Sequence record: MK295204
Source: Shigella phage vB_SdyM_006
DNA: 64,000 nucleotides
Direction: 5' to 3' (one strand)
Part shown: positions 1 through 64,000 of the stretch, in pieces
Layout of the letters: every line of letters begins with the position of its first letter
How positions within the stretch are numbered: the stretch's first letter is position 1
Position numbers and translations under genes: made by a program
The notes under the pieces: model-generated
Seen by the model: the letters and a program-made list of their open reading frames with translations, nothing else
The model's database searches: none
Told to the model about the DNA's origin: nothing

Positions 1-112
1 TATCAAATTCTTCATTACCTAAACCAGTTAGGCTAATTCCATCGATACTAATATTCCATTGTCCAAAGCATAGCGTTGGATAAGACCCAGTCCACTCTAC
101 AAAAATTTTCAT
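1..112 (-). CDS. hypothetical protein, partial (start codon at 110-112, runs off the window edge)
   Basis: Open minus-strand frame from ATG at 110-112 to position 1 (MKIFVEWTGSYPTLCFGQWNISIDG...); not in the ORF track because it is truncated. Confidence 0.35.
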   Translation of the reverse strand, partial: MKIFVEWTGSYPTLCFGQWNISIDGISLTGLGNEEFD

Positions 113-230
113 GTAATTCCTTATAAACATACCACAATTGCAGTTAAAAATATAAAAACCATAACAGGAACATACCAAATGGTTTTTATAGCATCATTAG
201 GTTTTTCTGAGTCAAACATGATAATCTCGA

Positions 231-584
231 TTAATAATAAATAGTATTCCCAACATAAATTTTGTTTGGATTTGTAATATTATTTAAAATTTGTAAATAT
301 TCAACAGACACGCCAAGGTTCATAGCAATTTCGCTCAGTGTGTCATTAAATCGTACTGTATATGAAAATAAATTTGAATCACGATTAATTGACGCAGTTA
401 AAAAATCAACAGAATTCAGAACTTCAAAAGTCATCGCTTTGTCGTTGCCACTATTAAAGCCAATACCACGCTTAAGAATAGAAACGATAGTTGTACCTTC
501 ACCTGTTTCAGAAGCACCGATGATGTTACGTGTATCAACCATAAAACGTGATAAATCATCTGCAGAAGTTAAAATAATTTTCAT
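231..584 (-). CDS. LysM-domain protein (putative peptidoglycan-binding)
   Basis: C-terminal ~45 aa fit the LysM pattern (YTVRFNDTLSEIAMNLGVSVEYLQILNNITNPNKIYVGNTIY); no signal peptide. Confidence 0.6.
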   Translation of the reverse strand: MKIILTSADDLSRFMVDTRNIIGASETGEGTTIVSILKRGIGFNSGNDKAMTFEVLNSVDFLTASINRDSNLFSYTVRFNDTLSEIAMNLGVSVEYLQILNNITNPNKIYVGNTIYY

Positions 585-593
585 AGTATTTCC

Positions 594-986
594 TTACCAA
601 GAATAAGCAAAACCTGCACCAAGAGTAGAATTAGATTTGTTATCAAATGCACCAGACATTTTTAATGTTACATTTGTGTTTTCTGGATGAGCACCAAAAG
701 CGACAGCTACAGCTGAACCAGATTTATAACCACCAACACCTAAGCCTAAAGAAATGGTTTTAGAAAAATCTAATGGAACATTATTCATAGCAGAAGCAGA
801 AGCAAATCCAGCTTTTACTTGGTCCATTTTTCCGTCAACATCTTTAATATATCTATTCCAGGATTCATTTACAGTTCCTTCGTGAAAAGTATGATTAAGA
901 TTTGGACTAATCCAATTATTATCTGATGCAATTGAACCAGAACTCAAAACTAATAATGAAGCCATAAAAATAAATTTTAAATTCAT
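594..986 (-). CDS. secreted protein with YadA-like (trimeric autotransporter) C-terminal membrane-anchor domain
   Basis: N-terminal signal peptide (MNLKFIFMASLLVLSSGSIA); C-terminal alternating beta-strand pattern ending ...GAGFAYSW, like TAA anchors that end in Y-x-W. Confidence 0.5.
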   Translation of the reverse strand: MNLKFIFMASLLVLSSGSIASDNNWISPNLNHTFHEGTVNESWNRYIKDVDGKMDQVKAGFASASAMNNVPLDFSKTISLGLGVGGYKSGSAVAVAFGAHPENTNVTLKMSGAFDNKSNSTLGAGFAYSW

Positions 987-1127
987 AATTTTTTCCTTGT
1001 TTGTTTAAAGTAGAAACACTATATCATAGATTATATAAAAGCTAAATTTCTTTTATTTTAAAAACAAAAAAGGTCCAACATTTCTGTGGACCTTAAAAGC
1101 AACTTCTTTTATTATTTATTTTAAATT

Positions 1128-1203
1128 TGGTACACCTACGGGAATTCGAATCCCGGTTACACGCTCGAAAGGCGTGGGTCCTAGACCACTAGACGATAGG
1201 TGC
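1128..1203 (-). tRNA. tRNA-Glu (anticodon UUC)
   Basis: Manual cloverleaf on reverse complement: 7-bp acceptor stem, T-loop TTCGAAT, anticodon loop CTTTCGA, 3' CCA encoded. Confidence 0.8.
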
Positions 1204-1210
1204 ATTAAAA

Positions 1211-1302
1211 TGGAGGAGAGTATGGGATTCGAACCCATGGAACAGCGTAACTGTCCAACGGTTTTCAAGACCGTCTCAATAATCCATCTCTGACAACTCT
1301 CC
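1211..1302 (-). tRNA. tRNA-Ser (anticodon UGA), type II with long variable arm
   Basis: Acceptor GGAGAGT/ACTCTCC, anticodon loop CTTGAAA, long variable arm, T-loop TTCGAAT, CCA encoded. Confidence 0.8.
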
Positions 1303-1309
1303 AATATAA

Positions 1310-1627
1310 TTAAAACAGTAGACTATAAACAGTACCTTTACAATCTATAGGTTGTGTTTTTGAATATTCTTTAAATAGATTTAAATAACCAATTTCTTCA
1401 GGTTCCCATTGTCCTTCTAAACCATAACATGAACAATGTGAGCCGTTAACTTCCCAAAATATATCATTACTATCTTTGAAGATTACAGTAGCATACCCAG
1501 AATAATCTTCATAATCGTAATATGCTAAAATGATTTCTTTGTCATTAAGTGAATCCATAGGGATTTGGAATTCATGACAGATGTCTTCTTTTGAAGTAAA
1601 CAGTTCCATAAACACATTAGTTTTCAT
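1310..1627 (-). CDS. hypothetical protein
   Basis: Track ORF 1310..1720 trimmed to internal ATG at 1625-1627 (MKTNVF...) because the 5' extension overlaps tRNA-Asp. Confidence 0.45.
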   Translation of the reverse strand: MKTNVFMELFTSKEDICHEFQIPMDSLNDKEIILAYYDYEDYSGYATVIFKDSNDIFWEVNGSHCSCYGLEGQWEPEEIGYLNLFKEYSKTQPIDCKGTVYSLLF

Positions 1628-1650
1628 ATCAATATCCTCAAAATTAATTT

Positions 1651-1726
1651 TGGCGGTCTTACCGAGAATCGAACTCGGTGCTGTTCCGTGACAGGGAACT
1701 ATGTTAACCAGGTACACCATAAGACC
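1651..1726 (-). tRNA. tRNA-Asp (anticodon GUC)
   Basis: Acceptor GGTCTTA/TAAGACC, anticodon stem GTTCC/GGAAC with loop CTGTCAC, T-loop TTCGATT, CCA encoded. Confidence 0.8.
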
Positions 1727-1919
1727 TTAAAAATGTACCCATCCGGCTTTCCAGTCTGGTGAAGGGTTGTCACCTCTAGTTTAAACCTGCTAGTCAAGTA
1801 ATAATTGCATATCGTCCAATTATCAAAACCGTCTAGGTTATATTACACCACTTCCTAGAATACCGTCTAAGCGGACTTGATCGACGTAGATTACACCATA
1901 TACGTCTGATTGTGGAATT

Positions 1920-1994
1920 TGGAGCGATCTACGGGTATCGAACCCGTATCTTCTGGGTGGAAACCAGAAATAATAGCCATTATACTAAGATCGC
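1920..1994 (-). tRNA. tRNA-Gly (anticodon UCC)
   Basis: Perfect acceptor stem GCGATCT/AGATCGC, anticodon loop TTTCCAC, T-loop TTCGATA, CCA encoded. Confidence 0.85.
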
Positions 1995-2615
1995 ATATTT
2001 ATTAATAAATCTTCTTGCTTGGGTATGACTTAATCCTATATGTTTAGCAAATTTATTTAAGTTACCTCTTATTGAAATATCAAATGATTTTAATATTTCT
2101 AATCTATAATTAATTTCGTCTTTTGACAATGTAGAGGCATTATTAATAGAAATTTTGTTTTTAGATATATCCGAATGTCTCTTATTTTTAAAACCAAACG
2201 AATTTTTCTTTTTGCTAAAATCATATAATCCGAGTCTAAGTCTTTTCTTAAATGTATTAACTTGTTTACTTATAGTTAATTTAGATTTTGGCAATGAATT
2301 TATATAATCCCAACCACCTTCACCACCAACTTTTAAATTATATGTATTTTTGCTTTTAACAAATTTTTCTGTAACTATTTTGGCTTCATGTATAAACATG
2401 TCATACTTATTTTTATGAAATTTTAAAATAGTTTTTTCAAAATTTTCTTTGCCATATTTTTCTATGGCTTTTTTCAAAATCTTACCTGAACCAAAATATC
2501 CATCTTCTAAATCTTTGGTTTTATGAACACCTATATAAATTTTATTATTTATTTTATTTTTAATTTTGTATGTATAATAAAACATTATAGCCTTATTTAT
2601 CTTTTGGTACTCCAT
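1980..2615 (-). CDS. GIY-YIG homing endonuclease (Seg-like) embedded in the tRNA cluster
   Basis: N-terminal GIY-YIG motif (FYYTYKIKNKINNKIYIGV...GSG), basic C-terminal region; T4 segB sits in the equivalent tRNA region; 3' end overlaps tRNA-Gly by 15 nt. Confidence 0.6.
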   Translation of the reverse strand: MEYQKINKAIMFYYTYKIKNKINNKIYIGVHKTKDLEDGYFGSGKILKKAIEKYGKENFEKTILKFHKNKYDMFIHEAKIVTEKFVKSKNTYNLKVGGEGGWDYINSLPKSKLTISKQVNTFKKRLRLGLYDFSKKKNSFGFKNKRHSDISKNKISINNASTLSKDEINYRLEILKSFDISIRGNLNKFAKHIGLSHTQARRFINKYAILV

Positions 2616-2779
2616 TCTTTATTAGTTGCTTTATTAACAGCAGTAGAATAAGAATTTTTAATATCTTCTGTAACAGAATAGCCAGTTAACATAGTAGAAA
2701 TTAAAATAACATATCCAAGCATTAATAAAATACAAGATAAAAATCCTGCAATAATAAGAATTGTACCTAAAGTAGTCAT
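2597..2779 (-). CDS. small hydrophobic (membrane) protein
   Basis: Track ORF 2597..2890 trimmed to internal ATG at 2777-2779 (MTTLGTILIIAGFLSCILLMLGYVILI...) because the 5' extension overlaps tRNA-Met/Ile. Confidence 0.35.
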   Translation of the reverse strand: MTTLGTILIIAGFLSCILLMLGYVILISTMLTGYSVTEDIKNSYSTAVNKATNKEWSTKR

Positions 2780-2798
2780 ATTGTTCTCACAAATTATT

Positions 2799-2874
2799 TG
2801 GTGACCCACCATGGAATCGAACCATGCTCCAACGCTTATGAGGCGTTCGCTTTCAACCAGTAAGCTAGAGGGCC
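2799..2874 (-). tRNA. tRNA with CAU anticodon (Met, or Ile if lysidine-modified)
   Basis: Anticodon stem AACGC/GCGTT with loop CTCATAA, T-loop TTCGATT, CCA encoded; one T-T mismatch in acceptor stem. Confidence 0.7.
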
Positions 2875-2881
2875 TTGCAAT

Positions 2882-2966
2882 TGGTGGCACCGGGTAGACT
2901 CGAACTACCGAAGGCCGAAGCCTGGAGATTTACAGTCTCCTGTCATTGCCGCTAGACTACGATGCC
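2882..2966 (-). tRNA. tRNA-Tyr (anticodon GUA), type II
   Basis: Acceptor GGCATCG/CGGTGCC, discriminator A, anticodon loop CTGTAAA, long variable arm, CCA encoded. Confidence 0.8.
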
Positions 2967-3011
2967 TTTTCTTATCAATAACGACTAAAAATAATCGTTA
3001 TTAATCAGAAT

Positions 3012-3088
3012 TGGTACACACTACTGGATTCGAACCAGTGACCTACGGTTTAGAAGACCGTTGCTCTATCCATCTGAGCTAAGCATGC
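3012..3088 (-). tRNA. tRNA-Arg (anticodon UCU)
   Basis: D-stem GCTC/GAGC, anticodon stem ACGGT/ACCGT with loop CTTCTAA, T-loop TTCGAAT, CCA encoded; three G-U pairs in acceptor stem. Confidence 0.75.
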
Positions 3089-3089
3089 A

Positions 3090-3380
3090 TTATAAGTACT
3101 GTTTAATCAGTTCTTCGTTATTTTTAAAAAGAATAAAAATATTATCACGAACTTCAGTATCTGAGATATGCCATTTCATAGCATCAATTAAAATGTCTTT
3201 TGGGATCATATTATATAAATTATTTAGTAAAGCAATATTATTTATATCAATATCAACTTCAAATAATTCAAAAATACAACACGAAATAGAATCATAAAAA
3301 TCTTTAATGTCTATTTCATACTTAGACAAATTATTTATAAATTCTGTTTTAGCTTGTTCTGGATTATGTGCTTTAAACAT
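3090..3380 (-). CDS. hypothetical protein
   Basis: ORF in track, same strand as neighbours, no recognisable motif. Confidence 0.45.
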   Translation of the reverse strand: MFKAHNPEQAKTEFINNLSKYEIDIKDFYDSISCCIFELFEVDIDINNIALLNNLYNMIPKDILIDAMKWHISDTEVRDNIFILFKNNEELIKQYL

Positions 3381-3402
3381 TTTTATTCCTATTATTCTAA
3401 AA

Positions 3403-3477
3403 TGGCAGGCTCTGTAGGAATCGAACCCACGTCTTCGGATTTGGAATCCGGTATTCTACCGACTGAACTAAGAACCT
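3403..3477 (-). tRNA. tRNA-Trp (anticodon CCA)
   Basis: Acceptor AGGTTCT/AGAGCCT, anticodon loop TTCCAAA, T-loop TTCGATT, CCA encoded. Confidence 0.75.
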
Positions 3478-3478
3478 T

Positions 3479-3562
3479 TGGCGGGCAGTGTAGGATTCGA
3501 ACCTACGTCGTCAAATGACACGGATTAACAGTCCGCTGCTTAATCCACTCAGCCAACTACCC
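3479..3562 (-). tRNA. tRNA with GUU (Asn) anticodon but type-II architecture (13-nt variable arm)
   Basis: Acceptor GGGTAGT/ACTGCCC, discriminator G, 3-bp D-stem, anticodon stem GCGGA/TCCGT with loop CTGTTAA, variable-arm hairpin GTCATTTGAC, CCA encoded. Confidence 0.6.
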
Positions 3563-3898
3563 AATAATTTTTGCATCTTCTGAATAACTAGAAATACTAC
3601 CCCATTCTGAAGTATTAAATGAAACTTTATTTCCGTTTTTGAACTCTATAACTATATTTATATTGTCAACAGAAATCTCATTATCAGATGATTCTCTTTC
3701 TGAGGTTTTTAAATATGTATCCATAGTTTCAATAGTCACTTCTTCTGTTTGAAGAAGAGGTGAATAGTACTCAGCTAAATAAACTTTATTTACAATATCA
3801 CCAAAAATAGTTTTAGCAATATCAGTTAATTTAGTTGTTTCTTTTAATAAATGTTTCATAATATGTCCTTCACATGGAGTAGAAATTAATAATAACAC
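3557..3898 (-). CDS. hypothetical protein
   Basis: ORF in track; 3' end abuts tRNA. Confidence 0.45.
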   Translation of the reverse strand: MLLLISTPCEGHIMKHLLKETTKLTDIAKTIFGDIVNKVYLAEYYSPLLQTEEVTIETMDTYLKTSERESSDNEISVDNINIVIEFKNGNKVSFNTSEWGSISSYSEDAKIIG

Positions 3899-3922
3899 AA
3901 ATAATATGAAAGCATTTCTGTT

Positions 3923-4279
3923 TTAATATTTGTGTTTTGTTTTTCTAACTAATGTAACCTGAAAAGGTGTTTCCATACAATATGTATGGACAACAGAATC
4001 TTTGTCACGATTATGATAATATGGATAATAAGCTACACGATAACCTTCACGCGTAAATCCTAATAGAACGCCAACACTTAGTCCTTTACCGCCACCTATA
4101 GATGAGTAAGAGACAATATCACCAGGACTAATATGATTACCGATCATATCGTGTTTAGGTGTCCCTTGCGTCAACTTGTGGTGCATTTCGTATAGTTCAG
4201 GGTCTGTCTTTAAAATTTCAGAAAAACCTAATTGGTTCTCTGCCTTAAACAGAGAAAAAGCTTCTTGAATTGTCATCAC
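3923..4279 (-). CDS. hypothetical protein
   Basis: ORF in track; a 43-codon upstream ORF (4276..4406) overlaps its start in an ATGA arrangement. Confidence 0.5.
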   Translation of the reverse strand: MMTIQEAFSLFKAENQLGFSEILKTDPELYEMHHKLTQGTPKHDMIGNHISPGDIVSYSSIGGGKGLSVGVLLGFTREGYRVAYYPYYHNRDKDSVVHTYCMETPFQVTLVRKTKHKY

Positions 4280-4416
4280 CAGCCCTCGTCTTCGCGTTCT
4301 TGATAATTATAATAAGTATCACGTTCTTCGCCGTTAGATTCTTTTTTGGATTGATTTTCAAAAAAACGTTGTAGTTCTCTTGCTTCTCGGATTTCTTTTT
4401 CTGTCATAGTATATCC

Positions 4417-4791
4417 TTACTCTATCTCTTTATGATCGCCCACTTTATATTTTTCTAAAGCTTCATCTTTAGATTTAGCTTCAATTTCGTATAAAATAGG
4501 AGTGTACCATTCGCCACAAAAAACCGAATCGTTTGAGTCTATTAAATCAGCATGTTTATCAATATACTCTTTGATATCGTCTGGGCTATCTAAAAATTCT
4601 AGACACTCTTCTTCGTATCCAACCAATTCAATAAAATGTTCTAATACTGCAATATAGTATTTTTTATTAAGGTGACTAGTATTTAATCTAAATACTCTTC
4701 CTGTTGGAGGAACAACAGGTCGTATTTCCATAAGACCTTTATCAATCATTTCTTTAATGATTGGAAGATCTTGGATTTCTGGCCGTTGCAT
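4417..4791 (-). CDS. hypothetical protein
   Basis: ORF in track. Confidence 0.5.
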   Translation of the reverse strand: MQRPEIQDLPIIKEMIDKGLMEIRPVVPPTGRVFRLNTSHLNKKYYIAVLEHFIELVGYEEECLEFLDSPDDIKEYIDKHADLIDSNDSVFCGEWYTPILYEIEAKSKDEALEKYKVGDHKEIE

Positions 4792-4809
4792 AATATTCCT
4801 TAAATTTAA

Positions 4810-5097
4810 TCACGAAATTGATTTTACAAAATTCGGAAAAAGATTTTTAATAATAAAAATATGGATTATTGCAGAAATACCTGCACCCATAATTAGCACT
4901 ACAAATCCTAAAATAAGCCCAGCCATCATAGCATATTGCATATCTTCAGGAACACTCATAGCCCGTTCGTATTCAGAAAAGAATTTCTTTTGGACTAACC
5001 AATCATAAATAAACCAAAAATATAACCCGCATGAGCTTCCTACTAAAGTCAGCCAATAAATAAACCCAACAAAATTTTTAGTGCTCTCATTTTTCAT
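4810..5097 (-). CDS. hypothetical membrane protein
   Basis: ORF in track; two or three hydrophobic helices. Confidence 0.5.
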   Translation of the reverse strand: MKNESTKNFVGFIYWLTLVGSSCGLYFWFIYDWLVQKKFFSEYERAMSVPEDMQYAMMAGLILGFVVLIMGAGISAIIHIFIIKNLFPNFVKSIS

Positions 5098-5129
5098 AAT
5101 CTATTTCTCACAATTTTTGTTAACGAAAC

Positions 5130-5342
5130 TTAATAACCAAGTTCTTCAATAAAACCATCTAAGGACCAATTGTATTTCATTTCTGATTTACTGTAAACAA
5201 ATATTTTAGAGTTTTCAATTTTATCATAATCTTCTGGATTAACGTTGTTTGATAATGGGCACACTAATTTTAAGCATTCAATATTAGATGCAAATCCAAC
5301 AAATAAAAAATCAAGGTCTTTTAAAGAATAGATTTTAATCAT
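5130..5342 (-). CDS. hypothetical protein
   Basis: ORF in track. Confidence 0.4.
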   Translation of the reverse strand: MIKIYSLKDLDFLFVGFASNIECLKLVCPLSNNVNPEDYDKIENSKIFVYSKSEMKYNWSLDGFIEELGY

Positions 5343-5774
5343 TTAACTAATCTGCTTCAAAGGTTGAGTGATAATAGGTTTATCAACAAAATACACTTTC
5401 ATTTCATCGAAAACACGAATAAAATCATAATCATATTGTACAGGCTCACCAAGAATAGTTTGTAAAGCTTTTAATAAATTACTACTTGGAAAATATTTGT
5501 CTACAAATTCTTGAGAAATTTTTGATTCTGAAAGTAATTTATCTAAATTTGTTCTAATACCATCTTCAATGTCATAAAAATCTTCATTACAAAGATCTTC
5601 GCCACCATGATAACTTGGCTTAAAGATCATAAGAACATTTGAGAACATAGTCACTTCTTCTAGAGTGAGGCCATCAAAATACTGGGTAGAAAAATCATCT
5701 GCGTCATTTTCCCAAGTAGTAACAGAAATTAAATATCCTGATTTAACATTTAAGCCATTAATTAATTCTTTCAT
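5343..5774 (-). CDS. hypothetical protein
   Basis: ORF in track, abuts the preceding ORF. Confidence 0.5.
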   Translation of the reverse strand: MKELINGLNVKSGYLISVTTWENDADDFSTQYFDGLTLEEVTMFSNVLMIFKPSYHGGEDLCNEDFYDIEDGIRTNLDKLLSESKISQEFVDKYFPSSNLLKALQTILGEPVQYDYDFIRVFDEMKVYFVDKPIITQPLKQIS

Positions 5775-5844
5775 TTTATATACCGTGTTGTTTAAAAGAA
5801 TTTAATCATATACAAGAATATTTTTATGCGATTAAAAACCAAAA

Positions 5845-5868
5845 AAGAGACCGAAGTCTCTTTTTAAT
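5845..5868. terminator. bidirectional intrinsic terminator (hairpin AGAGACCGAAGTCTCT with A-run and T-run flanks)
   Basis: GC-rich 6-bp stem, CGAA loop, flanking A/T tracts. Confidence 0.55.
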
Positions 5869-5882
5869 TAGTTAGTATGGTT

Positions 5883-6161
5883 TTATAAAGTGCTCTTTAA
5901 AGCCTTTTCTATATCTTTTGAATTAAGATTAACTTCTGTTTTGGCCACTATAGCTTTAGAAATATTAAATTTCTTAAATTTTGAAGAATTTAAAATAGTT
6001 TTTAAATCTTTAGCTTCTATGACATCTACAACGTCATTTTCGTTTTTACTTCCAATAATTACAGCACGATAGCCTTCAATTTCATCATATTTAGAAAATC
6101 TATATTGGAATTCTACACTAAAATCTTTAGATTCATTCAAAAATTCATCAAATGTTTTCAT
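5883..6161 (-). CDS. hypothetical protein
   Basis: ORF in track; preceded by a sigma70-like promoter. Confidence 0.5.
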   Translation of the reverse strand: MKTFDEFLNESKDFSVEFQYRFSKYDEIEGYRAVIIGSKNENDVVDVIEAKDLKTILNSSKFKKFNISKAIVAKTEVNLNSKDIEKALKSTL

Positions 6162-6191
6162 TTTTAATCTCTGGTGTTTAAATTTATAAGT

Positions 6192-6220
6192 ATTATATCA
6201 CAATTTTTATGATTGTAAAC
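6192..6220 (-). promoter_or_regulatory. sigma70-like (T4 early-type) promoter: -35 GTTTAC, 17-bp spacer, TGn-TATAAT
   Basis: Read on minus strand: GTTTAC-aatcataaaaattgtga-TATAAT. Confidence 0.5.
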
Positions 6221-6222
6221 TG

Positions 6223-6495
6223 TTATTTTAAATATTGGACCATTTTATCTACCATATCATCATCTCTGACATTAAACAAATAATCTACTTCTTTGCTATT
6301 TTTCAGTATTTGCCATTCACCTGCACGATGTCGAACAAAAGTATATGCTCCTGATTTGAATGAATCACTACTAATTTTTTTGACATGTTTTATCTTAAGG
6401 CCTTCAACCTCGGCCCATGCCACAATTTGTTGGGCTGGGGTTAATCCATAATTTTTACGCTTAACTTCTGTTATGAATTCATTAAATGTTTTCAT
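6223..6495 (-). CDS. hypothetical protein
   Basis: ORF in track; first 21 nt nearly identical to the start of ORF 5883..6161. Confidence 0.5.
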   Translation of the reverse strand: MKTFNEFITEVKRKNYGLTPAQQIVAWAEVEGLKIKHVKKISSDSFKSGAYTFVRHRAGEWQILKNSKEVDYLFNVRDDDMVDKMVQYLK

Positions 6496-6526
6496 TTTTC
6501 AATTATTCCTCTTTAGTGGTTTAAAC

Positions 6527-6555
6527 ATACTATCGTCTTAAATTACGTATGTAAA

Positions 6556-6556
<1 letters not shown>
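6527..6556 (-). promoter_or_regulatory. possible sigma70-like promoter (-35 GTTTAC, 18-bp spacer, -10 TAGTAT)
   Basis: Read on minus strand upstream of ORF 6223..6495. Confidence 0.35.
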
Positions 6557-7232
<676 letters not shown>

Positions 7233-7252
<20 letters not shown>

Positions 7253-7892
7253 GTTTTACCTTTTTTTGAAAAATTTCTAAAGAATCATTATTTTCAATAA
7301 CAATATCACCTTCTAAAATAGGGAGGTCTTGTTCAGTGATATGGTCATCATTTGTAATTGTATTTTTTTTAATATGGATAATTTTACCTTTATTGTTTCG
7401 AACAGTATCAATTTCATGTACTTGTCGACAATCAGTAATAATAACAACATGACTTCTAGGGATTAATTTATCAATGTAATTGAAAACCATATCTACCCAG
7501 TACATTTTATCCATGCTTACAACAATATCAGTTCCAAGGGTCTGTAGGAACTTTCGAATTGTAAATTCATTATTATTTATAATAGGGATTTCTGGTATAT
7601 CACCTTTAAGACCATGACTTTTTAAATATCGAATACAGCGAATCATATAATCTTCGAATTGTTCTTGTGTCATATTTAATTTATATTCGCGATCAATGCC
7701 ATGTCCGTCAAAGTCATCATAGGTCAATTCAAACCCATTATAGTTTTGCCAATTTATAGACAAAGTGAATTTTAGATAATCGGCAAAAGCCATAGTGTGT
7801 GAAGTAATATTATTTTCTTCACAAATATCTTCAATAAATTTAGCACATGTATCTTTTCCGGAACGTTTTTTACCGGTCAAACCAATAATCAT
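7233..7892 (-). CDS. 1: deoxynucleoside monophosphate kinase (gp1)
   Basis: P-loop GLTGKKRSGKDT at N-terminus; synteny 57A-1-3. Confidence 0.75.
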
Positions 7893-7894
7893 AA

Positions 7895-8473
7895 TTACCT
7901 CATAGAAGGATGTAAGTTTCTACCTATTGAAATAGCGGAGTCTTGAATAGACGGACGAGATACTATAATTTTATTATTTTTCTCTATTTCGAAATATTTA
8001 AAGTTAAATACAACAGTCATATAAACCGCTGGGTCACCTTCGTTATCATAACCATATTCTATATCAGATATAGAAGAAGGCCAAGCGCCATAATAGTTAA
8101 ATGATATTAAGGATTCTTTTTTATCATTATCTAATATATGTAATATCAGTCCTTCAGGTTGTCCAGATGGGTCCCAGGCGGTATTATTATGGGTGATATA
8201 GTTATTAATTGATAACATCCATTTGTATATCTCTACGTAAGAGAGGAGTTCCTCGTCTAATAAAACTTTAGCTACTAATTCTCCATGTTCAAGTGTAGAA
8301 CCTGGTAAATTAGATCTACCAAGTCCTTTTGTTCCTAAAGGAACTTCAGTAATAGGTATTCTAACATCAGGAAGTGTAAAGCTTTGGACATTTAATGTAA
8401 ACGCTTCAGTTAATTTACTATCTGGTATATCAATTCTAAAATTTGTAGAATTTGTTTGATTAAAAAAACTCAT
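7895..8473 (-). CDS. 3: tail completion / sheath stabiliser protein (gp3-like)
   Basis: Position between gene 1 and gene 2, size 192 aa. Confidence 0.6.
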   Translation of the reverse strand: MSFFNQTNSTNFRIDIPDSKLTEAFTLNVQSFTLPDVRIPITEVPLGTKGLGRSNLPGSTLEHGELVAKVLLDEELLSYVEIYKWMLSINNYITHNNTAWDPSGQPEGLILHILDNDKKESLISFNYYGAWPSSISDIEYGYDNEGDPAVYMTVVFNFKYFEIEKNNKIIVSRPSIQDSAISIGRNLHPSMR

Positions 8474-8490
8474 ATTAGTTTCCTTGTTTT

Positions 8491-8656
8491 ATTAATTTAT
8501 TAAAAGTATAGTATATTCTATATAACTATTAAGTAATAAATTAATAACTATATGTTACTATTTCTAAAGAAATCTGGAGCTGCGCTCCAGAATTTTTATT
8601 ATTTTATTAAGTTCTTTATATATTATATATAACTATTAAGTAATAAATTAATAACT
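8491..8656. repeat. copy A of a ~166-bp element: two 31-bp direct repeats (8519-8549, 8626-8656) flanking a GC hairpin CTGGAGC-TGC-GCTCCAG (8574-8590); inverted copy at 53705-53871
   Basis: Direct comparison: reverse complement of 53705-53871 matches 8491-8656 except for the 3-nt hairpin loop. Confidence 0.9.
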
Positions 8657-8664
8657 GTACGTTA

Positions 8665-9483
8665 TTATCTTTTCCAAACTTTAGAAGCTGCAAATCTTGA
8701 ACCTTGAGACATAAATTGCTGAGTAGGCATAAAAATAATATTAGACCAATCTTGTGGTTTAACTTCTATTATAGGGCCTTTAATATGTCCAGGTAAATAA
8801 GCTTTTATCATCTGATCAGAACCATGCATTCCTCTAACACTACTCCAATTAATTTTTAATTTAGTTTTAGAAGAAATGTTACTTGTAGAAGAAAATCTTT
8901 TTAATAGTTCTTCTAAAAATGCTTGTCTGGCTTTAGGTGGTATATAATGAAGATTTAATCCATATAATAATTGATTTCCGTTTCCAGCAGTTTTAGCACC
9001 TAAGAAAATGATCAATGGAAACTTATCCCAATACGGGAGAGTATCTTTATTTTTGGCATCATAAACATAAGTATAAATTTTACCGATTTCTGGTACTTTA
9101 GTTGTTTTTGTTCTTACACCAGTTTTTATAGTTTCTTTAAACCATTTTATAGATTTATTATTAACAGCTGCGCCTTCATTTCTTATTTTTTTCTTTAAAG
9201 TACTTCTAAAGTCATTTACAATTGCAAGTTCACGTTCTCTACGTGATAATTTATGTTTAGATTTACCTTTAATAGCTTCGACTTCTAATGCTTCTTTTAT
9301 TTTATCAGAATACCGACTCATTGCTGATGTGAATGTGCTATATTTTATTCCTTTATATTCAGCAAACTTTTTAGAAGACACAGTTCTTCTAACTTTAGCA
9401 AATTCAACACCTAATTTAATCCAATCTTGTGCTGTTTTAGGTAAAGACATTTCTTCTTCAATTTCAAATATCATCCTTTCCAC
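8665..9483 (-). CDS. 2: DNA end protector protein (gp2-like)
   Basis: Synteny 3-2-4, size 272 aa (T4 gp2 274 aa). Confidence 0.7.
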   Translation of the reverse strand: MERMIFEIEEEMSLPKTAQDWIKLGVEFAKVRRTVSSKKFAEYKGIKYSTFTSAMSRYSDKIKEALEVEAIKGKSKHKLSRRERELAIVNDFRSTLKKKIRNEGAAVNNKSIKWFKETIKTGVRTKTTKVPEIGKIYTYVYDAKNKDTLPYWDKFPLIIFLGAKTAGNGNQLLYGLNLHYIPPKARQAFLEELLKRFSSTSNISSKTKLKINWSSVRGMHGSDQMIKAYLPGHIKGPIIEVKPQDWSNIIFMPTQQFMSQGSRFAASKVWKR

Positions 9484-9920
9484 CCCATGGTCTTTAAAGA
9501 CCTTTCTGTCACTATTTTAAATTTGATATTCATTTTATCCGCTAATTTTTGGGCCGCTTTCCATTTATCACTATTAACCTGGAATGTGTATATTTCTTCC
9601 ATAAATCTTTTTTTAGCCTTAACAGTAATATTAGCAGGTGGTCTAGGTTGTTGGGTTTCTTTAAATGGTTTTACTTCAAATAGAAATTCTTGTCCACTTT
9701 TGAATTTAGCCCAAAAATCCATAAAATATCTTCTTTTTTTGCCATCTGCATTACTAAAGTATGGAATTACGACTTCTTCAGAATTCCACCTAATACAATC
9801 TGGGTTATTATCAAGCCACTTCATAAAAAAGTGTTCCCAAGATGACCTATATGTAATTTTTCTCCAATCACCTTTATATTTGTCTTTATGAACTGGCAAG
9901 TATTTTCCTTTATAAGCCAT
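9471..9920 (-). CDS. 4: head completion protein (gp4-like)
   Basis: Close N-terminal match to remembered T4 gp4 (MAY.GK...KITYRS.WE.FF..WLD.NP...IPYF.NA.GKKRRYFMD). Confidence 0.8.
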   Translation of the reverse strand: MAYKGKYLPVHKDKYKGDWRKITYRSSWEHFFMKWLDNNPDCIRWNSEEVVIPYFSNADGKKRRYFMDFWAKFKSGQEFLFEVKPFKETQQPRPPANITVKAKKRFMEEIYTFQVNSDKWKAAQKLADKMNIKFKIVTERSLKTMGWKG

Positions 9921-9935
9921 AAGTCCACTCCTTTA

Positions 9936-9943
9936 TAAATACA
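9936..9943 (+). promoter_or_regulatory. T4-type late promoter TATAAATA (for gene 53 operon)
   Basis: Exact TATAAATA 29 nt upstream of gene 53 start. Confidence 0.6.
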
Positions 9944-9953
9944 TATAATAATA

Positions 9954-9961
9954 TTTATAAT
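9954..9961 (-). promoter_or_regulatory. T4-type late promoter TATAAATA on minus strand (for gene 4-2-3)
   Basis: Exact TATAAATA on minus strand about 34 nt upstream of gene 4 start; divergent from the plus-strand late promoter. Confidence 0.6.
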
Positions 9962-9971
9962 AGGGGGTTTT

Positions 9972-10523
9972 ATGATTTTTTCCTTTTTTGATCCTGTAGA
10001 ATATAGAGGAAAACTAACAACCAATATATTCAGAAACTATAAAGTTTATATAAAAAGAGTTTTATCTAATTATAAACTTAAAACATACTATATTTCTGGC
10101 TCACCGAGACCAGAAGAACTTGCTAATGCATTATATGGTAATCCACAACTATATTGGGTCTTATTAATGATCAATGACAATTATGACCCATTCCATGGCT
10201 GGATTAAAGGACAAGAAGCCTCATATCAGAGCGCTATACAACGCTATGAGAACGCAGGAGGACAACAAGTACTATACCATATAGATAATAATGGTGAACG
10301 TTATTATAACCTAGTAGAAGATCCTGATAACCCAGGCCTTTGGTACGATAAAGGCGATAAAGATATGGAACACTTGCAATATAATGGGCCTTTAGCTGCT
10401 ATAGATATTCTTGAAGATTCAATTCTTAAAAACGAAGAACGACGAGAAATAAAAATAATTGACCCTAAAGAAATTCAATCTTTTATTAGTGCAATTATTA
10501 GAGAGATGGAAAAAACACTATGA
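9972..10523 (+). CDS. 53: baseplate wedge protein gp53
   Basis: Strong match to remembered T4 gp53 (FFDP.EY...IFRNYK.Y.KR...Y.L.TYYI.GSPRPEELANA.YGNPQLYWVLLM.NDNYDP). Confidence 0.85.
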   Translation: MIFSFFDPVEYRGKLTTNIFRNYKVYIKRVLSNYKLKTYYISGSPRPEELANALYGNPQLYWVLLMINDNYDPFHGWIKGQEASYQSAIQRYENAGGQQVLYHIDNNGERYYNLVEDPDNPGLWYDKGDKDMEHLQYNGPLAAIDILEDSILKNEERREIKIIDPKEIQSFISAIIREMEKTL

Positions 10524-12250
10524 ATATCCAAAATTCTTATATCCAACCATTTTTTGGTGTTGTTGAAGATCGAATGGACCCTAAGAAATTAGGACGTGTC
10601 AGAGTTAGAATATATGGAGATCACCCTTTTTCTAAAACTAAAGGTGACGTGGCTGGTTTAGAAACTGAAGATTTATTATGGTTCCAAGTATTATTACCAG
10701 CAACATCTGCTACTGAATCCGGTGTTGGTAATTCTCCAACTGGTATATTAGAAGGCTCTTCAGTTTTTGGCCTATATTTAGACAAATATAAAACTTCAGG
10801 AATTGTTTTAGGGACTTGGGCTGGGATAAGAACAGAAATGCCTAACTACACAGAAGGTTTTTCCGACCCAAATCAACAGTACCCTACTAAACTTGGGAAT
10901 GATTTAAATGATTTATCTCTAGGTGGAAGAATAGGTAAAGAATCTATTGTTAACGTAATTCAAAATGATAATAGAGAAACTGCACCGAACCCATCAAATA
11001 TACCTGCAGGCGAAGAACCTGAAAATAACAGCCCAGAATTGACAATAGAAAAAATGTTACAACGTGACGAAGGCTTACGTTTACGTTGGTACCCAGATAA
11101 TGGATATGCATCTATTGGTATAGGACATTTAATTAAAGCCCAGAAAACATCAGACCCAGATTTAATTAATAAATGGATTTCAGAACTTGTCGGAAGAAAA
11201 GTAACAAACGGAACCATAACAATGGATGAATGTATGTCCATTTTTAAATCTGATATTAAAAAAGTTAAAGATGGAATAGTTAAGCACCCTACTATTGGTC
11301 CGATCTACAAAAAATGTAATGCTTCTAGGAAAATGGCTTTAGAGAACATGGCATATCAAATGGGACTAGGTGGATTAGCTAAATTTAAAAAAACTTTGAG
11401 ATACATGGAAGAAGAAAAATGGGAAGACGCTTATATAAATCTCCAACAATCACTTTGGTTTAGACAAACTAAAGGACGAGCATCAAGGGTTTCTTTGATT
11501 ATTCGTAATGGTAATTTAGAATCATACGGCGAAAAGACCCCTAGTGCCGCTAGGGCGTTCTCTTTACAAAAGAATATAAACATAGAACCTGAAGATCCTT
11601 TTGTCCCTAGCGACTCTAGGGTTATGTTTGAAGAACCTAAAACAGATTATAATAGCCAATACCCATATAATAAAACCTTTGGAACAGAATCAGGTATGAT
11701 TCAAGAATTTGACGATACACCTGGTGCCGAACGTTATAGACTAACACATACTTCAGGAACATACCAAGAAATTTCTCCAGATGGAAGAAATGTACAAAAA
11801 ATAATTGGGGACAATTATAAAATAGTCCAACAAGACGACCATATATTAGTCCAAGGCGATGTTAAACTTGTTATTGGCGGTAATTCTAATGTTTACATTA
11901 TGGGGTCATTAAACCAAACAATTGATGGAAGTATAAATCAAACTGTTAGAGGAAATGTTGTTCAACATGTAGAAGGTAATGTTAAAGCGACAATAGACCA
12001 AACGGCCGATATTCTTGTTAAAGAAGAAGCTATGATAACAGTTGAAAAAGATTTAACAGTTAATGCAAATCAAAATGCGGAAATTAATGTTAAAGAAAAA
12101 GCCACGGTTAATGCAGAAAATATTTCTGTTAACGCAGAGAAGACTATGAAGTTTAAAGCTGAAGATGTTGATTTTAGTGCAGTTAAAACATTTTCTGTTG
12201 ATTCTGGTGTTCTTACTAAAATTACAGGTGCTAATGTACAGGTGGGATAA
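10520..12250 (+). CDS. 5: baseplate central spike / tail lysozyme gp5
   Basis: N-terminal GVVEDRMDPKKLGRVRVRIYG, central lysozyme-like region, C-terminal repeated beta-helix pattern; 576 aa (T4 gp5 575 aa). Confidence 0.85.
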   Translation: MNIQNSYIQPFFGVVEDRMDPKKLGRVRVRIYGDHPFSKTKGDVAGLETEDLLWFQVLLPATSATESGVGNSPTGILEGSSVFGLYLDKYKTSGIVLGTWAGIRTEMPNYTEGFSDPNQQYPTKLGNDLNDLSLGGRIGKESIVNVIQNDNRETAPNPSNIPAGEEPENNSPELTIEKMLQRDEGLRLRWYPDNGYASIGIGHLIKAQKTSDPDLINKWISELVGRKVTNGTITMDECMSIFKSDIKKVKDGIVKHPTIGPIYKKCNASRKMALENMAYQMGLGGLAKFKKTLRYMEEEKWEDAYINLQQSLWFRQTKGRASRVSLIIRNGNLESYGEKTPSAARAFSLQKNINIEPEDPFVPSDSRVMFEEPKTDYNSQYPYNKTFGTESGMIQEFDDTPGAERYRLTHTSGTYQEISPDGRNVQKIIGDNYKIVQQDDHILVQGDVKLVIGGNSNVYIMGSLNQTIDGSINQTVRGNVVQHVEGNVKATIDQTADILVKEEAMITVEKDLTVNANQNAEINVKEKATVNAENISVNAEKTMKFKAEDVDFSAVKTFSVDSGVLTKITGANVQVG

Positions 12251-14313
12251 TGAATTATTACGATAAAATAGATGAAGTTGTCTCAAACTTCGCCCATCCA
12301 TGTGAAGGTGAAGTGCCAGATGGGTTCTATAGACGTGTTAAGTGGGAACTGTATAATCCATCAAAAGAAAATAAAGGCCCAGGAAATGGCGAAGAGTGGG
12401 ACACAGAGATAATTAAAATAGGGACTAGATTATACGATCAAAACCCTTTTGGGCATAAATCTGAAGAATTTCCAGAACCGCCAGTAGAAGGTGAAGGAGA
12501 AAAATGTAAATTCTGGTCTAAAAAAATAGGTGTTTGTTTTACAACTCAAAAAGAATTATCTGATTATGTAGAATCTATTGGGTCCAAACTTTTACCTGGT
12601 AATGATTGGTATGGTGCGGATTTATCAAAATCACATTTATTTAAAACAGCAAATGAATATAACATGTATCGTATAGAAAATGCCGGCGGGACTTGGACTA
12701 AATTAGGTCCTTCTATAGATAAACGAACTATGTTAATGGTTGATAAAGATTATAATATTTTAATTAATTATGATGGGGTTGAAGGGTCTAGGTCTGCTTA
12801 CTTAAAACACTATGAAGATAAACCTTGTACTTATGTTGGTATTCGCTTAAATCTTGATATTGATTTAAGTGTCCCGGGTATACCAGAATCAGAACCACCT
12901 ACAATAGGAAGTTTACCACCAGAATTACCAGCATTAATATTTGCTGCTAGAAGTTTACCCGCAATAGGTTGTATTCCATTTAAGGCTAAATTTCCTTATA
13001 ATGGGTTATCACAAGCAATAGTTGAAGCATGGAATGAATCAAGGCGTTCATTTAAATTAATGTGGGCCAATATTCCAGGACTACCTGAAGGTGAAGGTTC
13101 AATTTGGAGTACAATGTATTCTGGCGTGTCTATTGCTATGGAAGAACTTGGTAATGCGGCTTTAAGTATGTGCCAATACGTGCAACAAATGGCATGGAAC
13201 GCATTTAAAGAAATTATTTCGCAGGCTCTTAATATAGTTGGTGCTGGTTGGGATTTATTAAAATCATTTATCCCTAAAGTTACTATTCTTGGAATAACTT
13301 TTGATATTGAAGATATTTGTACTTCTGGTGATGGTTTACAAAAATTAAAAGATGCTTTTTCTAATTTTGATACAGAAAAAATAATAGAAAGTATATATGC
13401 ATTTATTGGAAGTGCTTACGAATATTCTGTAGAATATGTAAAAGTATTTTCTCGTGACTTAATAGATGCGTTAACAGATTTATATGATTATTTGTGGTAT
13501 GTGTTGATGACAGCAGGTGTTGCTTTATGTAAGACCCTTGTTAATTTAGCAGAAATCTGGTCTATCCCACCATGGATTCCAAACCCTTTATGGAATGTAG
13601 TTATTGCTGTAAAAGAGTTAATGAAACAAATAGAACCTTTAGATATGATTCTTAAAGGTGGATTTCCTGGTTTTACGGCATCAGATTTGTATTATATGGT
13701 TGAACGAGAAGTTAAAAAAGTTATAGACGAAACTTATGCAAAAATAGAATCATTTAAAAACCAAGCCATAGCTTTATGGGAACAAGTAAAAGAAGCTAAA
13801 GATAATTGGCAGCGAGAATCAATAGGATTTAAACAATATCTTAAAGGCATGTATGGTGCTGTAACTGAAGAGCTCACAAAACAAAAAGAAGCCTTAGTTA
13901 AACAGGCTAAAGATATATACGAATCATTATTGGCAAAATATGAAGCATTAAATATAAATATAGATACACTCAAAGCTTCTGTTTCTAATGTCTTAGAACT
14001 TGCATTAAATGAATTAAGACAGCTTCCTTTAGTGGCTCAAATAGAACAACTTTTATCATTAATAGGTTCATCTCTAGATGAAATGATAACAACTATTAAA
14101 AATGGTATAACTGGCGCACAAACGTTATACAAAAATTTTACAGATGGAAGCAGATCATTAAAAGATATATGTAAGTACATATTCAGCCAAATATCTACAT
14201 TATCATTGAGTAAAGTAACACAATGGATTAATAAATTATTGAGCATATTTGGATTAGAAATAAAGTTTCCTGAACTAGAATTGTGTATACCATACGTAAA
14301 ATACGAGGAATAA
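12250..14313 (+). CDS. large hypothetical protein at the spike-tip position (where T4 has genes 5.1-5.4)
   Basis: 687-aa ORF whose start overlaps the gp5 stop (TAATG) and whose stop abuts gene 6; Cys/His N-terminus, hydrophobic helices near residues 400-450, coiled-coil C-terminal third. Confidence 0.7.
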   Translation: MNYYDKIDEVVSNFAHPCEGEVPDGFYRRVKWELYNPSKENKGPGNGEEWDTEIIKIGTRLYDQNPFGHKSEEFPEPPVEGEGEKCKFWSKKIGVCFTTQKELSDYVESIGSKLLPGNDWYGADLSKSHLFKTANEYNMYRIENAGGTWTKLGPSIDKRTMLMVDKDYNILINYDGVEGSRSAYLKHYEDKPCTYVGIRLNLDIDLSVPGIPESEPPTIGSLPPELPALIFAARSLPAIGCIPFKAKFPYNGLSQAIVEAWNESRRSFKLMWANIPGLPEGEGSIWSTMYSGVSIAMEELGNAALSMCQYVQQMAWNAFKEIISQALNIVGAGWDLLKSFIPKVTILGITFDIEDICTSGDGLQKLKDAFSNFDTEKIIESIYAFIGSAYEYSVEYVKVFSRDLIDALTDLYDYLWYVLMTAGVALCKTLVNLAEIWSIPPWIPNPLWNVVIAVKELMKQIEPLDMILKGGFPGFTASDLYYMVEREVKKVIDETYAKIESFKNQAIALWEQVKEAKDNWQRESIGFKQYLKGMYGAVTEELTKQKEALVKQAKDIYESLLAKYEALNINIDTLKASVSNVLELALNELRQLPLVAQIEQLLSLIGSSLDEMITTIKNGITGAQTLYKNFTDGSRSLKDICKYIFSQISTLSLSKVTQWINKLLSIFGLEIKFPELELCIPYVKYEE

Positions 14314-14314
14314 A

Positions 14315-16234
14315 ATGGATTTAATTAAGAAACAAATAAACAGTATTCCTGAAGTATACACTTCAGCTACTTTTGACGAAATAAAAAATGATTGGATTAA
14401 CTGGTTAAGAGGGCAAGATGAATTTAAAGACTATGATTTTAAAGGTTCTAGATTAAATGTTCTTTTAGATTTATTATCTTATAATGTCCTTTATATCCAA
14501 CAATTTAGTAATTCTGCTTTATATGAATCGTTTATAAGAACAGCTTCTTTAAGGTCTTCAGTTGTTCAGGCTGCACAAGACATGGGATATTTTCCATCTT
14601 CTATGACTGCCGCTGAATGTTCTATAATGTTAGAATGTACGCATAAATTAAAACCACAAAGTATTAAAATCCCAAGAGGTACTAAATTTTTAGCTTCATC
14701 TAAAGATGGCCCAACTCAGCCTTATAACTTTGTGGTAAAAGAAGACGTTAACGTTGTAAAAAGTAAAGACGACAAATATTACCCTATAATTAACTTAGTC
14801 CAAGGGCGTGTTGTTAGAACTGAATTAGAATACGACCCAAATCAACAGATTTTGATTCGTGATAAATTTATGGATAGACACACAGTTAGGGTTATGGTTA
14901 ATGGTGTTAAATGGGAAGACTGGACAGAAAAATCAATTGTTAATATCTCCGGAACAAGCCATGTGTTTTATATGAGAGAAACAATTGACGAATACACCGA
15001 ACTATTTTTTGGTGAAGGCCAAGCAGATTATTCTATTGTTGATGGAAGTTTACAAAGTAATTATATTGGTGGGTTAAAACCTGTTGCTGGAAGTAATATT
15101 GTAATTGAATATATTAGAACAGATGGCGGCAAAGCTAATGGGTCTATTAACTTTAGCTATGCTGATACATTGCAATACGTTTCTGTTGTTAATATAATAG
15201 AAAATTATGATGAAACAGAAGATTATATTGGCGCTTTTGGTGGCGGTGATCCTGAAGATATCGAAAGAATTCGTGAACTTGGCCCTATAAAACGAGAATC
15301 TCAACGCCGTTGTGTAACAGCAACAGATTATGAGTCATTCGTTTCAGAAAGATTTGGGCCTATTGTCCAGGCTGTTCAATGTTTTACAGATAGAGATAAA
15401 CCTGGTTATGCATTTATTGCTATAAAGCCAAAAGAAGGTTTAAGATTATCATCTGTGCAAAGAGAAGATATTCAGAATTACCTTAAAGAATACAATATTT
15501 CTACCATAACACCTAGTATTATGTCTCCTAATTATATGTTCTTAAAACATAAAGTTAAAGTTACATATTCTATGAACAAACTTTCTGAATCTGAGCAATG
15601 GTTAAAAGGTAAAATCATTGACCAAATTGACACATATTATAAAGATGAAGTAGAAATATTTAACAAAAGTTTTCATAAATCTAAAATGTTAACTTATGTT
15701 GATGATGCTGATATTTCTATATTAGGTTCTTCTGCCGAAATAACAATGGTTAGAGAACTAGAAAATTTCTTTAAAACTCCTATGTCTGGTGTAAAATATA
15801 ATAATAAAATATTACCACGTGGTCTTATTAGTAATGTATTTGAATACACAGTTAATGATGAGCTATCGTATGGTGTTAGATTAGCTTCAACTGAGCCTAA
15901 AGGCGATTTAAAAGAAGGTAAAATTGTTATAGGTCCATTTAGACAAGGAGATATTAAAATAAGTCCTTATTTGGGAACTGATTTTGAAAAATTAAAAACA
16001 ACAGATACAAGAAATAGTTATTTTGTTGTTGGTAAAATAATCCATGAAGAGGATTATATCTATTGGGACCTTGGACAATTAAATGTGACAAGTGATAAAT
16101 TTTTAGTCCCGAGTATAGAATTATACGGAACTCCAGGAGATTCTAATATCTTTACAAAAGATGGGTCATTAATTGTATTTGAAAATAATTTAAGACCCGA
16201 ATACACAGAAATTATTATGGAGCCTATAGCTTAA
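14315..16234 (+). CDS. 6: baseplate wedge protein gp6
   Basis: Strong N-terminal and central match to remembered T4 gp6 (DYDF.GSRLNVL.DLL.YN.LYIQQF.N.A.YESF.RTA.LRSSVVQAAQD). Confidence 0.85.
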   Translation: MDLIKKQINSIPEVYTSATFDEIKNDWINWLRGQDEFKDYDFKGSRLNVLLDLLSYNVLYIQQFSNSALYESFIRTASLRSSVVQAAQDMGYFPSSMTAAECSIMLECTHKLKPQSIKIPRGTKFLASSKDGPTQPYNFVVKEDVNVVKSKDDKYYPIINLVQGRVVRTELEYDPNQQILIRDKFMDRHTVRVMVNGVKWEDWTEKSIVNISGTSHVFYMRETIDEYTELFFGEGQADYSIVDGSLQSNYIGGLKPVAGSNIVIEYIRTDGGKANGSINFSYADTLQYVSVVNIIENYDETEDYIGAFGGGDPEDIERIRELGPIKRESQRRCVTATDYESFVSERFGPIVQAVQCFTDRDKPGYAFIAIKPKEGLRLSSVQREDIQNYLKEYNISTITPSIMSPNYMFLKHKVKVTYSMNKLSESEQWLKGKIIDQIDTYYKDEVEIFNKSFHKSKMLTYVDDADISILGSSAEITMVRELENFFKTPMSGVKYNNKILPRGLISNVFEYTVNDELSYGVRLASTEPKGDLKEGKIVIGPFRQGDIKISPYLGTDFEKLKTTDTRNSYFVVGKIIHEEDYIYWDLGQLNVTSDKFLVPSIELYGTPGDSNIFTKDGSLIVFENNLRPEYTEIIMEPIA

Positions 16235-19200
16235 TGAAAGCACCTAAAGTTACTAGTCTAAGAATAATAAAATTATCAGCAAACCAGGTTCATGTTAAAT
16301 GGGACCCAGTAGGAAGTAATTTTTATTATTTTGTCGAACTAGCAGAAACAAGAAATAACGGAACTCAGGTTCCGTTAGACAAATTACAATGGCAAAGCCT
16401 GAATTATAGCTCAGATAATGACCGATTTATTAGTATTGGAATAACTCCTAATACCCATTATATGATTAGAGTTTCAGTAAGGGCTAAAGGGTTTGAACAA
16501 TCTGACTGGGCTTATACAGAAGAATTTTTAACATTTAAAACTAATGCGTATTCTTTTGATCATATGAAGGAGTTTACACTATCTGAGAAATTTATTAGTG
16601 AAAAGTTTATTAATAACAACGTGAATTATGTGAATTTTAATACAGATCAGTTATTGGCTTCATTGATGTCTGAAGATTTCCAGTTTACAGCAAAATATAG
16701 CGATGTGTCTCAGGTTTCTAATAAAATTTTAAAAGAAGCTAATTTCCATGAAATACAAGGAACACCTGAAGGCATAACAAGGGTATGTTCTGATATAAAC
16801 CGGGTTATGCCTGCTGAAATGGATGGCGTTTTATATCTGTTTGAGAGATTCCAAAATGTTGTTAAGGTGTCTAATGATAAAGGCCAAACATGGAAGTATT
16901 ATAAAGCTTTAGATGACCGTGTAGGCAATCCAGTTTCTAAGACATGTATTTACCAATCAGATACAACATCGTACGTACTAGGATATGATAGAGTGTTTTA
17001 TGGACGTAGAAGTTCTGATGTTAGATGGTCTGATGACCAACACAGATTCTCAGAAACTGATTTAACATTTGCTAAAATCGGTGATACTTTAAATTTAGGA
17101 TTTGATGTTGAAGTATTCGGAACATTATCGTTTTTGCCTGGTAACGTAACAAGGTTTGCAGAAGCTATTGCAGCAAGCAATGGTTTTTTATACATCGCAG
17201 GTAAAAACAATCTTAGATTTTTAGATTTACAAAATGCTAAAGTTGATATGGACGAAGGGTCTATATCATACGGTAAAAAAATGTTTGATGAGAAAACCAT
17301 TAAAATAACAAGTAATGAAAATATTGTTGTTAAAAAGATGGATATCCTTAATGGCGAATTATATGTTTTGGTGACAGGCGAAGTTAAAAAATATTTTGAT
17401 GACCCTACTAATCCTAAAAATGTTATAGATTCTAAAGACAAAGGTGTCTACAAATTAGTTGATGGTTCATTTGTTAGAGTTTTTGGCAATAATAAAGAAG
17501 AACTTAGAAAAATAGAACATGAATATACTAATATGTCTACAGATGGTAAAGAACTCTTTATTAGTTATGCCAATTTTAAATACACTGAATACACTAAAGA
17601 CGATAATCTAGAAAATGGTATAAAGTATATAAAAACTGAAAGTGGATTATCTGATAAACACTATCATATGGGTTCTATTAGAACATCTGACGGCGATAAT
17701 TGGAAAGCATATTATATGAGTTATTATGCAGAACCTTGGTTTACATGGATGAATAGAACTAAAACCAGGGTGTGGATTAATAATGATAATAGACCTGTTG
17801 TTATATACCCATCAAAAACATACACAAAAATAATCGATACCGTTGGTCCAACAGGTGAAGACCGGGTTGTCAAAGAAGTTTGGGATAAAGGCCATGGCAC
17901 ATTTTATTGCAAGAATGTATTCTTTGAAGGGTTTAAACAATATTCTGGTGGGGTTTTAATTCATAAAAGTTCTGGCGAAATAGTTGGTTATTATGAATAC
18001 AATTATCGTGTTCGTGATAACGCTCAGATTATATGGATACCTAAACTTATTTGTCTAGAAGCAACTTTGCAAAATCAAGTTCACCCAGAAATATGGGAAC
18101 CAAAACATAATGAAGGTGAAAAAGACCCAGATTTAAGGCCTTTATTAAACACAATGATTCCAGATAGTTATCTATTACAAAATAGTAATTTTGAAAAATT
18201 CTGTGAGTATTATCTCCAATTTTTATCAGATGGTAAAAATACACATTACAATAAATTACTAAATTTAATACGTAATAAGTACCCAAGAGAAACTGATTCT
18301 GTTGAATACTTGTGGTCTGAAATAAATAAGCGAAACATTTATTTAGACAAAGAAAAAAGAGATCAAGTTATTAGATTTTTTGAATCAAGAAAATCAGACT
18401 TCTATAGTACAAAAGGGACTGAGGCAAGTTATAAATTCCTGTTTAAATTATTATATAATGAAGACGTTGAAATAGAAATAGAATCTAATTCTGGGTTAGA
18501 ATACGACATCGTTGTTTATTCCGATAATATTAACGAAGACATAGTTGGAAGAACAATATACACCCCAACTGGTCGATGTAATGTTACATATATCGAAAGA
18601 GAATACTCTGAAGGTAAATTACAATGGCGTATGACGATTCATAATATGATAGGACGCTTTTTGGTTGGCCAGAATGTTTTAGGCGAACGTAGTGATTTTA
18701 AAGGTCAAATAATCCAAGGTATAAAAGGAAAGGAAATATTATCTAATAAAGAAGACCTAGCTAATAGATCAAGAAGCTATTATGTTATGAAAATAAAATC
18801 TAAACTACCAACTTCTAGATATTCTTCTGATGTTTTGAGATTTGTTCATCCTGTTGGATTTGGATTTATTGGAATAACTCTATTAACAATGTTTATTAAT
18901 TCTGGGTTATCATTAAAACATTCTGAAACTATAATTAATAAATTAATAACATATAGATATGATTCTGGATATCCTTTAGTTTGGCCTGATAGAGTAGCAA
19001 TATTAAAAAATGATATCATAGAGCGAGACCCTGTAACAGGTGATGCATTATATACTTTGCATCCTAAAGCTGGTGAAGATTTTGATATCCCGGATGATTA
19101 TGATAAAAATGAAGGATTCATTGGTCCAGAAAAACCGTATACAAATATGGCTGAGTATTTAAAAAATGTTCCTCCTTCTAAAAGGAGAAATCATTATAGT

Positions 19201-19341
19201 CCTTTATTTGACCAATCTGGATTAACTTATTCTATATTCAGAGATATGACTACGTTGCTTATTCAAAGAGATAAATATAGATATAAAGATAATATTAATA
19301 ATCCAAGAGACCCTGAAAATCCTACACAGGAGAAAGTATAA
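16234..19341 (+). CDS. 7: baseplate wedge protein gp7
   Basis: 1035 aa (T4 gp7 1032 aa), synteny between 6 and 8. Confidence 0.75.
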   Translation: MKAPKVTSLRIIKLSANQVHVKWDPVGSNFYYFVELAETRNNGTQVPLDKLQWQSLNYSSDNDRFISIGITPNTHYMIRVSVRAKGFEQSDWAYTEEFLTFKTNAYSFDHMKEFTLSEKFISEKFINNNVNYVNFNTDQLLASLMSEDFQFTAKYSDVSQVSNKILKEANFHEIQGTPEGITRVCSDINRVMPAEMDGVLYLFERFQNVVKVSNDKGQTWKYYKALDDRVGNPVSKTCIYQSDTTSYVLGYDRVFYGRRSSDVRWSDDQHRFSETDLTFAKIGDTLNLGFDVEVFGTLSFLPGNVTRFAEAIAASNGFLYIAGKNNLRFLDLQNAKVDMDEGSISYGKKMFDEKTIKITSNENIVVKKMDILNGELYVLVTGEVKKYFDDPTNPKNVIDSKDKGVYKLVDGSFVRVFGNNKEELRKIEHEYTNMSTDGKELFISYANFKYTEYTKDDNLENGIKYIKTESGLSDKHYHMGSIRTSDGDNWKAYYMSYYAEPWFTWMNRTKTRVWINNDNRPVVIYPSKTYTKIIDTVGPTGEDRVVKEVWDKGHGTFYCKNVFFEGFKQYSGGVLIHKSSGEIVGYYEYNYRVRDNAQIIWIPKLICLEATLQNQVHPEIWEPKHNEGEKDPDLRPLLNTMIPDSYLLQNSNFEKFCEYYLQFLSDGKNTHYNKLLNLIRNKYPRETDSVEYLWSEINKRNIYLDKEKRDQVIRFFESRKSDFYSTKGTEASYKFLFKLLYNEDVEIEIESNSGLEYDIVVYSDNINEDIVGRTIYTPTGRCNVTYIEREYSEGKLQWRMTIHNMIGRFLVGQNVLGERSDFKGQIIQGIKGKEILSNKEDLANRSRSYYVMKIKSKLPTSRYSSDVLRFVHPVGFGFIGITLLTMFINSGLSLKHSETIINKLITYRYDSGYPLVWPDRVAILKNDIIERDPVTGDALYTLHPKAGEDFDIPDDYDKNEGFIGPEKPYTNMAEYLKNVPPSKRRNHYSPLFDQSGLTYSIFRDMTTLLIQRDKYRYKDNINNPRDPENPTQEKV

Positions 19342-20348
19342 TGGATTCAGTAGAATTATATAGATCGGTTGTTACATCAAAGTTTAGAACCGGTAAATTA
19401 TTAAGTTTTTATGATGCAATAGGTGATTCAGAGGCCAAAACTACAATTTATGTTGGTTTTGGCCGACAGGAACCTTGGGCTGATAACGAAAAAGATATTG
19501 GATTCGCTCCACCTTATCCAATAGATGATGTATCAGGTGTTTCTGATATGTGGACACATATGATAGGTTTAATGAAGGTTGATAAAAGTTTAGTTGACGC
19601 TTTAATTCCTAGACGTGATTGGGGAGATTCAAGATATCCTAACCCAAGAACATTTAATATTGGTGATATTGTAGTTACAAATAGTGCGCCATATAATCAG
19701 ACTGATATAGGCGATGGGTGGAAAGTTTACCGAGTTATTGATATCCCAAAAACTGGTGTGTGTTCGATAAGCAATATTAAAGATAAAGAAGAATGCATTA
19801 AATTAGGTGGAACTTGGACACCATCTTACGAATCTGTGTTTCCACCAAAAGGACGTGGTGATGCTGAAAAAGGTGGATTAGTGGATATGGAAGATGGATA
19901 TCTATGGGAATATCTTTATACTATTCCACCTGATGTATCTATTAATAGATGTACAAACGAATATATTGTTGTTCCAACTCCAGATGAATTAGGACAAGAC
20001 CTAGAGCGCTGGGGATATGAAGACAATTTATCGTGGCAACAAAACGATAATAATCTTGTTTACAGACTTAAAGTTGTCACATTACGTTTTAGAGCGTTTA
20101 TGGATTCTGTATATTTTCCAGAAGCTTCATGGCCAGGGAATAATGGGTTCAGACAAATATGTGTTGTTATTAATCCATTAGAAAAGAAACAATTTCCAAA
20201 TGATAAAAATGTTAAAGCAACTAAAAACTATTATCGAGTATCTCAAGTAGAACGACACTCAGGTGAAATGATTTATTTAGAAAACAGGCCTCCTATAACA
20301 AGGTCAATAGATCAAACAGAACTTATTGATTTAGTTTTCAGTTTTTAA
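19341..20348 (+). CDS. 8: baseplate wedge protein gp8
   Basis: 335 aa (T4 334 aa), synteny. Confidence 0.75.
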   Translation: MDSVELYRSVVTSKFRTGKLLSFYDAIGDSEAKTTIYVGFGRQEPWADNEKDIGFAPPYPIDDVSGVSDMWTHMIGLMKVDKSLVDALIPRRDWGDSRYPNPRTFNIGDIVVTNSAPYNQTDIGDGWKVYRVIDIPKTGVCSISNIKDKEECIKLGGTWTPSYESVFPPKGRGDAEKGGLVDMEDGYLWEYLYTIPPDVSINRCTNEYIVVPTPDELGQDLERWGYEDNLSWQQNDNNLVYRLKVVTLRFRAFMDSVYFPEASWPGNNGFRQICVVINPLEKKQFPNDKNVKATKNYYRVSQVERHSGEMIYLENRPPITRSIDQTELIDLVFSF

Positions 20349-20350
20349 AT

Positions 20351-20375
20351 TAGGAGACTTCGGTCTCCTTTTTTG
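20351..20375 (+). terminator. intrinsic terminator (GGAGAC-TTCG-GTCTCC followed by T-run)
   Basis: Hairpin plus TTTTTT directly after gene 8 stop. Confidence 0.6.
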
Positions 20376-20383
20376 TATAAATA
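20376..20383 (+). promoter_or_regulatory. T4-type late promoter TATAAATA (gene 9)
   Basis: Exact TATAAATA 24 nt upstream of gene 9 ATG. Confidence 0.6.
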
Positions 20384-20406
20384 AGGATATATAACGAGGA
20401 CTCAAT

Positions 20407-21258
20407 ATGCAAGAATTCAAAACACTTATTGACACCGGTATTAAAGGAAATTCTTCAACTGGGGATATTTTATACGACGGTGGCGAAAAACTAAATATCA
20501 ATATGAACAATATCTATAATACTTTTGGTGATTATAGATTATTTGATGAAACACTTCAAGGCCAAGGAAAACAGAAACTTCATGCCACTGGGTATTACCA
20601 AAAACATACAAGAATGTATTATTTAGATACTCCTGAAGGCATAGAAATGGGTTCACTTCATGATGTTGATACAAGTTCAGGTAAATTAGATATTAAACTT
20701 CCAGCTGCTAAATTGGGCGAAGGAATTGTCATTATCAATAGTAATGGGTCTTTAAGTAAAGACACCCCTGTAATATTATCTGCTTTTGGTTCTGATACTA
20801 TTTTAGGTCATGGTGCAAGATTATCACTTGAAATGCCTAAAACAAAAACTACACTATGGTGCACACGTCAAGACCAAGGTATTGGTGTATGGGAATACAG
20901 AATAGAATCTATGTTTGGCAATCATCAACTTGCTGTAGATTCTGACTTATTACTAGATACATCCGAAAAAACCATAGAACTTGGAAACGTTGACCACTAC
21001 AATACAATAAAACTACTTCTACATGGTGTATCTCAAAACCAAAAGTCGTTTAAAAGCTCAGAAATGTTGATATCTATTTTACATTCTTCAGGCGAAGTTT
21101 ATAAAACAGAATACGCAGTTTTAAAAAATAATGGAGATTTGTTTTCAATAGATTTTGTTATAGATTCTGGAATTTTAAAGGCTAAAGTAAAATCATTATC
21201 AGGAAACGTAGCTTTTTCTATTAAATCTATTGGAACTATTAAGGTAGGAGCCGTATGA
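20407..21258 (+). CDS. 9: baseplate wedge / long tail fibre socket protein gp9
   Basis: 283 aa (T4 288 aa), synteny. Confidence 0.7.
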   Translation: MQEFKTLIDTGIKGNSSTGDILYDGGEKLNINMNNIYNTFGDYRLFDETLQGQGKQKLHATGYYQKHTRMYYLDTPEGIEMGSLHDVDTSSGKLDIKLPAAKLGEGIVIINSNGSLSKDTPVILSAFGSDTILGHGARLSLEMPKTKTTLWCTRQDQGIGVWEYRIESMFGNHQLAVDSDLLLDTSEKTIELGNVDHYNTIKLLLHGVSQNQKSFKSSEMLISILHSSGEVYKTEYAVLKNNGDLFSIDFVIDSGILKAKVKSLSGNVAFSIKSIGTIKVGAV

Positions 21259-22991
21259 TACAAGTAATTAATATTGGTAATACTGTCGATGACGGGACTG
21301 GCGACTATTTACGTAAAGGTGGCCAAAAAACAAACGCAAACTTTAAAGAAATATATCATGAATTAGGCGATGATAAAATCCTACATTCTGCCGGAGCATG
21401 GAAAACATTTACTGCCAAATCTGGTGCTTTAACACCGTCTTTTGGACAATCTTTGGCTCTAAATACATTAGAAGGCCCAATAAACATAACTTTACCTAAA
21501 GGAACTGCATCTGATTATAATAAAGTTATTAGAATTAGAGATGTGTGGAATTCTTGGGAAAAGTCTCCTGTTAACGTGATTGCATCTAAAGGCGATACAA
21601 TAAAAGGTTCTTCGGGTTCTAAGAAATTTGACAAGAACTTAATGGACTTAGAATTAGTATATTGTGCTCCTGGGCGTTGGGAATATGTAGAAAATAAACG
21701 TGTTGATAGATTAACAAATCCTAATATGTCAACTGTTATTAAAAGAAGTATTATTGCTAAGCAAGGTCAAAAAGATTTTTTAGATATTTTCAATGGCAAT
21801 TTATATAATACACGTAATTTTGATGTTTATCGTCGTGGTAACATTTTGTACTATGGTGATAATTCATTTGATAAAGCAAATGCTGATTACGGATCTCCAG
21901 ACGGAGCTTCTAATATTAAAGCACTTGATGGCAAAAATGTTAGATTAAAAGATGCGTGTGAAGCAGGTGACGTAATTACTTTTATTTCGTTTTTAGACGG
22001 AATTGATTCCTGGAAAAGTTCTTATAATAGAAAAATTGTGGCTTTAGTTGATAAGGCTTTAAGTTCAGAAAAAACAATCCCAGGTCGATTAATATCGGTC
22101 GATTTTACAAAATGGCCACTTGAGATATCAATGAATGATTTTGGGTTCTTTGACGGTGAATCTGCGAATCCATATGCATTAGAAGTTCTTGTGAATGGTG
22201 TTCAGTATACTCAATTAAACGATGCAAACACTGCGACAATGACCGGTGATTATGAATTTAAAATGGTTAACGGTAAAATAGAATCTATTGTCTTCCATAC
22301 AAGATTGGCTCATAATGATAATATTGTTCTACGCTGGTTCAATAATGACATAGGAACAACTCTTCCTATTGAAGAAATAACAGCTATAACAGACCAAATG
22401 TACGTTGCTTCAGAAACTGTAAGGGTTTCAAATAGAATAGCGTATACTGATACTGATAATCCTTCTCAGAAAACTAAAATTTCTATTGATGACGATGGCG
22501 ATTATAAAGTAAATAATGTGTCTAAAATGTTTGACTTATTTTATCCTATTGGGACAATTTATGAAAATGCTCATAATGCAGCGAATCCGGCTACATATAT
22601 GGGTATAGGAACATGGGTAAGATATGCAGAAGGTATGACAACGGTTGGTTGGAACTCTGATTCAAATGATAAAAATTTCCATTATAATAATTCGGATTTA
22701 AATGCCCAAGGTATTCCATCTAAAACAGCTGGTGGTAAAGTTGGTAAAGCATTTATTGCTTTAGAAAAAGCAAATCTTCCTGGAACCGAAACTAATGAAG
22801 AAGTTCTTATTAAAGACAAGAATGGGACTATTATTATTGGTGGGTGTCAATTTGACCCTGATGATGAAGGTCCTGGATATGATAAGTATAGAGAAGATAA
22901 AGCAACAATTGGGGTTAAATCAGATTATGGACGAGAATTTAGTTTAATTCAACCGTCTATTACTACGTATAAATGGATAAGGGTAGCATAA
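21255..22991 (+). CDS. 10: baseplate wedge / short tail fibre attachment protein gp10
   Basis: 578 aa (T4 602 aa), synteny. Confidence 0.7.
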   Translation: MIQVINIGNTVDDGTGDYLRKGGQKTNANFKEIYHELGDDKILHSAGAWKTFTAKSGALTPSFGQSLALNTLEGPINITLPKGTASDYNKVIRIRDVWNSWEKSPVNVIASKGDTIKGSSGSKKFDKNLMDLELVYCAPGRWEYVENKRVDRLTNPNMSTVIKRSIIAKQGQKDFLDIFNGNLYNTRNFDVYRRGNILYYGDNSFDKANADYGSPDGASNIKALDGKNVRLKDACEAGDVITFISFLDGIDSWKSSYNRKIVALVDKALSSEKTIPGRLISVDFTKWPLEISMNDFGFFDGESANPYALEVLVNGVQYTQLNDANTATMTGDYEFKMVNGKIESIVFHTRLAHNDNIVLRWFNNDIGTTLPIEEITAITDQMYVASETVRVSNRIAYTDTDNPSQKTKISIDDDGDYKVNNVSKMFDLFYPIGTIYENAHNAANPATYMGIGTWVRYAEGMTTVGWNSDSNDKNFHYNNSDLNAQGIPSKTAGGKVGKAFIALEKANLPGTETNEEVLIKDKNGTIIIGGCQFDPDDEGPGYDKYREDKATIGVKSDYGREFSLIQPSITTYKWIRVA

Positions 22992-23611
22992 TGAAGAACA
23001 ATAACGTATCACATTCGTCTCCTAATTCTAGTGAAATATATTATGAAGTTCATAATGATACATTAGCAGGTAATAGGGTTCCACTAGGAACCCAAGATAC
23101 AAGACAGTCAAGTTTAAACACATACCAACCTAATGTGCAGGCTGCTATAGACGATCTTAAGGGATCGTTTTTACCTTTAAACACATTAATCTATAACTCT
23201 GATGGAGAAAACCCACAGGGAGCTTCTCAAGTGGATTTTATAGATTTTAGTGGGACCGTTGAAGGAACTGGACCTACTATTGTCCAAGTTTTTGGCCTGC
23301 CCGTAACAGTTAATGGTGGTGATACCGCATCTGAAGTTACAGCAGCGTTCGAAAAACTTGCACAAGACTTGGTTTCTAAAAATCAGTATTTTTCTTTTGT
23401 ACAAAAAGAAACTGAGACTAGACTGACAATCAAATATATCGATTATAGAGACCATGATGCTATAAATATGTATAGTAATGGTATTAATGTATCAACAGAA
23501 CTTCAATCTCCAGCTAAATATGGATATGGGACTTGGGTTAAATTAGGTGTTAAAAATGAAACCTTAGGAGATACAGAATTACCAGTCCATATATTCAAAA
23601 GGATAGCATGA
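22991..23611 (+). CDS. 11: baseplate wedge protein gp11
   Basis: Synteny, ~206 aa; start set at the ATG overlapping the gp10 stop (track ORF begins 22973 inside gene 10). Confidence 0.65.
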   Translation: MKNNNVSHSSPNSSEIYYEVHNDTLAGNRVPLGTQDTRQSSLNTYQPNVQAAIDDLKGSFLPLNTLIYNSDGENPQGASQVDFIDFSGTVEGTGPTIVQVFGLPVTVNGGDTASEVTAAFEKLAQDLVSKNQYFSFVQKETETRLTIKYIDYRDHDAINMYSNGINVSTELQSPAKYGYGTWVKLGVKNETLGDTELPVHIFKRIA

Positions 23612-24954
23612 TGCAAAATACATATAAACATATAAGTGACAGTTCGTCTTTTGTCACTTTTAATCCAGCCAATACACAGTGGGACCAATCTATTAAAGAT
23701 GTCCAGACTGCTTTATCAAAAATTGGTTCATGGGCTATGATAGGTAAAGGATTACCTATCTCAACAGAAACATTAAACGGGATAATTAGAACTGCAACTC
23801 GTGATGAAGTTCTAAAAGGTTTAGGTTCAGGAGCGGTGACACCTAAATATTTAGAAGAACGTCTAGCTCATCCTCAAGCAACAGAATCCGTTTTAGGATT
23901 AACTAAATATGCTAATAATTCTGAAACACTAGCTGGGTCCATTAATAATAAGGCTGTTGTTCCTACTGGATTAAAACATACATTAGATTCTAGAACTTCT
24001 ACTGAAGGAAGAACTGGGTTAATTAAGATATCTTCTTTAGCCGCAGCGGCACAAGGTATTGATGACACAACGGCTATGACTCCTAAAAAAGTCAAACATG
24101 CTATAAACCAATTATCCCCGTCTTATGGTGTTGCAACAGAAAAAAATAGTGGGACCGTTAATATTGCGTCTATAGGGCAAGTTGCCCAAGGTCAAGCACA
24201 TGACGGTATTGCAGTTTCTCCTAAAGGTTTTATTTCAACTAGGGCCACAGAAACACAAGTTGGTACAACTAAAATAGCTAATGTTGCTCAAACTAAAGCC
24301 ATGACTGATGGGACTGTTGTTATTTCCCCTAAAAATTTGGCTCAACTTAAAGCATCAGATTCTGAATTTGGATTAGTTAAAACCACAACAACTATAGGCA
24401 ATTCTGGTGCCAATCTTGCACTAAGTCCTATGGCTCCAGTTGTCCCTAATACAAGAACCGTAAACAATAAGCCTTTAACAGGCAATATTGTTTTAAGCGC
24501 TGATGACGTAGGTGCATACTCTAAATCACAAGTATGGACTAAAACAGAATCCGATGCAAGGTATATGCCTAAAACAGATATTCCAAAACAGTCATTTTAT
24601 ACTTATTTTGATGCATGGGATTTAGGTGGTAAATATCCGATTGGGCGTGGCGGTTATTGGGCAGATATAGGCCAAACTAGATTACCATTTGGTGAATATA
24701 CACGACTACAATTTAATCTGACATTAAAAAATACATCAGATCTTAGACCGTTTGTGTTAAGAATATGGCAAAATGGAACATTAATAAAAGAACATTCTAG
24801 ATTTATAGGTTACCCAAACAATTATGATTTTACAGATAGATTATTAATTAATGGCAAATTTAAAGCTGGGGATATTATTAGGGCAGAAGCCACAGCCAAT
24901 GGTGGTCCTAATTACAGATATAATTTAAGTACATGGTACCTATTATTCACATAA
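23608..24954 (+). CDS. 12: short tail fibre protein gp12
   Basis: N-terminus MMQNTYKHISDSS.FVTF resembles T4 gp12 MSNNTYQHVSNES.YVKF; synteny. Confidence 0.8.
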   Translation: MMQNTYKHISDSSSFVTFNPANTQWDQSIKDVQTALSKIGSWAMIGKGLPISTETLNGIIRTATRDEVLKGLGSGAVTPKYLEERLAHPQATESVLGLTKYANNSETLAGSINNKAVVPTGLKHTLDSRTSTEGRTGLIKISSLAAAAQGIDDTTAMTPKKVKHAINQLSPSYGVATEKNSGTVNIASIGQVAQGQAHDGIAVSPKGFISTRATETQVGTTKIANVAQTKAMTDGTVVISPKNLAQLKASDSEFGLVKTTTTIGNSGANLALSPMAPVVPNTRTVNNKPLTGNIVLSADDVGAYSKSQVWTKTESDARYMPKTDIPKQSFYTYFDAWDLGGKYPIGRGGYWADIGQTRLPFGEYTRLQFNLTLKNTSDLRPFVLRIWQNGTLIKEHSRFIGYPNNYDFTDRLLINGKFKAGDIIRAEATANGGPNYRYNLSTWYLLFT

Positions 24955-24963
24955 GGAAATATA

Positions 24964-26700
24964 ATGGATAAAATAGAATTACTTCCACTGCCATTTGTTG
25001 ATGGCCCAATTAAAGACCAAACACAGATAGAATGGATTTTAAATAAAAAAGAATGTTTAACCGGAGCATCTAAATACGGTAAATCGGACGGGGTCCTTAA
25101 TAGGGTCCCAGCACAATTATATGAAAATATCAAAACGCTTGAAGAAAATGACTCATTATTACATGGGCAAGTAAATGAATTGATTGATTCTGTAGATACT
25201 ATTAATGAATCATTAGAAATTGGTAACAATAAAGATTTAATAAAAACAATTATTGAAACCAAAGAACGAGCTGATATATTTGAAAGCGTTATACAAAGCA
25301 ATTCTGATGACATTTTTAGCTTAGACGAAGATATTGTAGATCTGAAGGGAGAAGTTGGTATTCATAATCCTATTGATACTGTAAAAAGAACACTTCGTGA
25401 TGACACATTATGGATTAAACGTGAAATGGGTTCTTATCCAGGCCAAGACATTAATGGACAGTCTTCTCAAGAATCTTTAGGAAGCGGTATGAAAAGACGT
25501 ATTATCGATACTGCAACACAAACAGTTGATAATACTAAAAGAATATCTGCGTTAGAAAAAACATGGAGCGATTCTGATGTTGGTAGTTTAACTATTGAAG
25601 TTGGTAAATTAAGAACTGAACTTGGTAATTCTTCTGATCAAGAATATTTGTCTGTATATAAACGACTTTCTGTTATTGAAGATAACGTAGATAAAGGTAG
25701 TGAAGTCATTAGTGATATTATGACTAAAATAGGTTCTGGTAACATTTCTGAAGCTGTTAATGAAAATAGTTCAGAAATAACTAAACTTAATGAGGAAGTT
25801 CTAGGCACGTCTGGAGTAAAAACTAGAGTATCACGTATAGAAACTAAAATTGGAAATGACACTACACCGTTTACTATTCTTTATGATATAAGTAAAAACA
25901 CAGAAGGATTAAAAGATTTAAATACGACAGTCGGTGCTGACACAAGTTCAGGTCTTCGTGGACAAGTTGCATGGATTCAAACACAAGTTGGCCTTGGAGA
26001 CGAACCACCTGCTCCAGGAACGGTTTTGTCTAAAATAGACTTGTTAACAAATAGCACTAATGAACTTAGTATAGATGTCCAAAATCTCCAATCTGAAGTA
26101 GGTAATAATAAAACTGGTATTAAGGGAACCGTTATTCAATTAGTTAAGGCTATTGAAGGAACTGATCCTGAAGGCACAACGGTTAAAGAAATAGGAATTC
26201 AAAAAGCTACTGAAGATATGTATGAAGTTTATGACAAAGGCATGCCTTTACCTCCAGAAGATGGTAAAGCTTATATATGCCGTTATAAAACTTGGTATGC
26301 TATTCCTACTTCTCTTGGTGTGTTTACAGCAAATTATAATAAAACTGTTGAAGAAGGTCTTAATGATGTTGCAATAACTGATACAGTGATAACTAAGCTA
26401 TGTGAACTCACTGATGGCAAAATCTCTATATTTGATACAGGATATTATGAGATAGATTTTGAATCACTTATCCCTAAAGAGTTTTCCGAAAGAAAAATTA
26501 AATTTAGTTTATTTAAAAATGAAGAAGCTTTTTTTGAAACAAGCGATTTAATTTCTACTAATAATTCTAATGTGTTTAAAGAATCAACTATAGTAGAAAT
26601 AGCGGAAAACGATAATATTTCTATTAAAGTAGAATCACTTGATTCAGATTTTTCTGAAATAACGTTTGGAATTAAAATACAAGTAAAACCACTTATATAA
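24964..26700 (+). CDS. wac: fibritin (whisker antigen control, wac) with extended C-terminal domain
   Basis: N-terminal LPFVDGP and internal LWIKRE.G.Y.GQDINGQ and SDVGSLTIEVG.LR.ELG blocks match remembered T4 fibritin; 578 aa vs 487 aa in T4. Confidence 0.85.
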   Translation: MDKIELLPLPFVDGPIKDQTQIEWILNKKECLTGASKYGKSDGVLNRVPAQLYENIKTLEENDSLLHGQVNELIDSVDTINESLEIGNNKDLIKTIIETKERADIFESVIQSNSDDIFSLDEDIVDLKGEVGIHNPIDTVKRTLRDDTLWIKREMGSYPGQDINGQSSQESLGSGMKRRIIDTATQTVDNTKRISALEKTWSDSDVGSLTIEVGKLRTELGNSSDQEYLSVYKRLSVIEDNVDKGSEVISDIMTKIGSGNISEAVNENSSEITKLNEEVLGTSGVKTRVSRIETKIGNDTTPFTILYDISKNTEGLKDLNTTVGADTSSGLRGQVAWIQTQVGLGDEPPAPGTVLSKIDLLTNSTNELSIDVQNLQSEVGNNKTGIKGTVIQLVKAIEGTDPEGTTVKEIGIQKATEDMYEVYDKGMPLPPEDGKAYICRYKTWYAIPTSLGVFTANYNKTVEEGLNDVAITDTVITKLCELTDGKISIFDTGYYEIDFESLIPKEFSERKIKFSLFKNEEAFFETSDLISTNNSNVFKESTIVEIAENDNISIKVESLDSDFSEITFGIKIQVKPLI

Positions 26701-26703
26701 TTT

Positions 26704-26727
26704 AAGGACCTTCGGGTCCTTTTTTTG
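26704..26727 (+). terminator. intrinsic terminator (GGACC-TTCG-GGTCC followed by T7)
   Basis: Hairpin plus TTTTTTT after wac stop. Confidence 0.6.
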
Positions 26728-26736
26728 GAGTAAATT

Positions 26737-27663
26737 ATGGCTGGATATAACGCATATAATCCTAAAGAATTAAAAGATGTTATCTTAAGACGTTTAGGAG
26801 CACCAATTATTAACGTAGAAGTAACAGAAGATCAAATCTATGACTGTATTCAAAGGGCTTTAGAACTATACGGAGAATACCACTTTGATGGGCTTAATAA
26901 AACATACCAAACATTTTACGTTGGAGAAGACGAAACCTATACAAAAGGAGTTTTTGATTTACACCCATCGGTTTTTGCTGTTACACAAATAGTTCGAACT
27001 AATGTTGGTTCTATAACATCAATGGATGGCAATGCAACTTATCCCTGGTTTACAGATTTTTTAATGGGTATGGCTGGCATAAATGGTGGGATGGGTTCTT
27101 CTTGTAATAAATTTTATGGTCCTAATGCCTTTGGAGCAGACCTTGGATATTTTACACAGTTAATGCAATACAGAAGTATGATGCAAGACATGTTATCTCC
27201 ACTTCCAGATTATTGGCAAAACTCTGATACAAACCAATTAAAAGTCATGGGTAATTTTAAACCAGGCGATATTATTATATGTGAAGTTTATGTTAAATCG
27301 TATATCGATGTTCCTGATAATATGGGTGCAACATCTGGGTACGCTTGGGCTGGCGGTTGTGAAGATGAAGGAAGTGCTTCGGATATATATGATAATCCAT
27401 ATAAGAAGTTGACAGGATATACTGCTGGCGACGATTCACAAGTCCATCAAGGTTCATATAACAATAGATGGGTCAAAGATTATTCGACAACATTAGTTAA
27501 AGAATTAAATGGACAAATCTTAGCTAAACATCAAGGCATGCAATTAGCTGGTGGTGTTACCGTTGATGGTATTCGTTTAATAGAAGAAGCTAGAGAAGAA
27601 AAAAGACTTCTAAGAGAAGAACTAGAATTATTAGACGGGCCAGTTGGAATACTAATAGGATAA
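26737..27663 (+). CDS. 13: neck protein gp13
   Basis: 308 aa (T4 309 aa), synteny. Confidence 0.75.
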
Positions 27664-27666
27664 ATT

Positions 27667-28410
27667 ATGTATGATAGTAGCTTATTTGCAAAATTAGAAA
27701 ATGATTCTGGTTATCATAAAACAAATGAGAGTCAGATACTGAACCCTTATGTCAATTTTATGAAGCACGGAAACACACAAGAATTAGCTGATGTTTTAGT
27801 TCAAGAAACAATACAAATGAGAGGTTTAGAATTATATTATATTCCTAGAGAATACGCTAATTTAGACCTTTTATTTGGAGAAGATCCAAATTCTAAATTT
27901 ACTAAAGCTTGGAAATTTGCAGCATATTTAGATTCATATGAAGGGTATTCCGGTGACAACTCTTTTATTTCGTCTTTTGGGTATCAAGTTAATGACCAAG
28001 TTAAATTCATTATAAATCCATCTTTGTTCAAGCATCAAGTTAATGGTAAAGAACCTATTGAAGGCGATTTAATTTATTTTCCTATGGACAATTCATTATT
28101 CGAAATAAATTGGGTCGAACCGTATACACCGTTTTATCAAGTTGGAAAAAATGCACAACGCCAAATCGTAGCAGAGAAATTCATTTATTCTGGTGAAGAA
28201 CTGAATCCTGAATTACAAAGAAATGAAGGAATAGAAATAGATGAGTTTAGTGTTTTAGACTTAGAACCAGTTAAAAACTTAGATGGCTTAGCTGACATTA
28301 CATCAGACGAATACTCAGAAGTTAAGCAGATTAATAGTGAAGCCAAAGAATTCGTTCAACCATATTATGTTGGGACTGGGCGAGGAACGCCGTTTGATGA
28401 CTTTGAATAA
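27667..28410 (+). CDS. 14: neck protein gp14
   Basis: 247 aa (T4 256 aa), synteny. Confidence 0.75.
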
Positions 28411-28495
28411 ATAAGTATATAAACAAATTAAATGATGGGGGTGGGTTATTTTTGGACACTGGTACAATAGCTCGTTAAGAAGGTACATAGTATTA

Positions 28496-29281
28496 ATGGG
28501 AGATTTATTCTCTCATGTTTCTGTTGCCAGGATACGAGATGATAAAATAAAATATATAAGAGTTCCTATTACATATAAATCTAAAGAAAGATTTGTTCAA
28601 GTATTAAATAAATATACAAACCCTTCTAGTCAAGAAAATATTGCTAAAGTCGAAACAGTTTTACCACGAATGAATTTAAACCTTGTTGATATGATGTATA
28701 ATTCTGGGTATAAAACTTCTCAAGCTAATAGAACCATGTCTAGAGAAAATGGGTTAAGAACATATTCTCAATACGCGCCAACGGCTTTTAAGATGATATT
28801 TGAATTAGGAATATACACTAGAAATCAGGACGATATGTTTCAAATTGTTGAGCAGATTCTTCCTTATTTCCAGCCACATTTTAATACAACAATTACAGAA
28901 ATGCATACAAATCCTATTAAAAAATTTGATAGAGATATAAGAATAGCGTTCCAAAGTGTTGCTATTGATGAAACACCAGATGGTGATGTTAATACAAGAA
29001 GACATATAGAATGGTCTATTATGTTTGAAGTTAATGGATGGATTTATCCACCTGTTGCTGACATTAAAGGCGAAATTAAAACAGTATATGTTAATTTCTT
29101 TAATGAGAAAGTAGAACTTACTCCTGAAGGAGAATTTGAAGAATTCGAAGAATTTGAATCAGTAGATCACCAGGTAGTCCCAGATGACGTTCAGGAAGCG
29201 GATTGGGATGGAGAAAGTGTTACTACATATTCTAGAAATAAGCCTATTCCTGTTGATCCTGATAAGCCTAAACCGAGGTAA
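28496..29281 (+). CDS. 15: tail sheath stabiliser / tail terminator gp15 (coordinates from first ATG; conserved N-terminal codons lie upstream from about 28448)
   Basis: MGDLFS...IRVPITY.SKE.F matches T4 gp15; the in-frame upstream codons ...IFGHWYNSSLRRYIVL match the T4 gp15 N-terminus (MFGYFYNSSFRRYATL) but contain no ATG. Confidence 0.85.
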
Positions 29282-29283
29282 TT

Positions 29284-31534
<2,251 letters not shown>

Positions 31535-31564
31535 TAAATACTATAAACAAATGAGGATAAATCA

Positions 31565-33562
31565 ATGGCATCGACATTACTTTCACCTGGAGTTGAATCT
31601 AGGGAAACTAGCGTACAATCTACGATTGTCAGAAACGCTACAGGAAGAGCGGCTCTTGCAGGTAAATTTGCATGGGGTCCAGCGTTCCAAGTTGTACAAA
31701 TTACAAATGAAGTAGAATTAGTTGACACTTTTGGTGGCCCTAATAATGATACAGCAGATTATTTTATTAGTGCTATGAACTTTTTACAGTACGGTAATGA
31801 TTTACGTGTTGTAAGGGCTGTTGACACAAAAAATGCTAAAAATGCTTCACCATTATTTGGACAAATTAAATCTAAAATCGTTTCAGGTGGTTCTAACTAC
31901 ACTGTAGGCGATAAAGTTGTTGTAAAATACAATAATAAAACTATTGAAGAAGACGGTATTGTTACACAAGTTGCTAGTGATACTAAAAAAATTGAGAAGA
32001 TTTTTATTCCATCAGCTAAAATTATTGCACATTCAAAAGCAATTGGCACATACCCACAATTAGGTGCAGGATGGACTGCCGAAGTTTCAAAAAGTACTTC
32101 TGGTGTTGCAGGTTCAATCACTTTAGATTCTATTATTGTTGATTCAGGTATTTTACTAACAGAATCTGATTCTGCAAATAGTATTATTACTTCTGAAGAA
32201 TATATGGAACAAATTAAAGCTTATTCATTACCTGCTATTGCAGCCGTATATCCGGGTGAACGAGGTTCTAATATTGAAGTAGAAATAGTCTCTAAAGAAT
32301 CTTATGAGAAAAATACGACTATAAATCAATACCCAGATGGTGGCGAAAAACAAACTTCCGGTCCTTTAGTATTCCAATATGGACCTCAAAATGAAGACCA
32401 GTATGGTATCATTGTTCGTGTTGACGGAATTATCCAAGAATCTATGATTCTTAGTGTTAAACGTGGCGATAAAGATGTGTATGGTTCTAACATTTTTATG
32501 GATGACTATTTCTCTAAAGGTTCTAGTAAATTCATTTATGCTAGTTCAATGAATTGGCCTAAAGGTTTTTCTGGATTTATTAAATTAGGTGGCGGTTTAT
32601 CATCAAATAAAACTGTTTCTGCTGGTGATTTAATGCAAGCTTGGGACCATTTTGCTGATCGTGAATCATTACATGTTAATTTGCTGATTGCTGGATCTTG
32701 TGCTGGTGAATCTGAAGAAATTGCATCAACTGTCCAAAAACATGTTATTTCTATTGCAGATGAACGTCAAGATTGTTTAGCTTTAATTTCTCCTCCAAGA
32801 GAGCTCCTGGTTAACGTTCCTTTGGCCAAAGCTGTTTCTAATATAACATCATGGAGAAAAGGTAGAAGTTCATCAGGCGAAGCCCTGGACAACAATATGA
32901 ATGTTAATAGTACATATTTTGAGATTGACGGCAACTATAAATATCAGTATGACAAGTACAATGATGTTAATAGATGGGTTCCATTAGCAGCAGATATTGC
33001 AGGATTATGTGCTAGAACAGATTCAGTTGCACAACCATGGGCTTCACCAGCTGGATATAATCGTGGTCAAATCATGAATTGTATTAAACTTGCTATTGAG
33101 CCAAGACAATCACATCGTGATGAACTATATCAATTAGGAATTAACCCTGTTGCAGGATTTGCAGGTGGTGATGGATTCATTTTATTCGGAGATAAAACTG
33201 GTGCATTAGCTCCAACTCCATTTGACCATATTAACGTTCGTAGACTGTTTAATATGCTTAAGAAAAATATTGGTGATTCCGCTAAATATAAATTATTCGA
33301 AATCAATGATGATTTTACTCGTAAATCGTTCAGAATGGAAGTTTCTCAGTATCTGGCTGGATTAAAATCACTTGGTGCAATGTATGATTTCCGTGTAGTT
33401 TGTGATACAACAAACAATACTCCTGCAGTTATCGATAGAGGAGAATTTGTAGCTTCTATCTATATTAAACCTGCACGTAGTATTAACTATATTACATTGA
33501 ACTTTATCGCTACAAATACTGGCGCTGATTTTGATGAATTAATTGGACCTCAACAACAGTAA
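31565..33562 (+). CDS. 18: tail sheath protein gp18
   Basis: 665 aa (T4 659 aa), MASTLLSPGVESRETS-type N-terminus, synteny. Confidence 0.8.
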   Translation: MASTLLSPGVESRETSVQSTIVRNATGRAALAGKFAWGPAFQVVQITNEVELVDTFGGPNNDTADYFISAMNFLQYGNDLRVVRAVDTKNAKNASPLFGQIKSKIVSGGSNYTVGDKVVVKYNNKTIEEDGIVTQVASDTKKIEKIFIPSAKIIAHSKAIGTYPQLGAGWTAEVSKSTSGVAGSITLDSIIVDSGILLTESDSANSIITSEEYMEQIKAYSLPAIAAVYPGERGSNIEVEIVSKESYEKNTTINQYPDGGEKQTSGPLVFQYGPQNEDQYGIIVRVDGIIQESMILSVKRGDKDVYGSNIFMDDYFSKGSSKFIYASSMNWPKGFSGFIKLGGGLSSNKTVSAGDLMQAWDHFADRESLHVNLLIAGSCAGESEEIASTVQKHVISIADERQDCLALISPPRELLVNVPLAKAVSNITSWRKGRSSSGEALDNNMNVNSTYFEIDGNYKYQYDKYNDVNRWVPLAADIAGLCARTDSVAQPWASPAGYNRGQIMNCIKLAIEPRQSHRDELYQLGINPVAGFAGGDGFILFGDKTGALAPTPFDHINVRRLFNMLKKNIGDSAKYKLFEINDDFTRKSFRMEVSQYLAGLKSLGAMYDFRVVCDTTNNTPAVIDRGEFVASIYIKPARSINYITLNFIATNTGADFDELIGPQQQ

Positions 33563-33564
33563 TA

Positions 33565-33585
33565 TAAGGCCGAAAGGCCTTTTAT
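33565..33585 (+). terminator. possible intrinsic terminator/attenuator (AGGCC-GAAA-GGCCT + TTTT)
   Basis: Hairpin directly after gp18 stop. Confidence 0.45.
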
Positions 33586-33599
33586 AAAAGGATTAAATA

Positions 33600-34091
33600 A
33601 TGAATCTTACAGATTTAACACGTGCCTTTGAATCAGGAGATTTCGCTCGTCCAAACTTGTTCGAGGTCGAAATTCCGTTTTTAGGTAATAATTTTAAACT
33701 TAAATGTAAAGCAGCAACTATGCCGCCAAGTGTGGTAGAAAAAATTCCTGTTGGGTACATGAACCGTAAACTAAATATTGCCGGTGACCGTACTTATGAT
33801 GACTGGACAATTACGGTTTATAATGATGATGCACACTCAACTCGTCAAAAAATCCTTGATTGGTCGCATTTAACACATGGCCGTGGTGACGAAATTTCTG
33901 GTGCTTCTCCTGCAGAATATAAGAAAACTGCTTTAATCCGTCAATTCCATCGTAATGGTAAAGATGTTACACACGAAGAGACAGTCCAAGGAATTTGGCC
34001 TACTAACGTTGGTGAAGTTCAATTAGATTGGGACTCAAATAACGAAGTTGAAACATTTGAAGTAACATTCTCTGTTGACTGGACCGAATAA
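33600..34091 (+). CDS. 19: tail tube protein gp19
   Basis: 163 aa, identical length to T4 gp19, synteny. Confidence 0.8.
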   Translation: MNLTDLTRAFESGDFARPNLFEVEIPFLGNNFKLKCKAATMPPSVVEKIPVGYMNRKLNIAGDRTYDDWTITVYNDDAHSTRQKILDWSHLTHGRGDEISGASPAEYKKTALIRQFHRNGKDVTHEETVQGIWPTNVGEVQLDWDSNNEVETFEVTFSVDWTE

Positions 34092-34120
34092 TAATGGGCC
34101 TACGGGCCCTTATTAATGGA

Positions 34121-34128
34121 TATAAATA
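34121..34128 (+). promoter_or_regulatory. T4-type late promoter TATAAATA (gene 20)
   Basis: Exact TATAAATA, followed by GGAG and the ATG at 34149. Confidence 0.55.
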
Positions 34129-34148
34129 TTAGTAACAATGGAGATATT

Positions 34149-35699
34149 ATGTTTGAAACTTTAAAAATGTTTAGCCCTTGGGCTAAAGAAGACCAATCAA
34201 CGTATAACCAAATAATTAATAATAACAATGATTCTATAACAGCTCCTAAATTTGATGATGGCGCTATAGAATATGAATCTGATTCATCTTCATATAATGT
34301 TTTAATGCAACAATTCTTCGGTTCTAATATAAGTCCAGAAGTTAAAAACACAACAGATTTAATTAAAACCTATCGGGCTTTAGTTAATATACATGAAGTT
34401 GATAATGCTGTTTCTGAAATAGTCAACGATGCTATAGTTTTTGATGACGACGAAGAAGTTGTATCAATAAATTTAGACAATACTTCATTTAGTGATTCTA
34501 TTAAAACTAAAATACAAGAAGAGTTTGATTCTGTTTTAAATATCTTAGATTTTAGACGAAGAGCCCAAGACCATTTTAGAAGATGGTATATAGATTCAAG
34601 GATTTATTTCCATAAAGTAATAGATGTTAATAACCCTAAAAAAGGGATAATGGAACTTAGACGATTAAATCCTTTTAATGTCCAATATGTCAGAGAAATT
34701 ATCACTGAAACAGAAAATAATGTAAAGGTTGTTAAAGGGTATAAAGAATCTTTTATCTATGATACTGGAAATGAAAGTTATACAATTGGCGGTAGAATAT
34801 ACGGTCCTAACACTAAAATATCTATCCCAAAATCTGCTATAGTTTATGCTCACTCTGGTTTAGTTGATGAATGCGGTAAAAATATTATCGGATATTTGCA
34901 TAGAGCTGTTAAACCGGCTAATCAATTAAAACTATTAGAAGATGCTATGGTCATTTATCGTATCACACGTTCTCCGGAACGAAGAGTGTTTTACATAGAT
35001 ACTGGTAACATGCCAAATAAAAAAGCAACACAACACATGAACAATATTATGAATGGGCTTAAAAACCGAGTTGTCTATGATGCAACTACAGGTAAAATTA
35101 AGAACCAACAACATAATATGGCTATGACTGAAGACTACTGGTTACAAAGACGTGACGGTAAAGCAGTTACTGATGTTACTTCTCTTCCTGGTGCAACAGG
35201 AATGAATGAAATAGAAGACGTCAGATGGTTTAATCAAAAATTATATGAAGCACTAAGAATTCCGTTATCTAGAATCCCTAATCCACAAGGTGGTGTTAAT
35301 TTTGGAATGGGCTCAGAAATAACTCGGGATGAGGTAAACTTTTTTAAATTTATCAAAATTCTTAGACATCAATTTGAGGCTATTCTTTCAGACCCACTTA
35401 AATCTAATTTAATCCTTAAAAAGATTATTACAGAAGAAGAATGGAACGAAGAGCGTAATAATATTAAAATCATTTTTAATAATGATTCATATTTTACTGA
35501 ACTTAAAGATGCCGAAATATTAGAACGTAGATTGAATATGCTTCAAATGGTAGAACCGTTTATCGGTAAATATTATTCTAATAGATCTGTTATGAAAGGT
35601 ATTCTTAAAATGACAGATGAACAAATAGAACAAGAATTTAAACAAATAGAACTAGAATCTAAAGATTCTAAATTTAATGATGAGCCCGAGGAATTTTAA
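34149..35699 (+). CDS. 20: portal vertex protein gp20
   Basis: Strong match to remembered T4 gp20 ([56 protein letters not shown]); start moved to ATG 34149 because the track start overlaps the late promoter. Confidence 0.9.
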
Positions 35700-35927
35700 A
35701 TGGAAGACATAATTGTAGCAATTAAAAATAAAGACCTTGTAGAGGTTAAAAAACTTTTCAGTGAAGCAATGAAAGAGCGAACACTAGGTCTAATCGAAGC
35801 CGAAAAATTAAAAATCTGTCAAAATATTTTTGTCGAAGGCGAAGAATCTGACAAAGACGATTCAGATGACAAAGAAAAAGACGTTAAAGATACTAAAAAA
35901 GATAAAGATGACAAAGATGCCGAATAA
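35700..35927 (+). CDS. 67: prohead core protein gp67-like (small acidic)
   Basis: 75 aa, highly acidic C-terminus, position after gene 20. Confidence 0.6.
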
Positions 35928-35938
35928 GGAGAATTCTT

Positions 35939-36361
35939 ATGATTATTGTAGAAGATGATTTCGACATCACATTAGAAAACATAGAATCTTTTTCTGAAGA
36001 AGCAAGTAAACAATTCGACCTTATAAAAGCGTTAGAAAAAACCGATATAAATAGAATTATAGAGAACATTGCTTCTAGTGGTGATTTTGGTACTGCGATT
36101 TGTATGGGCTCATTAAACGAAAATATGCCTTTAAACGAGTATATTGTTAAACATGTTTCTTCACGCGGTGAAGTTACAAGAACTAAAGATAGAAAAACTC
36201 GTGAACGAAATGCGTTTAAAACAACTGGTTTAAGTAAATCTAAACGTAGACAAATTGCAAGAAGAGCCGTAAAAACTAAACGCGCTAATCCTTCTATCCA
36301 AACACGTGCTCAAAGAAAACGTAAAAAAGCGATGAAGAGAAGAGAGGCCTTAGGGTTATGA
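35939..36361 (+). CDS. 68: prohead core protein gp68-like
   Basis: 140 aa (T4 141 aa), basic C-terminus, synteny. Confidence 0.6.
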
Positions 36362-36984
36362 GTGAAATACTTTTAATCGAAGACTGGGGATTACCAGGTG
36401 AAACCTTAAACGGAACACCCTTAATTGAATCTTCAGAATCAGACGGCGCTCTTTATATTGAAGGTATTTTTATGCAGGCTGAAGTCGTTAATAGAAATAA
36501 ACGACTTTATCCTAAAAAAATCCTAGAACAAGCCGTAAGTAAGTACATAAAAGAACAAGTTAATTCTAAACAGGCTTTAGGCGAATTAAACCACCCACCA
36601 AGAGCTTCAGTTGATCCGATGCAAGCAGCGATTTTAATAGAAAAATTGTGGTGGGAAGGCAATAACGTGTATGGGAGAGCTAGAGTCATTGAAGGCGATT
36701 ACGGCCCAGGCGATAAGCTTGCTGCTAATATACGAGCTGGATGGATTCCAGGTGTAAGTTCTCGTGGCCTTGGTTCTTTAAAATCTTCTGGTAAAGGATA
36801 TAACGTTGTTCAAGAAGGTTATAGATTAACAGTAGGTGTAGACGTTGTATGGGGTCCTTCAGCACCAGATGCTATGGTTACTCCAAAAAGAATTCAGGAA
36901 TCTGTAGATATTCCTAAAAATATGGAAAATAGTGCTGACAAGGCATTTTCTTTATTATCACAGCGCTTAAAACAAGCGTTATAA
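36358..36984 (+). CDS. 21: prohead core protease gp21
   Basis: 208 aa (T4 212 aa), synteny between 68 and 22. Confidence 0.75.
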
Positions 36985-36987
36985 ATA
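36980..36987 (+). promoter_or_regulatory. T4-type late promoter TATAAATA (gene 22)
   Basis: Exact TATAAATA 30 nt upstream of gene 22 ATG. Confidence 0.55.
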
Positions 36988-37016
36988 ATTATGTAATTTA
37001 ACAACAGGACTTAAAA

Positions 37017-37811
37017 ATGCTTAAAGAATTCTTAATTGAAGAAGCACAGAAAATCAATGATGTTTCTGTAGCTCTAGATGGCATTTTCGAATCAGTTGAA
37101 TTGTCTGATGATGTAAAAGCCCAATTCAGCACTGTTTTCGAAAACGCAGTAAAAACTAATGCTATCAAATTAGCAGAAACCCATATCAATGACTTAACTG
37201 AAAAAGCTGATCAAAAAGAACTAGAGATTAAAGAATCTGTTCAAGCTGCTATAGAAACAGAAATGACCGAAAACATTTCTAAATTTATGGACCATGTATC
37301 AGAACAGTGGTTAGAAGAAAATAAATTAGCTGTGACTAATGGTATTAAAGCCGATTTATTTGAATCTATGTTCCAAAGTATTAAAACCGTAGTTATTGAC
37401 CATAATGTTATTCTTCCTGAAGAATCTGTGGATGTAGTCAAAGAAATGGAAGAAGAACTGGAAGAAAGTAAATCTGAAGTTGCTTCATTATTCGATAAAA
37501 CTGTATCTTTGCAAGAAAAAGTAAACACTCTTGAAAAAGAAAAAATTATCAAAGAAGAAACTCAAAATTTGACTGAATCACAAAAAGAAAAAGTTGCTTC
37601 TTTAATTGAAGGACTTGCTTATGGTGATAAGTTCAAAGATAATTTAGAAGCTATTGTTTCTATGGTGTCTAAAACTAATGAAGAAAAAGCACCTATTTCT
37701 GAAGCTATAAATACTACTGATGAGAGCGGTATCAACTATACCCCAGAAAATCCTGTCGTAAAAAACGACCCAATGAGTGTTTATACAGCTGCGGCTAAAA
37801 AAATCAATTAA
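37017..37811 (+). CDS. 22: prohead core scaffold protein gp22
   Basis: 264 aa, acidic coiled-coil (T4 269 aa), synteny. Confidence 0.75.
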   Translation: MLKEFLIEEAQKINDVSVALDGIFESVELSDDVKAQFSTVFENAVKTNAIKLAETHINDLTEKADQKELEIKESVQAAIETEMTENISKFMDHVSEQWLEENKLAVTNGIKADLFESMFQSIKTVVIDHNVILPEESVDVVKEMEEELEESKSEVASLFDKTVSLQEKVNTLEKEKIIKEETQNLTESQKEKVASLIEGLAYGDKFKDNLEAIVSMVSKTNEEKAPISEAINTTDESGINYTPENPVVKNDPMSVYTAAAKKIN

Positions 37812-37831
37812 TTTAATTTAAAGGTATTAAA

Positions 37832-39382
37832 ATGGAAATCAAAAATAAAGATGCATTAATCGAAAAATGGGGTGGTTTTATGAGCAACCCTGATCTTGGA
37901 GTTATCGAAGGTTCTACCAAACAAGCTATTATGGCTAAAATCTTAGAAAACCAAGAAATGGATATTCAAAAATCTCCAGAATATCGTGACGAAAAAATTG
38001 CTGAAGCTTTTGGTGATTTTTTAACTGAAGCCGAAGTTGGTGGTGACCATGGTTATGACGCTAGCAATATTGCTATGGGTAAAACAAGTGGTGCTGTAAC
38101 TCAAATTGGGCCTGCTGTAATGGGTATGGTTCGTCGTTCATTCCCTAATATGATCGGGTTTGATATCGCTGGTGTTCAGCCAATGAATGGACCAACTGGT
38201 CAGTACTTCTCATTACGTTCTATTTACGGTGAAGATCCACTGGCTAAAGATGCTAAAGAAGCATTCCATCCTATGTTTGCACCAGATGCAATGTACGGTG
38301 GTCGTGGTTCTCACGAAGTATTCGAAAAAATCGAAGCTTCAAAATCATTAACCGAAGGTAAAGTTTACACATTTGAATTTGCCGAAACTGGTACTGCACA
38401 TTTACAAGCTGTAGAAGCTGTTACTATTGCAGGTACAGATGTAGAAGTAGATGTTCTTAAGAATATTGAAGCTGGTAAATTAGTAGAAATCGCAGAAGCA
38501 ATGGCAACAAGTATTGCGGAACTGCAACAAAGCTTTAATAAGTCTAAAGACAATCCATGGGATGAAATGACTTTCCGTATCGACAAACAAGTTGTTGAAG
38601 CGAAATCAAAACAACTTAAAGCAAGTTATTCTATCGAACTGGCACAAGATTTACGTGCAGTACATGGTATGGATGCTGATGCTGAGTTGAGTTCTATCCT
38701 GGCTACAGAAATTCTGTTAGAAATGAACCGTGAATTAGTTAACTGGATTAACTATACTGCTCAACCTGGTAAAACTGGTATGACATTAACCATGGGTTCA
38801 AAAGCAGGTGTATTTGACTTCCAAGACCCAATCGATACACGTGGTGCAAGATGGGCTGGTGAAAGCTTCAAATCTCTGTTATACCAAATCGATAAAGAAG
38901 CTGCAGAAATTGCACGTCAAACTGGTCGTGGTGCTGGTAACTTCTTGATTGCTTCACGTAACGTTGTTAATATCTTAGCTTCTGTTGATGTTAACGTTAC
39001 TCCAGCTGCTCAAGGTTTAGCACGTGGTCTGAATACAGATACAACTAAAGCAGTATTTGCCGGTGTTCTTGGTGGTAAATACAAAGTTTATATTGACCAA
39101 TACGCTCGTCAAGATTACTTCACTGTTGGTTATAAAGGTGCTAACGAAATGGATGCAGGTATCTACTACTGTCCATACGTTGCATTAACACCATTACGTG
39201 GTAGCGATCCTAAGAACTTCCAACCAGTAATGGGCTTCAAAACTCGTTACGGTATTGGTATTAACCCATTTGCTGATTCTCGTTCACAAGCTCCAACAGA
39301 CAGAATCACTTCTGGTATGCCTTCTTTAGATTCAATCGGTAAGAATGCTTACTTCCGCCGTGTGTGGGTTAAAGGTGCATAA
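37832..39382 (+). CDS. 23: major capsid protein gp23
   Basis: Very strong match to remembered T4 gp23 (GGDHGY.A.NIA.G.TSGAVTQIGPAVMGMVRR, KNAYFRRV.VKG); 516 aa. Confidence 0.95.
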   Translation: MEIKNKDALIEKWGGFMSNPDLGVIEGSTKQAIMAKILENQEMDIQKSPEYRDEKIAEAFGDFLTEAEVGGDHGYDASNIAMGKTSGAVTQIGPAVMGMVRRSFPNMIGFDIAGVQPMNGPTGQYFSLRSIYGEDPLAKDAKEAFHPMFAPDAMYGGRGSHEVFEKIEASKSLTEGKVYTFEFAETGTAHLQAVEAVTIAGTDVEVDVLKNIEAGKLVEIAEAMATSIAELQQSFNKSKDNPWDEMTFRIDKQVVEAKSKQLKASYSIELAQDLRAVHGMDADAELSSILATEILLEMNRELVNWINYTAQPGKTGMTLTMGSKAGVFDFQDPIDTRGARWAGESFKSLLYQIDKEAAEIARQTGRGAGNFLIASRNVVNILASVDVNVTPAAQGLARGLNTDTTKAVFAGVLGGKYKVYIDQYARQDYFTVGYKGANEMDAGIYYCPYVALTPLRGSDPKNFQPVMGFKTRYGIGINPFADSRSQAPTDRITSGMPSLDSIGKNAYFRRVWVKGA

Positions 39383-39393
39383 TCTTTAAGTTT

Positions 39394-39420
39394 AAAGCCC
39401 GGGAAACCGGGCTATTTTAT
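39394..39420 (+). terminator. intrinsic terminator (AGCCCGG-GAAA-CCGGGCT + T-run)
   Basis: Strong GC hairpin and TATTTTATT directly after gp23 stop. Confidence 0.65.
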
Positions 39421-39500
39421 TAATATTTTATCGTAAAGTATTAATAAAATATTTTAAACTCTAACAACTAAAAAGATTTATACTTTAAGAGAGAAATAAA

Positions 39501-40751
39501 ATGACCAATAAGATTCAAAAATTATTGCGCGAATCAAGTACAACAGCCAGTTCATCTAATGGACGTCCTGATCTTGTTGGGTTAACACGCGCAACACATG
39601 ATTTAATTTTTACAGATTTAATTGCAATACAGAATACAAATCAGCCAGAAGCGACTCTTTATGGTGTCAAATATTTAAATGACAATAAAGATATGAGTTT
39701 TATGACACCAGCTACATATTCTGGTGCTATAAAATCAAGAGAAAATATCGAAGAACTTGACCCATCTAAATCATATTCTAAAGATGATATGTTTAAATTT
39801 GAAGAAGTGGTTTATAAAGTCGTTAAAGATAATCCATTTACAGATTTGACGTCATTACCAAAAAATGAAGCTTTAGGCCAAGCAATTATAGATGGTTCTA
39901 TTAGATTTATGTCTGAAGCGGCATTAACTGGGCATTTTGAAAAGAAAGACGTAGAAATAGCAGAAGCTTCTGTCAGATTAGATCGTTGGAATATTCCTGT
40001 AAGAACAAGAAAAATTAAAACAGAGCTCACAGTTGAATTTGCTCAAGACTTAAATTCAAACCAGTTTGAAGCAGGTGCCGTAATTGATGACATGTTAGCT
40101 ACTATTTTAGCTGAAGATGTTAATAAAGACGTTATCCAAAAAATTATGACTGTTTCTAGTCGATATAAGGTTAAAGGAATTTCTGATAAAGGAATGTTAG
40201 ATTTAACCAAAACGGATGTTGCTCCTGAACAAGGACGTACTTTATATCGTTATATTTGTGAAATGAATGCGTCTATCGAAAGAAATACAACTTATGATGG
40301 GACATATGTTTTAGCTAGTTCAAGATGTGCTGCTATTTTGTCTGCATCAGGTTGGATGGATATTAATCCTGATTATCCTTTAGCCGCTGGCACACTTAAA
40401 AATGGCTTACCTGTTTATTCTGACCCTTGGTCTCCTGTTGACTATGTAGTTGTAGGAACTAAACAAAACCTTGGTGAGCTAGAACATGTAGGTTCTTTAT
40501 TCTATGCACCTTATATTGATTTTGATGGCGCAGGTGCTTATAAATTAGTTGTCGATCCAGATAGTTTACAACCTAAACTTGCTTTAATGGTCCGATATGG
40601 GTTATCAATTAATCCATATACAGTCATTGAAGTAGACGAAACACCTCAAAAAGAATCTATGTTAGTTCAAGGTGATGATTGGGACAATTTAGTTGGTAAG
40701 TCTAAAATGTCATATATTTTAGGTGTTCAATTACCTAAACTTATAGAATAA
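39501..40751 (+). CDS. 24: capsid vertex protein gp24
   Basis: 416 aa (T4 427 aa), gp23-like fold signatures, synteny. Confidence 0.8.
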   Translation: MTNKIQKLLRESSTTASSSNGRPDLVGLTRATHDLIFTDLIAIQNTNQPEATLYGVKYLNDNKDMSFMTPATYSGAIKSRENIEELDPSKSYSKDDMFKFEEVVYKVVKDNPFTDLTSLPKNEALGQAIIDGSIRFMSEAALTGHFEKKDVEIAEASVRLDRWNIPVRTRKIKTELTVEFAQDLNSNQFEAGAVIDDMLATILAEDVNKDVIQKIMTVSSRYKVKGISDKGMLDLTKTDVAPEQGRTLYRYICEMNASIERNTTYDGTYVLASSRCAAILSASGWMDINPDYPLAAGTLKNGLPVYSDPWSPVDYVVVGTKQNLGELEHVGSLFYAPYIDFDGAGAYKLVVDPDSLQPKLALMVRYGLSINPYTVIEVDETPQKESMLVQGDDWDNLVGKSKMSYILGVQLPKLIE

Positions 40752-40784
40752 TTTATTTAATTTCCGGTAATTTATTACCTTTTT

Positions 40785-40810
40785 TGGGAACTTCGGTTCC
40801 CTTTTTATTA
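40785..40810 (+). terminator. intrinsic terminator (GGGAAC-TTCG-GTTCCC + TTTTT)
   Basis: Hairpin plus T-run after gp24. Confidence 0.6.
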
Positions 40811-41371
40811 GAAAAAATCATCTAATGTAAACTCTTTATATCCTATCATTTCTTTGAATTCGCACATCACTATTGGGTTATATAAATTATAAGTCTTTAT
40901 CCCTAAATAACGTGCTAGATAAACAGCTGTTCTTGTCCCTCCAGAAACATTCCCATATTTATCCTCAGGTGCCCAAAATATAACTGAATCAACAGGATTT
41001 TCTAAAGTAGGTGTTAATATTTGCATACAATTTCTACATTGAAGATGTTTAACAGTTTTAGAAACACTGTCTAATTTAGGATAAAATCTTCTTATAATAT
41101 TAGCGGCTTTTTCTTGGATTTCGTCATTAAAGTCTGTAAATATATGAACACCATTCCCAGAATAGTGATTATTGAACCCCTGGTGAGGAATAATAACACA
41201 TTTATTTTCAGATGAGTATTTCTTCATAAACAAATAATCACTCCCAGGCGCTCCTCCTGATGTTCCTAGCACTCCTAAATTAGAAATATATTCTCCACCA
41301 CTTATTAAAATATTAGATAAACGACTTGGTATTTTTCTTGACCCTATTAAAGCTACAGAATTTTTAACCAT
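40808..41371 (-). CDS. Rossmann-fold protein, possibly DprA/LOG/SLOG-like
   Basis: Weak motif resemblance (ALIGSRK...; GTSGGAPGSD; VSGGTRTAV); unverified. Confidence 0.35.
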   Translation of the reverse strand: MVKNSVALIGSRKIPSRLSNILISGGEYISNLGVLGTSGGAPGSDYLFMKKYSSENKCVIIPHQGFNNHYSGNGVHIFTDFNDEIQEKAANIIRRFYPKLDSVSKTVKHLQCRNCMQILTPTLENPVDSVIFWAPEDKYGNVSGGTRTAVYLARYLGIKTYNLYNPIVMCEFKEMIGYKEFTLDDFF

Positions 41372-41383
41372 GCTAACCTCAAA

Positions 41384-41404
41384 AAGGACCCGAAGGTCCT
41401 TTAA
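41384..41404 (-). terminator. intrinsic terminator on minus strand (GGACC-CGAA-GGTCC; T-run on minus)
   Basis: Hairpin followed by TTTTTGAG on minus strand. Confidence 0.5.
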
Positions 41405-41405
41405 T

Positions 41406-41561
41406 TTATTGTAAAGCTAAAATTAAACCCACAATAATAAACCATAACACAAACCCAATCCATAATGGTGATAACACCCATAGCCAAGACCAAGCAATGA
41501 CACCAACTAGTTTTAAAACAATAAACACAATACCTAGTACACCCAAAAATCCAATTTTCAT
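41406..41561 (-). CDS. small hydrophobic membrane protein (51 aa)
   Basis: Untracked ORF MKIGFLGVLGIVFIVLKLVGVIAWSWLWVLSPLWIGFVLWFIIVGLILALQ; followed by a terminator. Confidence 0.3.
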   Translation of the reverse strand: MKIGFLGVLGIVFIVLKLVGVIAWSWLWVLSPLWIGFVLWFIIVGLILALQ

Positions 41562-41562
41562 A

Positions 41563-41808
41563 TTACCAACCTGTTATTTGTATTATATTAGAATCAAATT
41601 GGGTTCTTTTAACAGTTAACCCTTCGTTTTGTAATTTTGTAATAACTTTCTCTTGGACTCGGTATGAGATTTCACCTAGAGTCCAAGTTAAACTATCATA
41701 CCCATGTTTAGATTTAAGCATTAATCGCTTTGCAATATCATTAAACACCTGTTTAGATTCAAGCTCAACTAAGCTATCTTTAGAATCTTTTAATTTATCA
41801 ATAAACAT
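41563..41808 (-). CDS. hypothetical protein
   Basis: ORF in track. Confidence 0.45.
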   Translation of the reverse strand: MFIDKLKDSKDSLVELESKQVFNDIAKRLMLKSKHGYDSLTWTLGEISYRVQEKVITKLQNEGLTVKRTQFDSNIIQITGW

Positions 41809-41815
41809 AATAAAC

Positions 41816-42820
41816 CTATTTTGTAATTAAATTGACCCAATCTTTTCGAATGAATTCTTGTATTTCTTTTTGAATAGATTTCTTGATTAATGCTGGGTCA
41901 TCGTAATCAAGAATATCATGCCCGTCTTTTAACATATCTTTTAAAACATCCTGCATCATTAGACCTTGAACTTTGCCAAAATCTTTTGAAGATATTTCGC
42001 CAACATGGCTAATCACATTAGATAAACGTTGTGCAGTGATATATGATGTAGAAAAATTAACCAGTTCTTGGTCGTCATTTGATAATTCTGGTGTAGGTCT
42101 AATTGTTTTTACTTTACCAGTTTCTTTGAACTTAGCATTTTTACATTTAAAAATTACACGGCTTTTATTATTGAACTGTGTTGGAGTAATAGGTTTAAGA
42201 ACATAACCTTCTGCAATATTTTCTGAACCTTCTTTTTGAGGACCAAATACGTGGGCATTTGCAGCCGGAATACCATGTTCTTTTACTATTGCATTAAATT
42301 CTGGGATTAAAGAATCAAATGAACGCTCTAAATTACTTAATTCATCAAAGTCACCAGTTAAAATAACAGGGCAGATTTTAAGATTTGTTTTAGAAGATAA
42401 CATTCTTAAAAATAAAGCATCTACTAAATCACCATTAATTAAAATATCAAATACCCAGAAATCTTTTTCTTCGTAATCTACTTCTCGTTGAATACCAGGG
42501 CCTGCATATTCGCCAAAGACTGTTAAAAGTTCTAAGTCAGGCATTGATTCTTTAACAGTATTAAACATGTCAAGAATGTTTTGTTTATAACGCTTTAAGA
42601 TTAATTCGTATCCAAAAAATGCTTCAGATTCACCAATAAGATTAGTTCGTTTTGCACAAACAACATCTACACCATCACAAATAAAACTAAAATTAGTCCC
42701 ATGTATTTTTTCTTGGGCAATCCAAGGAATACCTGGTGCTGTTTTTCCTTCAAAAAAGGCCTTTTCTACTAATTTAGTGTTATCAATATTTTCAATAGAA
42801 TCATATTTAATAAATTGCAT
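41816..42820 (-). CDS. rnlB: RNA ligase 2 (RnlB)
   Basis: 334 aa, identical length to T4 Rnl2; adenylation motif KIHGTNFS; further blocks match remembered T4 Rnl2 (FGE.AGPGIQ, EGYVLKP, DFGKV.GL..QD). Confidence 0.9.
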   Translation of the reverse strand: MQFIKYDSIENIDNTKLVEKAFFEGKTAPGIPWIAQEKIHGTNFSFICDGVDVVCAKRTNLIGESEAFFGYELILKRYKQNILDMFNTVKESMPDLELLTVFGEYAGPGIQREVDYEEKDFWVFDILINGDLVDALFLRMLSSKTNLKICPVILTGDFDELSNLERSFDSLIPEFNAIVKEHGIPAANAHVFGPQKEGSENIAEGYVLKPITPTQFNNKSRVIFKCKNAKFKETGKVKTIRPTPELSNDDQELVNFSTSYITAQRLSNVISHVGEISSKDFGKVQGLMMQDVLKDMLKDGHDILDYDDPALIKKSIQKEIQEFIRKDWVNLITK

Positions 42821-43156
42821 TTATACCTCAAACAATCGTATTTTAAGACTAGTTGTATATTTGATTTCTAAATTATAAACTTTACCACTATAAACAACAA
42901 GAATTTTATTTGGGTTTTCTTCACACCACATTATATTATCGTCATTAATAATGTTTAAAAATTCTAGCTCTGAATAACAAGCCCACGAGAATGATTTACT
43001 TAAAAACTCTTTTAAATCAAGCCAATCGGTTTCGTCACAAATAGCAGGACTCATAACAGCAAGTTTGTGGGTATATGTTTCTTTATCACACCAACGAGTA
43101 AAAAACACTTCACGTTTTTCTTCTAAAGGAATAACACCAGCAGTATACCAAGACAT
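42821..43156 (-). CDS. hypothetical protein
   Basis: ORF in track; C-terminal segment similar to that of the next ORF. Confidence 0.45.
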   Translation of the reverse strand: MSWYTAGVIPLEEKREVFFTRWCDKETYTHKLAVMSPAICDETDWLDLKEFLSKSFSWACYSELEFLNIINDDNIMWCEENPNKILVVYSGKVYNLEIKYTTSLKIRLFEV

Positions 43157-43165
43157 AATAATTCC

Positions 43166-43450
43166 TTATTTGATTGGGATGATTCTAAATTTGTATTCAC
43201 CGCCACGAGTAAATTTAACTTCTAACTGAGTTGATTCACCAATGTAAAGAACCAAAATTGAATTTTTATTAGAACGTAACCAGTCTTGATATTCTTCAAA
43301 AGACTTGCGTAAAGATGGGATGCTATTTTTATATCGGCCTAAAATAGTCCATGAGAATTCACCACTGCCCATCCATTTAGTGGAACGGTCATATTTTAAA
43401 AGGTTTTCAATATCAATATTTAACCATGTTTTAAAGTTTTCTTTAATCAT
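43166..43450 (-). CDS. hypothetical protein
   Basis: ORF in track; C-terminus ...ILVLYIGESTQLEVKF resembles ...ILVVYSGKVYNLEIKY of ORF 42821..43156. Confidence 0.45.
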   Translation of the reverse strand: MIKENFKTWLNIDIENLLKYDRSTKWMGSGEFSWTILGRYKNSIPSLRKSFEEYQDWLRSNKNSILVLYIGESTQLEVKFTRGGEYKFRIIPIK

Positions 43451-43650
43451 TTTCTTACCTTCATTCGTTTACGATAAACTACTTTTTCGCGAGTTTTAAA
43501 TTCCTTCTGTTTTTGTTCAACTTCAATATAAACAGAAGCCATTTCTTTAGCTGTTCCACCCATTTTTCTGGCTATATCAACAAAGTGCATACCTTGTTGT
43601 TTAAGAAAGTGGATTTTTATTTTATCATGATTTGTCATTATTTTCTTCAA
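43447..43650 (-). CDS. small basic protein with putative helix-turn-helix
   Basis: MHFVDIARKMGGTAKEMASVY resembles an HTH; basic C-terminus. Confidence 0.4.
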   Translation of the reverse strand: MKKIMTNHDKIKIHFLKQQGMHFVDIARKMGGTAKEMASVYIEVEQKQKEFKTREKVVYRKRMKVRK

Positions 43651-43831
43651 AATCTTTACAGATATCCAAGAGTTTTTTGTTTAAAGCTTCAACAAATTCT
43701 GTAGCTGAATCAGGGTATTCGTTAAATAAATAACACAAATACTCACTATGTATTTCATGGGCCACTTGAGAAACCATAGTCTTAAGTTCTTTATTCATAT
43801 AATCACCTCTCAATAATGTGTATTCTATCAT
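43625..43831 (-). CDS. hypothetical protein
   Basis: ORF in track. Confidence 0.4.
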   Translation of the reverse strand: MIEYTLLRGDYMNKELKTMVSQVAHEIHSEYLCYLFNEYPDSATEFVEALNKKLLDICKDFEENNDKS

Positions 43832-44237
43832 CTAAAATATCATTAAGCATAGGACCAATGACATCCCAATTTAAGCCACCATTAGAACACCCTGGTTTAG
43901 GCAGGAGAACTCTTTTAAAATTGTTATTAGATACTATCTCCATTAATTCTAATGCACTCTTACGTATCAGGTCTTTATCAGACTTGTTATACCAATCATG
44001 TTTAGTAGGAAATGATATTAAATTAATGTTATTATATTTCGTAAGAATTCTGCATACATGGCCGTATTGGATTAAGGATTTAGCCATGATTAAGTCTAAA
44101 TTAGGAACCTTCAACGAAAAGAGACGGGCAATTCCGGCTCCCATAACAGCTCTTTTATTTTTCTTGATATTCATGTTTGTTGTAATGCAAATAGCATCAC
44201 AAGGGATATCAAGAATATTTCCAGATACTATTTTCAT
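43803..44237 (-). CDS. putative macro-domain protein (ADP-ribose binding/hydrolase-like)
   Basis: Motif resemblance to macro domains: DAICITTNMN...AVMGAGIA and LLPKPGCSNGGL; unverified. Confidence 0.4.
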   Translation of the reverse strand: MKIVSGNILDIPCDAICITTNMNIKKNKRAVMGAGIARLFSLKVPNLDLIMAKSLIQYGHVCRILTKYNNINLISFPTKHDWYNKSDKDLIRKSALELMEIVSNNNFKRVLLPKPGCSNGGLNWDVIGPMLNDILDDRIHIIER

Positions 44238-44656
44238 AAAGCTTCTTTTAAAACTTCTATAGCATGCTTAATTTCAAAAGGGATACCTTCTGATGGATGC
44301 TGGCGAATGTTATCGTCAATATGACTAAAATCCATGCCAATTACACGGACTTTATATTTTTGCTCACTATCAAATTCTGATATATTAGAACCCCAAGTGT
44401 TTGATGATGTAACTTCTTTAGTCTCAAAATAAGTACATCCACAATGACAATATTCGTGCCAAAAATCACAGTCTTTATCAAATAAAGGGTGGTCTTCGCG
44501 AAGAGTTAAATATACCGCATAACTCCAATCCGGACGACCATCATTAAATAAAGCTTTATAACTAGGTGGTAATCCTGTAAACCATGAAGTAACTTCAATA
44601 GCTTCGCCTTTCTTTTTATCTGCATGAACAGTGTATACATATTTTTGAATAGACAT
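44234..44656 (-). CDS. hypothetical Cys/His-rich protein
   Basis: ORF in track; CDFWHEYCHCGC cluster suggests metal binding. Confidence 0.45.
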   Translation of the reverse strand: MSIQKYVYTVHADKKKGEAIEVTSWFTGLPPSYKALFNDGRPDWSYAVYLTLREDHPLFDKDCDFWHEYCHCGCTYFETKEVTSSNTWGSNISEFDSEQKYKVRVIGMDFSHIDDNIRQHPSEGIPFEIKHAIEVLKEAL

Positions 44657-44854
44657 TTATTTTACCTCAATAATAGTGAGTTCAGTATCTTCTGTCAAAT
44701 CACAAAAGTCAAAAGCCAATGCAGCAATACCTGGGTATTCTGATTCGTCAATAATACATTCAGTATTATTATTTTTGATGTCTAAGGCTAATTGATAATT
44801 AGACGTAGTAAATCCAAGTTCAAGTTCTTCGCACCATACGGTATACTTTTTCAT
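44657..44854 (-). CDS. hypothetical small protein (tandem paralogue 1)
   Basis: 65 aa; shares WCEE...GF.T..YQLA...ELT.IEVK pattern with the adjacent 64-aa ORF. Confidence 0.5.
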   Translation of the reverse strand: MKKYTVWCEELELGFTTSNYQLALDIKNNNTECIIDESEYPGIAALAFDFCDLTEDTELTIIEVK

Positions 44855-45049
44855 TTATTTTACCTCAATGAGTTCACAATCGTATAAACAACTACACAGT
44901 TCACAAAAAGAATAAGCCGATGCATATGAATCAGTGTCTATCCAAAACCCAAGATTATCAATAGCACCTTTACGAACTTCATAAGCAAGTTGATAATCAA
45001 CTGTTTCAAATCCAATTTTCTTTTCTTCGCACCATACTATATATTTCAT
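44855..45049 (-). CDS. hypothetical small protein (tandem paralogue 2)
   Basis: 64 aa; paralogue of 44657..44854. Confidence 0.5.
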   Translation of the reverse strand: MKYIVWCEEKKIGFETVDYQLAYEVRKGAIDNLGFWIDTDSYASAYSFCELCSCLYDCELIEVK

Positions 45050-45894
45050 GAGTATTCCTTGTCATAATAAGAATCTGGAGTAAAAATATTTAACATATTT
45101 GTAGAATTATCAATAGTAATAATATTTTCCTGTTCAACTTCAGGTGTATAATATTTTAAAAACTCTTCTTTAACGTATTTTACTGGATCACTTTTATAAT
45201 CGTCAGTAGAAATATCAAATAATTCAATTGTATACGTATCAAGCCATTTTTCAGAACATGTTAATCGTCCACATAATAATCCATCATAAACGATAGCATA
45301 TTCAATATGGCCCCATTTATATGAGCTATCAGCGTCGTGTCTGATTAGATAAAACTTAATATCAGAATTCTCACAATCATCACTAATATTGTCACGAACA
45401 TCGTATTCATTGAGCTCGGTCAATTCACTTAAAGCATTAATAAACAGGTTTTTATATTGAGGGCCAGTTACTAACTTATCTTCTGTTAGTTCTTTCTCAA
45501 TAAATTCTTTTAAAGTTAAAACTGGCAATTCATACTTAGGAAATAATGCAGTTTCAGTAATAGTGCCGATATTCAATTCGGCCAATTTCTTAATAACAGA
45601 ATCTTCAGCTTTATCAGAATCAGTCCAAATATGAAGAACTTTAAAATTATGATTATTCCAAATTTTTTGTGGGTCAACATCAATCACATCTTGGGTTTTA
45701 GACAAAAACATTAAAAGGTAATCAGAATCATTCCACCCTACTGGGTTTTCGTATTTTTGAATGACTAGATATTGGAAATCAGTCATTAATGCATTATATC
45801 TTTCTTTAGAAGCTAAAGAAGTAGAATCCATAGATGAAGAAAAAGCTTCAATAACACTAGCTGGGTTTTTAATTAACATTTTGAATAGTCCCAT
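45046..45894 (-). CDS. hypothetical protein
   Basis: 282-aa ORF in track, no recognised motif. Confidence 0.5.
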   Translation of the reverse strand: MGLFKMLIKNPASVIEAFSSSMDSTSLASKERYNALMTDFQYLVIQKYENPVGWNDSDYLLMFLSKTQDVIDVDPQKIWNNHNFKVLHIWTDSDKAEDSVIKKLAELNIGTITETALFPKYELPVLTLKEFIEKELTEDKLVTGPQYKNLFINALSELTELNEYDVRDNISDDCENSDIKFYLIRHDADSSYKWGHIEYAIVYDGLLCGRLTCSEKWLDTYTIELFDISTDDYKSDPVKYVKEEFLKYYTPEVEQENIITIDNSTNMLNIFTPDSYYDKEYS

Positions 45895-46115
45895 GTGATT
45901 TTAACACGATCATGATATATTACTCTATCATGGCTTTTTGAAACTGTAAATCCTTTTTCTTTAAGAATTTCAATCAACGCATCTTTAATGGCTTCATTTT
46001 CTGGAAGCTTTGCGTAATGCTCTGTACTATCATGCAAAGCCAGTTGGCAAATATCATTTAACACAATAGCTAAATTGTGTTCAACAACAGTATTTTTAAG
46101 ATCAGATAAATTCAT
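45873..46115 (-). CDS. hypothetical protein
   Basis: ORF in track. Confidence 0.4.
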   Translation of the reverse strand: MNLSDLKNTVVEHNLAIVLNDICQLALHDSTEHYAKLPENEAIKDALIEILKEKGFTVSKSHDRVIYHDRVKITWDYSKC

Positions 46116-46200
46116 ATTATTCTCACAGTTGCGAATTGATGATGTGTATACTATATTATAAAATAGTGTTTGTAAACATCTAAAATAATTTAAAATAAAT

Positions 46201-46229
46201 GTTTACTTTTGCTGTCATTATGATATTAT
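46201..46229 (+). promoter_or_regulatory. sigma70-like early-type promoter inside a repeated promoter-RBS-start cassette (-35 GTTTAC, 17 bp, TGa-TATTAT)
   Basis: Cassette tgtttacttttgctg...tattatatacatattgaaac...ggagtatattATG also occurs at 60771-60845 and 61096-61168 on the minus strand. Confidence 0.55.
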
Positions 46230-46271
46230 ATACATATTGAAACGAAACATGAAAAACAAATGGAGTATATT

Positions 46272-46616
46272 ATGAATAAGACACAAATCAATGCAGTTTT
46301 AAAAACTTTAGGTTATGGTAATTTACGTTATTCTAATGGTAAAACATACCGCAGAGGAAACTCTATGGTTAAAGGTTTTCATTTAATTTCTACTGGTGCA
46401 TGTATGGTGACTTCACCAGAAACACAAAAATTTAGTGATCTTGTTAATGAGTTAAAACAACATTTTGAATTACAATCATATTATGACAATTGCATGGCAA
46501 TATTTGTGACAGGAAAATTAAAAATTGTTGTTTGTTTAACAAATTTTAATACATACGGTGGCTTAAACCCAGATTATAAAACATGGTTTGCATCTGTTAA
46601 TATTGAAAAGTTATAA
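46272..46616 (+). CDS. hypothetical protein
   Basis: Start set at the cassette ATG (MNKTQ...) 8 nt after GGAG; lone plus-strand gene among minus-strand genes. Confidence 0.5.
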   Translation: MNKTQINAVLKTLGYGNLRYSNGKTYRRGNSMVKGFHLISTGACMVTSPETQKFSDLVNELKQHFELQSYYDNCMAIFVTGKLKIVVCLTNFNTYGGLNPDYKTWFASVNIEKL

Positions 46617-46621
46617 AACAA

Positions 46622-46650
46622 AAATGGGACCGTAAGGTCCCATTTTCAAA
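46622..46650. terminator. bidirectional terminator (ATGGGACC-GTAA-GGTCCCAT)
   Basis: 8-bp stem; T-runs on both strands; sits between convergent genes. Confidence 0.6.
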
Positions 46651-47560
46651 TTAATCTTGTTACAGCTCCTATTCCTCCTCCAGCACCACCTAATCTTGTT
46701 AAATTTCTTAATGAAGAGCTTAAAGAGTTTTCTTCTGAAATTGTATCTATGGCACCAATTGCTTTTGATTCTAACCAATCAAGAGCTGCTTGCCTACCGA
46801 CAGAACCTACCTGCATCACCCTGTATGCGAATGTAACATCAAAAACAGCAATAGTATTATTATCTTCATATGAAAGTTCAGGAGCACCTACCGACATAGG
46901 AACACACCCTGTGAACATGGCAACAGTATGTGGAAGACCGTTTCTATTGTGTAAATTAACCTGGATATCGGCTTCAACATCTATAGGTAAAGCACGTAGT
47001 CCTGTGATTGGGTCTTCAACTGAATTCACCCAATCTTGCATAGCTCGATAATTACTTGCTTCTGAATCCATCCTAAACGAAATTATCAACGGGTCATATT
47101 CTCTAGATAGAACTTTTATATTAGGTGAATTATGATTTTTATCCATCTCATAAGATAGTCTGTTTTCTGGTAATTTGACAGAATAAACCATTAACCCAGA
47201 TGTTGGAAATGCCATATTAAAGAAATCTAATAGATAAGTCCCTACTTCAAATTCTCCTAATAATGATTGAACCACACGATTAGACATGGCTCCTAAAAGA
47301 TATTTAGAAACACCAGATTTTCTCACTAGTTTTTGAGTACCAGCAACAACTAGACTTGATACTGCACTAGTTACATCATTTTGAGATATTCCAAGAAAAT
47401 CTGTATCTATAGGTAAATTGTTAAACAAAAAACCACCAAAATTATCTAAAAGCTCATTAGTTTTTGATGATGGGGCTGTGGCAAAAACAACACTAAACAT
47501 GTTTGTTCTTTGGAAGTCAAGATTGACAGCTTGGCTTTTAAATTCTTCTAATGTATACAT
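46646..47560 (-). CDS. 54: baseplate tail tube initiator gp54
   Basis: 304 aa (T4 320 aa), synteny 29-48-54. Confidence 0.65.
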   Translation of the reverse strand: MYTLEEFKSQAVNLDFQRTNMFSVVFATAPSSKTNELLDNFGGFLFNNLPIDTDFLGISQNDVTSAVSSLVVAGTQKLVRKSGVSKYLLGAMSNRVVQSLLGEFEVGTYLLDFFNMAFPTSGLMVYSVKLPENRLSYEMDKNHNSPNIKVLSREYDPLIISFRMDSEASNYRAMQDWVNSVEDPITGLRALPIDVEADIQVNLHNRNGLPHTVAMFTGCVPMSVGAPELSYEDNNTIAVFDVTFAYRVMQVGSVGRQAALDWLESKAIGAIDTISEENSLSSSLRNLTRLGGAGGGIGAVTRLI

Positions 47561-48603
47561 TATAACAATCCTTCTGCAAACAAAGTTCCACGATTTAGTG
47601 TTAAAATCTCTCTAAACGTTATTTCAAGAGTAAACGTACTTGGTAAATTTGGGGCCATGGCTAGACCATTAAAATGTCCATTAGGAGATTTGTCAAATCT
47701 TATACTAGAAATCTGGGCTGGTCCAAATATATCAGTTCGGCCATCATAAGAAGATGTTTTACCAAAATTTCGTATAACCCATATTGTTGGGTTACTTACA
47801 ACAAGAACATTAGTTAAAAAACTTGTAATATTTTCCAATATTGTTCCTGAAGTATCAGCACCGTCTGGGGTATTAGGATTTATTAATGTTGTTTTATACC
47901 ATTCATCAATAGCGGCTTTAATTTCTTTAGCAAATTTAGACACACCTGTTTCACCATAAGAGAAATAACTAAATATTTCGTAAATATACAAAATTTGTAT
48001 AAGGTCTTGTGGAGTCCTTGGTGTTAAATGCCAGGTAAAAACTTTAGTTCTATTATCCGCTCCAGCATACATAGATCTAGCTGTAGTATAAATTTGTTCG
48101 CCTTTATCAGCCATAATTCCTTGTGTAATCGAATCTAATGCACCAAAAACAGCCGTTGACGCAACATTACTCAAAGCACCTGTTACGCTACCACCACCTT
48201 TAGTTAATAAAGAATCTCCAACATCATTAAATCTATGAGAAATGTTATCTACGTCAGATTGACTTCTTGGCATTAATATATTAGCAACAGATTCTTGACT
48301 AAAGGTGGTTGTCCCACCTTTTTTAGAAAAATCAATATTAATTGCGTCAACGGCATTTTGTTTTTTTCTAAAGTCTCTTAATGAGCCTGTATCGCGTGCA
48401 TTATAATTATATGCAGTAAATAACAGCCCGTTTTTATATAAGTCATTAAGTCTAAAATCTAAAGCATTATCTGTACCAGAGGCTCGTTCTGCTGGAAACT
48501 GAGCCACTAATGTTTTGGTTTGAGTATTTGTTGGATTAGAAGACCCAGCAGATATTTTTGTTCCTATTTTCTCTACTTCTTCATCCAGAACTTTTATTTT
48601 CAT
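47560..48603 (-). CDS. 48: baseplate tail tube junction protein gp48
   Basis: 347 aa (T4 364 aa), synteny. Confidence 0.65.
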   Translation of the reverse strand: MKIKVLDEEVEKIGTKISAGSSNPTNTQTKTLVAQFPAERASGTDNALDFRLNDLYKNGLLFTAYNYNARDTGSLRDFRKKQNAVDAINIDFSKKGGTTTFSQESVANILMPRSQSDVDNISHRFNDVGDSLLTKGGGSVTGALSNVASTAVFGALDSITQGIMADKGEQIYTTARSMYAGADNRTKVFTWHLTPRTPQDLIQILYIYEIFSYFSYGETGVSKFAKEIKAAIDEWYKTTLINPNTPDGADTSGTILENITSFLTNVLVVSNPTIWVIRNFGKTSSYDGRTDIFGPAQISSIRFDKSPNGHFNGLAMAPNLPSTFTLEITFREILTLNRGTLFAEGLL

Positions 48604-50324
48604 TAATTAACCTCTAAAGCTTTATACATGCCAGGAGCAGCATATCCTGTTACAGGATTTTGTTGAATAACAGTCTTATTATTAGCTACATTGTTTTGGA
48701 CATTAGCTGTATTTGTGGTCGTTTGAGATGATGTTTCTGTTGTTTCTATATTATTGATATTTTCTGCACTTGTGTAAGCTTGAGATTCTTTAGGATCTTC
48801 AGGTTTAATAGATGGGATCTGCTCTAATAACAAATCTGATCTATCTAATGCATCTATTCCTAATTTATAATAATCCGAATCGACTTCAACATCTTGGTTA
48901 TCAACAATAGAACTTGCAAGTTCTCTTAATTCGCCAGCTATTTTAGTTAAAGCCTCTGGGTTATTTCTATGAGCTTCAGATAAGGCCATTAATTGATTTA
49001 ATCTAGCTTCAGTTTTTACTTGTTCTTCTATATCGCCCATTTCTGGTGCAGATTCATCTTGCTTTTTAGCTAAAGCAATAGCCCTATCAGCATCTTCTCT
49101 ACTTATAACATTATTTTTTACATAAGTGTTTGCAGCTTCTTCTATAGACCCACCTGTAAATCTTGCTCTAGCTTTTATCATTGATAAATAGCCTTCATCA
49201 TCACTTTTGGCGGTATTTCTAATGTCGTTACCACGAACTTTAGCCATTAACTTAAGTTCATCTTCGTTAGGCATATAACCTGTATTTTTATTATATGCTT
49301 CTATAGTTGCAACTTCTAATTCGTCAGCCCAGTCGTCCTGCCCTATAGCTCGTAATAATGAAGATAACATTTTTCCTAATGCGTACTGTAAGCCTTGTAA
49401 AAGATTTTCTAAAACGTTTACCATACCTTTTACAATGGCTAATGCTAAATTACCAAAATCGCCTTCTTTCCAGAATTTTTTGACATCTTCTAGTGTAGCA
49501 AATATAGAACGCAATATCGGGGCTAGTGGTCCAAGTTTTTCTTCAAAATCGTCAAAGGCTTCATTAAATAATTTACCCCAATATTTAAAATGAATCATTA
49601 TAAGGTCCATAGCTAATACTATAGCCAACATTATTGCTGCCCATTTGGCAGCAAACAACGCCGCTGTTACAGTGTATTTAAACAACATATCAGCTATTCT
49701 GTTTGTCATCCCATAAGCAGATTTGAACCCAGTTTTAACATTTTTATTTAAAGAATTTAAAACTTTAGATAAAGAGTCTTTTTCTTTATTGTCATCTTTA
49801 GGTTCTTTCTTTTTCTTCTCTTCTTCTGGGACCGGTGCTCTATCGACGTCATCTCTTCTAATAACAAGGTCTTTAATAGCAGATTCTAGTTTATTATCTT
49901 CAACCGGAACAGGGAGTTTAGAAAAAGCTTCTTCGGTCTCAGAAACTTCTGGTTCTACAATTTCCTGTTTTTCTGGTTTAAATTTTTCTTTTAACATATT
50001 ACTTAATTTAGATATGTTCGAAGAAAAAGAATTTGATAATTTAGAATTACTTGTTGCTAAGTCTTTTAAGTTATTATTTGTTTCTTGACTAGAATCTATT
50101 AATAACTCAACACCAGCTTGAACATCTTCTACAGAAGAAACAACTTTAGAAGTCCCAGATTCTACGGTTTCTGCAACTAGCTCAATACCATTTGATAAGT
50201 CATCTAAAGAATCAGAAACATTAAGCATAGAGTTAGCAACATTTTCTTGGCCTTTAGATTCTTTAGATATTTTATTTTTTTCTTCTATTACTTTATTTCT
50301 TCTAAACGAATCAGGTGTTTTCAT
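48603..50324 (-). CDS. 29: baseplate hub / tail length determinant (tape measure) gp29
   Basis: 573 aa (T4 590 aa), low-complexity coiled-coil-rich, synteny. Confidence 0.7.
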   Translation of the reverse strand: MKTPDSFRRNKVIEEKNKISKESKGQENVANSMLNVSDSLDDLSNGIELVAETVESGTSKVVSSVEDVQAGVELLIDSSQETNNNLKDLATSNSKLSNSFSSNISKLSNMLKEKFKPEKQEIVEPEVSETEEAFSKLPVPVEDNKLESAIKDLVIRRDDVDRAPVPEEEKKKKEPKDDNKEKDSLSKVLNSLNKNVKTGFKSAYGMTNRIADMLFKYTVTAALFAAKWAAIMLAIVLAMDLIMIHFKYWGKLFNEAFDDFEEKLGPLAPILRSIFATLEDVKKFWKEGDFGNLALAIVKGMVNVLENLLQGLQYALGKMLSSLLRAIGQDDWADELEVATIEAYNKNTGYMPNEDELKLMAKVRGNDIRNTAKSDDEGYLSMIKARARFTGGSIEEAANTYVKNNVISREDADRAIALAKKQDESAPEMGDIEEQVKTEARLNQLMALSEAHRNNPEALTKIAGELRELASSIVDNQDVEVDSDYYKLGIDALDRSDLLLEQIPSIKPEDPKESQAYTSAENINNIETTETSSQTTTNTANVQNNVANNKTVIQQNPVTGYAAPGMYKALEVN

Positions 50325-50829
50325 TTTGGAATAATCCTAATATGTCGTCGCCATAAACAACTTTGTCTTCAAGGTTTATAGCAATACTTTTTCCAAGTTC
50401 ATCAGCCCATTTATACACAAAAGCTGGCATACTACCAAAATCAACTTTTTCTAAACATAATGTTTCTAAAAGTTCTTTAGCTGAAGTGAATCTTTCTCCT
50501 GGTAATATGTCTCTAAATTTATATTCTTTTCCTTGATAAGTAAATTTAGGTGTTGGTAATAGATAAACATCATTTATTGAGTAAGTTTTATCTTTATATA
50601 CGAATGTGTCTGTACATTTACCATTAAATTCGGCTAAATGAAGCAAGACTAAATGAGCTTCTTTAAATGACAAATTTTTATCTACAGAATCAAGAACTAT
50701 TTTTAAAGTATCTTCTGGAGATTTAGCTTCTTTGAATTTGTCATAATAATTAAGTCCGAGTTTAGGAATTGTTAATTCTTTTCCATTTATATTAATCTTC
50801 TTCAGTGGAAGAATTATCTTTAATTTCAT
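50311..50829 (-). CDS. 28: baseplate hub distal subunit gp28
   Basis: 172 aa (T4 177 aa), synteny. Confidence 0.65.
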   Translation of the reverse strand: MKLKIILPLKKININGKELTIPKLGLNYYDKFKEAKSPEDTLKIVLDSVDKNLSFKEAHLVLLHLAEFNGKCTDTFVYKDKTYSINDVYLLPTPKFTYQGKEYKFRDILPGERFTSAKELLETLCLEKVDFGSMPAFVYKWADELGKSIAINLEDKVVYGDDILGLFQNENT

Positions 50830-51937
50830 TTTTTACCTTAATATGATCTACTGGTTTAAGAATTTTACTATTACTGAACATGTAAATATGTGTAAAACTC
50901 TGATTATTAGACATTTCATGTATAACAGAATCTACATAAAAAGTACTTAAGAACTGATTCTTAGGGTCATAGAATTCTAATTTATTTCCAGGCGTTATAT
51001 CAAAATCCCCATAAGTTGTACATTTTGCATAGGAATCATATTGAGCCATTGTATTTAATTTAGTCGCTTCTTCATACCCATTTCTAAATAACTGATCTGA
51101 ATACCCGCCATTTCTCGAAACTAAAATAGAATTTTCGCCATTTCCATTCACTATCCTAGTACAAGTTTTATCAATCATACTAAAAGAATATATAGTCGAG
51201 TTTTCGTATGGGTTTCTATTATGAGAATTTGTTTTTGTTATCCATTCAAAATCATATGCAAGTGGATATTCAAGTTGATCTGCAAATTGTCCAACCATTA
51301 ACGGTTCTCCGACTACCATTTCCTTAACTTTTGAATTAATGATTTGTTGGAAATCTGTGACGTGGATCCCATTAAAATCATCCCAAACCAAAGCAAACAT
51401 ATCAGATGCAACAGAAATACCAGTATCTCTAACATAGTCCATATATTCCTTAATTCCAAGAACCCATGGAACTAAAGGAACGTGAATATTCGTGCCAGTG
51501 ATCGTAGGTTTCAATAAAGGGGTGTCGGTATATAAAACATTTATCATTTCTTCTATAGTCTCTGTGGCGTTCTTGAAGAACACTCGACTAAATTTAAGAT
51601 TTTTATTTTTATACGGTGGAATCAATTGCATTGTAATAATGTTATCGCCTTTTTGATCAACTGATACAGAAGAATATTTTACGGCATAAATTCTATTTTT
51701 AGTTATTGATGTATTTGCATTACCTACAGAAATTTGGATTATTTGGTCTCCATCTAATTTAGTATGCATATTTTTATGATCGTAAATTTGTAACATCCCT
51801 TCGTTGGTCCCGTATAAATCATCTCTAATTGTCAACGAAGTAAAAGTTCCTGCTAATTCTATAAATCGGTTTTCTAACCAAGCATCATAACTTTGGTATA
51901 ATTTTATCGATATATTAGGATAACCCACCTTTTGCAT
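50792..51937 (-). CDS. 27: baseplate hub subunit gp27
   Basis: 381 aa (T4 391 aa), synteny. Confidence 0.7.
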   Translation of the reverse strand: MQKVGYPNISIKLYQSYDAWLENRFIELAGTFTSLTIRDDLYGTNEGMLQIYDHKNMHTKLDGDQIIQISVGNANTSITKNRIYAVKYSSVSVDQKGDNIITMQLIPPYKNKNLKFSRVFFKNATETIEEMINVLYTDTPLLKPTITGTNIHVPLVPWVLGIKEYMDYVRDTGISVASDMFALVWDDFNGIHVTDFQQIINSKVKEMVVGEPLMVGQFADQLEYPLAYDFEWITKTNSHNRNPYENSTIYSFSMIDKTCTRIVNGNGENSILVSRNGGYSDQLFRNGYEEATKLNTMAQYDSYAKCTTYGDFDITPGNKLEFYDPKNQFLSTFYVDSVIHEMSNNQSFTHIYMFSNSKILKPVDHIKVKNEIKDNSSTEED

Positions 51938-52688
51938 GTTTTTTGTCCTTTAAATCTTTTTCTATTAATGCTAATGTGATTGTCCTGTTCATTGGGGTCA
52001 TTTTCTCTATATCGTTTAGAGAATAGCCTTGTTTAACCATGATATGATTAATTTTATAAAATGCTATAATTTCCTCTTCAGACAAAATTATTTTAAACAG
52101 GTCTAAAATGTTTCTATATACCATTTCGTGAGTATCACAACAACTAAATTTAACAGGGATATAAATTGGATATATCTCTTTTATTATTTGTTCAAAATCA
52201 TCTAGAGAAATAACAGACATAACAAGATTTTTATTCTCTTGGTCTAAATCTTCCCATATATAAGAACCATTATTGTCTTCAATTTTATATATACAGCTGT
52301 CAAATAATTTTTTTATATCAGTTGTCATTATATCTGTAAAATCAAAATGAATTTTTATTCCTGAAGTTTCTAGAACAGGTCTTTTAAGTCTTTTCAATTC
52401 TAAGTTTAAAAAGGTCTTCTTTTCTTTACCACATTTAGGGCATTTAAAACGTATAGGAAGAACAGATTTACCAATAGATGAAGTAAACCAAATTATAAAT
52501 GCATAAGCTCTATATATTTTTGGCATATAAGGAAATGACTCTTCTAATAATTCATCTAGTATTTGTTCTGCTTCTTCTTGATTTTTTTCTATTTCACTCC
52601 GTACAAATAATAATTGTAAATAATCATCATTAGTAAACTGACGAATTCTGTATGTTTTTTCTGGTGTGACTATTCTTATTATGTTCAT
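51915..52688 (-). CDS. 51: baseplate hub assembly protein gp51
   Basis: 257 aa (T4 249 aa), synteny, divergent from gene 26. Confidence 0.6.
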   Translation of the reverse strand: MNIIRIVTPEKTYRIRQFTNDDYLQLLFVRSEIEKNQEEAEQILDELLEESFPYMPKIYRAYAFIIWFTSSIGKSVLPIRFKCPKCGKEKKTFLNLELKRLKRPVLETSGIKIHFDFTDIMTTDIKKLFDSCIYKIEDNNGSYIWEDLDQENKNLVMSVISLDDFEQIIKEIYPIYIPVKFSCCDTHEMVYRNILDLFKIILSEEEIIAFYKINHIMVKQGYSLNDIEKMTPMNRTITLALIEKDLKDKKHAKGGLS

Positions 52689-52704
52689 AGTGTCTCCTCT
52701 TATT

Positions 52705-52712
52705 TATTTATA
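52705..52712 (-). promoter_or_regulatory. T4-type late promoter TATAAATA on minus strand (gene 51-27-28-29-48-54)
   Basis: Exact TATAAATA on minus strand, overlapping the divergent plus-strand late promoter. Confidence 0.55.
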
Positions 52713-52716
52713 AATA
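52709..52716 (+). promoter_or_regulatory. T4-type late promoter TATAAATA (gene 26-25)
   Basis: Exact TATAAATA on plus strand 18 nt upstream of gene 26 ATG. Confidence 0.55.
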
Positions 52717-52733
52717 GATAAAAAGGAGACACT

Positions 52734-53318
52734 ATGTTTGAAATAACATGTAACGACATAACATACAACGCTAGATATTTCACTCTAGACGAATACGAGG
52801 ACGTTCTTAATAAAATAACTGATAATAATATTAAAGACGCCATTAGTGGGCTCTTAATTGATTGTATAGACTCCTACGATACAAACTTGCCTAAACACTA
52901 TGCAGAATGTATTTTTCTTAAATTATGGGCTCACAGTTTAGGTGGAGTAACTAAAGAACTAAATGATATTTTTGTTAATTTTAATTATATAGAAACACCT
53001 AAAGAAAAAGGATTTATTTACAAATTAGATGGATTGAGTCTCAAAATGAGATATCCAAAATTATTTGAAGACTCTGATAAATTAGAAATGGTCATAAATT
53101 GTATTGACTCAGTATTATTAGAAGACCAAACAGAAATTAAAGCTTCAGAGCTTTCTTCAGATGATTTAAACGTTTTATATTCATACTTGACGAAAGACGT
53201 AATTTTTTCGTTAAGAGACGAATTACTTAGACCTAAACCGTATATCGCTTTTCCTGTTGATGACGAAATTAAAACAATAGAAGGGTTTAAAAATTTATTA
53301 GAGGTGATAGATGAGTAA
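52734..53318 (+). CDS. 26: baseplate hub subunit gp26
   Basis: 194 aa (T4 208 aa), synteny. Confidence 0.6.
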   Translation: MFEITCNDITYNARYFTLDEYEDVLNKITDNNIKDAISGLLIDCIDSYDTNLPKHYAECIFLKLWAHSLGGVTKELNDIFVNFNYIETPKEKGFIYKLDGLSLKMRYPKLFEDSDKLEMVINCIDSVLLEDQTEIKASELSSDDLNVLYSYLTKDVIFSLRDELLRPKPYIAFPVDDEIKTIEGFKNLLEVIDE

Positions 53319-53697
53319 AATGAATGTTTTATATTCTGACTTAGACCCTAAAATGGAAAAAGGCTGGGATAAAGACCTGCATAAAGTCGTAGGAGATAGG
53401 GCTGTCAAAAATTCTATTCTAGGAATAATTAGTACTAGGAAAGGGTCTAGACCCTTTGACCCAGAATTTGGGTGTAATATAACAGACCAATTATTCGAAA
53501 ATATGAGTCCATTAATAGAAGACACTATAGAGCGATCTATAGTTTCGGCTATTAAAAATTATGAGCCAAGAGTACAAAGATTAAAAGTTTCTGTTACTGC
53601 ATTGTATGATTCAAATTCTATAGTTGTAGATATTATTTTTTCTATTGTAGATAATCCAGACACATTAGAACAGATAAAAGTTCAATTATCAAAATAG
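53311..53697 (+). CDS. 25: baseplate wedge protein gp25
   Basis: 128 aa (T4 132 aa); gpW/gp25-like pattern (ILGIISTRKGSRPFDPEFGC). Confidence 0.75.
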   Translation: MSKMNVLYSDLDPKMEKGWDKDLHKVVGDRAVKNSILGIISTRKGSRPFDPEFGCNITDQLFENMSPLIEDTIERSIVSAIKNYEPRVQRLKVSVTALYDSNSIVVDIIFSIVDNPDTLEQIKVQLSK

Positions 53698-53704
53698 TTT
53701 ACTA

Positions 53705-53871
53705 TAGTTATTAATTTATTACTTAATAGTTATATATAATATATAAAGAACTTAATAAAATAATAAAAATTCTGGAGCTGCGCTCCAGATTTCTTTAGAA
53801 ATAGTAACATATAGTTATTAATTTATTACTTAATAGTTATATAGAATATACTATACTTTTAATAAATTAAT
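53705..53871. repeat. copy B (inverted) of the ~166-bp element; hairpin CTGGAGC-TGC-GCTCCAG at 53771-53787
   Basis: Reverse complement identical to 8491-8656 apart from the 3-nt hairpin loop. Confidence 0.9.
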
Positions 53872-53936
53872 TTACTAGAGTTACTATTAATAGGCTATTA
53901 TAATAAAATGGTTATAATGAATCATTTGGAGGAACT

Positions 53937-54347
53937 ATGAATTTAGAAGAATTACAAACAATGTTATCAGAAGATTTAAGAATTGATCCATTAAAACTTC
54001 AATATGAAGCTGCAAATAATCCAACATTATATGGAAAATGGTTAAAAATTTATTCTGATATAAAGAAAGGAATTATTTCTTATGAAGCTAATAAGAAAAA
54101 ACTTTTAAAACAAAGATTAGACCATTATACTGGACGTGGTGATGAAGTGTGTATGGACTTATATGAAAAATCAGAACTTAAAACTGTTATTGCAGCTGAC
54201 CCAGAAATTTTGAAAACACAAACATCTGTGGAATATAGAACATTATTATTGGATTTTGCATCAAAAGCTTTAGATGCTATTAAAGCCCGTGGATTTAGTA
54301 TTAAGCACATTCTAGAATGTAGACAATTTGAGGCAGGAACAAAATGA
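53937..54347 (+). CDS. uvsY: recombination mediator UvsY
   Basis: Strong match to remembered T4 UvsY (KLQYEAANN, YSGRGD/YTGRGD, LLDF.S.ALDAIK.RGF.IKHI). Confidence 0.9.
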   Translation: MNLEELQTMLSEDLRIDPLKLQYEAANNPTLYGKWLKIYSDIKKGIISYEANKKKLLKQRLDHYTGRGDEVCMDLYEKSELKTVIAADPEILKTQTSVEYRTLLLDFASKALDAIKARGFSIKHILECRQFEAGTK

Positions 54348-54715
54348 CAAGCATTGATGTATTGAATCAACAGATTGATTTAGCTTCTTCAATTGAAGGA
54401 ATTACTGACAAAACTCCTGTAATAAAATCAATGAAACACTATTTAAGAGATATAAATAATATTAAGCCAATGGCTGAAGGTATACTTAAAAGTAATAAAT
54501 TACCTGATTATACATTATCTCAAATCATTGAAGAACTAAAAGGATGGGCTATGGACCATATTTGTGTAGTTTGTAAAAAGCCTATTGATGAGAGTTTAGT
54601 TATCTATAACGATAATAATGAACCTGTTCATCCGGGGCCTTGTTATAATTTTGCTAAAGAACAACCTGTAACAGAATCAGGTCATTCTTTAAATGAAGTA
54701 GAATTATTAATGTAA
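54344..54715 (+). CDS. hypothetical protein (uvsY-adjacent; possible Zn-ribbon C..C...H..C)
   Basis: ORF overlapping the uvsY stop; HICVVCKKPID...HPGPC. Confidence 0.5.
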   Translation: MTSIDVLNQQIDLASSIEGITDKTPVIKSMKHYLRDINNIKPMAEGILKSNKLPDYTLSQIIEELKGWAMDHICVVCKKPIDESLVIYNDNNEPVHPGPCYNFAKEQPVTESGHSLNEVELLM

Positions 54716-54720
54716 AAAAT

Positions 54721-54747
54721 AAAAGACGAGGGTTACTCGTCTTTTTC
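54721..54747. terminator. bidirectional terminator (AGACGAG-GGTTA-CTCGTCT)
   Basis: Hairpin with A-run upstream and T-run downstream, between convergent genes. Confidence 0.6.
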
Positions 54748-54954
54748 TGTTTCTAAATCTTCTAATTCTAATCTCTTGCCTTCTAAGGCATCTCTTATAG
54801 AGATATCATCAGTATCTTTAATTTCTAATTCTTTTATACGTTTAGAATAATATTTTTCTAATTCGTCTAAACCAGCCAATGTTTGACATTCTCTTATTTT
54901 GTTCATAAAAGTTTCGACACTAGCTTCGATTAAAATATCTTTAAATTTTAACAT
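54733..54954 (-). CDS. UvsW.1-like small acidic protein
   Basis: 73 aa, directly downstream of uvsW on the same strand. Confidence 0.55.
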   Translation of the reverse strand: MLKFKDILIEASVETFMNKIRECQTLAGLDELEKYYSKRIKELEIKDTDDISIRDALEGKRLELEDLETEKDE

Positions 54955-56453
54955 AATTTTACCTCTCTCATAGAATAATCAAATTGTTCACTTGCATACC
55001 TTTCTATACGTTCTAAAGCGTGTTTTAATGCATAATTTAAATGTACATATTTCTTTTTAGAATTTTTAGATTTAGGTTTTACACCCATGTCATCTACAAT
55101 GTCCCAAAGAACACCTTCAGCTTTAGAACCATGTAATCTAAGAACACGTCCAATAGATTGTAATACGGTTACTTTTGATTTAATTGGGTGTGCAAATATA
55201 ACATGGTGTAAATTTTTTATAGATACACCAGCACTGAAAACACCATAAGAAGCGACTACAACCATCCCTGAGCGTTTTTCTGCTAAGGCCTTTATAATAT
55301 CTCTATCTTTGTCTTTAACTTCTCCTGCGATAAAGAAGACGTTTTCTTCGCCATATATAGCCTTACATGCCTCGTATAGATCTTTACCATGGGCTATTCT
55401 ATCAAACATAACAAACACATTTTCATTTTTAGATGCTAATTTACATGCAAGTTTAGCTATCCATTCATTACGCTGTTTAGCTTTAATAATGATTTTAATT
55501 TCATCTTGATACGAAAATCCTTTAACTTTTTCTGTAAACGCATCCGGGTATCTTAAAAACAAAGTATTAATTTTAAGTTTAGACACTTGTCCTGCTTCCA
55601 TTAGTTCAGCCGTGGACACTGGTTTGTATATATCTCCAAATAATCCGATATATTGCATTACATTAGCTTTGCCATCTTTAACGGTTCCTGTTAGCCCGAA
55701 TTTAAATTTACAGTTGTTTAATCCGTTAATAATAGTACTAATACTTTTACCAGTCGCTAAATGACACTCATCATTCATTAACATTCCAAATTGACTAAAC
55801 CATTCTTTTGGTTGCTTAATAGCTGTCTGCCAGGTTGATACGTAAACCAAAGCATCAGAATCTTTAGCTGTACCGCCTTTTATTCCTAATAACATTTCTT
55901 TAGAAAATAGTCTATAGTCGACTAAGTCATCAATCATTTGTTTAACAAGAATAGTTGTTGGAACTAAAATTAAAACTTTACCTTGAAAGTTTTCTATATA
56001 ATAACGTGCTAAGAGCGCCTGGATCAACGATTTACCAGCTGATGTAGGTAAATTCAATAAAGCTCTATTTTGTGTTAAGCCTTTAACTACAGAATCTTTT
56101 TGATACCAATGAGGCGTTATCTTAGATGACCCAGAATATATTTCTTTAGAATCTATCCAATCAGAAACTTCTTTTTCAGTAATATCGCCATTATCATATA
56201 TTTTAGGATCCGTTTCTACAGTATAGTCCATATTAGAAGCAAACTTTTTAACATAGTTCACAAGCCCGTATGGTAATAAGCCGTCATACCCTAAAATTCT
56301 AATCTTGCCGTCCCATTGACCATATTTAAATTTTGGATTAAATTGGTACCCAGGAGTTTCGAAAGAGAAATAATCTCTTAATTCAAAGAACACAGAATCT
56401 TCACACTCGATTTTTACACTACTATAATCGTAAAACTTTAATTTAATATCCAT
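54948..56453 (-). CDS. uvsW: UvsW DNA/RNA-DNA helicase
   Basis: Extensive match to remembered T4 UvsW (MDIK..F.D.S.V.I.CE, helicase motif I NLPTSAGKSLIQALLARYY, DECHLATGKS, VLQSIGRVLR); start set at MDIKLKF (56453) with RBS AAGGTGA. Confidence 0.9.
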   Translation of the reverse strand: MDIKLKFYDYSSVKIECEDSVFFELRDYFSFETPGYQFNPKFKYGQWDGKIRILGYDGLLPYGLVNYVKKFASNMDYTVETDPKIYDNGDITEKEVSDWIDSKEIYSGSSKITPHWYQKDSVVKGLTQNRALLNLPTSAGKSLIQALLARYYIENFQGKVLILVPTTILVKQMIDDLVDYRLFSKEMLLGIKGGTAKDSDALVYVSTWQTAIKQPKEWFSQFGMLMNDECHLATGKSISTIINGLNNCKFKFGLTGTVKDGKANVMQYIGLFGDIYKPVSTAELMEAGQVSKLKINTLFLRYPDAFTEKVKGFSYQDEIKIIIKAKQRNEWIAKLACKLASKNENVFVMFDRIAHGKDLYEACKAIYGEENVFFIAGEVKDKDRDIIKALAEKRSGMVVVASYGVFSAGVSIKNLHHVIFAHPIKSKVTVLQSIGRVLRLHGSKAEGVLWDIVDDMGVKPKSKNSKKKYVHLNYALKHALERIERYASEQFDYSMREVKLC

Positions 56454-56466
56454 TACTTTCACCTTG

Positions 56467-56474
56467 TTATAAAT
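56467..56474 (+). promoter_or_regulatory. T4-type late promoter TATAAATA (inh-hoc)
   Basis: Exact TATAAATA 35 nt upstream of the 56509 ATG. Confidence 0.5.
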
Positions 56475-56480
56475 ACATAT

Positions 56481-56488
56481 ATATTTAT
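56481..56488 (-). promoter_or_regulatory. T4-type late promoter TATAAATA on minus strand (uvsW)
   Basis: Exact TATAAATA on minus strand 28 nt upstream of uvsW ATG. Confidence 0.5.
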
Positions 56489-56508
56489 ACAAAGCCTAAG
56501 AGGACATT

Positions 56509-57222
56509 ATGAAAATTGATCAACAATATATTGATTCTTTAACTGAAGAATATACTTCAGGCGAAATTGATAGAAAAACAGCTAAACAAAAATTAACAGA
56601 TTATGCTAAAGAATCTTTTAATTTTGATTTAAACAAACAAAAAAGTTTTGAGAATATGATTGTTCAGCTTAAAGAAATGATCGATAATTATGTAGAACCC
56701 GAATTAGAAGAACAAGATGGAATTTCTATTAAAGATCTAATTACCGCAGCTGACCAATTAGATGGTAAAAGTGTTTTTAATGATGCCAATGAAGAAGCAT
56801 TAGAATTACTTTCAGATGTTTCTTATGATGGAATTAAACCAGATTTGGTAATTAAAACACCCCAACCACAAATTACTAAAGAAGAAATTATTGATAAACC
56901 AGAAAAATCTTTAATAAGTAAGAATTTAGAAGTTAAAGAAGAAATTAAATCCCAAGAATATATGCCGGAATCGGCAAAATATGTTCTTCCTGATGGGTTC
57001 TCTCCAACTATTACATTAATTGGTAAAACTCCTGGATATTATACTCTTCCATGGTGGATTTATCAATGGATTTTAGAAAATGAAGATTGGAAAGATAGGC
57101 CAGAAGAATGCCCCGAGTATTCAGCTATTAATATTTTAAAATCATTGATTTACTTTATTAATAGAGATGGACAGGTCAAAATTAGAGAAACAAGAAATTC
57201 AAGATTTTATACCCTAAAATAA
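56509..57222 (+). CDS. hypothetical protein, possibly Inh-like (prohead protease inhibitor) by position
   Basis: 237 aa between uvsW and hoc, as inh is in T4; no sequence-level confirmation. Confidence 0.35.
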   Translation: MKIDQQYIDSLTEEYTSGEIDRKTAKQKLTDYAKESFNFDLNKQKSFENMIVQLKEMIDNYVEPELEEQDGISIKDLITAADQLDGKSVFNDANEEALELLSDVSYDGIKPDLVIKTPQPQITKEEIIDKPEKSLISKNLEVKEEIKSQEYMPESAKYVLPDGFSPTITLIGKTPGYYTLPWWIYQWILENEDWKDRPEECPEYSAINILKSLIYFINRDGQVKIRETRNSRFYTLK

Positions 57223-57231
57223 GGATTATAT

Positions 57232-58056
57232 ATGAGTATAGTACTAAAATTAACACCAGAGAACCCTAAAATTACTATAGGAGAATCTCAAGAATTCACC
57301 ATGACTACAGAGAATCAAACAGATGAGACTCTAAAATATGAATGGTATATTAATGAAGACATATATGAAGCCACAAATAAAAATATGACATATACACCTG
57401 ATAAATCAGGTGAATTTATTATAAAATGTAAAGTATCTTCTTTAGGATTAGAAGGGGAAACCGTTTTAGGCGAAGAATCCACCACTTTAACTGTAAATCT
57501 TAAAACTATAACCGATTTGACGACAAATATTACAGGCCCAAAAGAAGCAGAATATGGCGAAGAATTTGAACTTGTTGTAAATGCTGAAACTACAGCAGAA
57601 TCTCCTAAATATACATATAAATGGTCTAGTGGTGAAACTACAAAAAAAATAAAGGTAATTGAATCTGAAGAAGGTGAAAAAACTTTTACATGTACAGTAA
57701 CATGTAAATCAACTAATTATGAACCCGCTACTTCAACATCAGAACATAAAGTTTCTATATCAAAACCCGTAGTTCCTGAACCAGATCCGTCTTGTGAATC
57801 ATGTAGATATATTCATCCTTTAGACCATAGAGAATCAGCATATTTATGGGTAGGATACTGGGTACTAGAAGAAATAGAAAAAGCCGTGGAAGAAGGAATT
57901 GATTGGAAGAAGCCAGATGATACTGATCTAAAATATAAATGTGATTTGAAGACCCTCGCATTTATGTTAGAAAAATACCCTAATGTAGATGTACAAGAAT
58001 CAAGAAATGGATATATCTTATCTAAAGACGATATTGAAAATGGGGTTATTTACTAA
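57232..58056 (+). CDS. hoc: Hoc-like outer capsid protein (two Ig-like domains + capsid-binding C-terminus)
   Basis: C-terminus matches remembered T4 Hoc (HPL.HR.SAY.W.G.WV..EI.K..EEG.DWK..D.D.KY, VDVQESRNGYI); N-terminal repeated Ig-like units. Confidence 0.8.
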   Translation: MSIVLKLTPENPKITIGESQEFTMTTENQTDETLKYEWYINEDIYEATNKNMTYTPDKSGEFIIKCKVSSLGLEGETVLGEESTTLTVNLKTITDLTTNITGPKEAEYGEEFELVVNAETTAESPKYTYKWSSGETTKKIKVIESEEGEKTFTCTVTCKSTNYEPATSTSEHKVSISKPVVPEPDPSCESCRYIHPLDHRESAYLWVGYWVLEEIEKAVEEGIDWKKPDDTDLKYKCDLKTLAFMLEKYPNVDVQESRNGYILSKDDIENGVIY

Positions 58057-58063
58057 ACAAAAA

Positions 58064-58090
58064 AGGGACCAATTGGTCCCTTTTTATTTT
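58064..58090. terminator. bidirectional terminator (AGGGACC-AATT-GGTCCCT)
   Basis: Hairpin with A6 upstream and T-rich tract downstream. Confidence 0.6.
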
Positions 58091-58359
58091 TATTTTCTAA
58101 AGATCTTACCAAATTTGCTAATCACAAAATTCTCACCAACTTTAATATCGATACGAATAGAAACATGTCCTATTGTATCAGTATTCAACATATCACTTAA
58201 AGACATTGAAGAATGTCTTTCGAAATCTTCAACAATATTAAACCCATCATTATCACAATGAGTGTCAATAAATTCTTTAAGCTTTACTGAGCTTCCTTCA
58301 GATAAAATAGGGTCATTATAGAAACGACAAGATGATTCAAATAATTTTAAAGTAACCAT
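58090..58359 (-). CDS. hypothetical protein
   Basis: Start set at internal ATG 58357-58359 (MVTLKLF...) with strong RBS AAAGGAGA. Confidence 0.45.
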   Translation of the reverse strand: MVTLKLFESSCRFYNDPILSEGSSVKLKEFIDTHCDNDGFNIVEDFERHSSMSLSDMLNTDTIGHVSIRIDIKVGENFVISKFGKIFRK

Positions 58360-58419
58360 GATATTCTCCTTTGTTGTTGATGTAAGTATAGTAACACTAC
58401 ACAAAGGAGATGTAAACAA

Positions 58420-60483
58420 TTAAATAATAAATTTTTCTGGGACAAAAGTAAGATCAACAGCTGTTGATAATAATTCTAGCCCTTTTTGACTAATTTTACC
58501 AGTATTTTCTTTTAAGAATTCTTTAAACCCAATTTTTTCGATTTTTCCTTCAGATAAAAACTTATTTCCGTCAATAAGTTCGCTTTCATCTAGTAATTCT
58601 GGATCCACTACAGATGTTTCTACTAATATTGGTCTATTAAATTCTATATCACGAGCGTTTTCATAACCGTGGATAGAATGAATCTTAAGAGCTAAACCTC
58701 TAGGTAAAATCACCTCGCATTCACTAGAGTATTTTGACATATTACCAGGAATAATAACATTGACTTTATGTGCACCTTTAATAGTTATACCCATAGAAAT
58801 GTTAATATCTGTTTTCTTAGTTGCTTTCTTACCATTAACGGCTACACCAATATTTTTTGGTGTCATAACTGTTGATATAACATCATCGAATGTTTCGGAT
58901 TCAAAAGTTACTGTAGTCGCGTTAGGTTTAATATTATCAAGAACATCATTTCGTTCCCCAAAAATAATTGGAGCTAATGAAGTCGAAATATAATTAGGAA
59001 AATATAATGTTTTATTTTTAGCAGCTTTTTCTACGTCGGCATAAGGTAATTTTTGTGCTCTATATAAAATAGTTCCTTTTTCTAACTTGGTTCCTTTTTT
59101 GAAGGCCCCATCTAAGACAGGAATTTTGTTTTCATACACAGATTTTAAACTTTTATCTTTACCAAGCAAAAAGTCGTTCATTTCTTCATATCCACGTAAA
59201 GCATAATCTGTGATAACTTTTCGCTCTTCTTCTGTTAAATCCATTTCTGTTTCGGTTCTAAATAACTCTTCTAAAGGAGTATAGAAAACATTTCTGTTTA
59301 AAGCAGAGATACAGCCTCTTAAAGCTCTAGTCTTAGCCACATTATCGTCAGGTCCATATGTTTCTAAATCTTCGGCTATTTTTTTGTAAACATCCATAGC
59401 ATTATTAGAAGTTTTGAGCGCATTGTTAATTATCAATATATACGGTTTTGCTAATTTATATTTTTCTTCACTAGATAAATGATAAAAATTTTCAACACCA
59501 TACCCAGATATGCGTTCTAAAGAATCTAATAAAAATCTAGCTTCTAGATCTGATTCTTCTTCACTCACGGCCGAATTTATTTTATCTAAAAACACAGATT
59601 TAGATTCATCAATTTTATTAAGGACATTTTTATGAACTAATGCAATTTTTGTAGAATCACTTTGGACAATAGGAGGATTATCTTGTAGTTCAATATATTT
59701 TCTTCTTCCTTCTTCAGAATAATTTTCTAAGTCTTCTGGTTTAGAAACACCATACATTGCTGATAATAATTCACGTCTAGAAACTTTAGTTTTTGAAATG
59801 ACAGATCGTTCACTTCTTGTGTTTTCTTGTGCTGCAATACTTCCTGCAATGGCTTCTAATTTAGACACTTGCTTGCCAGTTTTGTCATTGATATACACAT
59901 CACCTACTTTAGAATCGACTTTAGTATATAAGTCAGAATCAATACCAGGAATCCCAGCGATGTCTTCTAAAGGTCTGTTTTTACGATATATTAAAACATA
60001 AGCATGTTTACCTGTAAATTGATACAAATCTTCTAAGACAACAAATTTACCACCAGTACGTTGCATAGCCAGACGTTTGATTATTCTTTGTAATGTCTTT
60101 TCTTGGCCTTTCATTTTTTTAGCAGGGAATCTAAATAAAACTGCGTCCATTTTAAGTTTTTTAACTTGTTCGTATACAGTGTCAAAAATAGTATTCAATG
60201 CCCCAATAGGGTCTGAGCCTAAACCATTTCTTAATTCTGCTGCATTACCATTTTTAGACAAACTCATCAAAAACACTTGAACAAATTTATCACCTTGCTT
60301 TACTGCTTTTAATGCATCGCCTTTAGATAAATAAGACACCATTCTAACTAAAAGATTGTCATTTCCAGGAACACTGACATTCCATAATTGAGGGACCTTA
60401 GCCCTTTTATTAAGATTAATAGCTTTATATTGAGCTATTTCTGAATCAAAAACCTCATTTAAATTAATTTCATTTAATTCCAT
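58420..60483 (-). CDS. alt: ADP-ribosyltransferase Alt-like (capsid-packaged RNA polymerase modifier)
   Basis: 687 aa (T4 Alt 682 aa); C-terminal ART triad in order R (YRAQKL), S-T-S (YISTSLAP), E-x-E (SECEVILP); late promoter upstream. Confidence 0.75.
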   Translation of the reverse strand: MELNEINLNEVFDSEIAQYKAINLNKRAKVPQLWNVSVPGNDNLLVRMVSYLSKGDALKAVKQGDKFVQVFLMSLSKNGNAAELRNGLGSDPIGALNTIFDTVYEQVKKLKMDAVLFRFPAKKMKGQEKTLQRIIKRLAMQRTGGKFVVLEDLYQFTGKHAYVLIYRKNRPLEDIAGIPGIDSDLYTKVDSKVGDVYINDKTGKQVSKLEAIAGSIAAQENTRSERSVISKTKVSRRELLSAMYGVSKPEDLENYSEEGRRKYIELQDNPPIVQSDSTKIALVHKNVLNKIDESKSVFLDKINSAVSEEESDLEARFLLDSLERISGYGVENFYHLSSEEKYKLAKPYILIINNALKTSNNAMDVYKKIAEDLETYGPDDNVAKTRALRGCISALNRNVFYTPLEELFRTETEMDLTEEERKVITDYALRGYEEMNDFLLGKDKSLKSVYENKIPVLDGAFKKGTKLEKGTILYRAQKLPYADVEKAAKNKTLYFPNYISTSLAPIIFGERNDVLDNIKPNATTVTFESETFDDVISTVMTPKNIGVAVNGKKATKKTDINISMGITIKGAHKVNVIIPGNMSKYSSECEVILPRGLALKIHSIHGYENARDIEFNRPILVETSVVDPELLDESELIDGNKFLSEGKIEKIGFKEFLKENTGKISQKGLELLSTAVDLTFVPEKFII

Positions 60484-60513
60484 TTTATCACCTTTATAAT
60501 AAGAATATATTAC

Positions 60514-60521
60514 TATTTATA
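60514..60521 (-). promoter_or_regulatory. T4-type late promoter TATAAATA on minus strand (alt)
   Basis: Exact TATAAATA on minus strand 31 nt upstream of alt ATG. Confidence 0.55.
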
Positions 60522-60534
60522 CCAAAAAGGAGAC

Positions 60535-60560
60535 CGAAGTCTCCTTGTTTTTATATTATT
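60535..60560 (-). terminator. intrinsic terminator on minus strand (GGAGAC-CGAA-GTCTCC; T-run on minus)
   Basis: Hairpin followed by TTTTTGG on the minus strand downstream of ORF 60564..60773. Confidence 0.55.
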
Positions 60561-60563
60561 TAT

Positions 60564-60773
60564 TTATTCACCAATTTCTTCTAAGAAATTCTCATAATCA
60601 GTTGGGAATCTTTTCCAAAACTTTTTAATTTTTTGTTCTTTATTCTTGCATTCTGCCAATGAAATCATTAAACCGTTATCAGAATCAGATTCAACTCGTG
60701 TTAATGTTAAACCTAATTCAGAAAGTGCTGTTAAGTGATTTTGTGCCAATACATATAAATATAAATCAAACAT
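60564..60773 (-). CDS. hypothetical small protein
   Basis: Start set at cassette ATG (MFDLYLYV...) 8 nt after GGAG; the track ORF extends upstream into the promoter. Confidence 0.45.
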   Translation of the reverse strand: MFDLYLYVLAQNHLTALSELGLTLTRVESDSDNGLMISLAECKNKEQKIKKFWKRFPTDYENFLEEIGE

Positions 60774-60813
60774 AATATACTCCGTTGTTTCCGTGTGTTG
60801 TTTCAATATGTAT

Positions 60814-60842
60814 ATAATAACATGTCTACAGCAAAAGTAAAC
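60814..60842 (-). promoter_or_regulatory. sigma70-like early-type promoter, cassette copy 1 (-35 GTTTAC, 17 bp, TGt-TATTAT)
   Basis: Minus strand reads tgtttac-ttttgctgtagacatgt-tattat; identical core to the copy at 61136-61164. Confidence 0.55.
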
Positions 60843-60861
60843 ATGTTATTGTGGCTTTTTA

Positions 60862-61098
60862 TTAAATAATTCTAGCTATCAATGCAGAAGTATTAATACT
60901 AACAGTAAATTCCATTGGCGTTTCATCTTCTTCAGAACTAATTACCATTGAATGGATTTCGGTAACACCAGATACGGATAAAACTCTATCTTCAATAATA
61001 GTTATATGTGAAGAATATTCAAAAGGACCATATGGGTCTCCATCTAATCTAGATGTATCTTTAAGCATTTTTAACAATTCAGCACTTGATAATTTCAT
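60862..61098 (-). CDS. hypothetical small protein
   Basis: Start set at cassette ATG (MKLSSAELLK...) after GGAGTATATA; the track ORF extends upstream into the promoter. Confidence 0.45.
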   Translation of the reverse strand: MKLSSAELLKMLKDTSRLDGDPYGPFEYSSHITIIEDRVLSVSGVTEIHSMVISSEEDETPMEFTVSINTSALIARII

Positions 61099-61135
61099 TA
61101 TATACTCCATTTTCGTATGTTGTTTCAATATGTAT

Positions 61136-61164
61136 ATAATAACATGTCTACAGCAAAAGTAAAC
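61136..61164 (-). promoter_or_regulatory. sigma70-like early-type promoter, cassette copy 2
   Basis: Same sequence as copy 1. Confidence 0.55.
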
Positions 61165-61167
61165 AAA

Positions 61168-61190
61168 AAAGAGCCTTTCGGCTCTAAATA
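61168..61190 (-). terminator. intrinsic terminator on minus strand (AGAGCC-TTTC-GGCTCT; T-run on minus)
   Basis: Hairpin followed by TTTTTTGTTT on minus strand, downstream of the ligase gene. Confidence 0.5.
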
Positions 61191-61316
61191 ATTTTTGATA
61201 AATCATCTTGTATTGCTAAGATTTTATGAAAATCTGATTCTCTTATAGGACAAGACTTATCTAACTTAAATGATATTAAAGAATTCATAAAGATAGATTC
61301 TATTTGTTCTTCTAAA

Positions 61317-62789
61317 TCATCTATTAAAATATTCTTCTGGTGATTGTCCAAAGATTTCATAAAAGTCATTTGCCTCTTGTTTATCAAGACGTCTCATTTT
61401 AACACGTGGTAAAAATAAACTATATGTTTCTCGTCCATCAACTTTTTGAGCTGCATTACATACACCCGAGATAATCATACCGACAAGTTTACCTTTCTTA
61501 TGAAGATCCCATAATAAACGACGGTCTAATTCATGACGTTTATCGAGTGGAATCCAGATTTTTTCTTTTGAACCTTTTACCTTTTCGTAATCTTTATCCT
61601 TAAAACCAGAACCACAGTCAACTAAAATAGTCCCATCTCTAGACCTTAAATTGACACCACCTAATTTTTCAGGGTCTTTAGAATGTGGATACGCACCAAT
61701 AATTTCTAAATCAAAATCTTTTTCTTCTTTAAATTTTACTTGGTCACAAGTACGTCCATCAGACCAAACACCAAGTTTATTTTTTAGAATAATACCTTCT
61801 AACTTCATATCAACATATTTTCTGTAAATAACTTGGGCTTCTTCTAAAGTCTTAACTTCTTCTGATGGAATTAATTCTAAACGTCCTGCTTTTTTAGTAA
61901 TTAATTCTAAATTTTTTAACCTTTCTTTGTAAGGTTTATTAATTTCTGAATTATCAGTCTGTGTACCTTGTGTAACTTCATAGTTAATTAGATCCCAGAC
62001 CTGGAATTTAACACAATCTGCTTCGGTTTTTGAAATGGTTCCTTGGATTGATTTATTTGCAATACCGTTACCTTCTTCTCTAGAAGCAACAATATTTTCT
62101 TCTTCGTCTTCATCAAAGAATAAATCTAGACCTTGTTTTGTTGATTTAGGAAAATAAACTAGTTCACCATCAAGAACAACGTTTCCTAATCCTTCAGTGA
62201 TAGATACAATTTCTTCTTTTAGCAAATCTAGACCAAGATATTCGCTACCAGAACGAGAATATAAATTAACTTCCCCGTCTACAACTTCGGCAAAACATCT
62301 AGCACCATCTGCTTTAAGCTGAGCTAATGCTGGGAATTTAATTTTAGATACATTAGCTTTACTAAAAGGCGCTGCTAAAAACTGCGGCTGCTTTGGTAAT
62401 AAATTTTCCCATACTTTGTTTGGAATACTTCTTCCTACACCACATTCCAAGTCACGTTTGACAATGCGTTTAATTAATGCTGCATCTTTAGGGCATAAAC
62501 TTTCTAATACATCTTTTAAAGCAGCAATTGCAGCATGTCCTGTTAAAACCCGTTCACCTAAAACATTTTCTAAAAAATCTAAAGCGTCACGAAGTGTTTT
62601 AGATTCGGTTTTAGGTTCATATTCTGGAATCTTTTTAATATGGAATTTGACTCTTTGAGAATATGTTAATCTAAACACATCTTTTACTAATAAATTGTTT
62701 TTATATTTTAAAAGAATATTTTCTTTTTCTTTTAATGAATCCGTAGAAGCTAGTTCTACAATAATATCGTATACCATACCTTTTTCCAT
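61317..62789 (-). CDS. 30: ATP-dependent DNA ligase (gp30)
   Basis: Strong match to remembered T4 DNA ligase (VFRLTYS, LKADGARCFAEV, YLGLDLLKEE, VLDGELVY); 490 aa (T4 487 aa). Confidence 0.9.
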   Translation of the reverse strand: MEKGMVYDIIVELASTDSLKEKENILLKYKNNLLVKDVFRLTYSQRVKFHIKKIPEYEPKTESKTLRDALDFLENVLGERVLTGHAAIAALKDVLESLCPKDAALIKRIVKRDLECGVGRSIPNKVWENLLPKQPQFLAAPFSKANVSKIKFPALAQLKADGARCFAEVVDGEVNLYSRSGSEYLGLDLLKEEIVSITEGLGNVVLDGELVYFPKSTKQGLDLFFDEDEEENIVASREEGNGIANKSIQGTISKTEADCVKFQVWDLINYEVTQGTQTDNSEINKPYKERLKNLELITKKAGRLELIPSEEVKTLEEAQVIYRKYVDMKLEGIILKNKLGVWSDGRTCDQVKFKEEKDFDLEIIGAYPHSKDPEKLGGVNLRSRDGTILVDCGSGFKDKDYEKVKGSKEKIWIPLDKRHELDRRLLWDLHKKGKLVGMIISGVCNAAQKVDGRETYSLFLPRVKMRRLDKQEANDFYEIFGQSPEEYFNR

Positions 62790-62798
62790 TTATAGTCC

Positions 62799-63434
62799 TT
62801 ATTTTATACTATTTAATGATTCTTCTAAGTCTGGTAAAATGGATTCAAAATCATACCAGTCTTTAACATTGATAATAGGACAATCTGGCAAATCACGTTG
62901 TCCACGTGGCATATGAATCAAAGGTAGTCTCGAAATAACTTTATGACAATCTTCAAGATTATGAGCCAAATCATCAACAAAACATAAAAGATTTTTAGTG
63001 TGTTTAACTTTAACATCTAAATAATGAGGAGTTTTAGATTCACCATAATTCACAAGTAAAATATCACTAAATGCATTAGGAAATAAAGAATTCAAATTAT
63101 ATAACCGATTAAACAATGCCTGGTTAGTAGTTCCTAAAGCTGTGATAGCAACAAATTCATACTTATGTTTAAGCCTATTAATGACTTCAATGGCATCAGT
63201 ATATCCAGTTAGATACTTAATATATTTTGAGTTATTGTATTCCGTCATTAATTTTAAGCCAAGTTCTTCATTACAACGGAACATTTCGCCTGGCGACATA
63301 AAAACATTTTCTGTGATAACTCTTAAAATATTTGATGTATCAATACCATAATCTTGTGCAAAATAAGGAAGTCCAGATGCCCACTGGACTAAAATGCCAT
63401 CAACGTCAGTTAAAATAACAGGTTTTACTTGCAT
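62799..63434 (-). CDS. HAD-superfamily hydrolase (putative 5'-nucleotidase-like)
   Basis: N-terminal HAD motif I ILTDVDGIL and C-terminal FVDD-type motif. Confidence 0.5.
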   Translation of the reverse strand: MQVKPVILTDVDGILVQWASGLPYFAQDYGIDTSNILRVITENVFMSPGEMFRCNEELGLKLMTEYNNSKYIKYLTGYTDAIEVINRLKHKYEFVAITALGTTNQALFNRLYNLNSLFPNAFSDILLVNYGESKTPHYLDVKVKHTKNLLCFVDDLAHNLEDCHKVISRLPLIHMPRGQRDLPDCPIINVKDWYDFESILPDLEESLNSIK

Positions 63435-63877
63435 TATGCATCCTCATATTTAATTGCCATAAGAGCCTTTTTAGTGAATTCGTAGATGTCAATATTTTTA
63501 ACACCTTGGCTTAAAATAGATTCCACTGTTTTATCAAGAACTGGCTTAATAAAAGGTCCTTGAAGATTCATTGTTCCAGTTCTATCTTTAAATGCGATAA
63601 CGAATTTACGATCGACCCAATTATTTTTGGGTTCAAGATTTTCTATTTTTTCAAAATAACCATGTTCATCAACGTCAATAATAAACGCTACTGTAAAATC
63701 GTCTTCGGTTAAAGTTTCGTCACCACATTTAAGTTTTTTGACATGTCCACTTTCGTCAAGTTCAATAACTTTAAATGGGCTATTTGAGATAGCATTAGCA
63801 ATACGTTCATTAGAATAATTTTCATCAACAAATCCGTCAATGTCAATTAATTTATACCAACCATTTAATTCAAACAT
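63434..63877 (-). CDS. hypothetical protein
   Basis: ORF in track; start abuts the downstream gene. Confidence 0.5.
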   Translation of the reverse strand: MFELNGWYKLIDIDGFVDENYSNERIANAISNSPFKVIELDESGHVKKLKCGDETLTEDDFTVAFIIDVDEHGYFEKIENLEPKNNWVDRKFVIAFKDRTGTMNLQGPFIKPVLDKTVESILSQGVKNIDIYEFTKKALMAIKYEDA

Positions 63878-63883
63878 AGTATT

Positions 63884-64000
63884 CTCACTTAAAAGTAATA
63901 GATTGGGTGATTTCAGCAGTTTTATCTAAAGTATACATTTCAACTTTACCAGTAGGATTTTTTGTTAAAAATGCTTCGATACTTTTATGTGCTGATTCTT
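63884..64000 (-). CDS. hypothetical protein, partial (C-terminal end only; runs off the window edge)
   Basis: Open minus-strand frame ending at stop 63884-63886 (...GKVEMYTLDKTAEITQSITFK*). Confidence 0.3.

What the first reader, a model, noticed from the sequence alone, without database searches (positions are those of the whole stretch)
231..584. LysM-domain protein adjacent to the YadA-like gene
A C-terminal LysM (peptidoglycan-binding) module is fused to an N-terminal ~70 aa of unknown function with no signal peptide. Together with the neighbouring secreted outer-membrane protein this forms a small envelope-directed module at the edge of the tRNA/hyperplastic region. Signal-less phage LysM proteins are often virion- or lysis-associated.
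Basis: partly seen in the sequence, partly recalled or inferred. Interest (0 to 1): 0.45.

Follow-up and report, generated by a model that had tools for sequence, protein, structure and literature searches.

The report
Signal-less LysM protein of Proteus phage
A small, conserved gene in a T4-like Proteus phage really does encode a cell-wall-binding (LysM) module fused to an orphan domain, but it is an ordinary uncharacterised accessory protein whose link to the neighbouring outer-membrane gene is loose rather than functional.

Summary
The ORF is real. Window 231-584 (minus strand) encodes a 117-aa protein. Residues 75-115 match Pfam LysM (E=1.2e-10). The N-terminal 72 aa are an orphan domain, and there is no signal peptide. 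The window is a T4-like Proteus phage (Bragavirus, ~98% identical to phiP4-3).

The family (PHROG 20780, function unknown) was found only in T4-like phages of Proteus, Providencia and Morganella. In 11 of the 12 loci read it lies at the 3' edge of the tRNA cluster; in PSTCR6 it is two genes further on. In the Bragavirus loci a terminator and a MotA-type middle-promoter motif precede it. dN/dS is about 0.2.

The YadA-anchor gene is a mobile cassette. It sits upstream in three LysM loci and downstream in one. It is absent from the other eight and occurs without LysM in phage Mm5. The steadier partner is a 116-aa PM0253-family gene. A relative with ~99%-identical flanks lacks the cassette and carries a replaced LysM module.

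Published virion proteomics of phage MP1 did not list the orthologue.

Most likely this is a non-virion adaptor made in the cytoplasm. It would reach peptidoglycan only after membrane permeabilisation. Its function is untested. Interest is modest.

The parts
231..584 (-). CDS of the 117-aa LysM protein (PHROG 20780 family), stop codon included
   Evidence: ORF list. Pfam LysM E=1.2e-10. PHROG 20780 E=3e-61. Orthologues at 66-98% in Bragavirus and about 36% in Gualtarvirus. dN/dS about 0.2.
369..584 (-). N-terminal orphan domain (residues 1-72): five beta-strands plus a C-terminal helix
234..365 (-). C-terminal LysM domain (residues 74-117; Pfam match 75-115 = nt 240-362), ending at the protein's C-terminus
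   Evidence: Pfam. PDB profile hits are only to LysM chains. The model shows a beta-alpha-alpha-beta arrangement: E74-76, H83-90, H94-101, E114-116. D81, I86, L90, V92, L97 and N101 are invariant; T82, L83, I103 and I109 are nearly invariant. In L013 the segment 225-381 is replaced by a different LysM.
589..595 (-). Ribosome-binding site AAGGAAA of the LysM gene, overlapping the stop codon of the upstream gene (tight translational packing)
   Evidence: Read directly from the minus-strand sequence. The same AAGGA-N-ATG leader precedes LysM in relatives that lack the YadA cassette.
594..986 (-). YadA-anchor mini-autotransporter gene (130 aa: hydrophobic N-terminal leader residues 1-20, anchor residues 76-130). 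A variable cassette, not a fixed partner
   Evidence: Pfam YadA_anchor E=2e-12. PHROG 8062. Hydrophobic N-terminus. Variable presence and position. Clean absence of 981-596 in L013.
121..219 (-). 32-aa ORF with a hydrophobic C-terminal stretch (probable tail-anchored membrane protein) directly after the LysM gene; found at 72-100% identity in all seven Bragavirus-type loci
   Evidence: ORF list. tblastn across loci. Sequences.
1..112 (-). 5' part (37 codons) of the 116-aa PM0253-family gene (PF27390 / PHROG 20678). It is cut by the window edge. It is the most consistently linked neighbour of the LysM gene
   Evidence: tblastn 100% identity over 37 aa. PHROG 20678. PF27390 label. Same phage set plus PSTCR6.
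1060..1094 (-). Intrinsic-terminator-like hairpin (8-bp stem AAGGTCCA/TGGACCTT followed by TTTTGTTTTT) after tRNA-Glu
   Evidence: Read from the sequence. Identical in all seven Bragavirus-type loci. The scan tool missed it because the loop is 9 nt. A terminator at the analogous position is annotated in MP1.
1018..1046 (-). T4 middle-promoter-like motif: degenerate MotA box TTTAGCTTTTA (1046-1036), 12-nt spacer, -10 TATAGT (1023-1018)
   Evidence: Sequence. Relatives carry the consensus form TTGCTTTA, then 12-13 nt, then TAAGAT or TAATAT, in front of whichever gene comes first, YadA-like or LysM. Function is inferred from the published T4 consensus and was not tested.
1128..1203 (-). tRNA-Glu, the last gene of the tRNA cluster, marking the boundary that the unit abuts
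   Evidence: ARAGORN. Rfam tRNA.

Best explanation
Window 231-584 (minus strand) encodes a genuine, selectively maintained accessory protein. The family was found only in T4-like phages that infect Proteus, Providencia and Morganella.

Shown here:
- The protein has two modules. The first is a phage-specific 72-aa beta-barrel-plus-helix domain with a PH/PTB/Sso7d-like shape, which is a binding-scaffold fold rather than an enzyme fold. The second is a canonical C-terminal LysM.
- There is no export signal.
- The gene is the first or second cistron of a small unit: [YadA-like cassette] - LysM - 32-aa hydrophobic-tailed ORF - PM0253-family protein.
- That unit starts behind a conserved terminator and a MotA-type middle-promoter motif at the 3' end of the tRNA cluster.
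- The orthologue in phage MP1 was not detected in virion preparations.

Inferred:
- The protein is made in the cytoplasm before late gene expression.
- Like signal-less endolysins, it meets the murein sacculus only once the inner membrane is breached by the holin.
- Its LysM then anchors it non-covalently to GlcNAc in the glycan strands.
- The N-terminal domain holds a partner protein or peptide, or drives oligomerisation for multivalent binding. On this reading it is a non-enzymatic peptidoglycan tether acting in the lysis phase.

A 31%-identical LysM module replaces the original in a relative whose flanks are about 99% identical. This argues that the generic glycan-binding function of LysM is what is kept, rather than a bespoke protein interface.

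The descriptive part is about 0.9 likely. The lysis-phase tether mechanism is about 0.35 likely; the confidence value given refers to the mechanism.
For: - LysM HMM match above the curated threshold, with the canonical residues conserved.
- Predicted beta-alpha-alpha-beta fold. pTM is 0.49 for the whole protein and 0.66 for the N-domain alone, which fits flexibly linked modules.
- No signal peptide, and the N-terminus is a structural strand.
- Purifying selection on both domains.
- LysM-module replacement at the domain boundary. In L013 the N-terminal part is 96% identical in nucleotides, segment 381-225 shows no nucleotide similarity, and the flanks are 99% identical.
- Conserved terminator and middle-promoter-like motif in front of the unit.
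- The MP1 orthologue gp122 is absent from a permissive 58-protein virion mass-spectrometry list that includes nearby gene products.
- The endolysin of these phages is a small M15 peptidase with no wall-binding domain of its own (PMC10487532). Signal-less access to the wall through the holin is therefore already the route used for their lysis enzyme. That last step rests on established knowledge of the T4-type holin-endolysin pathway.
Against: - No experiment addresses localisation, timing or binding.
- Middle-mode expression is inferred from a motif only, and the window's MotA box is degenerate (AGCTTTT in place of TGCTTT).
- An early or middle gene product is more typical of host take-over than of lysis.
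- A single LysM binds weakly unless it is multimerised.
- The mass-spectrometry negative comes from an orthologue with about 36% identity and could be a detection miss.
- The family shows no specific co-occurrence with M15 endolysins. RB49 and KP15 have such endolysins, and no LysM homologue was found outside phages of Proteus, Providencia and Morganella.
Confidence: 0.35

Rival explanations
1. Cytoplasmic host-take-over factor. The protein acts inside the cell early or mid infection. Its LysM would bind a non-murein ligand, such as lipid II, a UDP-sugar or imported GlcNAc-anhydroMurNAc peptides. Alternatively the LysM would serve as a protein-contact module, as in the cytoplasmic K+ sensor Kbp. 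The N-terminal domain would dock onto a host or phage partner, for example the PM0253-family protein.
For: - No signal peptide.
- Middle-promoter-like context in a region of early and middle accessory genes.
- Acidic protein with pI 4.7.
- Stable linkage to a cysteine-rich, apparently cytoplasmic neighbour with a conserved C-terminal CGGC.
- There is precedent for a cytoplasmic LysM protein: the LysM of Kbp (PDB 7pvc) is a weak hit.
Against: - LysM domains need several GlcNAc units for useful affinity, and no such polymer exists in the cytoplasm (established knowledge, not tested here).
- The LysM module was replaced by one only 31% identical in a near-identical background. That is hard to reconcile with a co-evolved protein interface.
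- The N-terminal domain is not a BON domain.
Confidence: 0.25
2. Envelope module. The LysM protein would be exported by a non-classical route. In the periplasm it would work with the YadA-like outer-membrane trimer and the 32-aa membrane protein. The role might be superinfection exclusion or shielding peptidoglycan from the tail lysozymes of incoming phages.
For: - In this phage three consecutive genes look envelope-directed: an outer-membrane anchor, a peptidoglycan binder and an ORF with a hydrophobic tail. They are tightly packed and probably co-transcribed.
- The YadA-like gene lies next to LysM in four phages, in two different orders.
- Expression before late genes would suit an exclusion function.
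Against: - There is no Sec or Tat signal, and the N-terminus is part of the fold.
- The YadA cassette is absent from 8 of 12 LysM loci and occurs alone in Mm5.
- The 32-aa ORF is absent from Gualtarvirus, where a soluble 63-aa protein takes its place.
- Indel boundaries at RBS repeats indicate cassette shuffling rather than a co-adapted operon.
Confidence: 0.1
3. Virion component. A LysM protein carried in the baseplate or tail (like P2 gpX) or in the head would help wall penetration at infection.
For: Signal-less LysM proteins occur in contractile-tail baseplates (recalled knowledge of P2 gpX and Pfam Phage_tail_X). In T4 the internal-protein genes ipI, ipII and ipIII lie within a few kb of the tRNA region.
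Against: - The MP1 orthologue is not among the 58 proteins found by virion mass spectrometry, although several proteins of 10-17 kDa and many contaminants were seen.
- No Pfam Phage_tail_X hit.
- No T4-type capsid-targeting N-terminus (MKTYQEFIAE in ipII and ipIII; MKIILTSADD here).
- The gene is not in a structural cluster and has no late-promoter TATAAATA upstream.
Confidence: 0.05
4. Functionless passenger. The gene would be a shuffled fragment carried along in the hyperplastic region with no role for the phage.
For: Narrow distribution, mosaic neighbourhood, and no known function.
Against: - dN/dS is about 0.2 in both domains.
- Length and architecture are retained across two genera at 36% identity.
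- After the module replacement a LysM is still present.
- A good ribosome-binding site and a conserved leader are present.
Confidence: 0.05

Closest known systems
LysM cell-wall-binding modules of endolysins and autolysins (e.g. B. subtilis LytE, PDB 8i2e; Bacillus phage lysins; PHROG 291/7348/1274)
   Same: The C-terminal 44 aa are a canonical LysM. The profile matches LytE at E=1e-18, and Bacillus phage lysin LysM repeats share 57-61% identity over about 45 aa. As with canonical endolysins, there is no export signal.
   Different: There is no catalytic domain. Only one LysM copy is present. The partner domain is an orphan 72-aa beta-barrel. The host is Gram-negative.
E. coli Kbp/YgaU (BON + LysM cytoplasmic K+-binding protein, PDB 7pvc)
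   Same: A small two-domain protein of roughly 120-150 aa without a signal peptide and with a C-terminal LysM. Only the LysM part gives a weak hit: E=0.011 in the PDB and E=0.012 to NCBIfam PRK11198.
   Different: The N-terminal domain is not BON. There is no PF04972 hit, and the fold is five strands plus a helix rather than an alpha/beta BON fold.
P2 gpX-type tail/baseplate LysM proteins (Pfam Phage_tail_X)
   Same: A signal-less LysM protein encoded by a contractile-tailed phage of a Gram-negative host.
   Different: No Phage_tail_X hit. The LysM is C-terminal. The gene lies in the tRNA/hyperplastic region behind a middle-promoter-like motif. The orthologue was not found in virions.
T4 e.8-e.2 ORFs (first genes after the T4 tRNA/rnaC cluster)
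   Same: Same map position: the first protein-coding genes downstream of the tRNA cluster, on the way to nudE and the endolysin gene. All are uncharacterised accessory genes.
   Different: No sequence similarity to any T4 protein of that region. The best HMMER E-value in a 16-protein search was 0.13.
Fungal LysM effectors (e.g. Ecp6, PDB 4b8v)
   Same: Non-enzymatic LysM proteins whose job is binding or sequestering GlcNAc glycans. The profile hit is E=3e-14.
   Different: They are secreted, carry three LysM copies, and are eukaryotic. The analogy is in mode of action only.

Membership tests
LysM domain (Pfam PF01476) | HMM score above the curated gathering threshold | tested here: met
   41.6 bits against 20.9, E=1.2e-10, residues 75-115.
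LysM domain (Pfam PF01476) | beta-alpha-alpha-beta fold | tested here: met
   The AlphaFold2 model has E74-76, H83-90, H94-101 and E114-116, with pLDDT 84-91 in this part. This is a prediction, not a solved structure.
LysM domain (Pfam PF01476) | Conserved signature residues (xDTLxxIA ... LxxxN ... I) | tested here: met
   D81, I86, L90, V92, L97 and N101 are invariant; T82, L83, I103 and I109 are nearly invariant across 12 family members. The domain aligns to LytE and Ecp6 LysM repeats.
LysM domain (Pfam PF01476) | Non-covalent binding to GlcNAc-containing glycans (peptidoglycan, chitin) | not testable with these tools
   Needs a sacculus pull-down or calorimetry with chito-oligosaccharides.
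Endolysin / peptidoglycan hydrolase with a LysM wall-binding domain | A catalytic domain (glycosidase, amidase or peptidase) | tested here: not met
Kbp/YgaU (BON-LysM) | N-terminal BON domain | tested here: not met
   No BON hit in Pfam. The fold is five strands plus a helix. The 7pvc and PRK11198 matches cover only the LysM part.
Phage tail protein X (P2 gpX-like) / virion LysM proteins | Phage_tail_X HMM match, tail-cluster location, presence in virions | tested here: not met
   No such Pfam hit. The gene abuts the tRNA cluster. The MP1 orthologue gp122 is absent from the virion mass-spectrometry list. That last point is indirect evidence from an orthologue.
SafA/ExsA spore-coat assembly protein (the annotation carried by the Rgz1 and MP1 orthologues) | TIGR02899 score above cut-off; sporulating Gram-positive context | tested here: not met
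   19.1 bits against a cut-off of 67.85. The label merely reflects the shared LysM.
Sec/Tat-exported envelope protein | N-terminal signal peptide or lipobox | tested here: not met
   Acidic residues at positions 9-10. The maximum 12-residue hydropathy in the first 30 aa is 0.62, against 2.38 for the YadA-like neighbour. Residues 2-7 are a structural strand. No dedicated signal-peptide predictor was available.
FlbD/SwrD 'flagellar and swarming motility protein' (PF06289) | HMM match to PF06289 | tested here: not met
   No Pfam hit at E<=10 for any of 10 N-domains. There is only fold-level resemblance (TM 0.6-0.7) to small phage proteins carrying that label in BFVD.
PHROG 20780 (phage orthologous group, unknown function) | Full-length HMM match | tested here: met
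   E=3.2e-61, residues 1-117 of 117.

The most novel reading that the evidence does not exclude
A phage 'intracellular LysM effector'. The protein would be made before late genes and kept in the cytoplasm. It would capture GlcNAc-containing wall precursors or imported turnover muropeptides, such as lipid II or GlcNAc-anhydroMurNAc peptides. Through its PH/PTB-like N-domain it would hand them to, or block them from, a partner such as the co-inherited PM0253-family cysteine-rich protein. This would rewire wall synthesis or wall-damage signalling in Proteus, Providencia and Morganella.

That host group is recalled, from the literature and not tested here, to have unusually O-acetylated peptidoglycan. 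The swappable LysM module would then tune ligand preference to the host. A related variant is that the protein serves in trans as the missing wall-binding module for these phages' M15 endolysin.
Probability: 0.08. Interest if true: 0.65.

Novelty: new member of a known kind. Interest (0 to 1): 0.25.

Why it matters
If the tether reading is right, this would be a free-standing, non-enzymatic wall-binding adaptor in a phage of Gram-negative hosts. In such phages, endolysins usually lack binding domains altogether. The clean exchange of the LysM module between near-identical phages would then be a small natural experiment in domain swapping, of possible use for engineering lysins against Proteus and its relatives.

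Practically, the result corrects two misleading labels: 'spore coat assembly protein' in the Rgz1 and MP1 records, and the idea of a fixed LysM/YadA envelope module. Otherwise it is one more uncharacterised accessory gene of a T4-like hyperplastic region, with a narrow host-linked distribution.

Tried and rejected
- **Kbp-like BON+LysM architecture.** Rejected: no BON hit, and the fold is all-beta plus a helix.
- **Distant homologues of the N-domain.** An exhaustive HMMER profile search of 1.84 billion representatives gave four hits. Two represent the family itself. One is a 59-aa stand-alone relative on a 1-kb contig with no informative context. One is a beta-propeller repeat protein, which I judged spurious because the match rests on eight repeated stretches.
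- **Weak NCBIfam GerW/YtfJ hit** (18 bits against a cut-off of 116). Dismissed.
- **Homology to T4 genes at the same map position** (e.2-e.8, trna.2-4, internal proteins). None found.
- **Paralogues of either domain elsewhere in the 64-kb window.** None found.
- **Defence or anti-defence labels (PADLOC).** Nothing.
- **Donor of the replaced LysM module in L013.** No closer relative was found among phage records than the family itself, at 37%.
- **PM0253-family neighbour.** No solved structure and no useful literature. The local Pfam copy lacks PF27390.
- **Literature on phage LysM proteins in T4-like phages, phiP4-3 or Pm5461.** Nothing specific to this protein.
- **AFDB50 fold search.** The library was unavailable.
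- **Generic promoter/terminator scan.** It did not exceed shuffles for promoters, and it missed the conserved hairpin because of its 9-nt loop. The hairpin and the promoter motif were read by eye and supported by cross-phage conservation.

Full report
**Identity of the window and of the ORF.** The first 3 kb of the window are about 98% identical to Proteus phage phiP4-3 (Straboviridae, Bragavirus). They are 79-85% identical to phages PM2, Pm5461 and SJ_PmiM. ORF 231..584 on the minus strand encodes 117 aa. Pfam LysM matches residues 75-115 at E=1.2e-10, with 41.6 bits against a cut-off of 20.9. The full length matches PHROG 20780, 'unknown function', at E=3e-61. A profile of 12 family members finds only LysM-containing chains in the PDB, such as LytE at 1e-18 and Ecp6 at 3e-14. 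Nothing in the PDB matches the first 70 residues.

**No export signal.** The protein starts MKIILTSADDLSRF. The best 12-residue hydropathy mean in the first 30 residues is 0.62, compared with 2.38 for the neighbouring secreted protein. In both AlphaFold2 models residues 2-7 form the first strand of a sheet, with pLDDT 87-92. All homologues begin with MKI(I/L)L. A ribosome-binding site AAGGAAA lies at 595-589, so the start codon is secure.

**Structure.** The full-length model has pLDDT 83 and pTM 0.49. The N-domain folded alone has pLDDT 83 and pTM 0.66. The N-domain is built from strands 2-7, 13-17, 21-26, 32-38 and 49-55, followed by a helix at 59-71. The LysM part is beta-alpha-alpha-beta and ends at the C-terminus. 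The lower pTM of the whole protein fits two flexibly linked modules.

**Distribution.** Two word-indexed searches of 5.8 billion proteins returned eleven full-length relatives, plus one 204-aa protein matching only through its LysM repeats. All the relatives come from Bragavirus or Gualtarvirus phages or from metagenomic contigs of the same kind. An exhaustive profile search for the N-domain in 1.84 billion representatives added only a 59-aa stand-alone relative and a spurious repeat protein. tblastn against 50,697 phage records finds full-length homologues only in phages of Proteus, Providencia and Morganella. Providencia phage PSTCR6 has a more divergent 106-aa member with a LysM hit. No protein in the T4 tRNA-to-endolysin region is related. 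No paralogue exists in the window.

**Selection and mosaicism.** Against four Bragavirus orthologues dN/dS is about 0.17-0.2, and both domains are constrained. A metagenomic relative (L013) is 99.1% and 99.6% identical in the flanks and 95.8% identical across the N-domain. It differs in two discrete ways:
- It lacks window 981-596, which is the YadA-like gene.
- Window 381-225, the LysM module from about residue 69 to just past the stop codon, has no detectable nucleotide similarity. It encodes a different LysM that is 31% identical in amino acids (dS 1.6, against 0.15 in the N-domain).

No donor for that module was found. Replacing one LysM with another preserves the architecture. This suggests that the generic property of LysM is what selection keeps.

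**Neighbourhood.** In 11 of the 12 LysM-bearing loci read, the gene is the first CDS after the last tRNA, or is separated from it only by the YadA-like gene. PSTCR6 is the exception. There the PM0253-family gene comes first and the LysM gene lies two genes further on.

The YadA-anchor gene (Pfam E=2e-12, hydrophobic N-terminal leader, C-terminal ...GAGFAYSW) varies in position:
- It is upstream of LysM in the window, phiP4-3 and PM2.
- It is immediately downstream in Pm5461, at 44% identity.
- It is absent from SJ_PmiM, L013, L014, all four Gualtarvirus phages and PSTCR6.
- It is present inside the tRNA cluster of Morganella phage vB_Mm5, where no LysM homologue was detected.

The cassette is bounded by imperfect repeats of the RBS-ATG leader. 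More distant homologues are the C-termini of 'adhesin/tail' proteins of phiEco32-like phages. It is therefore a shuffled cassette and not an obligate partner.

A 32-aa ORF with a hydrophobic C-terminal tail follows the LysM gene in all seven Bragavirus-type loci. A soluble 63-aa protein takes its place in Gualtarvirus. The most stable neighbour is a 116-aa protein of PHROG 20678 / PF27390 'PM0253', which has a conserved C-terminal WRHSSCGGCI. It occurs in the same phages and also in PSTCR6. Its first 37 codons occupy window 112-2.

**Expression signals.** After tRNA-Glu (1128-1203) there is an 8-bp GC-containing hairpin followed by TTTTGTTTTT, at 1094-1060. It is identical in all seven Bragavirus-type loci. 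Next come a motif that in PM2, Pm5461, SJ_PmiM and L014 reads TTGCTTTA, a spacer of 12-13 nt, and then TAAGAT or TAATAT. This matches the T4 middle-promoter consensus as I recall it from the published T4 literature: a MotA box (a/t)(a/t)TGCTTtA, about 12 nt, then TAnnnT. In the window the box is degenerate (TTTAGCTTTTA, 12 nt, TATAGT; 1046-1018). The same leader precedes whichever gene is first, YadA-like or LysM. No late-promoter TATAAATA is present. MP1 has annotated terminators on both sides of its LysM-gp121-gp120 unit. Middle-mode timing is an inference.

**Virion proteomics.** The MP1 paper (PMC5384007) lists 58 proteins from gel-based ESI-MS/MS of virion preparations. The list includes non-structural contaminants and products of nearby genes (gp113, gp117, gp119). 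The numbering agrees with the GenBank locus tags by size and by homologue. gp120, gp121 and gp122, the LysM orthologue, are absent. This is indirect evidence and a negative result, but it lowers the virion hypothesis.

**Mechanism.** What is shown is an expressed-looking, constrained, signal-less protein with two modules: a canonical LysM and a non-enzymatic binding-type domain. It belongs to a small unit at the tRNA boundary and is not seen in virions. What is inferred is how it works. A Gram-negative cytoplasm holds no polymeric LysM ligand. The phage's own lysis enzyme is a small M15 peptidase without a binding domain (PMC10487532), and it also lacks a signal, relying on membrane permeabilisation. 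The most economical reading is therefore that the protein reaches murein by the same route. It would then act as a non-covalent tether or adaptor in the lysis phase.

I put this at about 0.35. A purely cytoplasmic take-over role is at about 0.25. The envelope-module idea is at about 0.1. A virion role and a functionless passenger are each at about 0.05. The remaining 0.2 or so is unassigned.

**Comparison and novelty.** The protein is a member of the LysM superfamily by every test available here. It is not an endolysin, a Kbp-type protein, a gpX-type tail protein or a SafA-type protein; each fails a defining feature (see the membership table). The family is already catalogued: PHROG 20780, UniRef 'LysM domain-containing protein', and the mislabel 'spore coat assembly protein' in Rgz1 and MP1. 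It is best filed as a new, uncharacterised member of a known kind. The module swap and the host-group restriction are the only mildly unusual aspects.

**Seen in passing.** A non-coding element of about 193 nt lies at 1727-1919, between tRNA-Gly and tRNA-Asp.
- It has no Rfam match and carries stop codons in all six frames.
- It is 82-90% identical to copies in T4-like, T5-like and jumbo phages, with a partial 78.5% match in Aeromonas phage avDM6.
- In every locus read where tRNA genes were annotated nearby, the copy sits among them and in their orientation.
- A consensus fold has some compensatory pairs.

It may be more novel than the finding itself.

Noticed in passing
window 1727-1919 (minus strand), between tRNA-Gly 1920-1994 and tRNA-Asp 1651-1726: A non-coding element of about 193 nt with stop codons in all six frames and no Rfam match at E<=0.1. 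It is 82-90% identical (partial 78.5% match in Aeromonas avDM6) in 50 phage records from unrelated groups: Bragavirus, Morganella Mm5, T5-like Proteus phage 1/2, and the jumbo Asteriusvirus and Alcyoneusvirus phages (121Q, PBECO4, RaK2, K64-1). Wherever tRNA genes were annotated near a copy, it lay among them in the same orientation, and it is mostly unannotated. It is absent from phiP4-3. RNAalifold predicts 50 pairs, 6 of them with compensatory changes. One hairpin covaries by eye: GGUGA..UCACC, GGUAA..UUACC, GGUUA..UAACC. The single-sequence fold z-score is only -1.7. It may be an undescribed stable RNA processed out of the tRNA precursor, as T4 rnaC and rnaD are, though blastn finds no similarity to them.
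   Followed up: partly
window 225-381 versus locus L013 5204-5354 (ENA metagenome contig ERZ27259936 k141_1755): In a background that is 96-99% identical, only the LysM-encoding segment of the gene is replaced. The replacement LysM is 31% identical in amino acids and shows no detectable nucleotide similarity. The breakpoints fall at the domain boundary and just past the stop codon. No donor was found among phage records.
   Followed up: yes
window 594-986 (minus strand), and loci L002, L003, L009: A 130-aa mini trimeric-autotransporter-like gene: hydrophobic leader, a passenger of about 55 aa, and a YadA anchor. It behaves as a mobile cassette in the tRNA regions of phages infecting Proteus and Morganella. 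It is found before LysM, after LysM, or alone next to the 193-nt element in vB_Mm5. It is flanked by repeats of the RBS-ATG leader. Distant relatives are the C-termini of 'adhesin/tail' proteins of phiEco32-like phages. Its role in a lytic phage is unknown.
   Followed up: partly
window 1980-2615 (minus strand): A 211-aa GIY-YIG homing-endonuclease ORF. Its sequence from the internal Met at residue 11 (MFYYTYKIKNKINNKIYIGVH...) is nearly identical to the N-terminus of T4 SegB, and Pfam SegE_GIY-YIG matches at E=8e-6. It sits in the tRNA cluster where phiP4-3 has tRNA-Pro and a small ORF, and the window has no tRNA-Pro. Its 3' end overlaps tRNA-Gly by about 15 nt. PSTCR6 also has a homing endonuclease in its tRNA cluster.
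   Followed up: partly
window 1-112 (minus strand; gene continues beyond the window), and L001 4473-4823: A 116-aa protein of PHROG 20678 / Pfam PF27390 'PM0253' with a conserved PTLCFG near the N-terminus and an invariant C-terminal W(R/K)H.SCGGCI. This may be a metal-binding or redox motif. It is the most stable neighbour of the LysM gene across Bragavirus, Gualtarvirus and PSTCR6. There is no solved structure, no function and no useful literature.
   Followed up: partly
window 121-219 (minus strand): A 32-aa ORF (MFDSEKPNDAIKTIWYVPVMVFIFLTAIVVCL) with a hydrophobic C-terminal tail. It is 72-100% identical in all seven Bragavirus-type loci, but phiP4-3 and Pm5461 do not annotate it.
   Followed up: partly
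window 1214-1266 and 3482-3528 (plus strand): Sub-threshold Rfam hits to the 'Plastid-psbl-rps4' 3'UTR family, at 40 and 30 bits against a gathering score of 68. They lie antisense to tRNA-Ser and tRNA-Asn and are almost certainly artefacts of tRNA antisense similarity.
   Followed up: no

What the first reader, a model, noticed from the sequence alone, without database searches (positions are those of the whole stretch)
594..986. Phage-encoded mini trimeric-autotransporter-like protein (signal peptide + YadA-type anchor)
The 130-aa product has a cleavable-looking signal peptide and a C-terminal ~70 aa with the alternating hydrophobic beta-strand pattern and terminal ...GAGFAYSW characteristic of YadA-like anchors, which trimerise into a 12-stranded outer-membrane barrel. 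A short coiled-coil-like segment precedes it. A phage-made outer-membrane trimer could act in superinfection exclusion, receptor masking or envelope remodelling.
Basis: partly seen in the sequence, partly recalled or inferred. Interest (0 to 1): 0.65.

Follow-up and report, generated by a model that had tools for sequence, protein, structure and literature searches.

The report
Phage-encoded minimal trimeric autotransporter anchor
A T4-like Proteus phage carries a real 130-residue gene for a stripped-down "anchor-only" trimeric autotransporter that should insert into the outer membrane of the infected cell; such YadA-anchor genes are already annotated in many phages, but none from a lytic phage has a known function.

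Summary
Window 594-986 (minus strand) encodes a 130-aa protein made of three parts:
- a Sec-type signal peptide;
- a roughly 30-residue N-terminal cap followed by a 33-residue helix;
- a four-strand YadA-type anchor.

Support for the anchor: Pfam PF03895 at 47.3 bits against a cutoff of 22.7, and an AF2 model whose only significant PDB matches are the Hia, AtaA and YadA anchors.

The window is a Bragavirus (Straboviridae), about 98% identical to Proteus phage phiP4-3. The gene there is 100% identical and labelled "hypothetical protein".

The gene is under purifying selection (dN/dS 0.21 against PM2). Its composition matches the phage (GC 32%). It behaves as a single-ORF cassette:
- upstream of a LysM gene in the window, phiP4-3 and PM2;
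- downstream of that gene, as a 44%-identical allele, in Pm5461;
- absent from SJ_PmiM.

At least 89 phage records carry a match to a YadA-anchor ORF. Papers from 2013 and 2017 already noted such genes in lytic phages.

The kind is known (new member). The function is open.

My best guess is an early or middle-expressed surface-remodelling protein that excludes superinfecting phage or shields receptors. This is inferred, not shown.

Interest is moderate.

The parts
594..986 (-). Mini-TAA coding sequence (130 aa plus stop). It corresponds to KNT81_gp267 of Proteus phage phiP4-3, at 100% identity.
927..986 (-). Codons 1-20: Sec-type signal peptide MNLKFIFMASLLVLSSGSIA. The predicted cleavage is SIA|S. 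There is no lipobox.
   Evidence: hydropathy; aligned AMA|S in PM2; manual -3/-1 rule
831..926 (-). Codons 21-52: the whole 'passenger'. It is a roughly 15-residue N-terminal tail followed by the start of the helix. It carries the subfamily motif D-N/D-x-W ... [YFW]-H-x-G-T-V-x-E (W25, H35, G37, T38, V39, E41). It is predicted to be surface-exposed.
   Evidence: among 159 proteins fetched, 157 of them homologues or cluster relatives, the motif occurs only in the seven 130-146-aa mini proteins; helix starts at residue 36; residues 16-27 and 31-34 have low pLDDT
762..830 (-). Codons 53-75: pore-traversing helix and linker (KMDQVKAGFASASAMNNVPLDFS). It aligns with the YadA segment ...VDKGLASSAALNSL...
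597..761 (-). Codons 76-130: four beta-strands (78-87, 90-99, 106-115, 120-128) of the YadA_anchor domain. The C-terminal beta-signal-like sequence is F-A-Y-S-W-COOH.
994..998 (-). Shine-Dalgarno AAGGA, 7 nt upstream of the ATG.
   Evidence: conserved
1018..1047 (-). Promoter-like region. It has an extended -10 (TGaTATAGT, 1026-1018) preceded by ATTTAGCTTTTA (1047-1036). At the same position PM2 and Pm5461 have TTGCTTTA, which matches the T4 MotA-box core as I recall it. There is no TATAAATA late-promoter motif here.
   Evidence: the T4 promoter consensus is from my own knowledge; function is inferred
1058..1094 (-). Intrinsic-terminator-like hairpin (1094-1070) plus U-tract (1069-1058), downstream of tRNA-Glu. 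It is invariant in four Bragavirus genomes and separates the tRNA cluster from the TAA transcription unit.
   Evidence: (dG -13.9 kcal/mol, z -3.35)
231..584 (-). Downstream co-oriented gene, with 9 nt between the TAA stop and its ATG. It encodes a 117-aa protein with a C-terminal LysM domain and no signal peptide. It is conserved in relatives that lack the TAA, so it is a neighbour and not a demonstrated partner.
121..219 (-). Next co-oriented ORF: a 32-aa single-TM peptide (MFDSEKPNDAIKTIWYVPVMVFIFLTAIVVCL). It is conserved in PM2, SJ_PmiM and Pm5461.

Best explanation
The gene encodes a minimal type Vc (trimeric) autotransporter made by a lytic T4-like Proteus phage.

Proposed course of events:
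1. It is transcribed from its own promoter-like region, just after the terminator that closes the tRNA cluster. It lies on the strand that carries the tRNAs and replication genes, with no T4-type late promoter upstream. Timing is therefore probably early or middle (inferred).
2. The pre-protein is exported by Sec and cleaved after Ala20 (inferred from sequence).
3. BAM inserts it into the host outer membrane, using the C-terminal ...FAYSW signal (inferred by homology).
4. Three protomers each give four strands to a 12-stranded barrel. Their helices (residues about 36-68) run through the pore as a coiled coil. The fold is shown at monomer level; the trimer is inferred from Hia, YadA and AtaA.
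5. Only about 30 residues per chain reach the surface. They form a small trimeric cap with a conserved W...HxGTVxE motif. There is no head or stalk, so the protein cannot be a long-range adhesin.

The gene is a dispensable accessory cassette that has been gained repeatedly. I therefore think it most likely remodels the surface of the infected cell for the phage's benefit. My preferred role is to hinder secondary adsorption, either by excluding superinfecting phages or by shielding receptors so that progeny are not lost on debris. T5 Llp is a functional analogue of that role.

Confidence by layer: about 0.9 for the molecular identity and topology, about 0.3 for the exclusion or shielding role.
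For: Identity
- Pfam YadA_anchor, 47.3 bits.
- PDB sequence hit to 2LME.
- AF2 with a 67-sequence alignment gives pLDDT 87-98 over residues 40-130, with helix 36-68 and four strands.
- The only significant Foldseek PDB hits are TAA anchors: 3EMO, 9VNJ, 2GR7, 2GR8 and 2LME. E-values are 5.5e-6 to 5.3e-4, and the next hit has E 0.57.
- The invariant family columns A66, P71 and G125 are retained.

Export
- Signal-peptide features are present and there is no Cys.

Real and selected
- dN/dS is 0.21 against PM2, and the cap is as conserved as the barrel, with pN 0.12.
- Gene GC is 32.3% against 31.9% for the window, and GC3 is 13.7%.

Accessory cassette
- Insertions are ORF-precise on either side of the LysM gene, and SJ_PmiM has none.
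- Mini-TAAs sit in or next to the tRNA cluster in Mm5, phiR1-RT and CGG4-1.
- In Serratia T4-like phages, the 6.5-kb region that holds the YadA-anchor ORF145 can be deleted without loss of viability (PMC5449768).

Phage-restricted subfamily
- Every context recovered for motif-bearing homologues is a phage contig.

Expression unit
- A conserved terminator is followed by an extended -10.
- The gene is co-oriented with the tRNA, ligase and helicase genes and opposite to the head and tail genes.
- The nearest TATAAATA on this strand is more than 2 kb upstream.
Against: - No experiment or expression data exist for this gene or any lytic-phage homologue. Literature searches found none.
- Trimerisation, outer-membrane insertion and surface exposure are inferred by homology only.
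It would have to bind a specific receptor or be very abundant.
- T4-like phages normally already have inner-membrane or periplasmic exclusion functions (Imm and Sp in T4, from my own knowledge).
- The pore-facing position that is Gly in at least 90% of family members is Ala96 here. I recall this position as YadA G389.
- The promoter assignment is weak. The simple sigma-70 scan did not list it, and MotA-box-type patterns are not clearly enriched in the window: 6 found against 2.5 expected, and 5 of 100 shuffles reached 6.
- The passengers of other T4-like mini-TAAs (phiR1-RT g139, CGG4-1 gp256) lack the cap motif. A common function may therefore lie in the anchor and not the cap.
Confidence: 0.55

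Rival explanations
1. It keeps the classical TAA function in miniature. The trimeric cap and short coiled coil would mediate self-association or adhesion. Infected cells would then clump with neighbours or stick to surfaces, which raises local host density at burst.
For: Longer phage homologues carry adhesin-type passengers and are annotated as agglutinating adhesins. Examples are phiEco32 gp119 with collagen-like GxY repeats, SKML-39 at 470 aa and Yoloswag at 742 aa. TAA stalks and heads are known to drive autoagglutination (my own knowledge, and cited in PMC3728262). The cap motif is conserved.
Against: No head, neck or stalk domain is detected even at E <= 10. I estimate that about 14 helical residues plus a roughly 15-residue low-confidence tail emerge from the barrel. 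That is probably too short to clear the LPS layer (inference).
Confidence: 0.15
2. It acts inside the envelope, on its own or with the adjacent LysM protein and 32-aa membrane peptide. It would serve as an outer-membrane to peptidoglycan tether or as a lysis or lysis-timing accessory. The closest precedents are the AtaA-TpgA complex and the spanins.
For: The four ORFs are tightly packed and co-oriented: TAA, then 9 nt, then LysM, then the 32-aa TM peptide, then the gp265 homologue. LysM is a peptidoglycan-binding domain. A solved structure shows a TAA anchor bound to a periplasmic partner (9VNJ).
Against: The LysM protein has no signal peptide, and its start cannot be extended because an in-frame stop lies 9 nt upstream. 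It shows no sequence similarity to the 9VNJ partner. LysM and the peptide are conserved without the TAA in SJ_PmiM and in Providencia and Morganella phages. The TAA occurs without LysM in Mm5, phiR1-RT and CGG4-1. The mini-TAA has no periplasmic domain and no lipobox. SJ_PmiM is a viable lytic phage without it.
Confidence: 0.08
3. It is a virion component, a tail protein or adhesin, as the RefSeq and PHROG labels on its homologues say.
For: PHROG 17426 'adhesin' and PHROG 26246 'tail protein' match it at E 1.6e-17 and 1.3e-11. RefSeq labels phiEco32 gp119, the Privateer homologue and others 'tail protein'.
Against: A cleavable Sec signal plus a membrane beta-barrel anchor is incompatible with cytoplasmic virion assembly (established knowledge). 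The gene lies in the tRNA accessory region on the non-structural strand. phiEco32 gp119 sits among small hypothetical genes. The FSL SP-058 and SP-076 genes are not near tail genes (PMC3728262). The labels appear to be propagated from the word 'adhesin'.
Confidence: 0.03
4. It has no adaptive role. It would be a decaying remnant of a captured host TAA, or a selfish passenger of the hyperplastic tRNA region.
For: The gene is dispensable and patchily distributed. It lies in a region with homing endonucleases and high gene turnover. The closest cellular anchors are from Morganellaceae, namely Providencia and Xenorhabdus, at 32-41% identity.
Against: It is under purifying selection, with dN/dS 0.21. 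The signal peptide, cap motif and anchor are intact across homologues that are 27-68% identical. Its composition is fully ameliorated. Two diverged alleles were inserted independently within one genus. Phage TAA-anchor genes are widespread: 89 records and 18 BFVD clusters.
Confidence: 0.1

Closest known systems
Membrane-anchor domains of the bacterial trimeric autotransporter adhesins YadA (2LME), Hia (2GR7, 2GR8, 3EMO) and AtaA (9VNJ)
   Same: Same Pfam domain (PF03895). Same protomer fold: one pore helix plus four beta-strands, at rmsd 1.2-2.1 A and TM-score up to 0.91 on the target. It shares GVGGY and the A-rich pore-helix sequence with YadA. It has an N-terminal Sec signal and ends in an aromatic residue.
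   Different: The bacterial proteins carry hundreds to thousands of passenger residues (head, neck, stalk). This protein has about 30. It is encoded by a strictly lytic phage. The family's conserved pore-facing Gly is Ala96 here.
YadA-anchor ORFs of other T4-like phages: Serratia phage CBH8 ORF145 (also in CHI14 and X20), Yersinia phiR1-RT g139 and TG1, Salmonella CGG4-1 gp256
   Same: All are small (about 90-140 aa) proteins with a signal peptide, a short helix and the anchor. All lie in or beside the tRNA cluster of a Straboviridae genome. ORF145 was reported as a YadA membrane-anchor homologue inside a dispensable 6.5-kb region (PMC5449768).
   Different: They are only 27-33% identical to this protein and lack the W...HxGTVxE cap motif. 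No function is known for any of them.
Longer phage-encoded TAAs: phiEco32 gp119 'agglutinating adhesin', FSL SP-058 and SP-076 YadA homologues, SKML-39, Yoloswag
   Same: They have the same anchor (36-37% identity over residues 36-130). They are also in lytic phages and outside tail modules.
   Different: They carry real passengers. The phiEco32 passenger is built of collagen-like GxY repeats. Sizes range from 265 to 742 aa.
Eib immunoglobulin-binding proteins of lambdoid prophages (P-EibA)
   Same: They are phage-borne TAAs with a homologous anchor (H119).
   Different: They are lysogenic-conversion factors of temperate phages, with large IgG-binding passengers and a role in serum resistance (my own knowledge). 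The present phage is lytic and the passenger is vestigial.
Outer-membrane exclusion proteins of phages, for example T5 Llp and the Cor proteins (functional analogy only)
   Same: They are phage-made, exported to the outer membrane of the infected cell, non-essential and variable. They block the receptor against superinfection and against loss of progeny (my own knowledge).
   Different: Those are lipoproteins with a lipobox Cys. This protein has no Cys and has an integral beta-barrel. No receptor interaction is known for it.

Membership tests
Trimeric autotransporter adhesins (type Vc secretion) | C-terminal YadA_anchor domain (PF03895) scoring above Pfam's gathering threshold | tested here: met
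   47.3 bits against a cutoff of 22.7, E 2.1e-12, residues 76-130 matching profile positions 7-60 of 60
Trimeric autotransporter adhesins (type Vc secretion) | Protomer fold of one pore-traversing alpha-helix followed by four antiparallel beta-strands | tested here: met
   AF2 gives helix 36-68 and strands 78-87, 90-99, 106-115 and 120-128 at pLDDT 87-98. The top five Foldseek PDB hits are all TAA anchors, with probability 1.00.
Trimeric autotransporter adhesins (type Vc secretion) | N-terminal Sec signal peptide | tested here: met
   The n, h and c regions and the SIA|S site were read from the sequence and hydropathy. The feature is conserved in orthologues. No SignalP tool was available.
Trimeric autotransporter adhesins (type Vc secretion) | C-terminal aromatic residue with an alternating hydrophobic beta-signal for BAM | tested here: met
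   The protein ends ...G-F-A-Y-S-W-COOH. All 12 aligned mini-TAAs have W or F at the aligned C-terminal position; in P0008 one extra Arg follows it.
Trimeric autotransporter adhesins (type Vc secretion) | Conserved small pore-facing glycine in strand 2. I recall this as YadA G389, where Ala and Ser substitutions are tolerated and larger residues are not. | tested here: inconclusive
   The column is Gly in at least 90% of 67 sequences, but it is Ala96 here and in Mm5. It is Gly in PM2 and Ser in Pm5461.
Trimeric autotransporter adhesins (type Vc secretion) | Obligate homotrimer forming a 12-stranded outer-membrane barrel | not testable with these tools
   Only monomer prediction was available. 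This needs AlphaFold-Multimer or biochemistry.
Trimeric autotransporter adhesins (type Vc secretion) | Passenger with adhesive head, neck or stalk modules | tested here: not met
   No YadA_head, YadA_stalk or other passenger domain was found at E <= 10. Only about 30 residues lie between the signal cleavage site and the pore helix. It is therefore an anchor-only member of the secretion family, not a demonstrated adhesin.
Phage virion tail or adhesin proteins (the label on PHROG 17426 and 26246 and on RefSeq homologues) | Encoded in the structural module and assembled in the cytoplasm (no secretion signal) | tested here: not met
   A signal peptide is present. The gene lies in the tRNA accessory region, on the opposite strand to the head and tail genes.
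Outer-membrane lipoprotein exclusion factors and o-spanins (Llp, Cor, o-spanin) | Lipobox with an invariant Cys at +1 of the mature protein | tested here: not met
   The protein has no cysteine.
TAA plus periplasmic peptidoglycan-binding partner (AtaA-TpgA type) | The adjacent gene encodes an exported peptidoglycan-binding protein that co-occurs with the TAA | tested here: not met
   The LysM neighbour lacks a signal peptide and has no similarity to the 9VNJ partner. Its presence is uncoupled from that of the TAA.

The most novel reading that the evidence does not exclude
The 130-146-aa, phage-restricted mini-TAAs with the W...HxGTVxE cap would be a new class of phage envelope effector. The phage would send an anchor-only type Vc barrel early to the host outer membrane. 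There it would act as an outer-membrane-level device for superinfection exclusion or receptor shielding. One possible route is binding a host surface component through the trimeric cap. Another is co-assembly with host TAA protomers, which would poison them. This would be the first function assigned to a TAA in a lytic phage, and the first exclusion protein built on an autotransporter scaffold.
Probability: 0.25. Interest if true: 0.65.

Novelty: new member of a known kind. Interest (0 to 1): 0.38.

Why it matters
If the mini-TAA does change adsorption or aggregation of infected cells, three things follow.
- It would give a function to a gene class that recurs in at least 89 phage records, and that databases variously call "hypothetical", "adhesin", "tail protein" or "virulence factor".
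- That matters for safety assessment of phage-therapy candidates against Proteus, Salmonella, Yersinia and E. coli.
- At 110 mature residues it would also be a naturally minimal type Vc autotransporter. That makes it a convenient model for BAM-dependent trimeric barrel assembly and a compact scaffold for surface display.

As it stands it is a correctly recognised but already catalogued domain, with no functional data.

Tried and rejected
1. The first AF2 run, with a 4-sequence alignment, gave pLDDT 44 and was unusable for fold search. I repeated it with 67 sequences.
2. The word-indexed homologue searches returned only 3 and 12 proteins. The exhaustive profile search was needed.
3. I considered a TpgA-like partnership with the adjacent LysM protein, prompted by the 9VNJ hit. 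I rejected it for three reasons: the LysM protein has no signal peptide, it has no sequence similarity to the 9VNJ partner, and it does not co-occur with the TAA.
4. PADLOC defence models gave no hit for the TAA, the LysM protein or the gp265 homologue.
5. Promoter typing was inconclusive.
   - The generic sigma-70 scan did not list the site.
   - The MotA-box pattern is only weakly enriched in the window.
   - TATAAATA is not enriched and is absent upstream of the gene.
   - Expression timing therefore rests on strand orientation and an extended -10.
6. Literature searches for any functional study of TAAs in lytic phages found only genome-annotation remarks. The primary phiR1-RT paper was not in the searchable library.
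8. An anchor HMM run on the window ORFs found no second TAA.
Full report
**What is there**

Window 594-986 holds a 130-aa ORF on the minus strand. The ATG is at 986-984 and the TAA stop at 596-594. An AAGGA ribosome-binding site lies 7 nt upstream.

The N-terminus reads as a classical Sec signal:
- n-region: one Lys in MNLK;
- h-region: the ten-residue core FIFMASLLVL, with a Kyte-Doolittle 9-residue mean up to 2.87;
- c-region: small and polar, with S-I-A|S.

There is no cysteine, so it is not a lipoprotein. The PM2 orthologue has A-M-A|S at the aligned position.

**Family assignment**

Sequence evidence:
- Pfam's YadA_anchor (PF03895) matches residues 76-130 at 47.3 bits, E 2.1e-12, against a gathering score of 22.7. 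No other Pfam domain matches even at E <= 10.
- PHROGs place the protein in phrog_8062 (E 1.4e-43). Weaker matches go to families labelled "adhesin" and "tail protein".
- NCBIfam gives only C-terminal matches to YadA and BimA, far below the cutoffs for those full-length models.
- Against PDB sequences the best hit is the solid-state NMR structure of the YadA anchor, 2LME (E 1.8e-5, residues 53-130). It shares GVGGY and the Ala/Ser-rich pore helix. The Hia anchors come next.
- A profile search of 1.84 billion cluster representatives found 611 proteins at E <= 1e-3. Almost all align through their extreme C-terminus, as expected for TAA anchors.

Structural evidence:
- AF2 with four sequences gave pLDDT 44.
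- With a 67-sequence alignment it gave mean pLDDT 80, and 87-98 over residues 40-130.
- The model has helix 36-68 and strands 78-87, 90-99, 106-115 and 120-128.
- Foldseek against the PDB returned exactly five significant hits, and all are TAA transmembrane domains: Hia 3EMO, 2GR7 and 2GR8, AtaA 9VNJ, and YadA 2LME. Probability is 1.00, rmsd 1.2-2.1 A and target TM-score 0.69-0.91.
- The sixth hit has E 0.57.

One deviation is worth recording. The column that is Gly in at least 90% of the family is Ala96 here. It is Gly in PM2 and Ser in Pm5461. I recall this position as YadA G389, where Ala or Ser is tolerated.

**Genomic setting**

The window is a T4-like Bragavirus (Straboviridae), 98% identical to Proteus phage phiP4-3 over the parts they share. 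The gene is KNT81_gp267, "hypothetical protein", at 100% identity.

Its position in the genome:
- It lies immediately after the tRNA cluster.
- It is co-oriented with the tRNAs, DNA ligase, helicases and RNA ligases.
- It is opposite to the head, sheath and baseplate-wedge genes.

Between tRNA-Glu and the gene there are two elements:
- A hairpin plus U-tract, which is invariant in four Bragavirus genomes (dG -13.9 kcal/mol, z -3.35).
- A promoter-like stretch with an extended -10, TGaTATAGT. At the same position PM2 and Pm5461 have TTGCTTTA, which resembles a T4 MotA box as I recall the consensus.

No TATAAATA late-promoter motif lies within 2 kb upstream on this strand. I therefore infer pre-late expression, but this is weak. 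The generic promoter scan did not list the site, and MotA-type patterns are only marginally enriched in the window.

**A real, selected, mobile cassette**

Selection and composition:
- Against the 67%-identical PM2 orthologue, dN/dS is 0.21.
- The cap (pN 0.12), the helix (0.10) and the barrel (0.16) are all constrained. The signal peptide is free to vary.
- Gene GC is 32.3% against 31.9% for the window, and GC3 is 13.7%. It is not a recent capture.

Three arrangements occur within the one genus:
- SJ_PmiM has promoter, LysM gene, 32-aa peptide gene and gp265 homologue, with no TAA.
- The window, phiP4-3 and PM2 have the TAA ORF inserted exactly between the shared RBS and the LysM start. The RBS and start context is duplicated at the junction.
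- Pm5461 and a metagenomic relative carry a 44%-identical allele inserted exactly between the LysM stop and the peptide ORF.

That amounts to two independent ORF-precise acquisitions plus a natural null.

Elsewhere in Straboviridae, small proteins with a signal peptide and an anchor sit in or next to the tRNA region. Examples are Morganella Mm5, Yersinia phiR1-RT and TG1, and Salmonella CGG4-1. Homologues in the Serratia, Erwinia, Kosakonia and Edwardsiella phages hit at similar genome coordinates of about 72-75 kb.

**A distinct subfamily**

Seven clusters of 130-146 aa share the cap motif: D-D/N-x-W, then 8-13 residues, then [YFW]-H-x-G-T-V-x-E, at the N-terminus of the helix. These are the window/P0001, PM2, Mm5/P0003, Pm5461/P0004, P0005, P0006 and P0008.

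Every context recovered for this subfamily is a phage:
- T4-like contigs;
- one contig with a large terminase and an SU10-type portal.

The nearest cellular anchors are chromosomal TAAs of Morganellaceae (Providencia, Xenorhabdus), at only 32-41% identity.

**How common and how known**

- tblastn finds a match to a YadA-anchor ORF in at least 89 phage records. These include Kuravirus phiEco32 ("agglutinating adhesin"), FSL SP-058 and SP-076, Privateer-like Proteus phages, jumbo phages (Yoloswag and the PHA46/Munch group), a Stx phage and prophage P-EibA. A further jumbo phage, GAP32, matched the window protein itself.
- BFVD holds 18 viral clusters with this fold, from 90 to 1261 aa.
- No classical E. 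coli T4-type phage appeared. The Escherichia hits listed are phiEco32-like (Kuravirus) phages, a 95-kb phage (ECML-606-1) and a Stx phage.
- UniRef already names the PM2 protein as a TAA-anchor-containing protein.
- Moreno Switt et al. 2013 reported yadA homologues in lytic Salmonella phages that are not near tail genes (PMC3728262).
- Chen et al. 2017 reported ORF145, a YadA membrane-anchor homologue. It lies in a 6.5-kb region adjacent to the tRNA genes of Serratia T4-like phages, and deleting that region gives escape from ToxIN (PMC5449768).
- I found no functional study of any lytic-phage TAA.

**Mechanism**

Shown:
- the ORF and its conservation;
- the signal-peptide features;
- the anchor domain and the monomer fold;
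- the cassette behaviour;
- the genomic orientation.

Inferred by homology to Hia, YadA and AtaA:
- Sec export;
- BAM insertion through the ...FAYSW terminus;
- trimerisation into a 12-strand barrel with three helices in the pore;
- exposure of the N-terminus at the cell surface.

The helix is 33 residues long. About the last 18 should be inside the barrel. So only about 14 helical residues plus a roughly 15-residue tail would emerge per chain (the geometry is my estimate). This is a cap and not a fibre, so long-range adhesion is unlikely.

The protein is a dispensable, variable, outer-membrane-targeted product that has been gained repeatedly. It sits on the early-gene strand of a lytic phage. 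That profile best fits a surface-remodelling or exclusion function, with T5 Llp as a functional analogue. I put that at about 0.3.

Rivals:
- miniature aggregation or adhesion (0.15);
- an envelope or lysis accessory working with the LysM neighbour (0.08), weakened because LysM lacks a signal peptide and does not co-occur with the TAA;
- a functionless hitchhiker (0.10), weakened by selection and repeated gain;
- a virion tail protein (0.03), contradicted by the secretion signal and the gene's location.

**Verdict**

The protein belongs to the type Vc secretion family through its anchor, but it fails the "adhesive passenger" criterion. It should be called an anchor-only mini-TAA and not an adhesin.

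It is a new member of a known and already annotated kind. The function is open and readily testable. Interest is moderate.

Noticed in passing
window 1727-1919 (-): A non-coding segment of about 190 nt fits exactly between tRNA-Gly and tRNA-Asp. It is about 87% identical to segments in 121Q-like jumbo E. coli and Salmonella phages, and in Morganella phage Mm5, where it abuts the mini-TAA gene and tRNA-Glu. It is absent from phiP4-3, where the two tRNAs are 3 nt apart, and PM2 and Pm5461 have a gap of about 200 nt at the same position. It has no Rfam match, and its fold z-score is only -1.7. It may be a stable RNA processed from the tRNA precursor (compare T4 rnaC and rnaD, from my own knowledge) or a small mobile element.
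   Followed up: partly
window 1980-2615 (-): A 211-aa SegE-type GIY-YIG homing endonuclease (PF19835, 26.5 bits) sits inside the tRNA cluster. At this site phiP4-3 instead has a small membrane protein, tRNA-Pro and a hypothetical gene. The window lacks tRNA-Pro. This is one of the differences behind the 70% coverage against phiP4-3.
   Followed up: partly
window 231-584 (-): A 117-aa protein has an unknown N-terminal domain plus a C-terminal LysM domain (41.6 bits) and no signal peptide. It is conserved in Bragavirus and in Providencia and Morganella T4-like phages, whether or not the TAA is present. Some records label it 'spore coat assembly'. It is unclear what a cytoplasmic LysM protein does in a phage of a Gram-negative host.
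   Followed up: partly
window 121-219 (-): A 32-aa ORF encodes a single-pass membrane peptide (MFDSEKPNDAIKTIWYVPVMVFIFLTAIVVCL). It is conserved in PM2 (gp086), SJ_PmiM (SJ_187) and Pm5461, where it is present in the DNA but not annotated.
   Followed up: partly
window 1-112 (-), running off the window start: This is the start of a homologue of phiP4-3 gp265, PM2 gp085 and Pm5461 gp116. That protein is about 105-116 aa, and most versions end in SSCGGCI. One metagenomic orthologue has a precomputed Pfam PF27390 (PM0253) hit, but my own Pfam scan of the phiP4-3 sequence found nothing.
   Followed up: no
L017 2491-3288 (phiEco32 phi32_119): The annotated 265-aa 'tail protein/agglutinating adhesin' probably starts at an internal Met (MKAIVLSSILALSVMASPVFA...). 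That gives a signal peptide, collagen-like GxY repeats, a coiled coil and a YadA anchor. It lies among small hypothetical genes, so the 'tail protein' label looks unfounded.
   Followed up: partly

What the first reader, a model, noticed from the sequence alone, without database searches (positions are those of the whole stretch)
1920..2615. GIY-YIG homing endonuclease inside the tRNA cluster, overlapping tRNA-Gly
A Seg-like GIY-YIG ORF sits between tRNA-Gly and tRNA-Met/Ile, and its last 15 nt overlap the 5' end of tRNA-Gly. Homing endonucleases in tRNA clusters drive localised gene conversion, and the overlap implies coupled transcript processing.
Basis: partly seen in the sequence, partly recalled or inferred. 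Interest (0 to 1): 0.4.

Follow-up and report, generated by a model that had tools for sequence, protein, structure and literature searches.

The report
SegB-like homing endonuclease in phage tRNA cluster
A selfish DNA-cutting gene of the well-known phage T4 SegB type sits among the tRNA genes of a T4-like Proteus/Shigella phage and runs 15 bases into the next tRNA gene; this is an ordinary, already described arrangement for this gene family.

Summary
An intact ORF on the minus strand (likely start ATG 2585, 201 aa; stop TAA 1980-1982) encodes a GIY-YIG nuclease. Its last 15 nt are the first 15 nt of tRNA-Gly(UCC) (1920-1994).

- **Identity.** It is a SegB-family free-standing homing endonuclease: 56% identical to T4 SegB over the catalytic domain, with a different helix-turn-helix C-terminus. 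It is 100% identical to the annotated "endonuclease" of Shigella phage vB_SdyM_006.
- **Comparison with relatives.** The backbone is about 98% identical to Proteus phage phiP4-3. phiP4-3, Pm5461 and PM2 lack the gene. At that site they carry tRNA-Pro plus an 86-aa ORF. Against phiP4-3, the foreign patch spans about 1700-2596. It holds the endonuclease gene, a divergent but intact tRNA-Gly allele and a 193-nt RNA element. This matches the T4 versus T2L picture.
- **Overlap.** Of 57 non-redundant homologues, 15 stop inside the downstream tRNA and 8 stop within 10 nt before it. Processing-coupled repression was already proposed for T4 segB. It is untested here.

Verdict: a new member of a known kind, of low interest. 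The more novel item is the neighbouring 193-nt spacer (1727-1919). It is a conserved structured RNA with no Rfam match, found in tRNA clusters of several unrelated phage groups.

The parts
1980..2585 (-). SegB-like GIY-YIG homing endonuclease gene: 201 codons plus stop TAA at 1980-1982. The longest ORF extends to ATG 2615, but that start is not supported.
   Evidence: ORF list. 100% identical to 'endonuclease [Shigella phage vB_SdyM_006]', 201 aa. PHROG 314 E 2.7e-44. Homologue alignments fix the start. Single copy in the window. GC 22% against 32% for the window.
2301..2585 (-). N-terminal GIY-YIG catalytic domain (residues 1-95).
   Evidence: Pfam PF19835 at 26.5 bits, above the gathering cut-off, and PF01541 at E 0.016. 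56% identity to T4 SegB. Every residue that is invariant across the 21-sequence alignment with T4 SegB is by definition also present here: Y6, N10, Y17, G19, H21, D28, Y30, G32-S33-G34, E67, N83. AF2 pLDDT 88-97; Foldseek top hit is I-TevI 1mk0, probability 1.0.
1983..2123 (-). C-terminal helical DNA-binding module, predicted helix-turn-helix with the motif RG.L.KFAK.IG.SHTQARRFI (residues 155-201). A low-confidence linker covering residues ~96-154 precedes it.
   Evidence: AF2 pLDDT 83-93 over residues 160-200. S186, H187, T188, Q189 and R192 are nearly invariant or invariant in the family. No similarity to the T4 SegB C-terminus. No Pfam family. The Foldseek HTH/homeodomain hits are not significant. 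tblastn finds this module at about 67-76 kb in most listed T-even-like genomes, the position of the T4 tRNA region; some records are numbered from a different start and give other coordinates.
1980..1994 (-). 15-nt overlap: the codons for A-I-L-V plus the stop TAA are tRNA-Gly positions 1-15.
   Evidence: Sequence. The same type of overlap occurs in 15 of 57 non-redundant homologue loci.
1920..1994 (-). tRNA-Gly(UCC), a divergent allele with an encoded CCA end.
   Evidence: ARAGORN. Rfam tRNA 60.6 bits. Only 80-83% identical to the tRNA-Gly of any phage record. Differences from phiP4-3 in the acceptor and T stems are compensatory: 5-68 U-A/C-G, 50-64 C-G/G-C, 52-62 G-C/A-U.
2586..2596 (-). 11-nt spacer ATAAGGCTATA carrying the Shine-Dalgarno AAGG. 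It is the upstream junction of the foreign patch.
   Evidence: Four-phage alignment: after the shared stop TAA (2597-2599) the relatives continue with tRNA-Pro +1, while the window continues with this spacer. Only a weak hairpin forms here (-6.2 kcal/mol, z -1.4), against -19.4 (z -4.9) in T4 segB.
2597..2779 (-). 60-aa membrane-protein ORF. This is the upstream neighbour and the right-hand homology arm.
   Evidence: phrog_21538 E 2.6e-36. Positions 2597-2846 are 99.6% identical to phiP4-3.
1727..1919 (-). 193-nt spacer holding a conserved ~185-nt structured RNA. It is part of the patch that is foreign relative to phiP4-3.
   Evidence: Absent from phiP4-3. 82-93% identical in 12 other phages or contigs from several unrelated phage groups, co-oriented with nearby tRNA genes. 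Six-hairpin model: 100% of 489 cells paired and 4 compensatory pairs. No Rfam hit.
1651..1726 (-). tRNA-Asp(GUC). This is the left-hand boundary and homology arm of the patch.
   Evidence: ARAGORN. Identity to phiP4-3 is 98.2% over 1-1726, falling to 93.4% over 1501-1726. The window's D-loop variant matches Pm5461 and PM2.

Best explanation
This is a free-standing homing endonuclease gene of the T4 SegB family, in the family's usual habitat, a T4-like phage tRNA cluster.

**The protein (shown).** It has an intact GIY-YIG nuclease domain, a flexible linker and a C-terminal helical DNA-binding module.

**How it acts (inferred from T4/T6 SegB).** During co-infection it would cut the tRNA-gene region of a related phage that lacks it. 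Recombinational repair from the phage carrying the gene would then copy the gene and its flanking markers into the cut genome.

**The trace of such an event (shown).** The backbone is about 98% identical to phiP4-3. A sharply bounded patch of about 0.9 kb replaces the relatives' own tRNA-Gly allele, an 86-aa ORF and tRNA-Pro. The patch holds the endonuclease gene, a foreign but functional tRNA-Gly allele and a 193-nt RNA element. This phage therefore has no tRNA-Pro in its cluster.

**Expression (shown for layout, inferred for consequence).** The gene is transcribed within the tRNA-cluster precursor. It has no stop codon of its own, so it reads on to a TAA in the D-loop of tRNA-Gly. RNase P cleavage at tRNA-Gly +1 would remove the last four codons and the stop, leaving a non-stop message. 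Only unprocessed precursor could then yield full-length nuclease. That would keep a nuclease of relaxed specificity at a low dose.
For: **Family and intactness.**
- PHROG 314 E 2.7e-44; Pfam SegE_GIY-YIG above its gathering score.
- 56% identity to T4 SegB over residues 1-120.
- All family-invariant residues are kept, including Y17 and G19. Mutating these two abolishes T6 SegB activity.
- The AF2 model matches the I-TevI catalytic domain.
- Full length relative to 44 homologues.

**Sporadic presence.**
- phiP4-3, Pm5461 and PM2 lack the gene at the same locus.
- The nearest homologue is only about 52% identical.

**Patch boundaries.**
- Positions 1-1726 are 98.2% identical to phiP4-3. Positions 2597-2846 are 99.6% identical. 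The backbone 5882-55712 is 97.95% identical.
- No remnant of tRNA-Pro or the 86-aa ORF survives in the window.
- The gene's GC content is 22% against 32% for the window.

**tRNA-Gly allele.** It is 80-83% identical to the tRNA-Gly of any phage record. Its stem differences from phiP4-3 are compensatory.

**Family habit.**
- 74 of the 83 loci first surveyed have a tRNA within 1.5 kb.
- After clustering at 90% identity, 15 of 57 clusters stop inside the next tRNA and 8 stop 0-10 nt before it.

**Published precedent.**
- T4 SegB cuts tRNA genes and converts the T2L tRNA region. The authors proposed that tRNA-Arg maturation severs the segB mRNA at its stop codon (PMC2330249).
- SegB homologues are enriched near tRNAs, p = 1.4e-50 (PMC13096335).
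Against: - Nothing here shows nuclease activity, target site or homing.
- The C-terminal DNA-binding half is unrelated to that of T4 SegB, so T4's target motif cannot simply be transferred. In any case that motif (GGTTCRANTCC...CCAR) fits the lost tRNA-Pro but also tRNA-Met, Arg and Asn, which are still present in the window.
- Positions 2847-4184 are also mosaic against phiP4-3 and hold no endonuclease gene. Ordinary recombination in a plastic region could therefore have made the patch.
- The patch has no gradient of co-conversion on its right side.
- The strong RBS-sequestering hairpin of T4 segB is absent.
- The overlap could be a passive result of compaction. Conserved tRNA nucleotides (U8-A9-G10 and the D-loop UAA/UAG) stop any ORF that reads in.
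Confidence: 0.75

Rival explanations
1. The gene is a fixed, possibly inactive or domesticated passenger. The mosaic patch arose by ordinary homologous recombination between co-infecting phages in a hyperplastic tRNA region, not by endonuclease-driven homing.
For: The adjoining 2847-4184 region is equally mosaic against phiP4-3, with different tRNAs (Trp, Asn) and different ORFs, and holds no endonuclease gene. The patch edges coincide with conserved tRNA and ORF ends, where any recombination would resolve. The gene is a singleton in the databases.
Against: The ORF is full length with every family-invariant residue kept. Its distribution is sporadic: absent from three close relatives. T4 SegB has been shown to cause exactly this kind of replacement.
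Confidence: 0.15
2. The nuclease is retained mainly because it benefits the phage. It would make breaks in the tRNA array that drive segmental amplification of tRNA or anti-defence genes under pressure from tRNA-targeting host defences, as shown for T6 SegB against Septu.
For: PMC13096335 shows SegB-dependent amplification of tRNA-Tyr plus segB. The window gene shares the catalytic domain and the tRNA-cluster setting.
Against: The window shows no tandem duplication or flanking repeats around the gene beyond tRNA T-arm similarity, and the gene is single copy. This role is compatible with homing rather than an alternative to it.
Confidence: 0.08
3. The 15-nt overlap has no regulatory meaning. 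It is a by-product of a compact insertion in which the ORF lost, or never had, its own stop and ends at the first stop supplied by conserved tRNA nucleotides.
For: Overlap lengths in the family cluster at 10 nt (the conserved UAG at tRNA positions 8-10) and at 14-15 nt (D-loop UAA). The overlapped tail AILV is not conserved among homologues. The relatives' tRNA-Gly would give an in-frame TAG at the same place.
Against: 40% of non-redundant family members end inside or within 10 nt of a tRNA 5' end. For T4, the published view is that tRNA maturation cuts the segB mRNA at its stop codon. This reading concerns only the overlap and is compatible with the main explanation.
Confidence: 0.45

Closest known systems
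Phage T4/T6 SegB, a free-standing GIY-YIG homing endonuclease in the tRNA gene cluster (PMC2330249; PMC13096335)
   Same: The catalytic domain is 56% identical and begins with the same MFYYTYKI.NKINNKIYIGVH sequence, with Y17 and G19 conserved. Both are free-standing and co-oriented with the tRNAs. Each is followed directly by a tRNA and then by a small stable or structured RNA: in T4, segB, tRNA-Arg, rnaD, rnaC. Relatives lacking the gene carry other ORFs and tRNAs at the site, as T2L does.
   Different: The C-terminal DNA-binding half is unrelated: an HTH with an SHTQARRF motif here, against a NUMOD3-like region in T4. The stop lies 15 nt inside the tRNA rather than 5 nt before it. There is no upstream tRNA with a ~40-65-nt leader and no strong RBS hairpin. 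The neighbouring tRNAs differ.
'segB' or 'homing endonuclease' genes with an HTH C-terminus in other T-even-like phages (RB18, RB51, HY01, Klebsiella Jiaodavirus such as Mineola and KP13MC5-5; P0002-P0048)
   Same: Full-length homology at 42-52% identity, with the same two-domain layout and the same C-terminal SHTQ.RRF motif. They sit in tRNA clusters. In L008 and L009 the stop overlaps tRNA-Pro by 10 nt.
   Different: No member is closer than about 52% identity. The flanking tRNAs differ: Gly|gene|Pro in Jiaodavirus, membrane ORF|gene|Gly here.
I-TevI, a group I intron-encoded GIY-YIG endonuclease of T4 td
   Same: The catalytic domain has the same fold (Foldseek probability 1.0, TM-score 0.63 normalised to the target; phmmer E 0.003). 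Both are modular, with a nuclease, a linker and a DNA-binding domain.
   Different: The window gene is not inside an intron. TIGR01453 scores 22 bits against a cut-off of 56. The I-TevI stretch that contains Arg27 aligns to a gap in Seg-type proteins.

Membership tests
GIY-YIG nuclease superfamily | GIY...YIG motifs and conserved catalytic Glu/Asn in an ~90-residue alpha/beta domain | tested here: met
   YTY(4-6)...YIG(17-19), E67, N83. Pfam PF19835 at 26.5 bits against a gathering cut-off of 25. The generic PF01541 model scores below its cut-off (16 against 22.6 bits). The structure model matches I-TevI 1mk0/1ln0.
SegB-family free-standing homing endonucleases | Catalytic domain homologous to T4 SegB | tested here: met
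   56% identity over 120 residues, E 2e-42. DNA 73.6% identical to T4 segB over 288 nt.
SegB-family free-standing homing endonucleases | DNA-binding C-terminal half homologous to T4 SegB | tested here: not met
   No alignment beyond residue ~120. The C-terminus instead matches the HTH type found in RB18, RB51 and Jiaodavirus 'segB' genes.
SegB-family free-standing homing endonucleases | Free-standing gene (not in an intron or intein) within a phage tRNA gene cluster | tested here: met
   It lies between a 60-aa ORF and tRNA-Gly, within a 9-tRNA cluster. 74 of 83 homologue loci also have tRNAs within 1.5 kb.
Homing endonuclease genes in general | Sporadic distribution: present or absent at the same locus among close relatives | tested here: met
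   Absent from phiP4-3 (backbone about 98% identical), Pm5461 and PM2 at the same site.
Homing endonuclease genes in general | Site-specific cleavage of the allele that lacks the gene | not testable with these tools
   Only a motif scan was possible. The T4 SegB-type motif is present in the lost tRNA-Pro but also in three retained tRNAs, so it does not discriminate.
Homing endonuclease genes in general | Nuclease-dependent biased inheritance in mixed infection | not testable with these tools
   Requires phage crosses.
Group I intron endonucleases (TIGR01453, I-TevI type) | Scores above the family cut-off and resides in a self-splicing intron | tested here: not met
   22.4 bits against a cut-off of 56.05. 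No intron RNA family in 1-6000.

The most novel reading that the evidence does not exclude
Placing the stop codon inside the tRNA is a selected dosage brake used by a large part of the SegB family (about 40% of lineages end inside or within 10 nt of a tRNA). RNase P cleavage at tRNA +1 would convert the endonuclease mRNA into a non-stop message. Nuclease output would then be tied inversely to tRNA maturation. In this phage the mobile unit would also carry cargo: a tRNA-Gly allele and a previously undescribed 185-nt structured RNA. That RNA has spread among tRNA clusters of several unrelated phage groups.
Probability: 0.3. Interest if true: 0.55.

Novelty: new member of a known kind. Interest (0 to 1): 0.22.

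Why it matters
The gene itself adds little. SegB-type endonucleases in phage tRNA clusters have been characterised since 2008. Their association with tRNAs was quantified in 2026, and this gene is already annotated as an endonuclease in GenBank.

Its use is as a clean natural example:
- A pair of genomes about 98% identical, differing by a sharply bounded cassette, shows what one such event adds (a nuclease, a new tRNA-Gly allele, a structured RNA) and removes (tRNA-Pro, an 86-aa ORF).
- The stop codon lying 15 nt inside the tRNA makes the old T4 idea of processing-coupled repression easy to test.

The adjacent 185-nt RNA is a separate lead that may be worth more than the endonuclease gene.

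Tried and rejected
- **T4-style translational sequestration.** T4 segB's hairpin was reproduced (-19.4 kcal/mol, z -4.9). The window has only a weak hairpin (-6.2, z -1.4). Not claimed.
- **Transferring the T4 SegB recognition motif to predict the target.** GGTTCRANTCC + 11 nt + CCAR fits the lost tRNA-Pro but also the retained tRNA-Met, Arg and Asn. Not discriminating, and the DNA-binding domain differs.
- **Remnants of tRNA-Pro or the 86-aa ORF in the window.** None found.
- **Flanking direct or inverted repeats, or tandem amplification around the gene.** Only tRNA T-arm similarity was found.
- **Donor of the tRNA-Gly allele.** No phage record is closer than about 83%.
- **Family assignment for the C-terminal domain.** No Pfam hit. 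The Foldseek HTH hits are not significant.
- **Promoter and terminator scan.** The promoter-like count is no better than in shuffled sequence. Four terminator-like sites were found against 1.2 expected, but none was used.
- **The 193-nt element.**
  - No Rfam family at E <= 10.
  - No nhmmer similarity to T4 rnaC/rnaD or to 80 other tRNA-cluster loci.
  - No match in E. coli genomes.
  - The GTDB scan gave only scattered 17-mer matches in unrelated taxa, taken as chance.
  - No paper contains its sequence.
  - The RNAalifold long-range pairings were set aside. One is broken in contig L128 and they carry almost no covariation. A local six-hairpin model was preferred.

Full report
**What is there**

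The first 4 kb of the window hold a minus-strand tRNA cluster. Its members are Glu 1128-1203, Ser 1211-1302, Asp 1651-1726, Gly 1920-1994, Met/Ile(CAU) 2799-2874, Tyr 2882-2966, Arg 3012-3088, Trp 3403-3477 and Asn 3479-3562 (confirmed by Rfam).

An ORF runs on the same strand from 2615 to 1980. Its final codons, GCG ATC TTA GTA TAA, are positions 1-15 of tRNA-Gly, so the reported 15-nt overlap is exact.

The first ATG (2615) is not the likely start:
- Homologues begin at the methionine encoded at 2585.
- An AAGG Shine-Dalgarno lies 5 nt upstream of it.
- The only identical database protein is 201 aa long. It is annotated 'endonuclease [Shigella phage vB_SdyM_006]' and sits on a 166-kb contig.

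The gene's upstream neighbour is a 60-aa membrane-protein ORF (2597-2779, phrog_21538), not a tRNA. Its stop lies 11 nt before the ATG.

**What the protein is**

Sequence and structure agree that it is a GIY-YIG nuclease:
- PHROG 314 'homing endonuclease', E 2.7e-44.
- Pfam SegE_GIY-YIG at 26.5 bits, just above the gathering score. The generic GIY-YIG model scores below its threshold.
- The only PDB sequence hits are the I-TevI catalytic domain.
- An AlphaFold model (mean pLDDT 80, and 88-97 over residues 1-80) has the I-TevI catalytic domain as its only significant Foldseek hit.

Against T4 SegB, residues 1-120 are 56% identical (E 2e-42), with an almost identical N-terminus. All residues invariant in a 21-sequence alignment that includes T4 SegB are retained. 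Among them are Y17 and G19, whose mutation inactivates T6 SegB (PMC13096335).

The C-terminal half has no similarity to T4 SegB. It ends in a confidently modelled helical module with a conserved RG..K..K..G.SHTQ.RRF motif. This module is shared with many 42-52% identical homologues, several annotated segB (RB18, RB51), and with Klebsiella Jiaodavirus genes. It matches no Pfam family.

The protein therefore belongs to the SegB family by its catalytic domain and genomic setting, but to a sub-type with a different DNA-binding module. It is not an intron endonuclease: TIGR01453 scores 22 bits against a cut-off of 56, and no intron RNA is present.

**Relatives without the gene**

The window backbone is Bragavirus-like. 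Positions 5882-55712 align collinearly to Proteus phage phiP4-3 at 97.95%, and positions 1-1726 at 98.2%.

phiP4-3, Pm5461 and PM2 all lack the endonuclease gene. In the direction of transcription they read:

membrane ORF | tRNA-Pro | spacer | 86-aa ORF (phrog_27235, unknown function) | tRNA-Gly | [193-nt element in Pm5461 and PM2 only] | tRNA-Asp.

The window reads:

membrane ORF | 11 nt | endonuclease gene | tRNA-Gly | 193-nt element | tRNA-Asp.

The nucleotide alignment places the junctions as follows:
- The upstream junction is exactly at the membrane ORF's TAA, where the relatives begin tRNA-Pro.
- The downstream junction is at tRNA-Gly +1, where the relatives' 86-aa ORF ends with a TAA abutting the tRNA.

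Other features of the patch:
- Sequence immediately outside it is nearly identical to phiP4-3. Positions 2597-2846 are 99.6% identical, and 1501-1726 are 93.4% identical, with a tRNA-Asp D-loop variant shared with Pm5461 and PM2.
- Inside the patch, tRNA-Gly is only about 80% identical to that of the relatives and to any phage record. Its acceptor-stem and T-stem differences are compensatory, so it is a functional allele of different origin.
- No fragment of tRNA-Pro or the 86-aa ORF remains. No tRNA-Pro exists anywhere in the 64-kb window.
- The endonuclease gene has 22% GC against 32% for the window.

This is the same picture as T4 versus T2L. There, SegB-initiated repair replaces the T2L tRNA region with the T4 version, and T2L markers are lost (PMC2330249).

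One caution applies. Positions 2847-4184 are also mosaic against phiP4-3, with tRNA-Trp and tRNA-Asn and different ORFs, and no endonuclease gene lies there. Recombination in this plastic region does not strictly need the nuclease.

**The overlap with the tRNA**

I collected 80 related loci from viral contigs and added three metagenome loci. For the second analysis I also added T4 and the window itself.
- 74 of the 83 loci first surveyed have tRNAs within 1.5 kb. The upstream tRNA usually ends 40-65 nt before the ATG.
- After clustering the proteins at 90% identity there are 57 clusters. In 15 the stop lies inside the downstream tRNA, with overlaps of 1-47 nt and recurring values of 10 and 14-15. 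In 8 the stop lies 0-10 nt before the tRNA. T4 segB stops 5 nt before tRNA-Arg.

The recurring overlaps correspond to stop triplets supplied by conserved tRNA nucleotides: U8-A9-G10 and the D-loop UAA. The relatives' tRNA-Gly would give an in-frame TAG at the same position.

The overlap is therefore a family habit rather than a peculiarity of this phage. It has two non-exclusive readings:
1. **Passive compaction.** The overlapped tail AILV is not conserved.
2. **Repression.** RNase P cleavage at tRNA +1 removes the stop and yields a non-stop message.

The second reading was proposed by the authors of the T4 SegB paper, alongside an RBS-sequestering hairpin. That hairpin folds strongly in T4 (-19.4 kcal/mol, z -4.9) but has no real counterpart here (-6.2, z -1.4). 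If the gene is repressed, processing would have to carry more of the load. None of this is shown.

**Target**

T4 SegB recognises the T-arm motif GGTTCRANTCC followed by CCAR at tRNA 3' ends. The tRNA-Pro missing from the window has a perfect version of this motif. So do tRNA-Met, Arg and Asn, which the window retains, and the DNA-binding module differs from T4's. I therefore do not predict a target.

**Verdict on the finding**

The thing is a new, divergent member (52% identity or less to anything else) of a well-studied kind:
- SegB in tRNA clusters was described in 2008.
- The association with tRNAs was quantified across 386 homologues in 2026.
- The gene is already annotated in its GenBank record.

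Interest is low.

**Side observation**

The 193-nt spacer between tRNA-Gly and tRNA-Asp (1727-1919) is not a spacer.
- *Distribution.* It is absent from phiP4-3. It is 82-93% identical in Pm5461 and PM2, Morganella phage vB_Mm5, Proteus phage 1 (Demerecviridae), the jumbo Asteriusvirus phages (121Q, EJP2, PBECO4), the Alcyoneusvirus phages (RaK2, Muenster, K64-1) and two metagenome contigs. In every case it lies in or next to a tRNA cluster and is co-oriented with nearby tRNA genes. In several cases a tRNA lies within a few nucleotides. It is unannotated or covered by dubious tiny ORFs.
- *No known relative.* It has no Rfam match. nhmmer finds no similarity to T4 rnaC/rnaD. It has no match in E. 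coli genomes or in the genome collection of one genome per GTDB species. Its sequence appears in no paper.
- *Structure.* A six-hairpin model drawn from the sequences has 100% of 489 cells paired. Four pairs carry compensatory double changes, reached by 0-1 of 500 shuffles. Slid controls give 24-46% pairing. Because the model was derived from these same sequences, and they are close relatives, this is suggestive rather than proof.
- *Position.* It occupies the same position as the T4 species 1/2 RNAs, directly after the tRNA that follows segB. Its function is unknown.

Noticed in passing
window 1727-1919 (minus strand): A conserved ~185-nt structured RNA lies between tRNA-Gly and tRNA-Asp. It is present at 82-93% identity in or next to tRNA clusters of Bragavirus, a Morganella T4-like phage, a Demerecviridae Proteus phage and two jumbo-phage genera. 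It is absent from phiP4-3 and has no Rfam match. A six-hairpin model shows 100% pairing and 4 compensatory pairs. It occupies the same position as T4 rnaC/rnaD but shows no sequence similarity to them.
   Followed up: yes
window 1-64000; compare L001 3141-3217, L002 2195-2271, L003 2197-2270: This phage has no tRNA-Pro(UGG) in its cluster or anywhere in the 64-kb window. phiP4-3, Pm5461 and PM2 each have one exactly where the endonuclease gene now sits, so acquiring the gene cost a tRNA.
   Followed up: yes
window 2847-4184: A second mosaic stretch relative to phiP4-3 (77% identity or no homology). The window has tRNA-Trp, tRNA-Asn and ORFs 3090-3380 and 3557-3898. phiP4-3 has other small ORFs there, and PM2 has tRNA-Lys and tRNA-Asn. 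No endonuclease gene lies in this stretch.
   Followed up: partly
window 8491-8659 and 53703-53871: A 169-bp inverted repeat (97.6% identical), with copies 45 kb apart. Each copy contains a GC-rich hairpin (CTGGAGC...GCTCCAG) flanked by an internal AT-rich direct repeat. Both copies map to intergenic positions in phiP4-3. It looks like a bidirectional terminator/promoter module.
   Followed up: partly
phage T2 AP018813.1 67716-67907; Salmonella phage pSe_SNUABM_01 L012 1716-2198; Citrobacter phage CkP1 68853-69047: The C-terminal HTH module of this endonuclease also occurs in T2-type phages, at 58-65% identity, in ORFs annotated as hypothetical at the genome position of the T4 tRNA region. In pSe_SNUABM_01 it lies in a 160-aa ORF beside a separate SegB-like gene, which suggests a split or decayed endonuclease. 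One T2 record labels the site 'tail sheath monomer', probably a mis-annotation. The CkP1 ORF overlaps tRNA-Thr.
   Followed up: no
window 1310-1630 (minus strand): A 106-aa ORF lies between tRNA-Ser and tRNA-Asp and is conserved in the relatives. It matches phrog_8792 (unknown function), with a weaker match to a PHROG labelled integrase (phrog_21421, E 7e-21). The longest ORF call (1310-1720) runs into tRNA-Asp.
   Followed up: no
L096 (Klebsiella phage Muenster) 423-1241: In Muenster an HNH endonuclease (T5 TflIV-like) sits between tRNA-Leu and tRNA-Gly, about 260 nt upstream of that phage's copy of the 185-nt RNA. A different endonuclease family thus occupies the same kind of niche.
   Followed up: no
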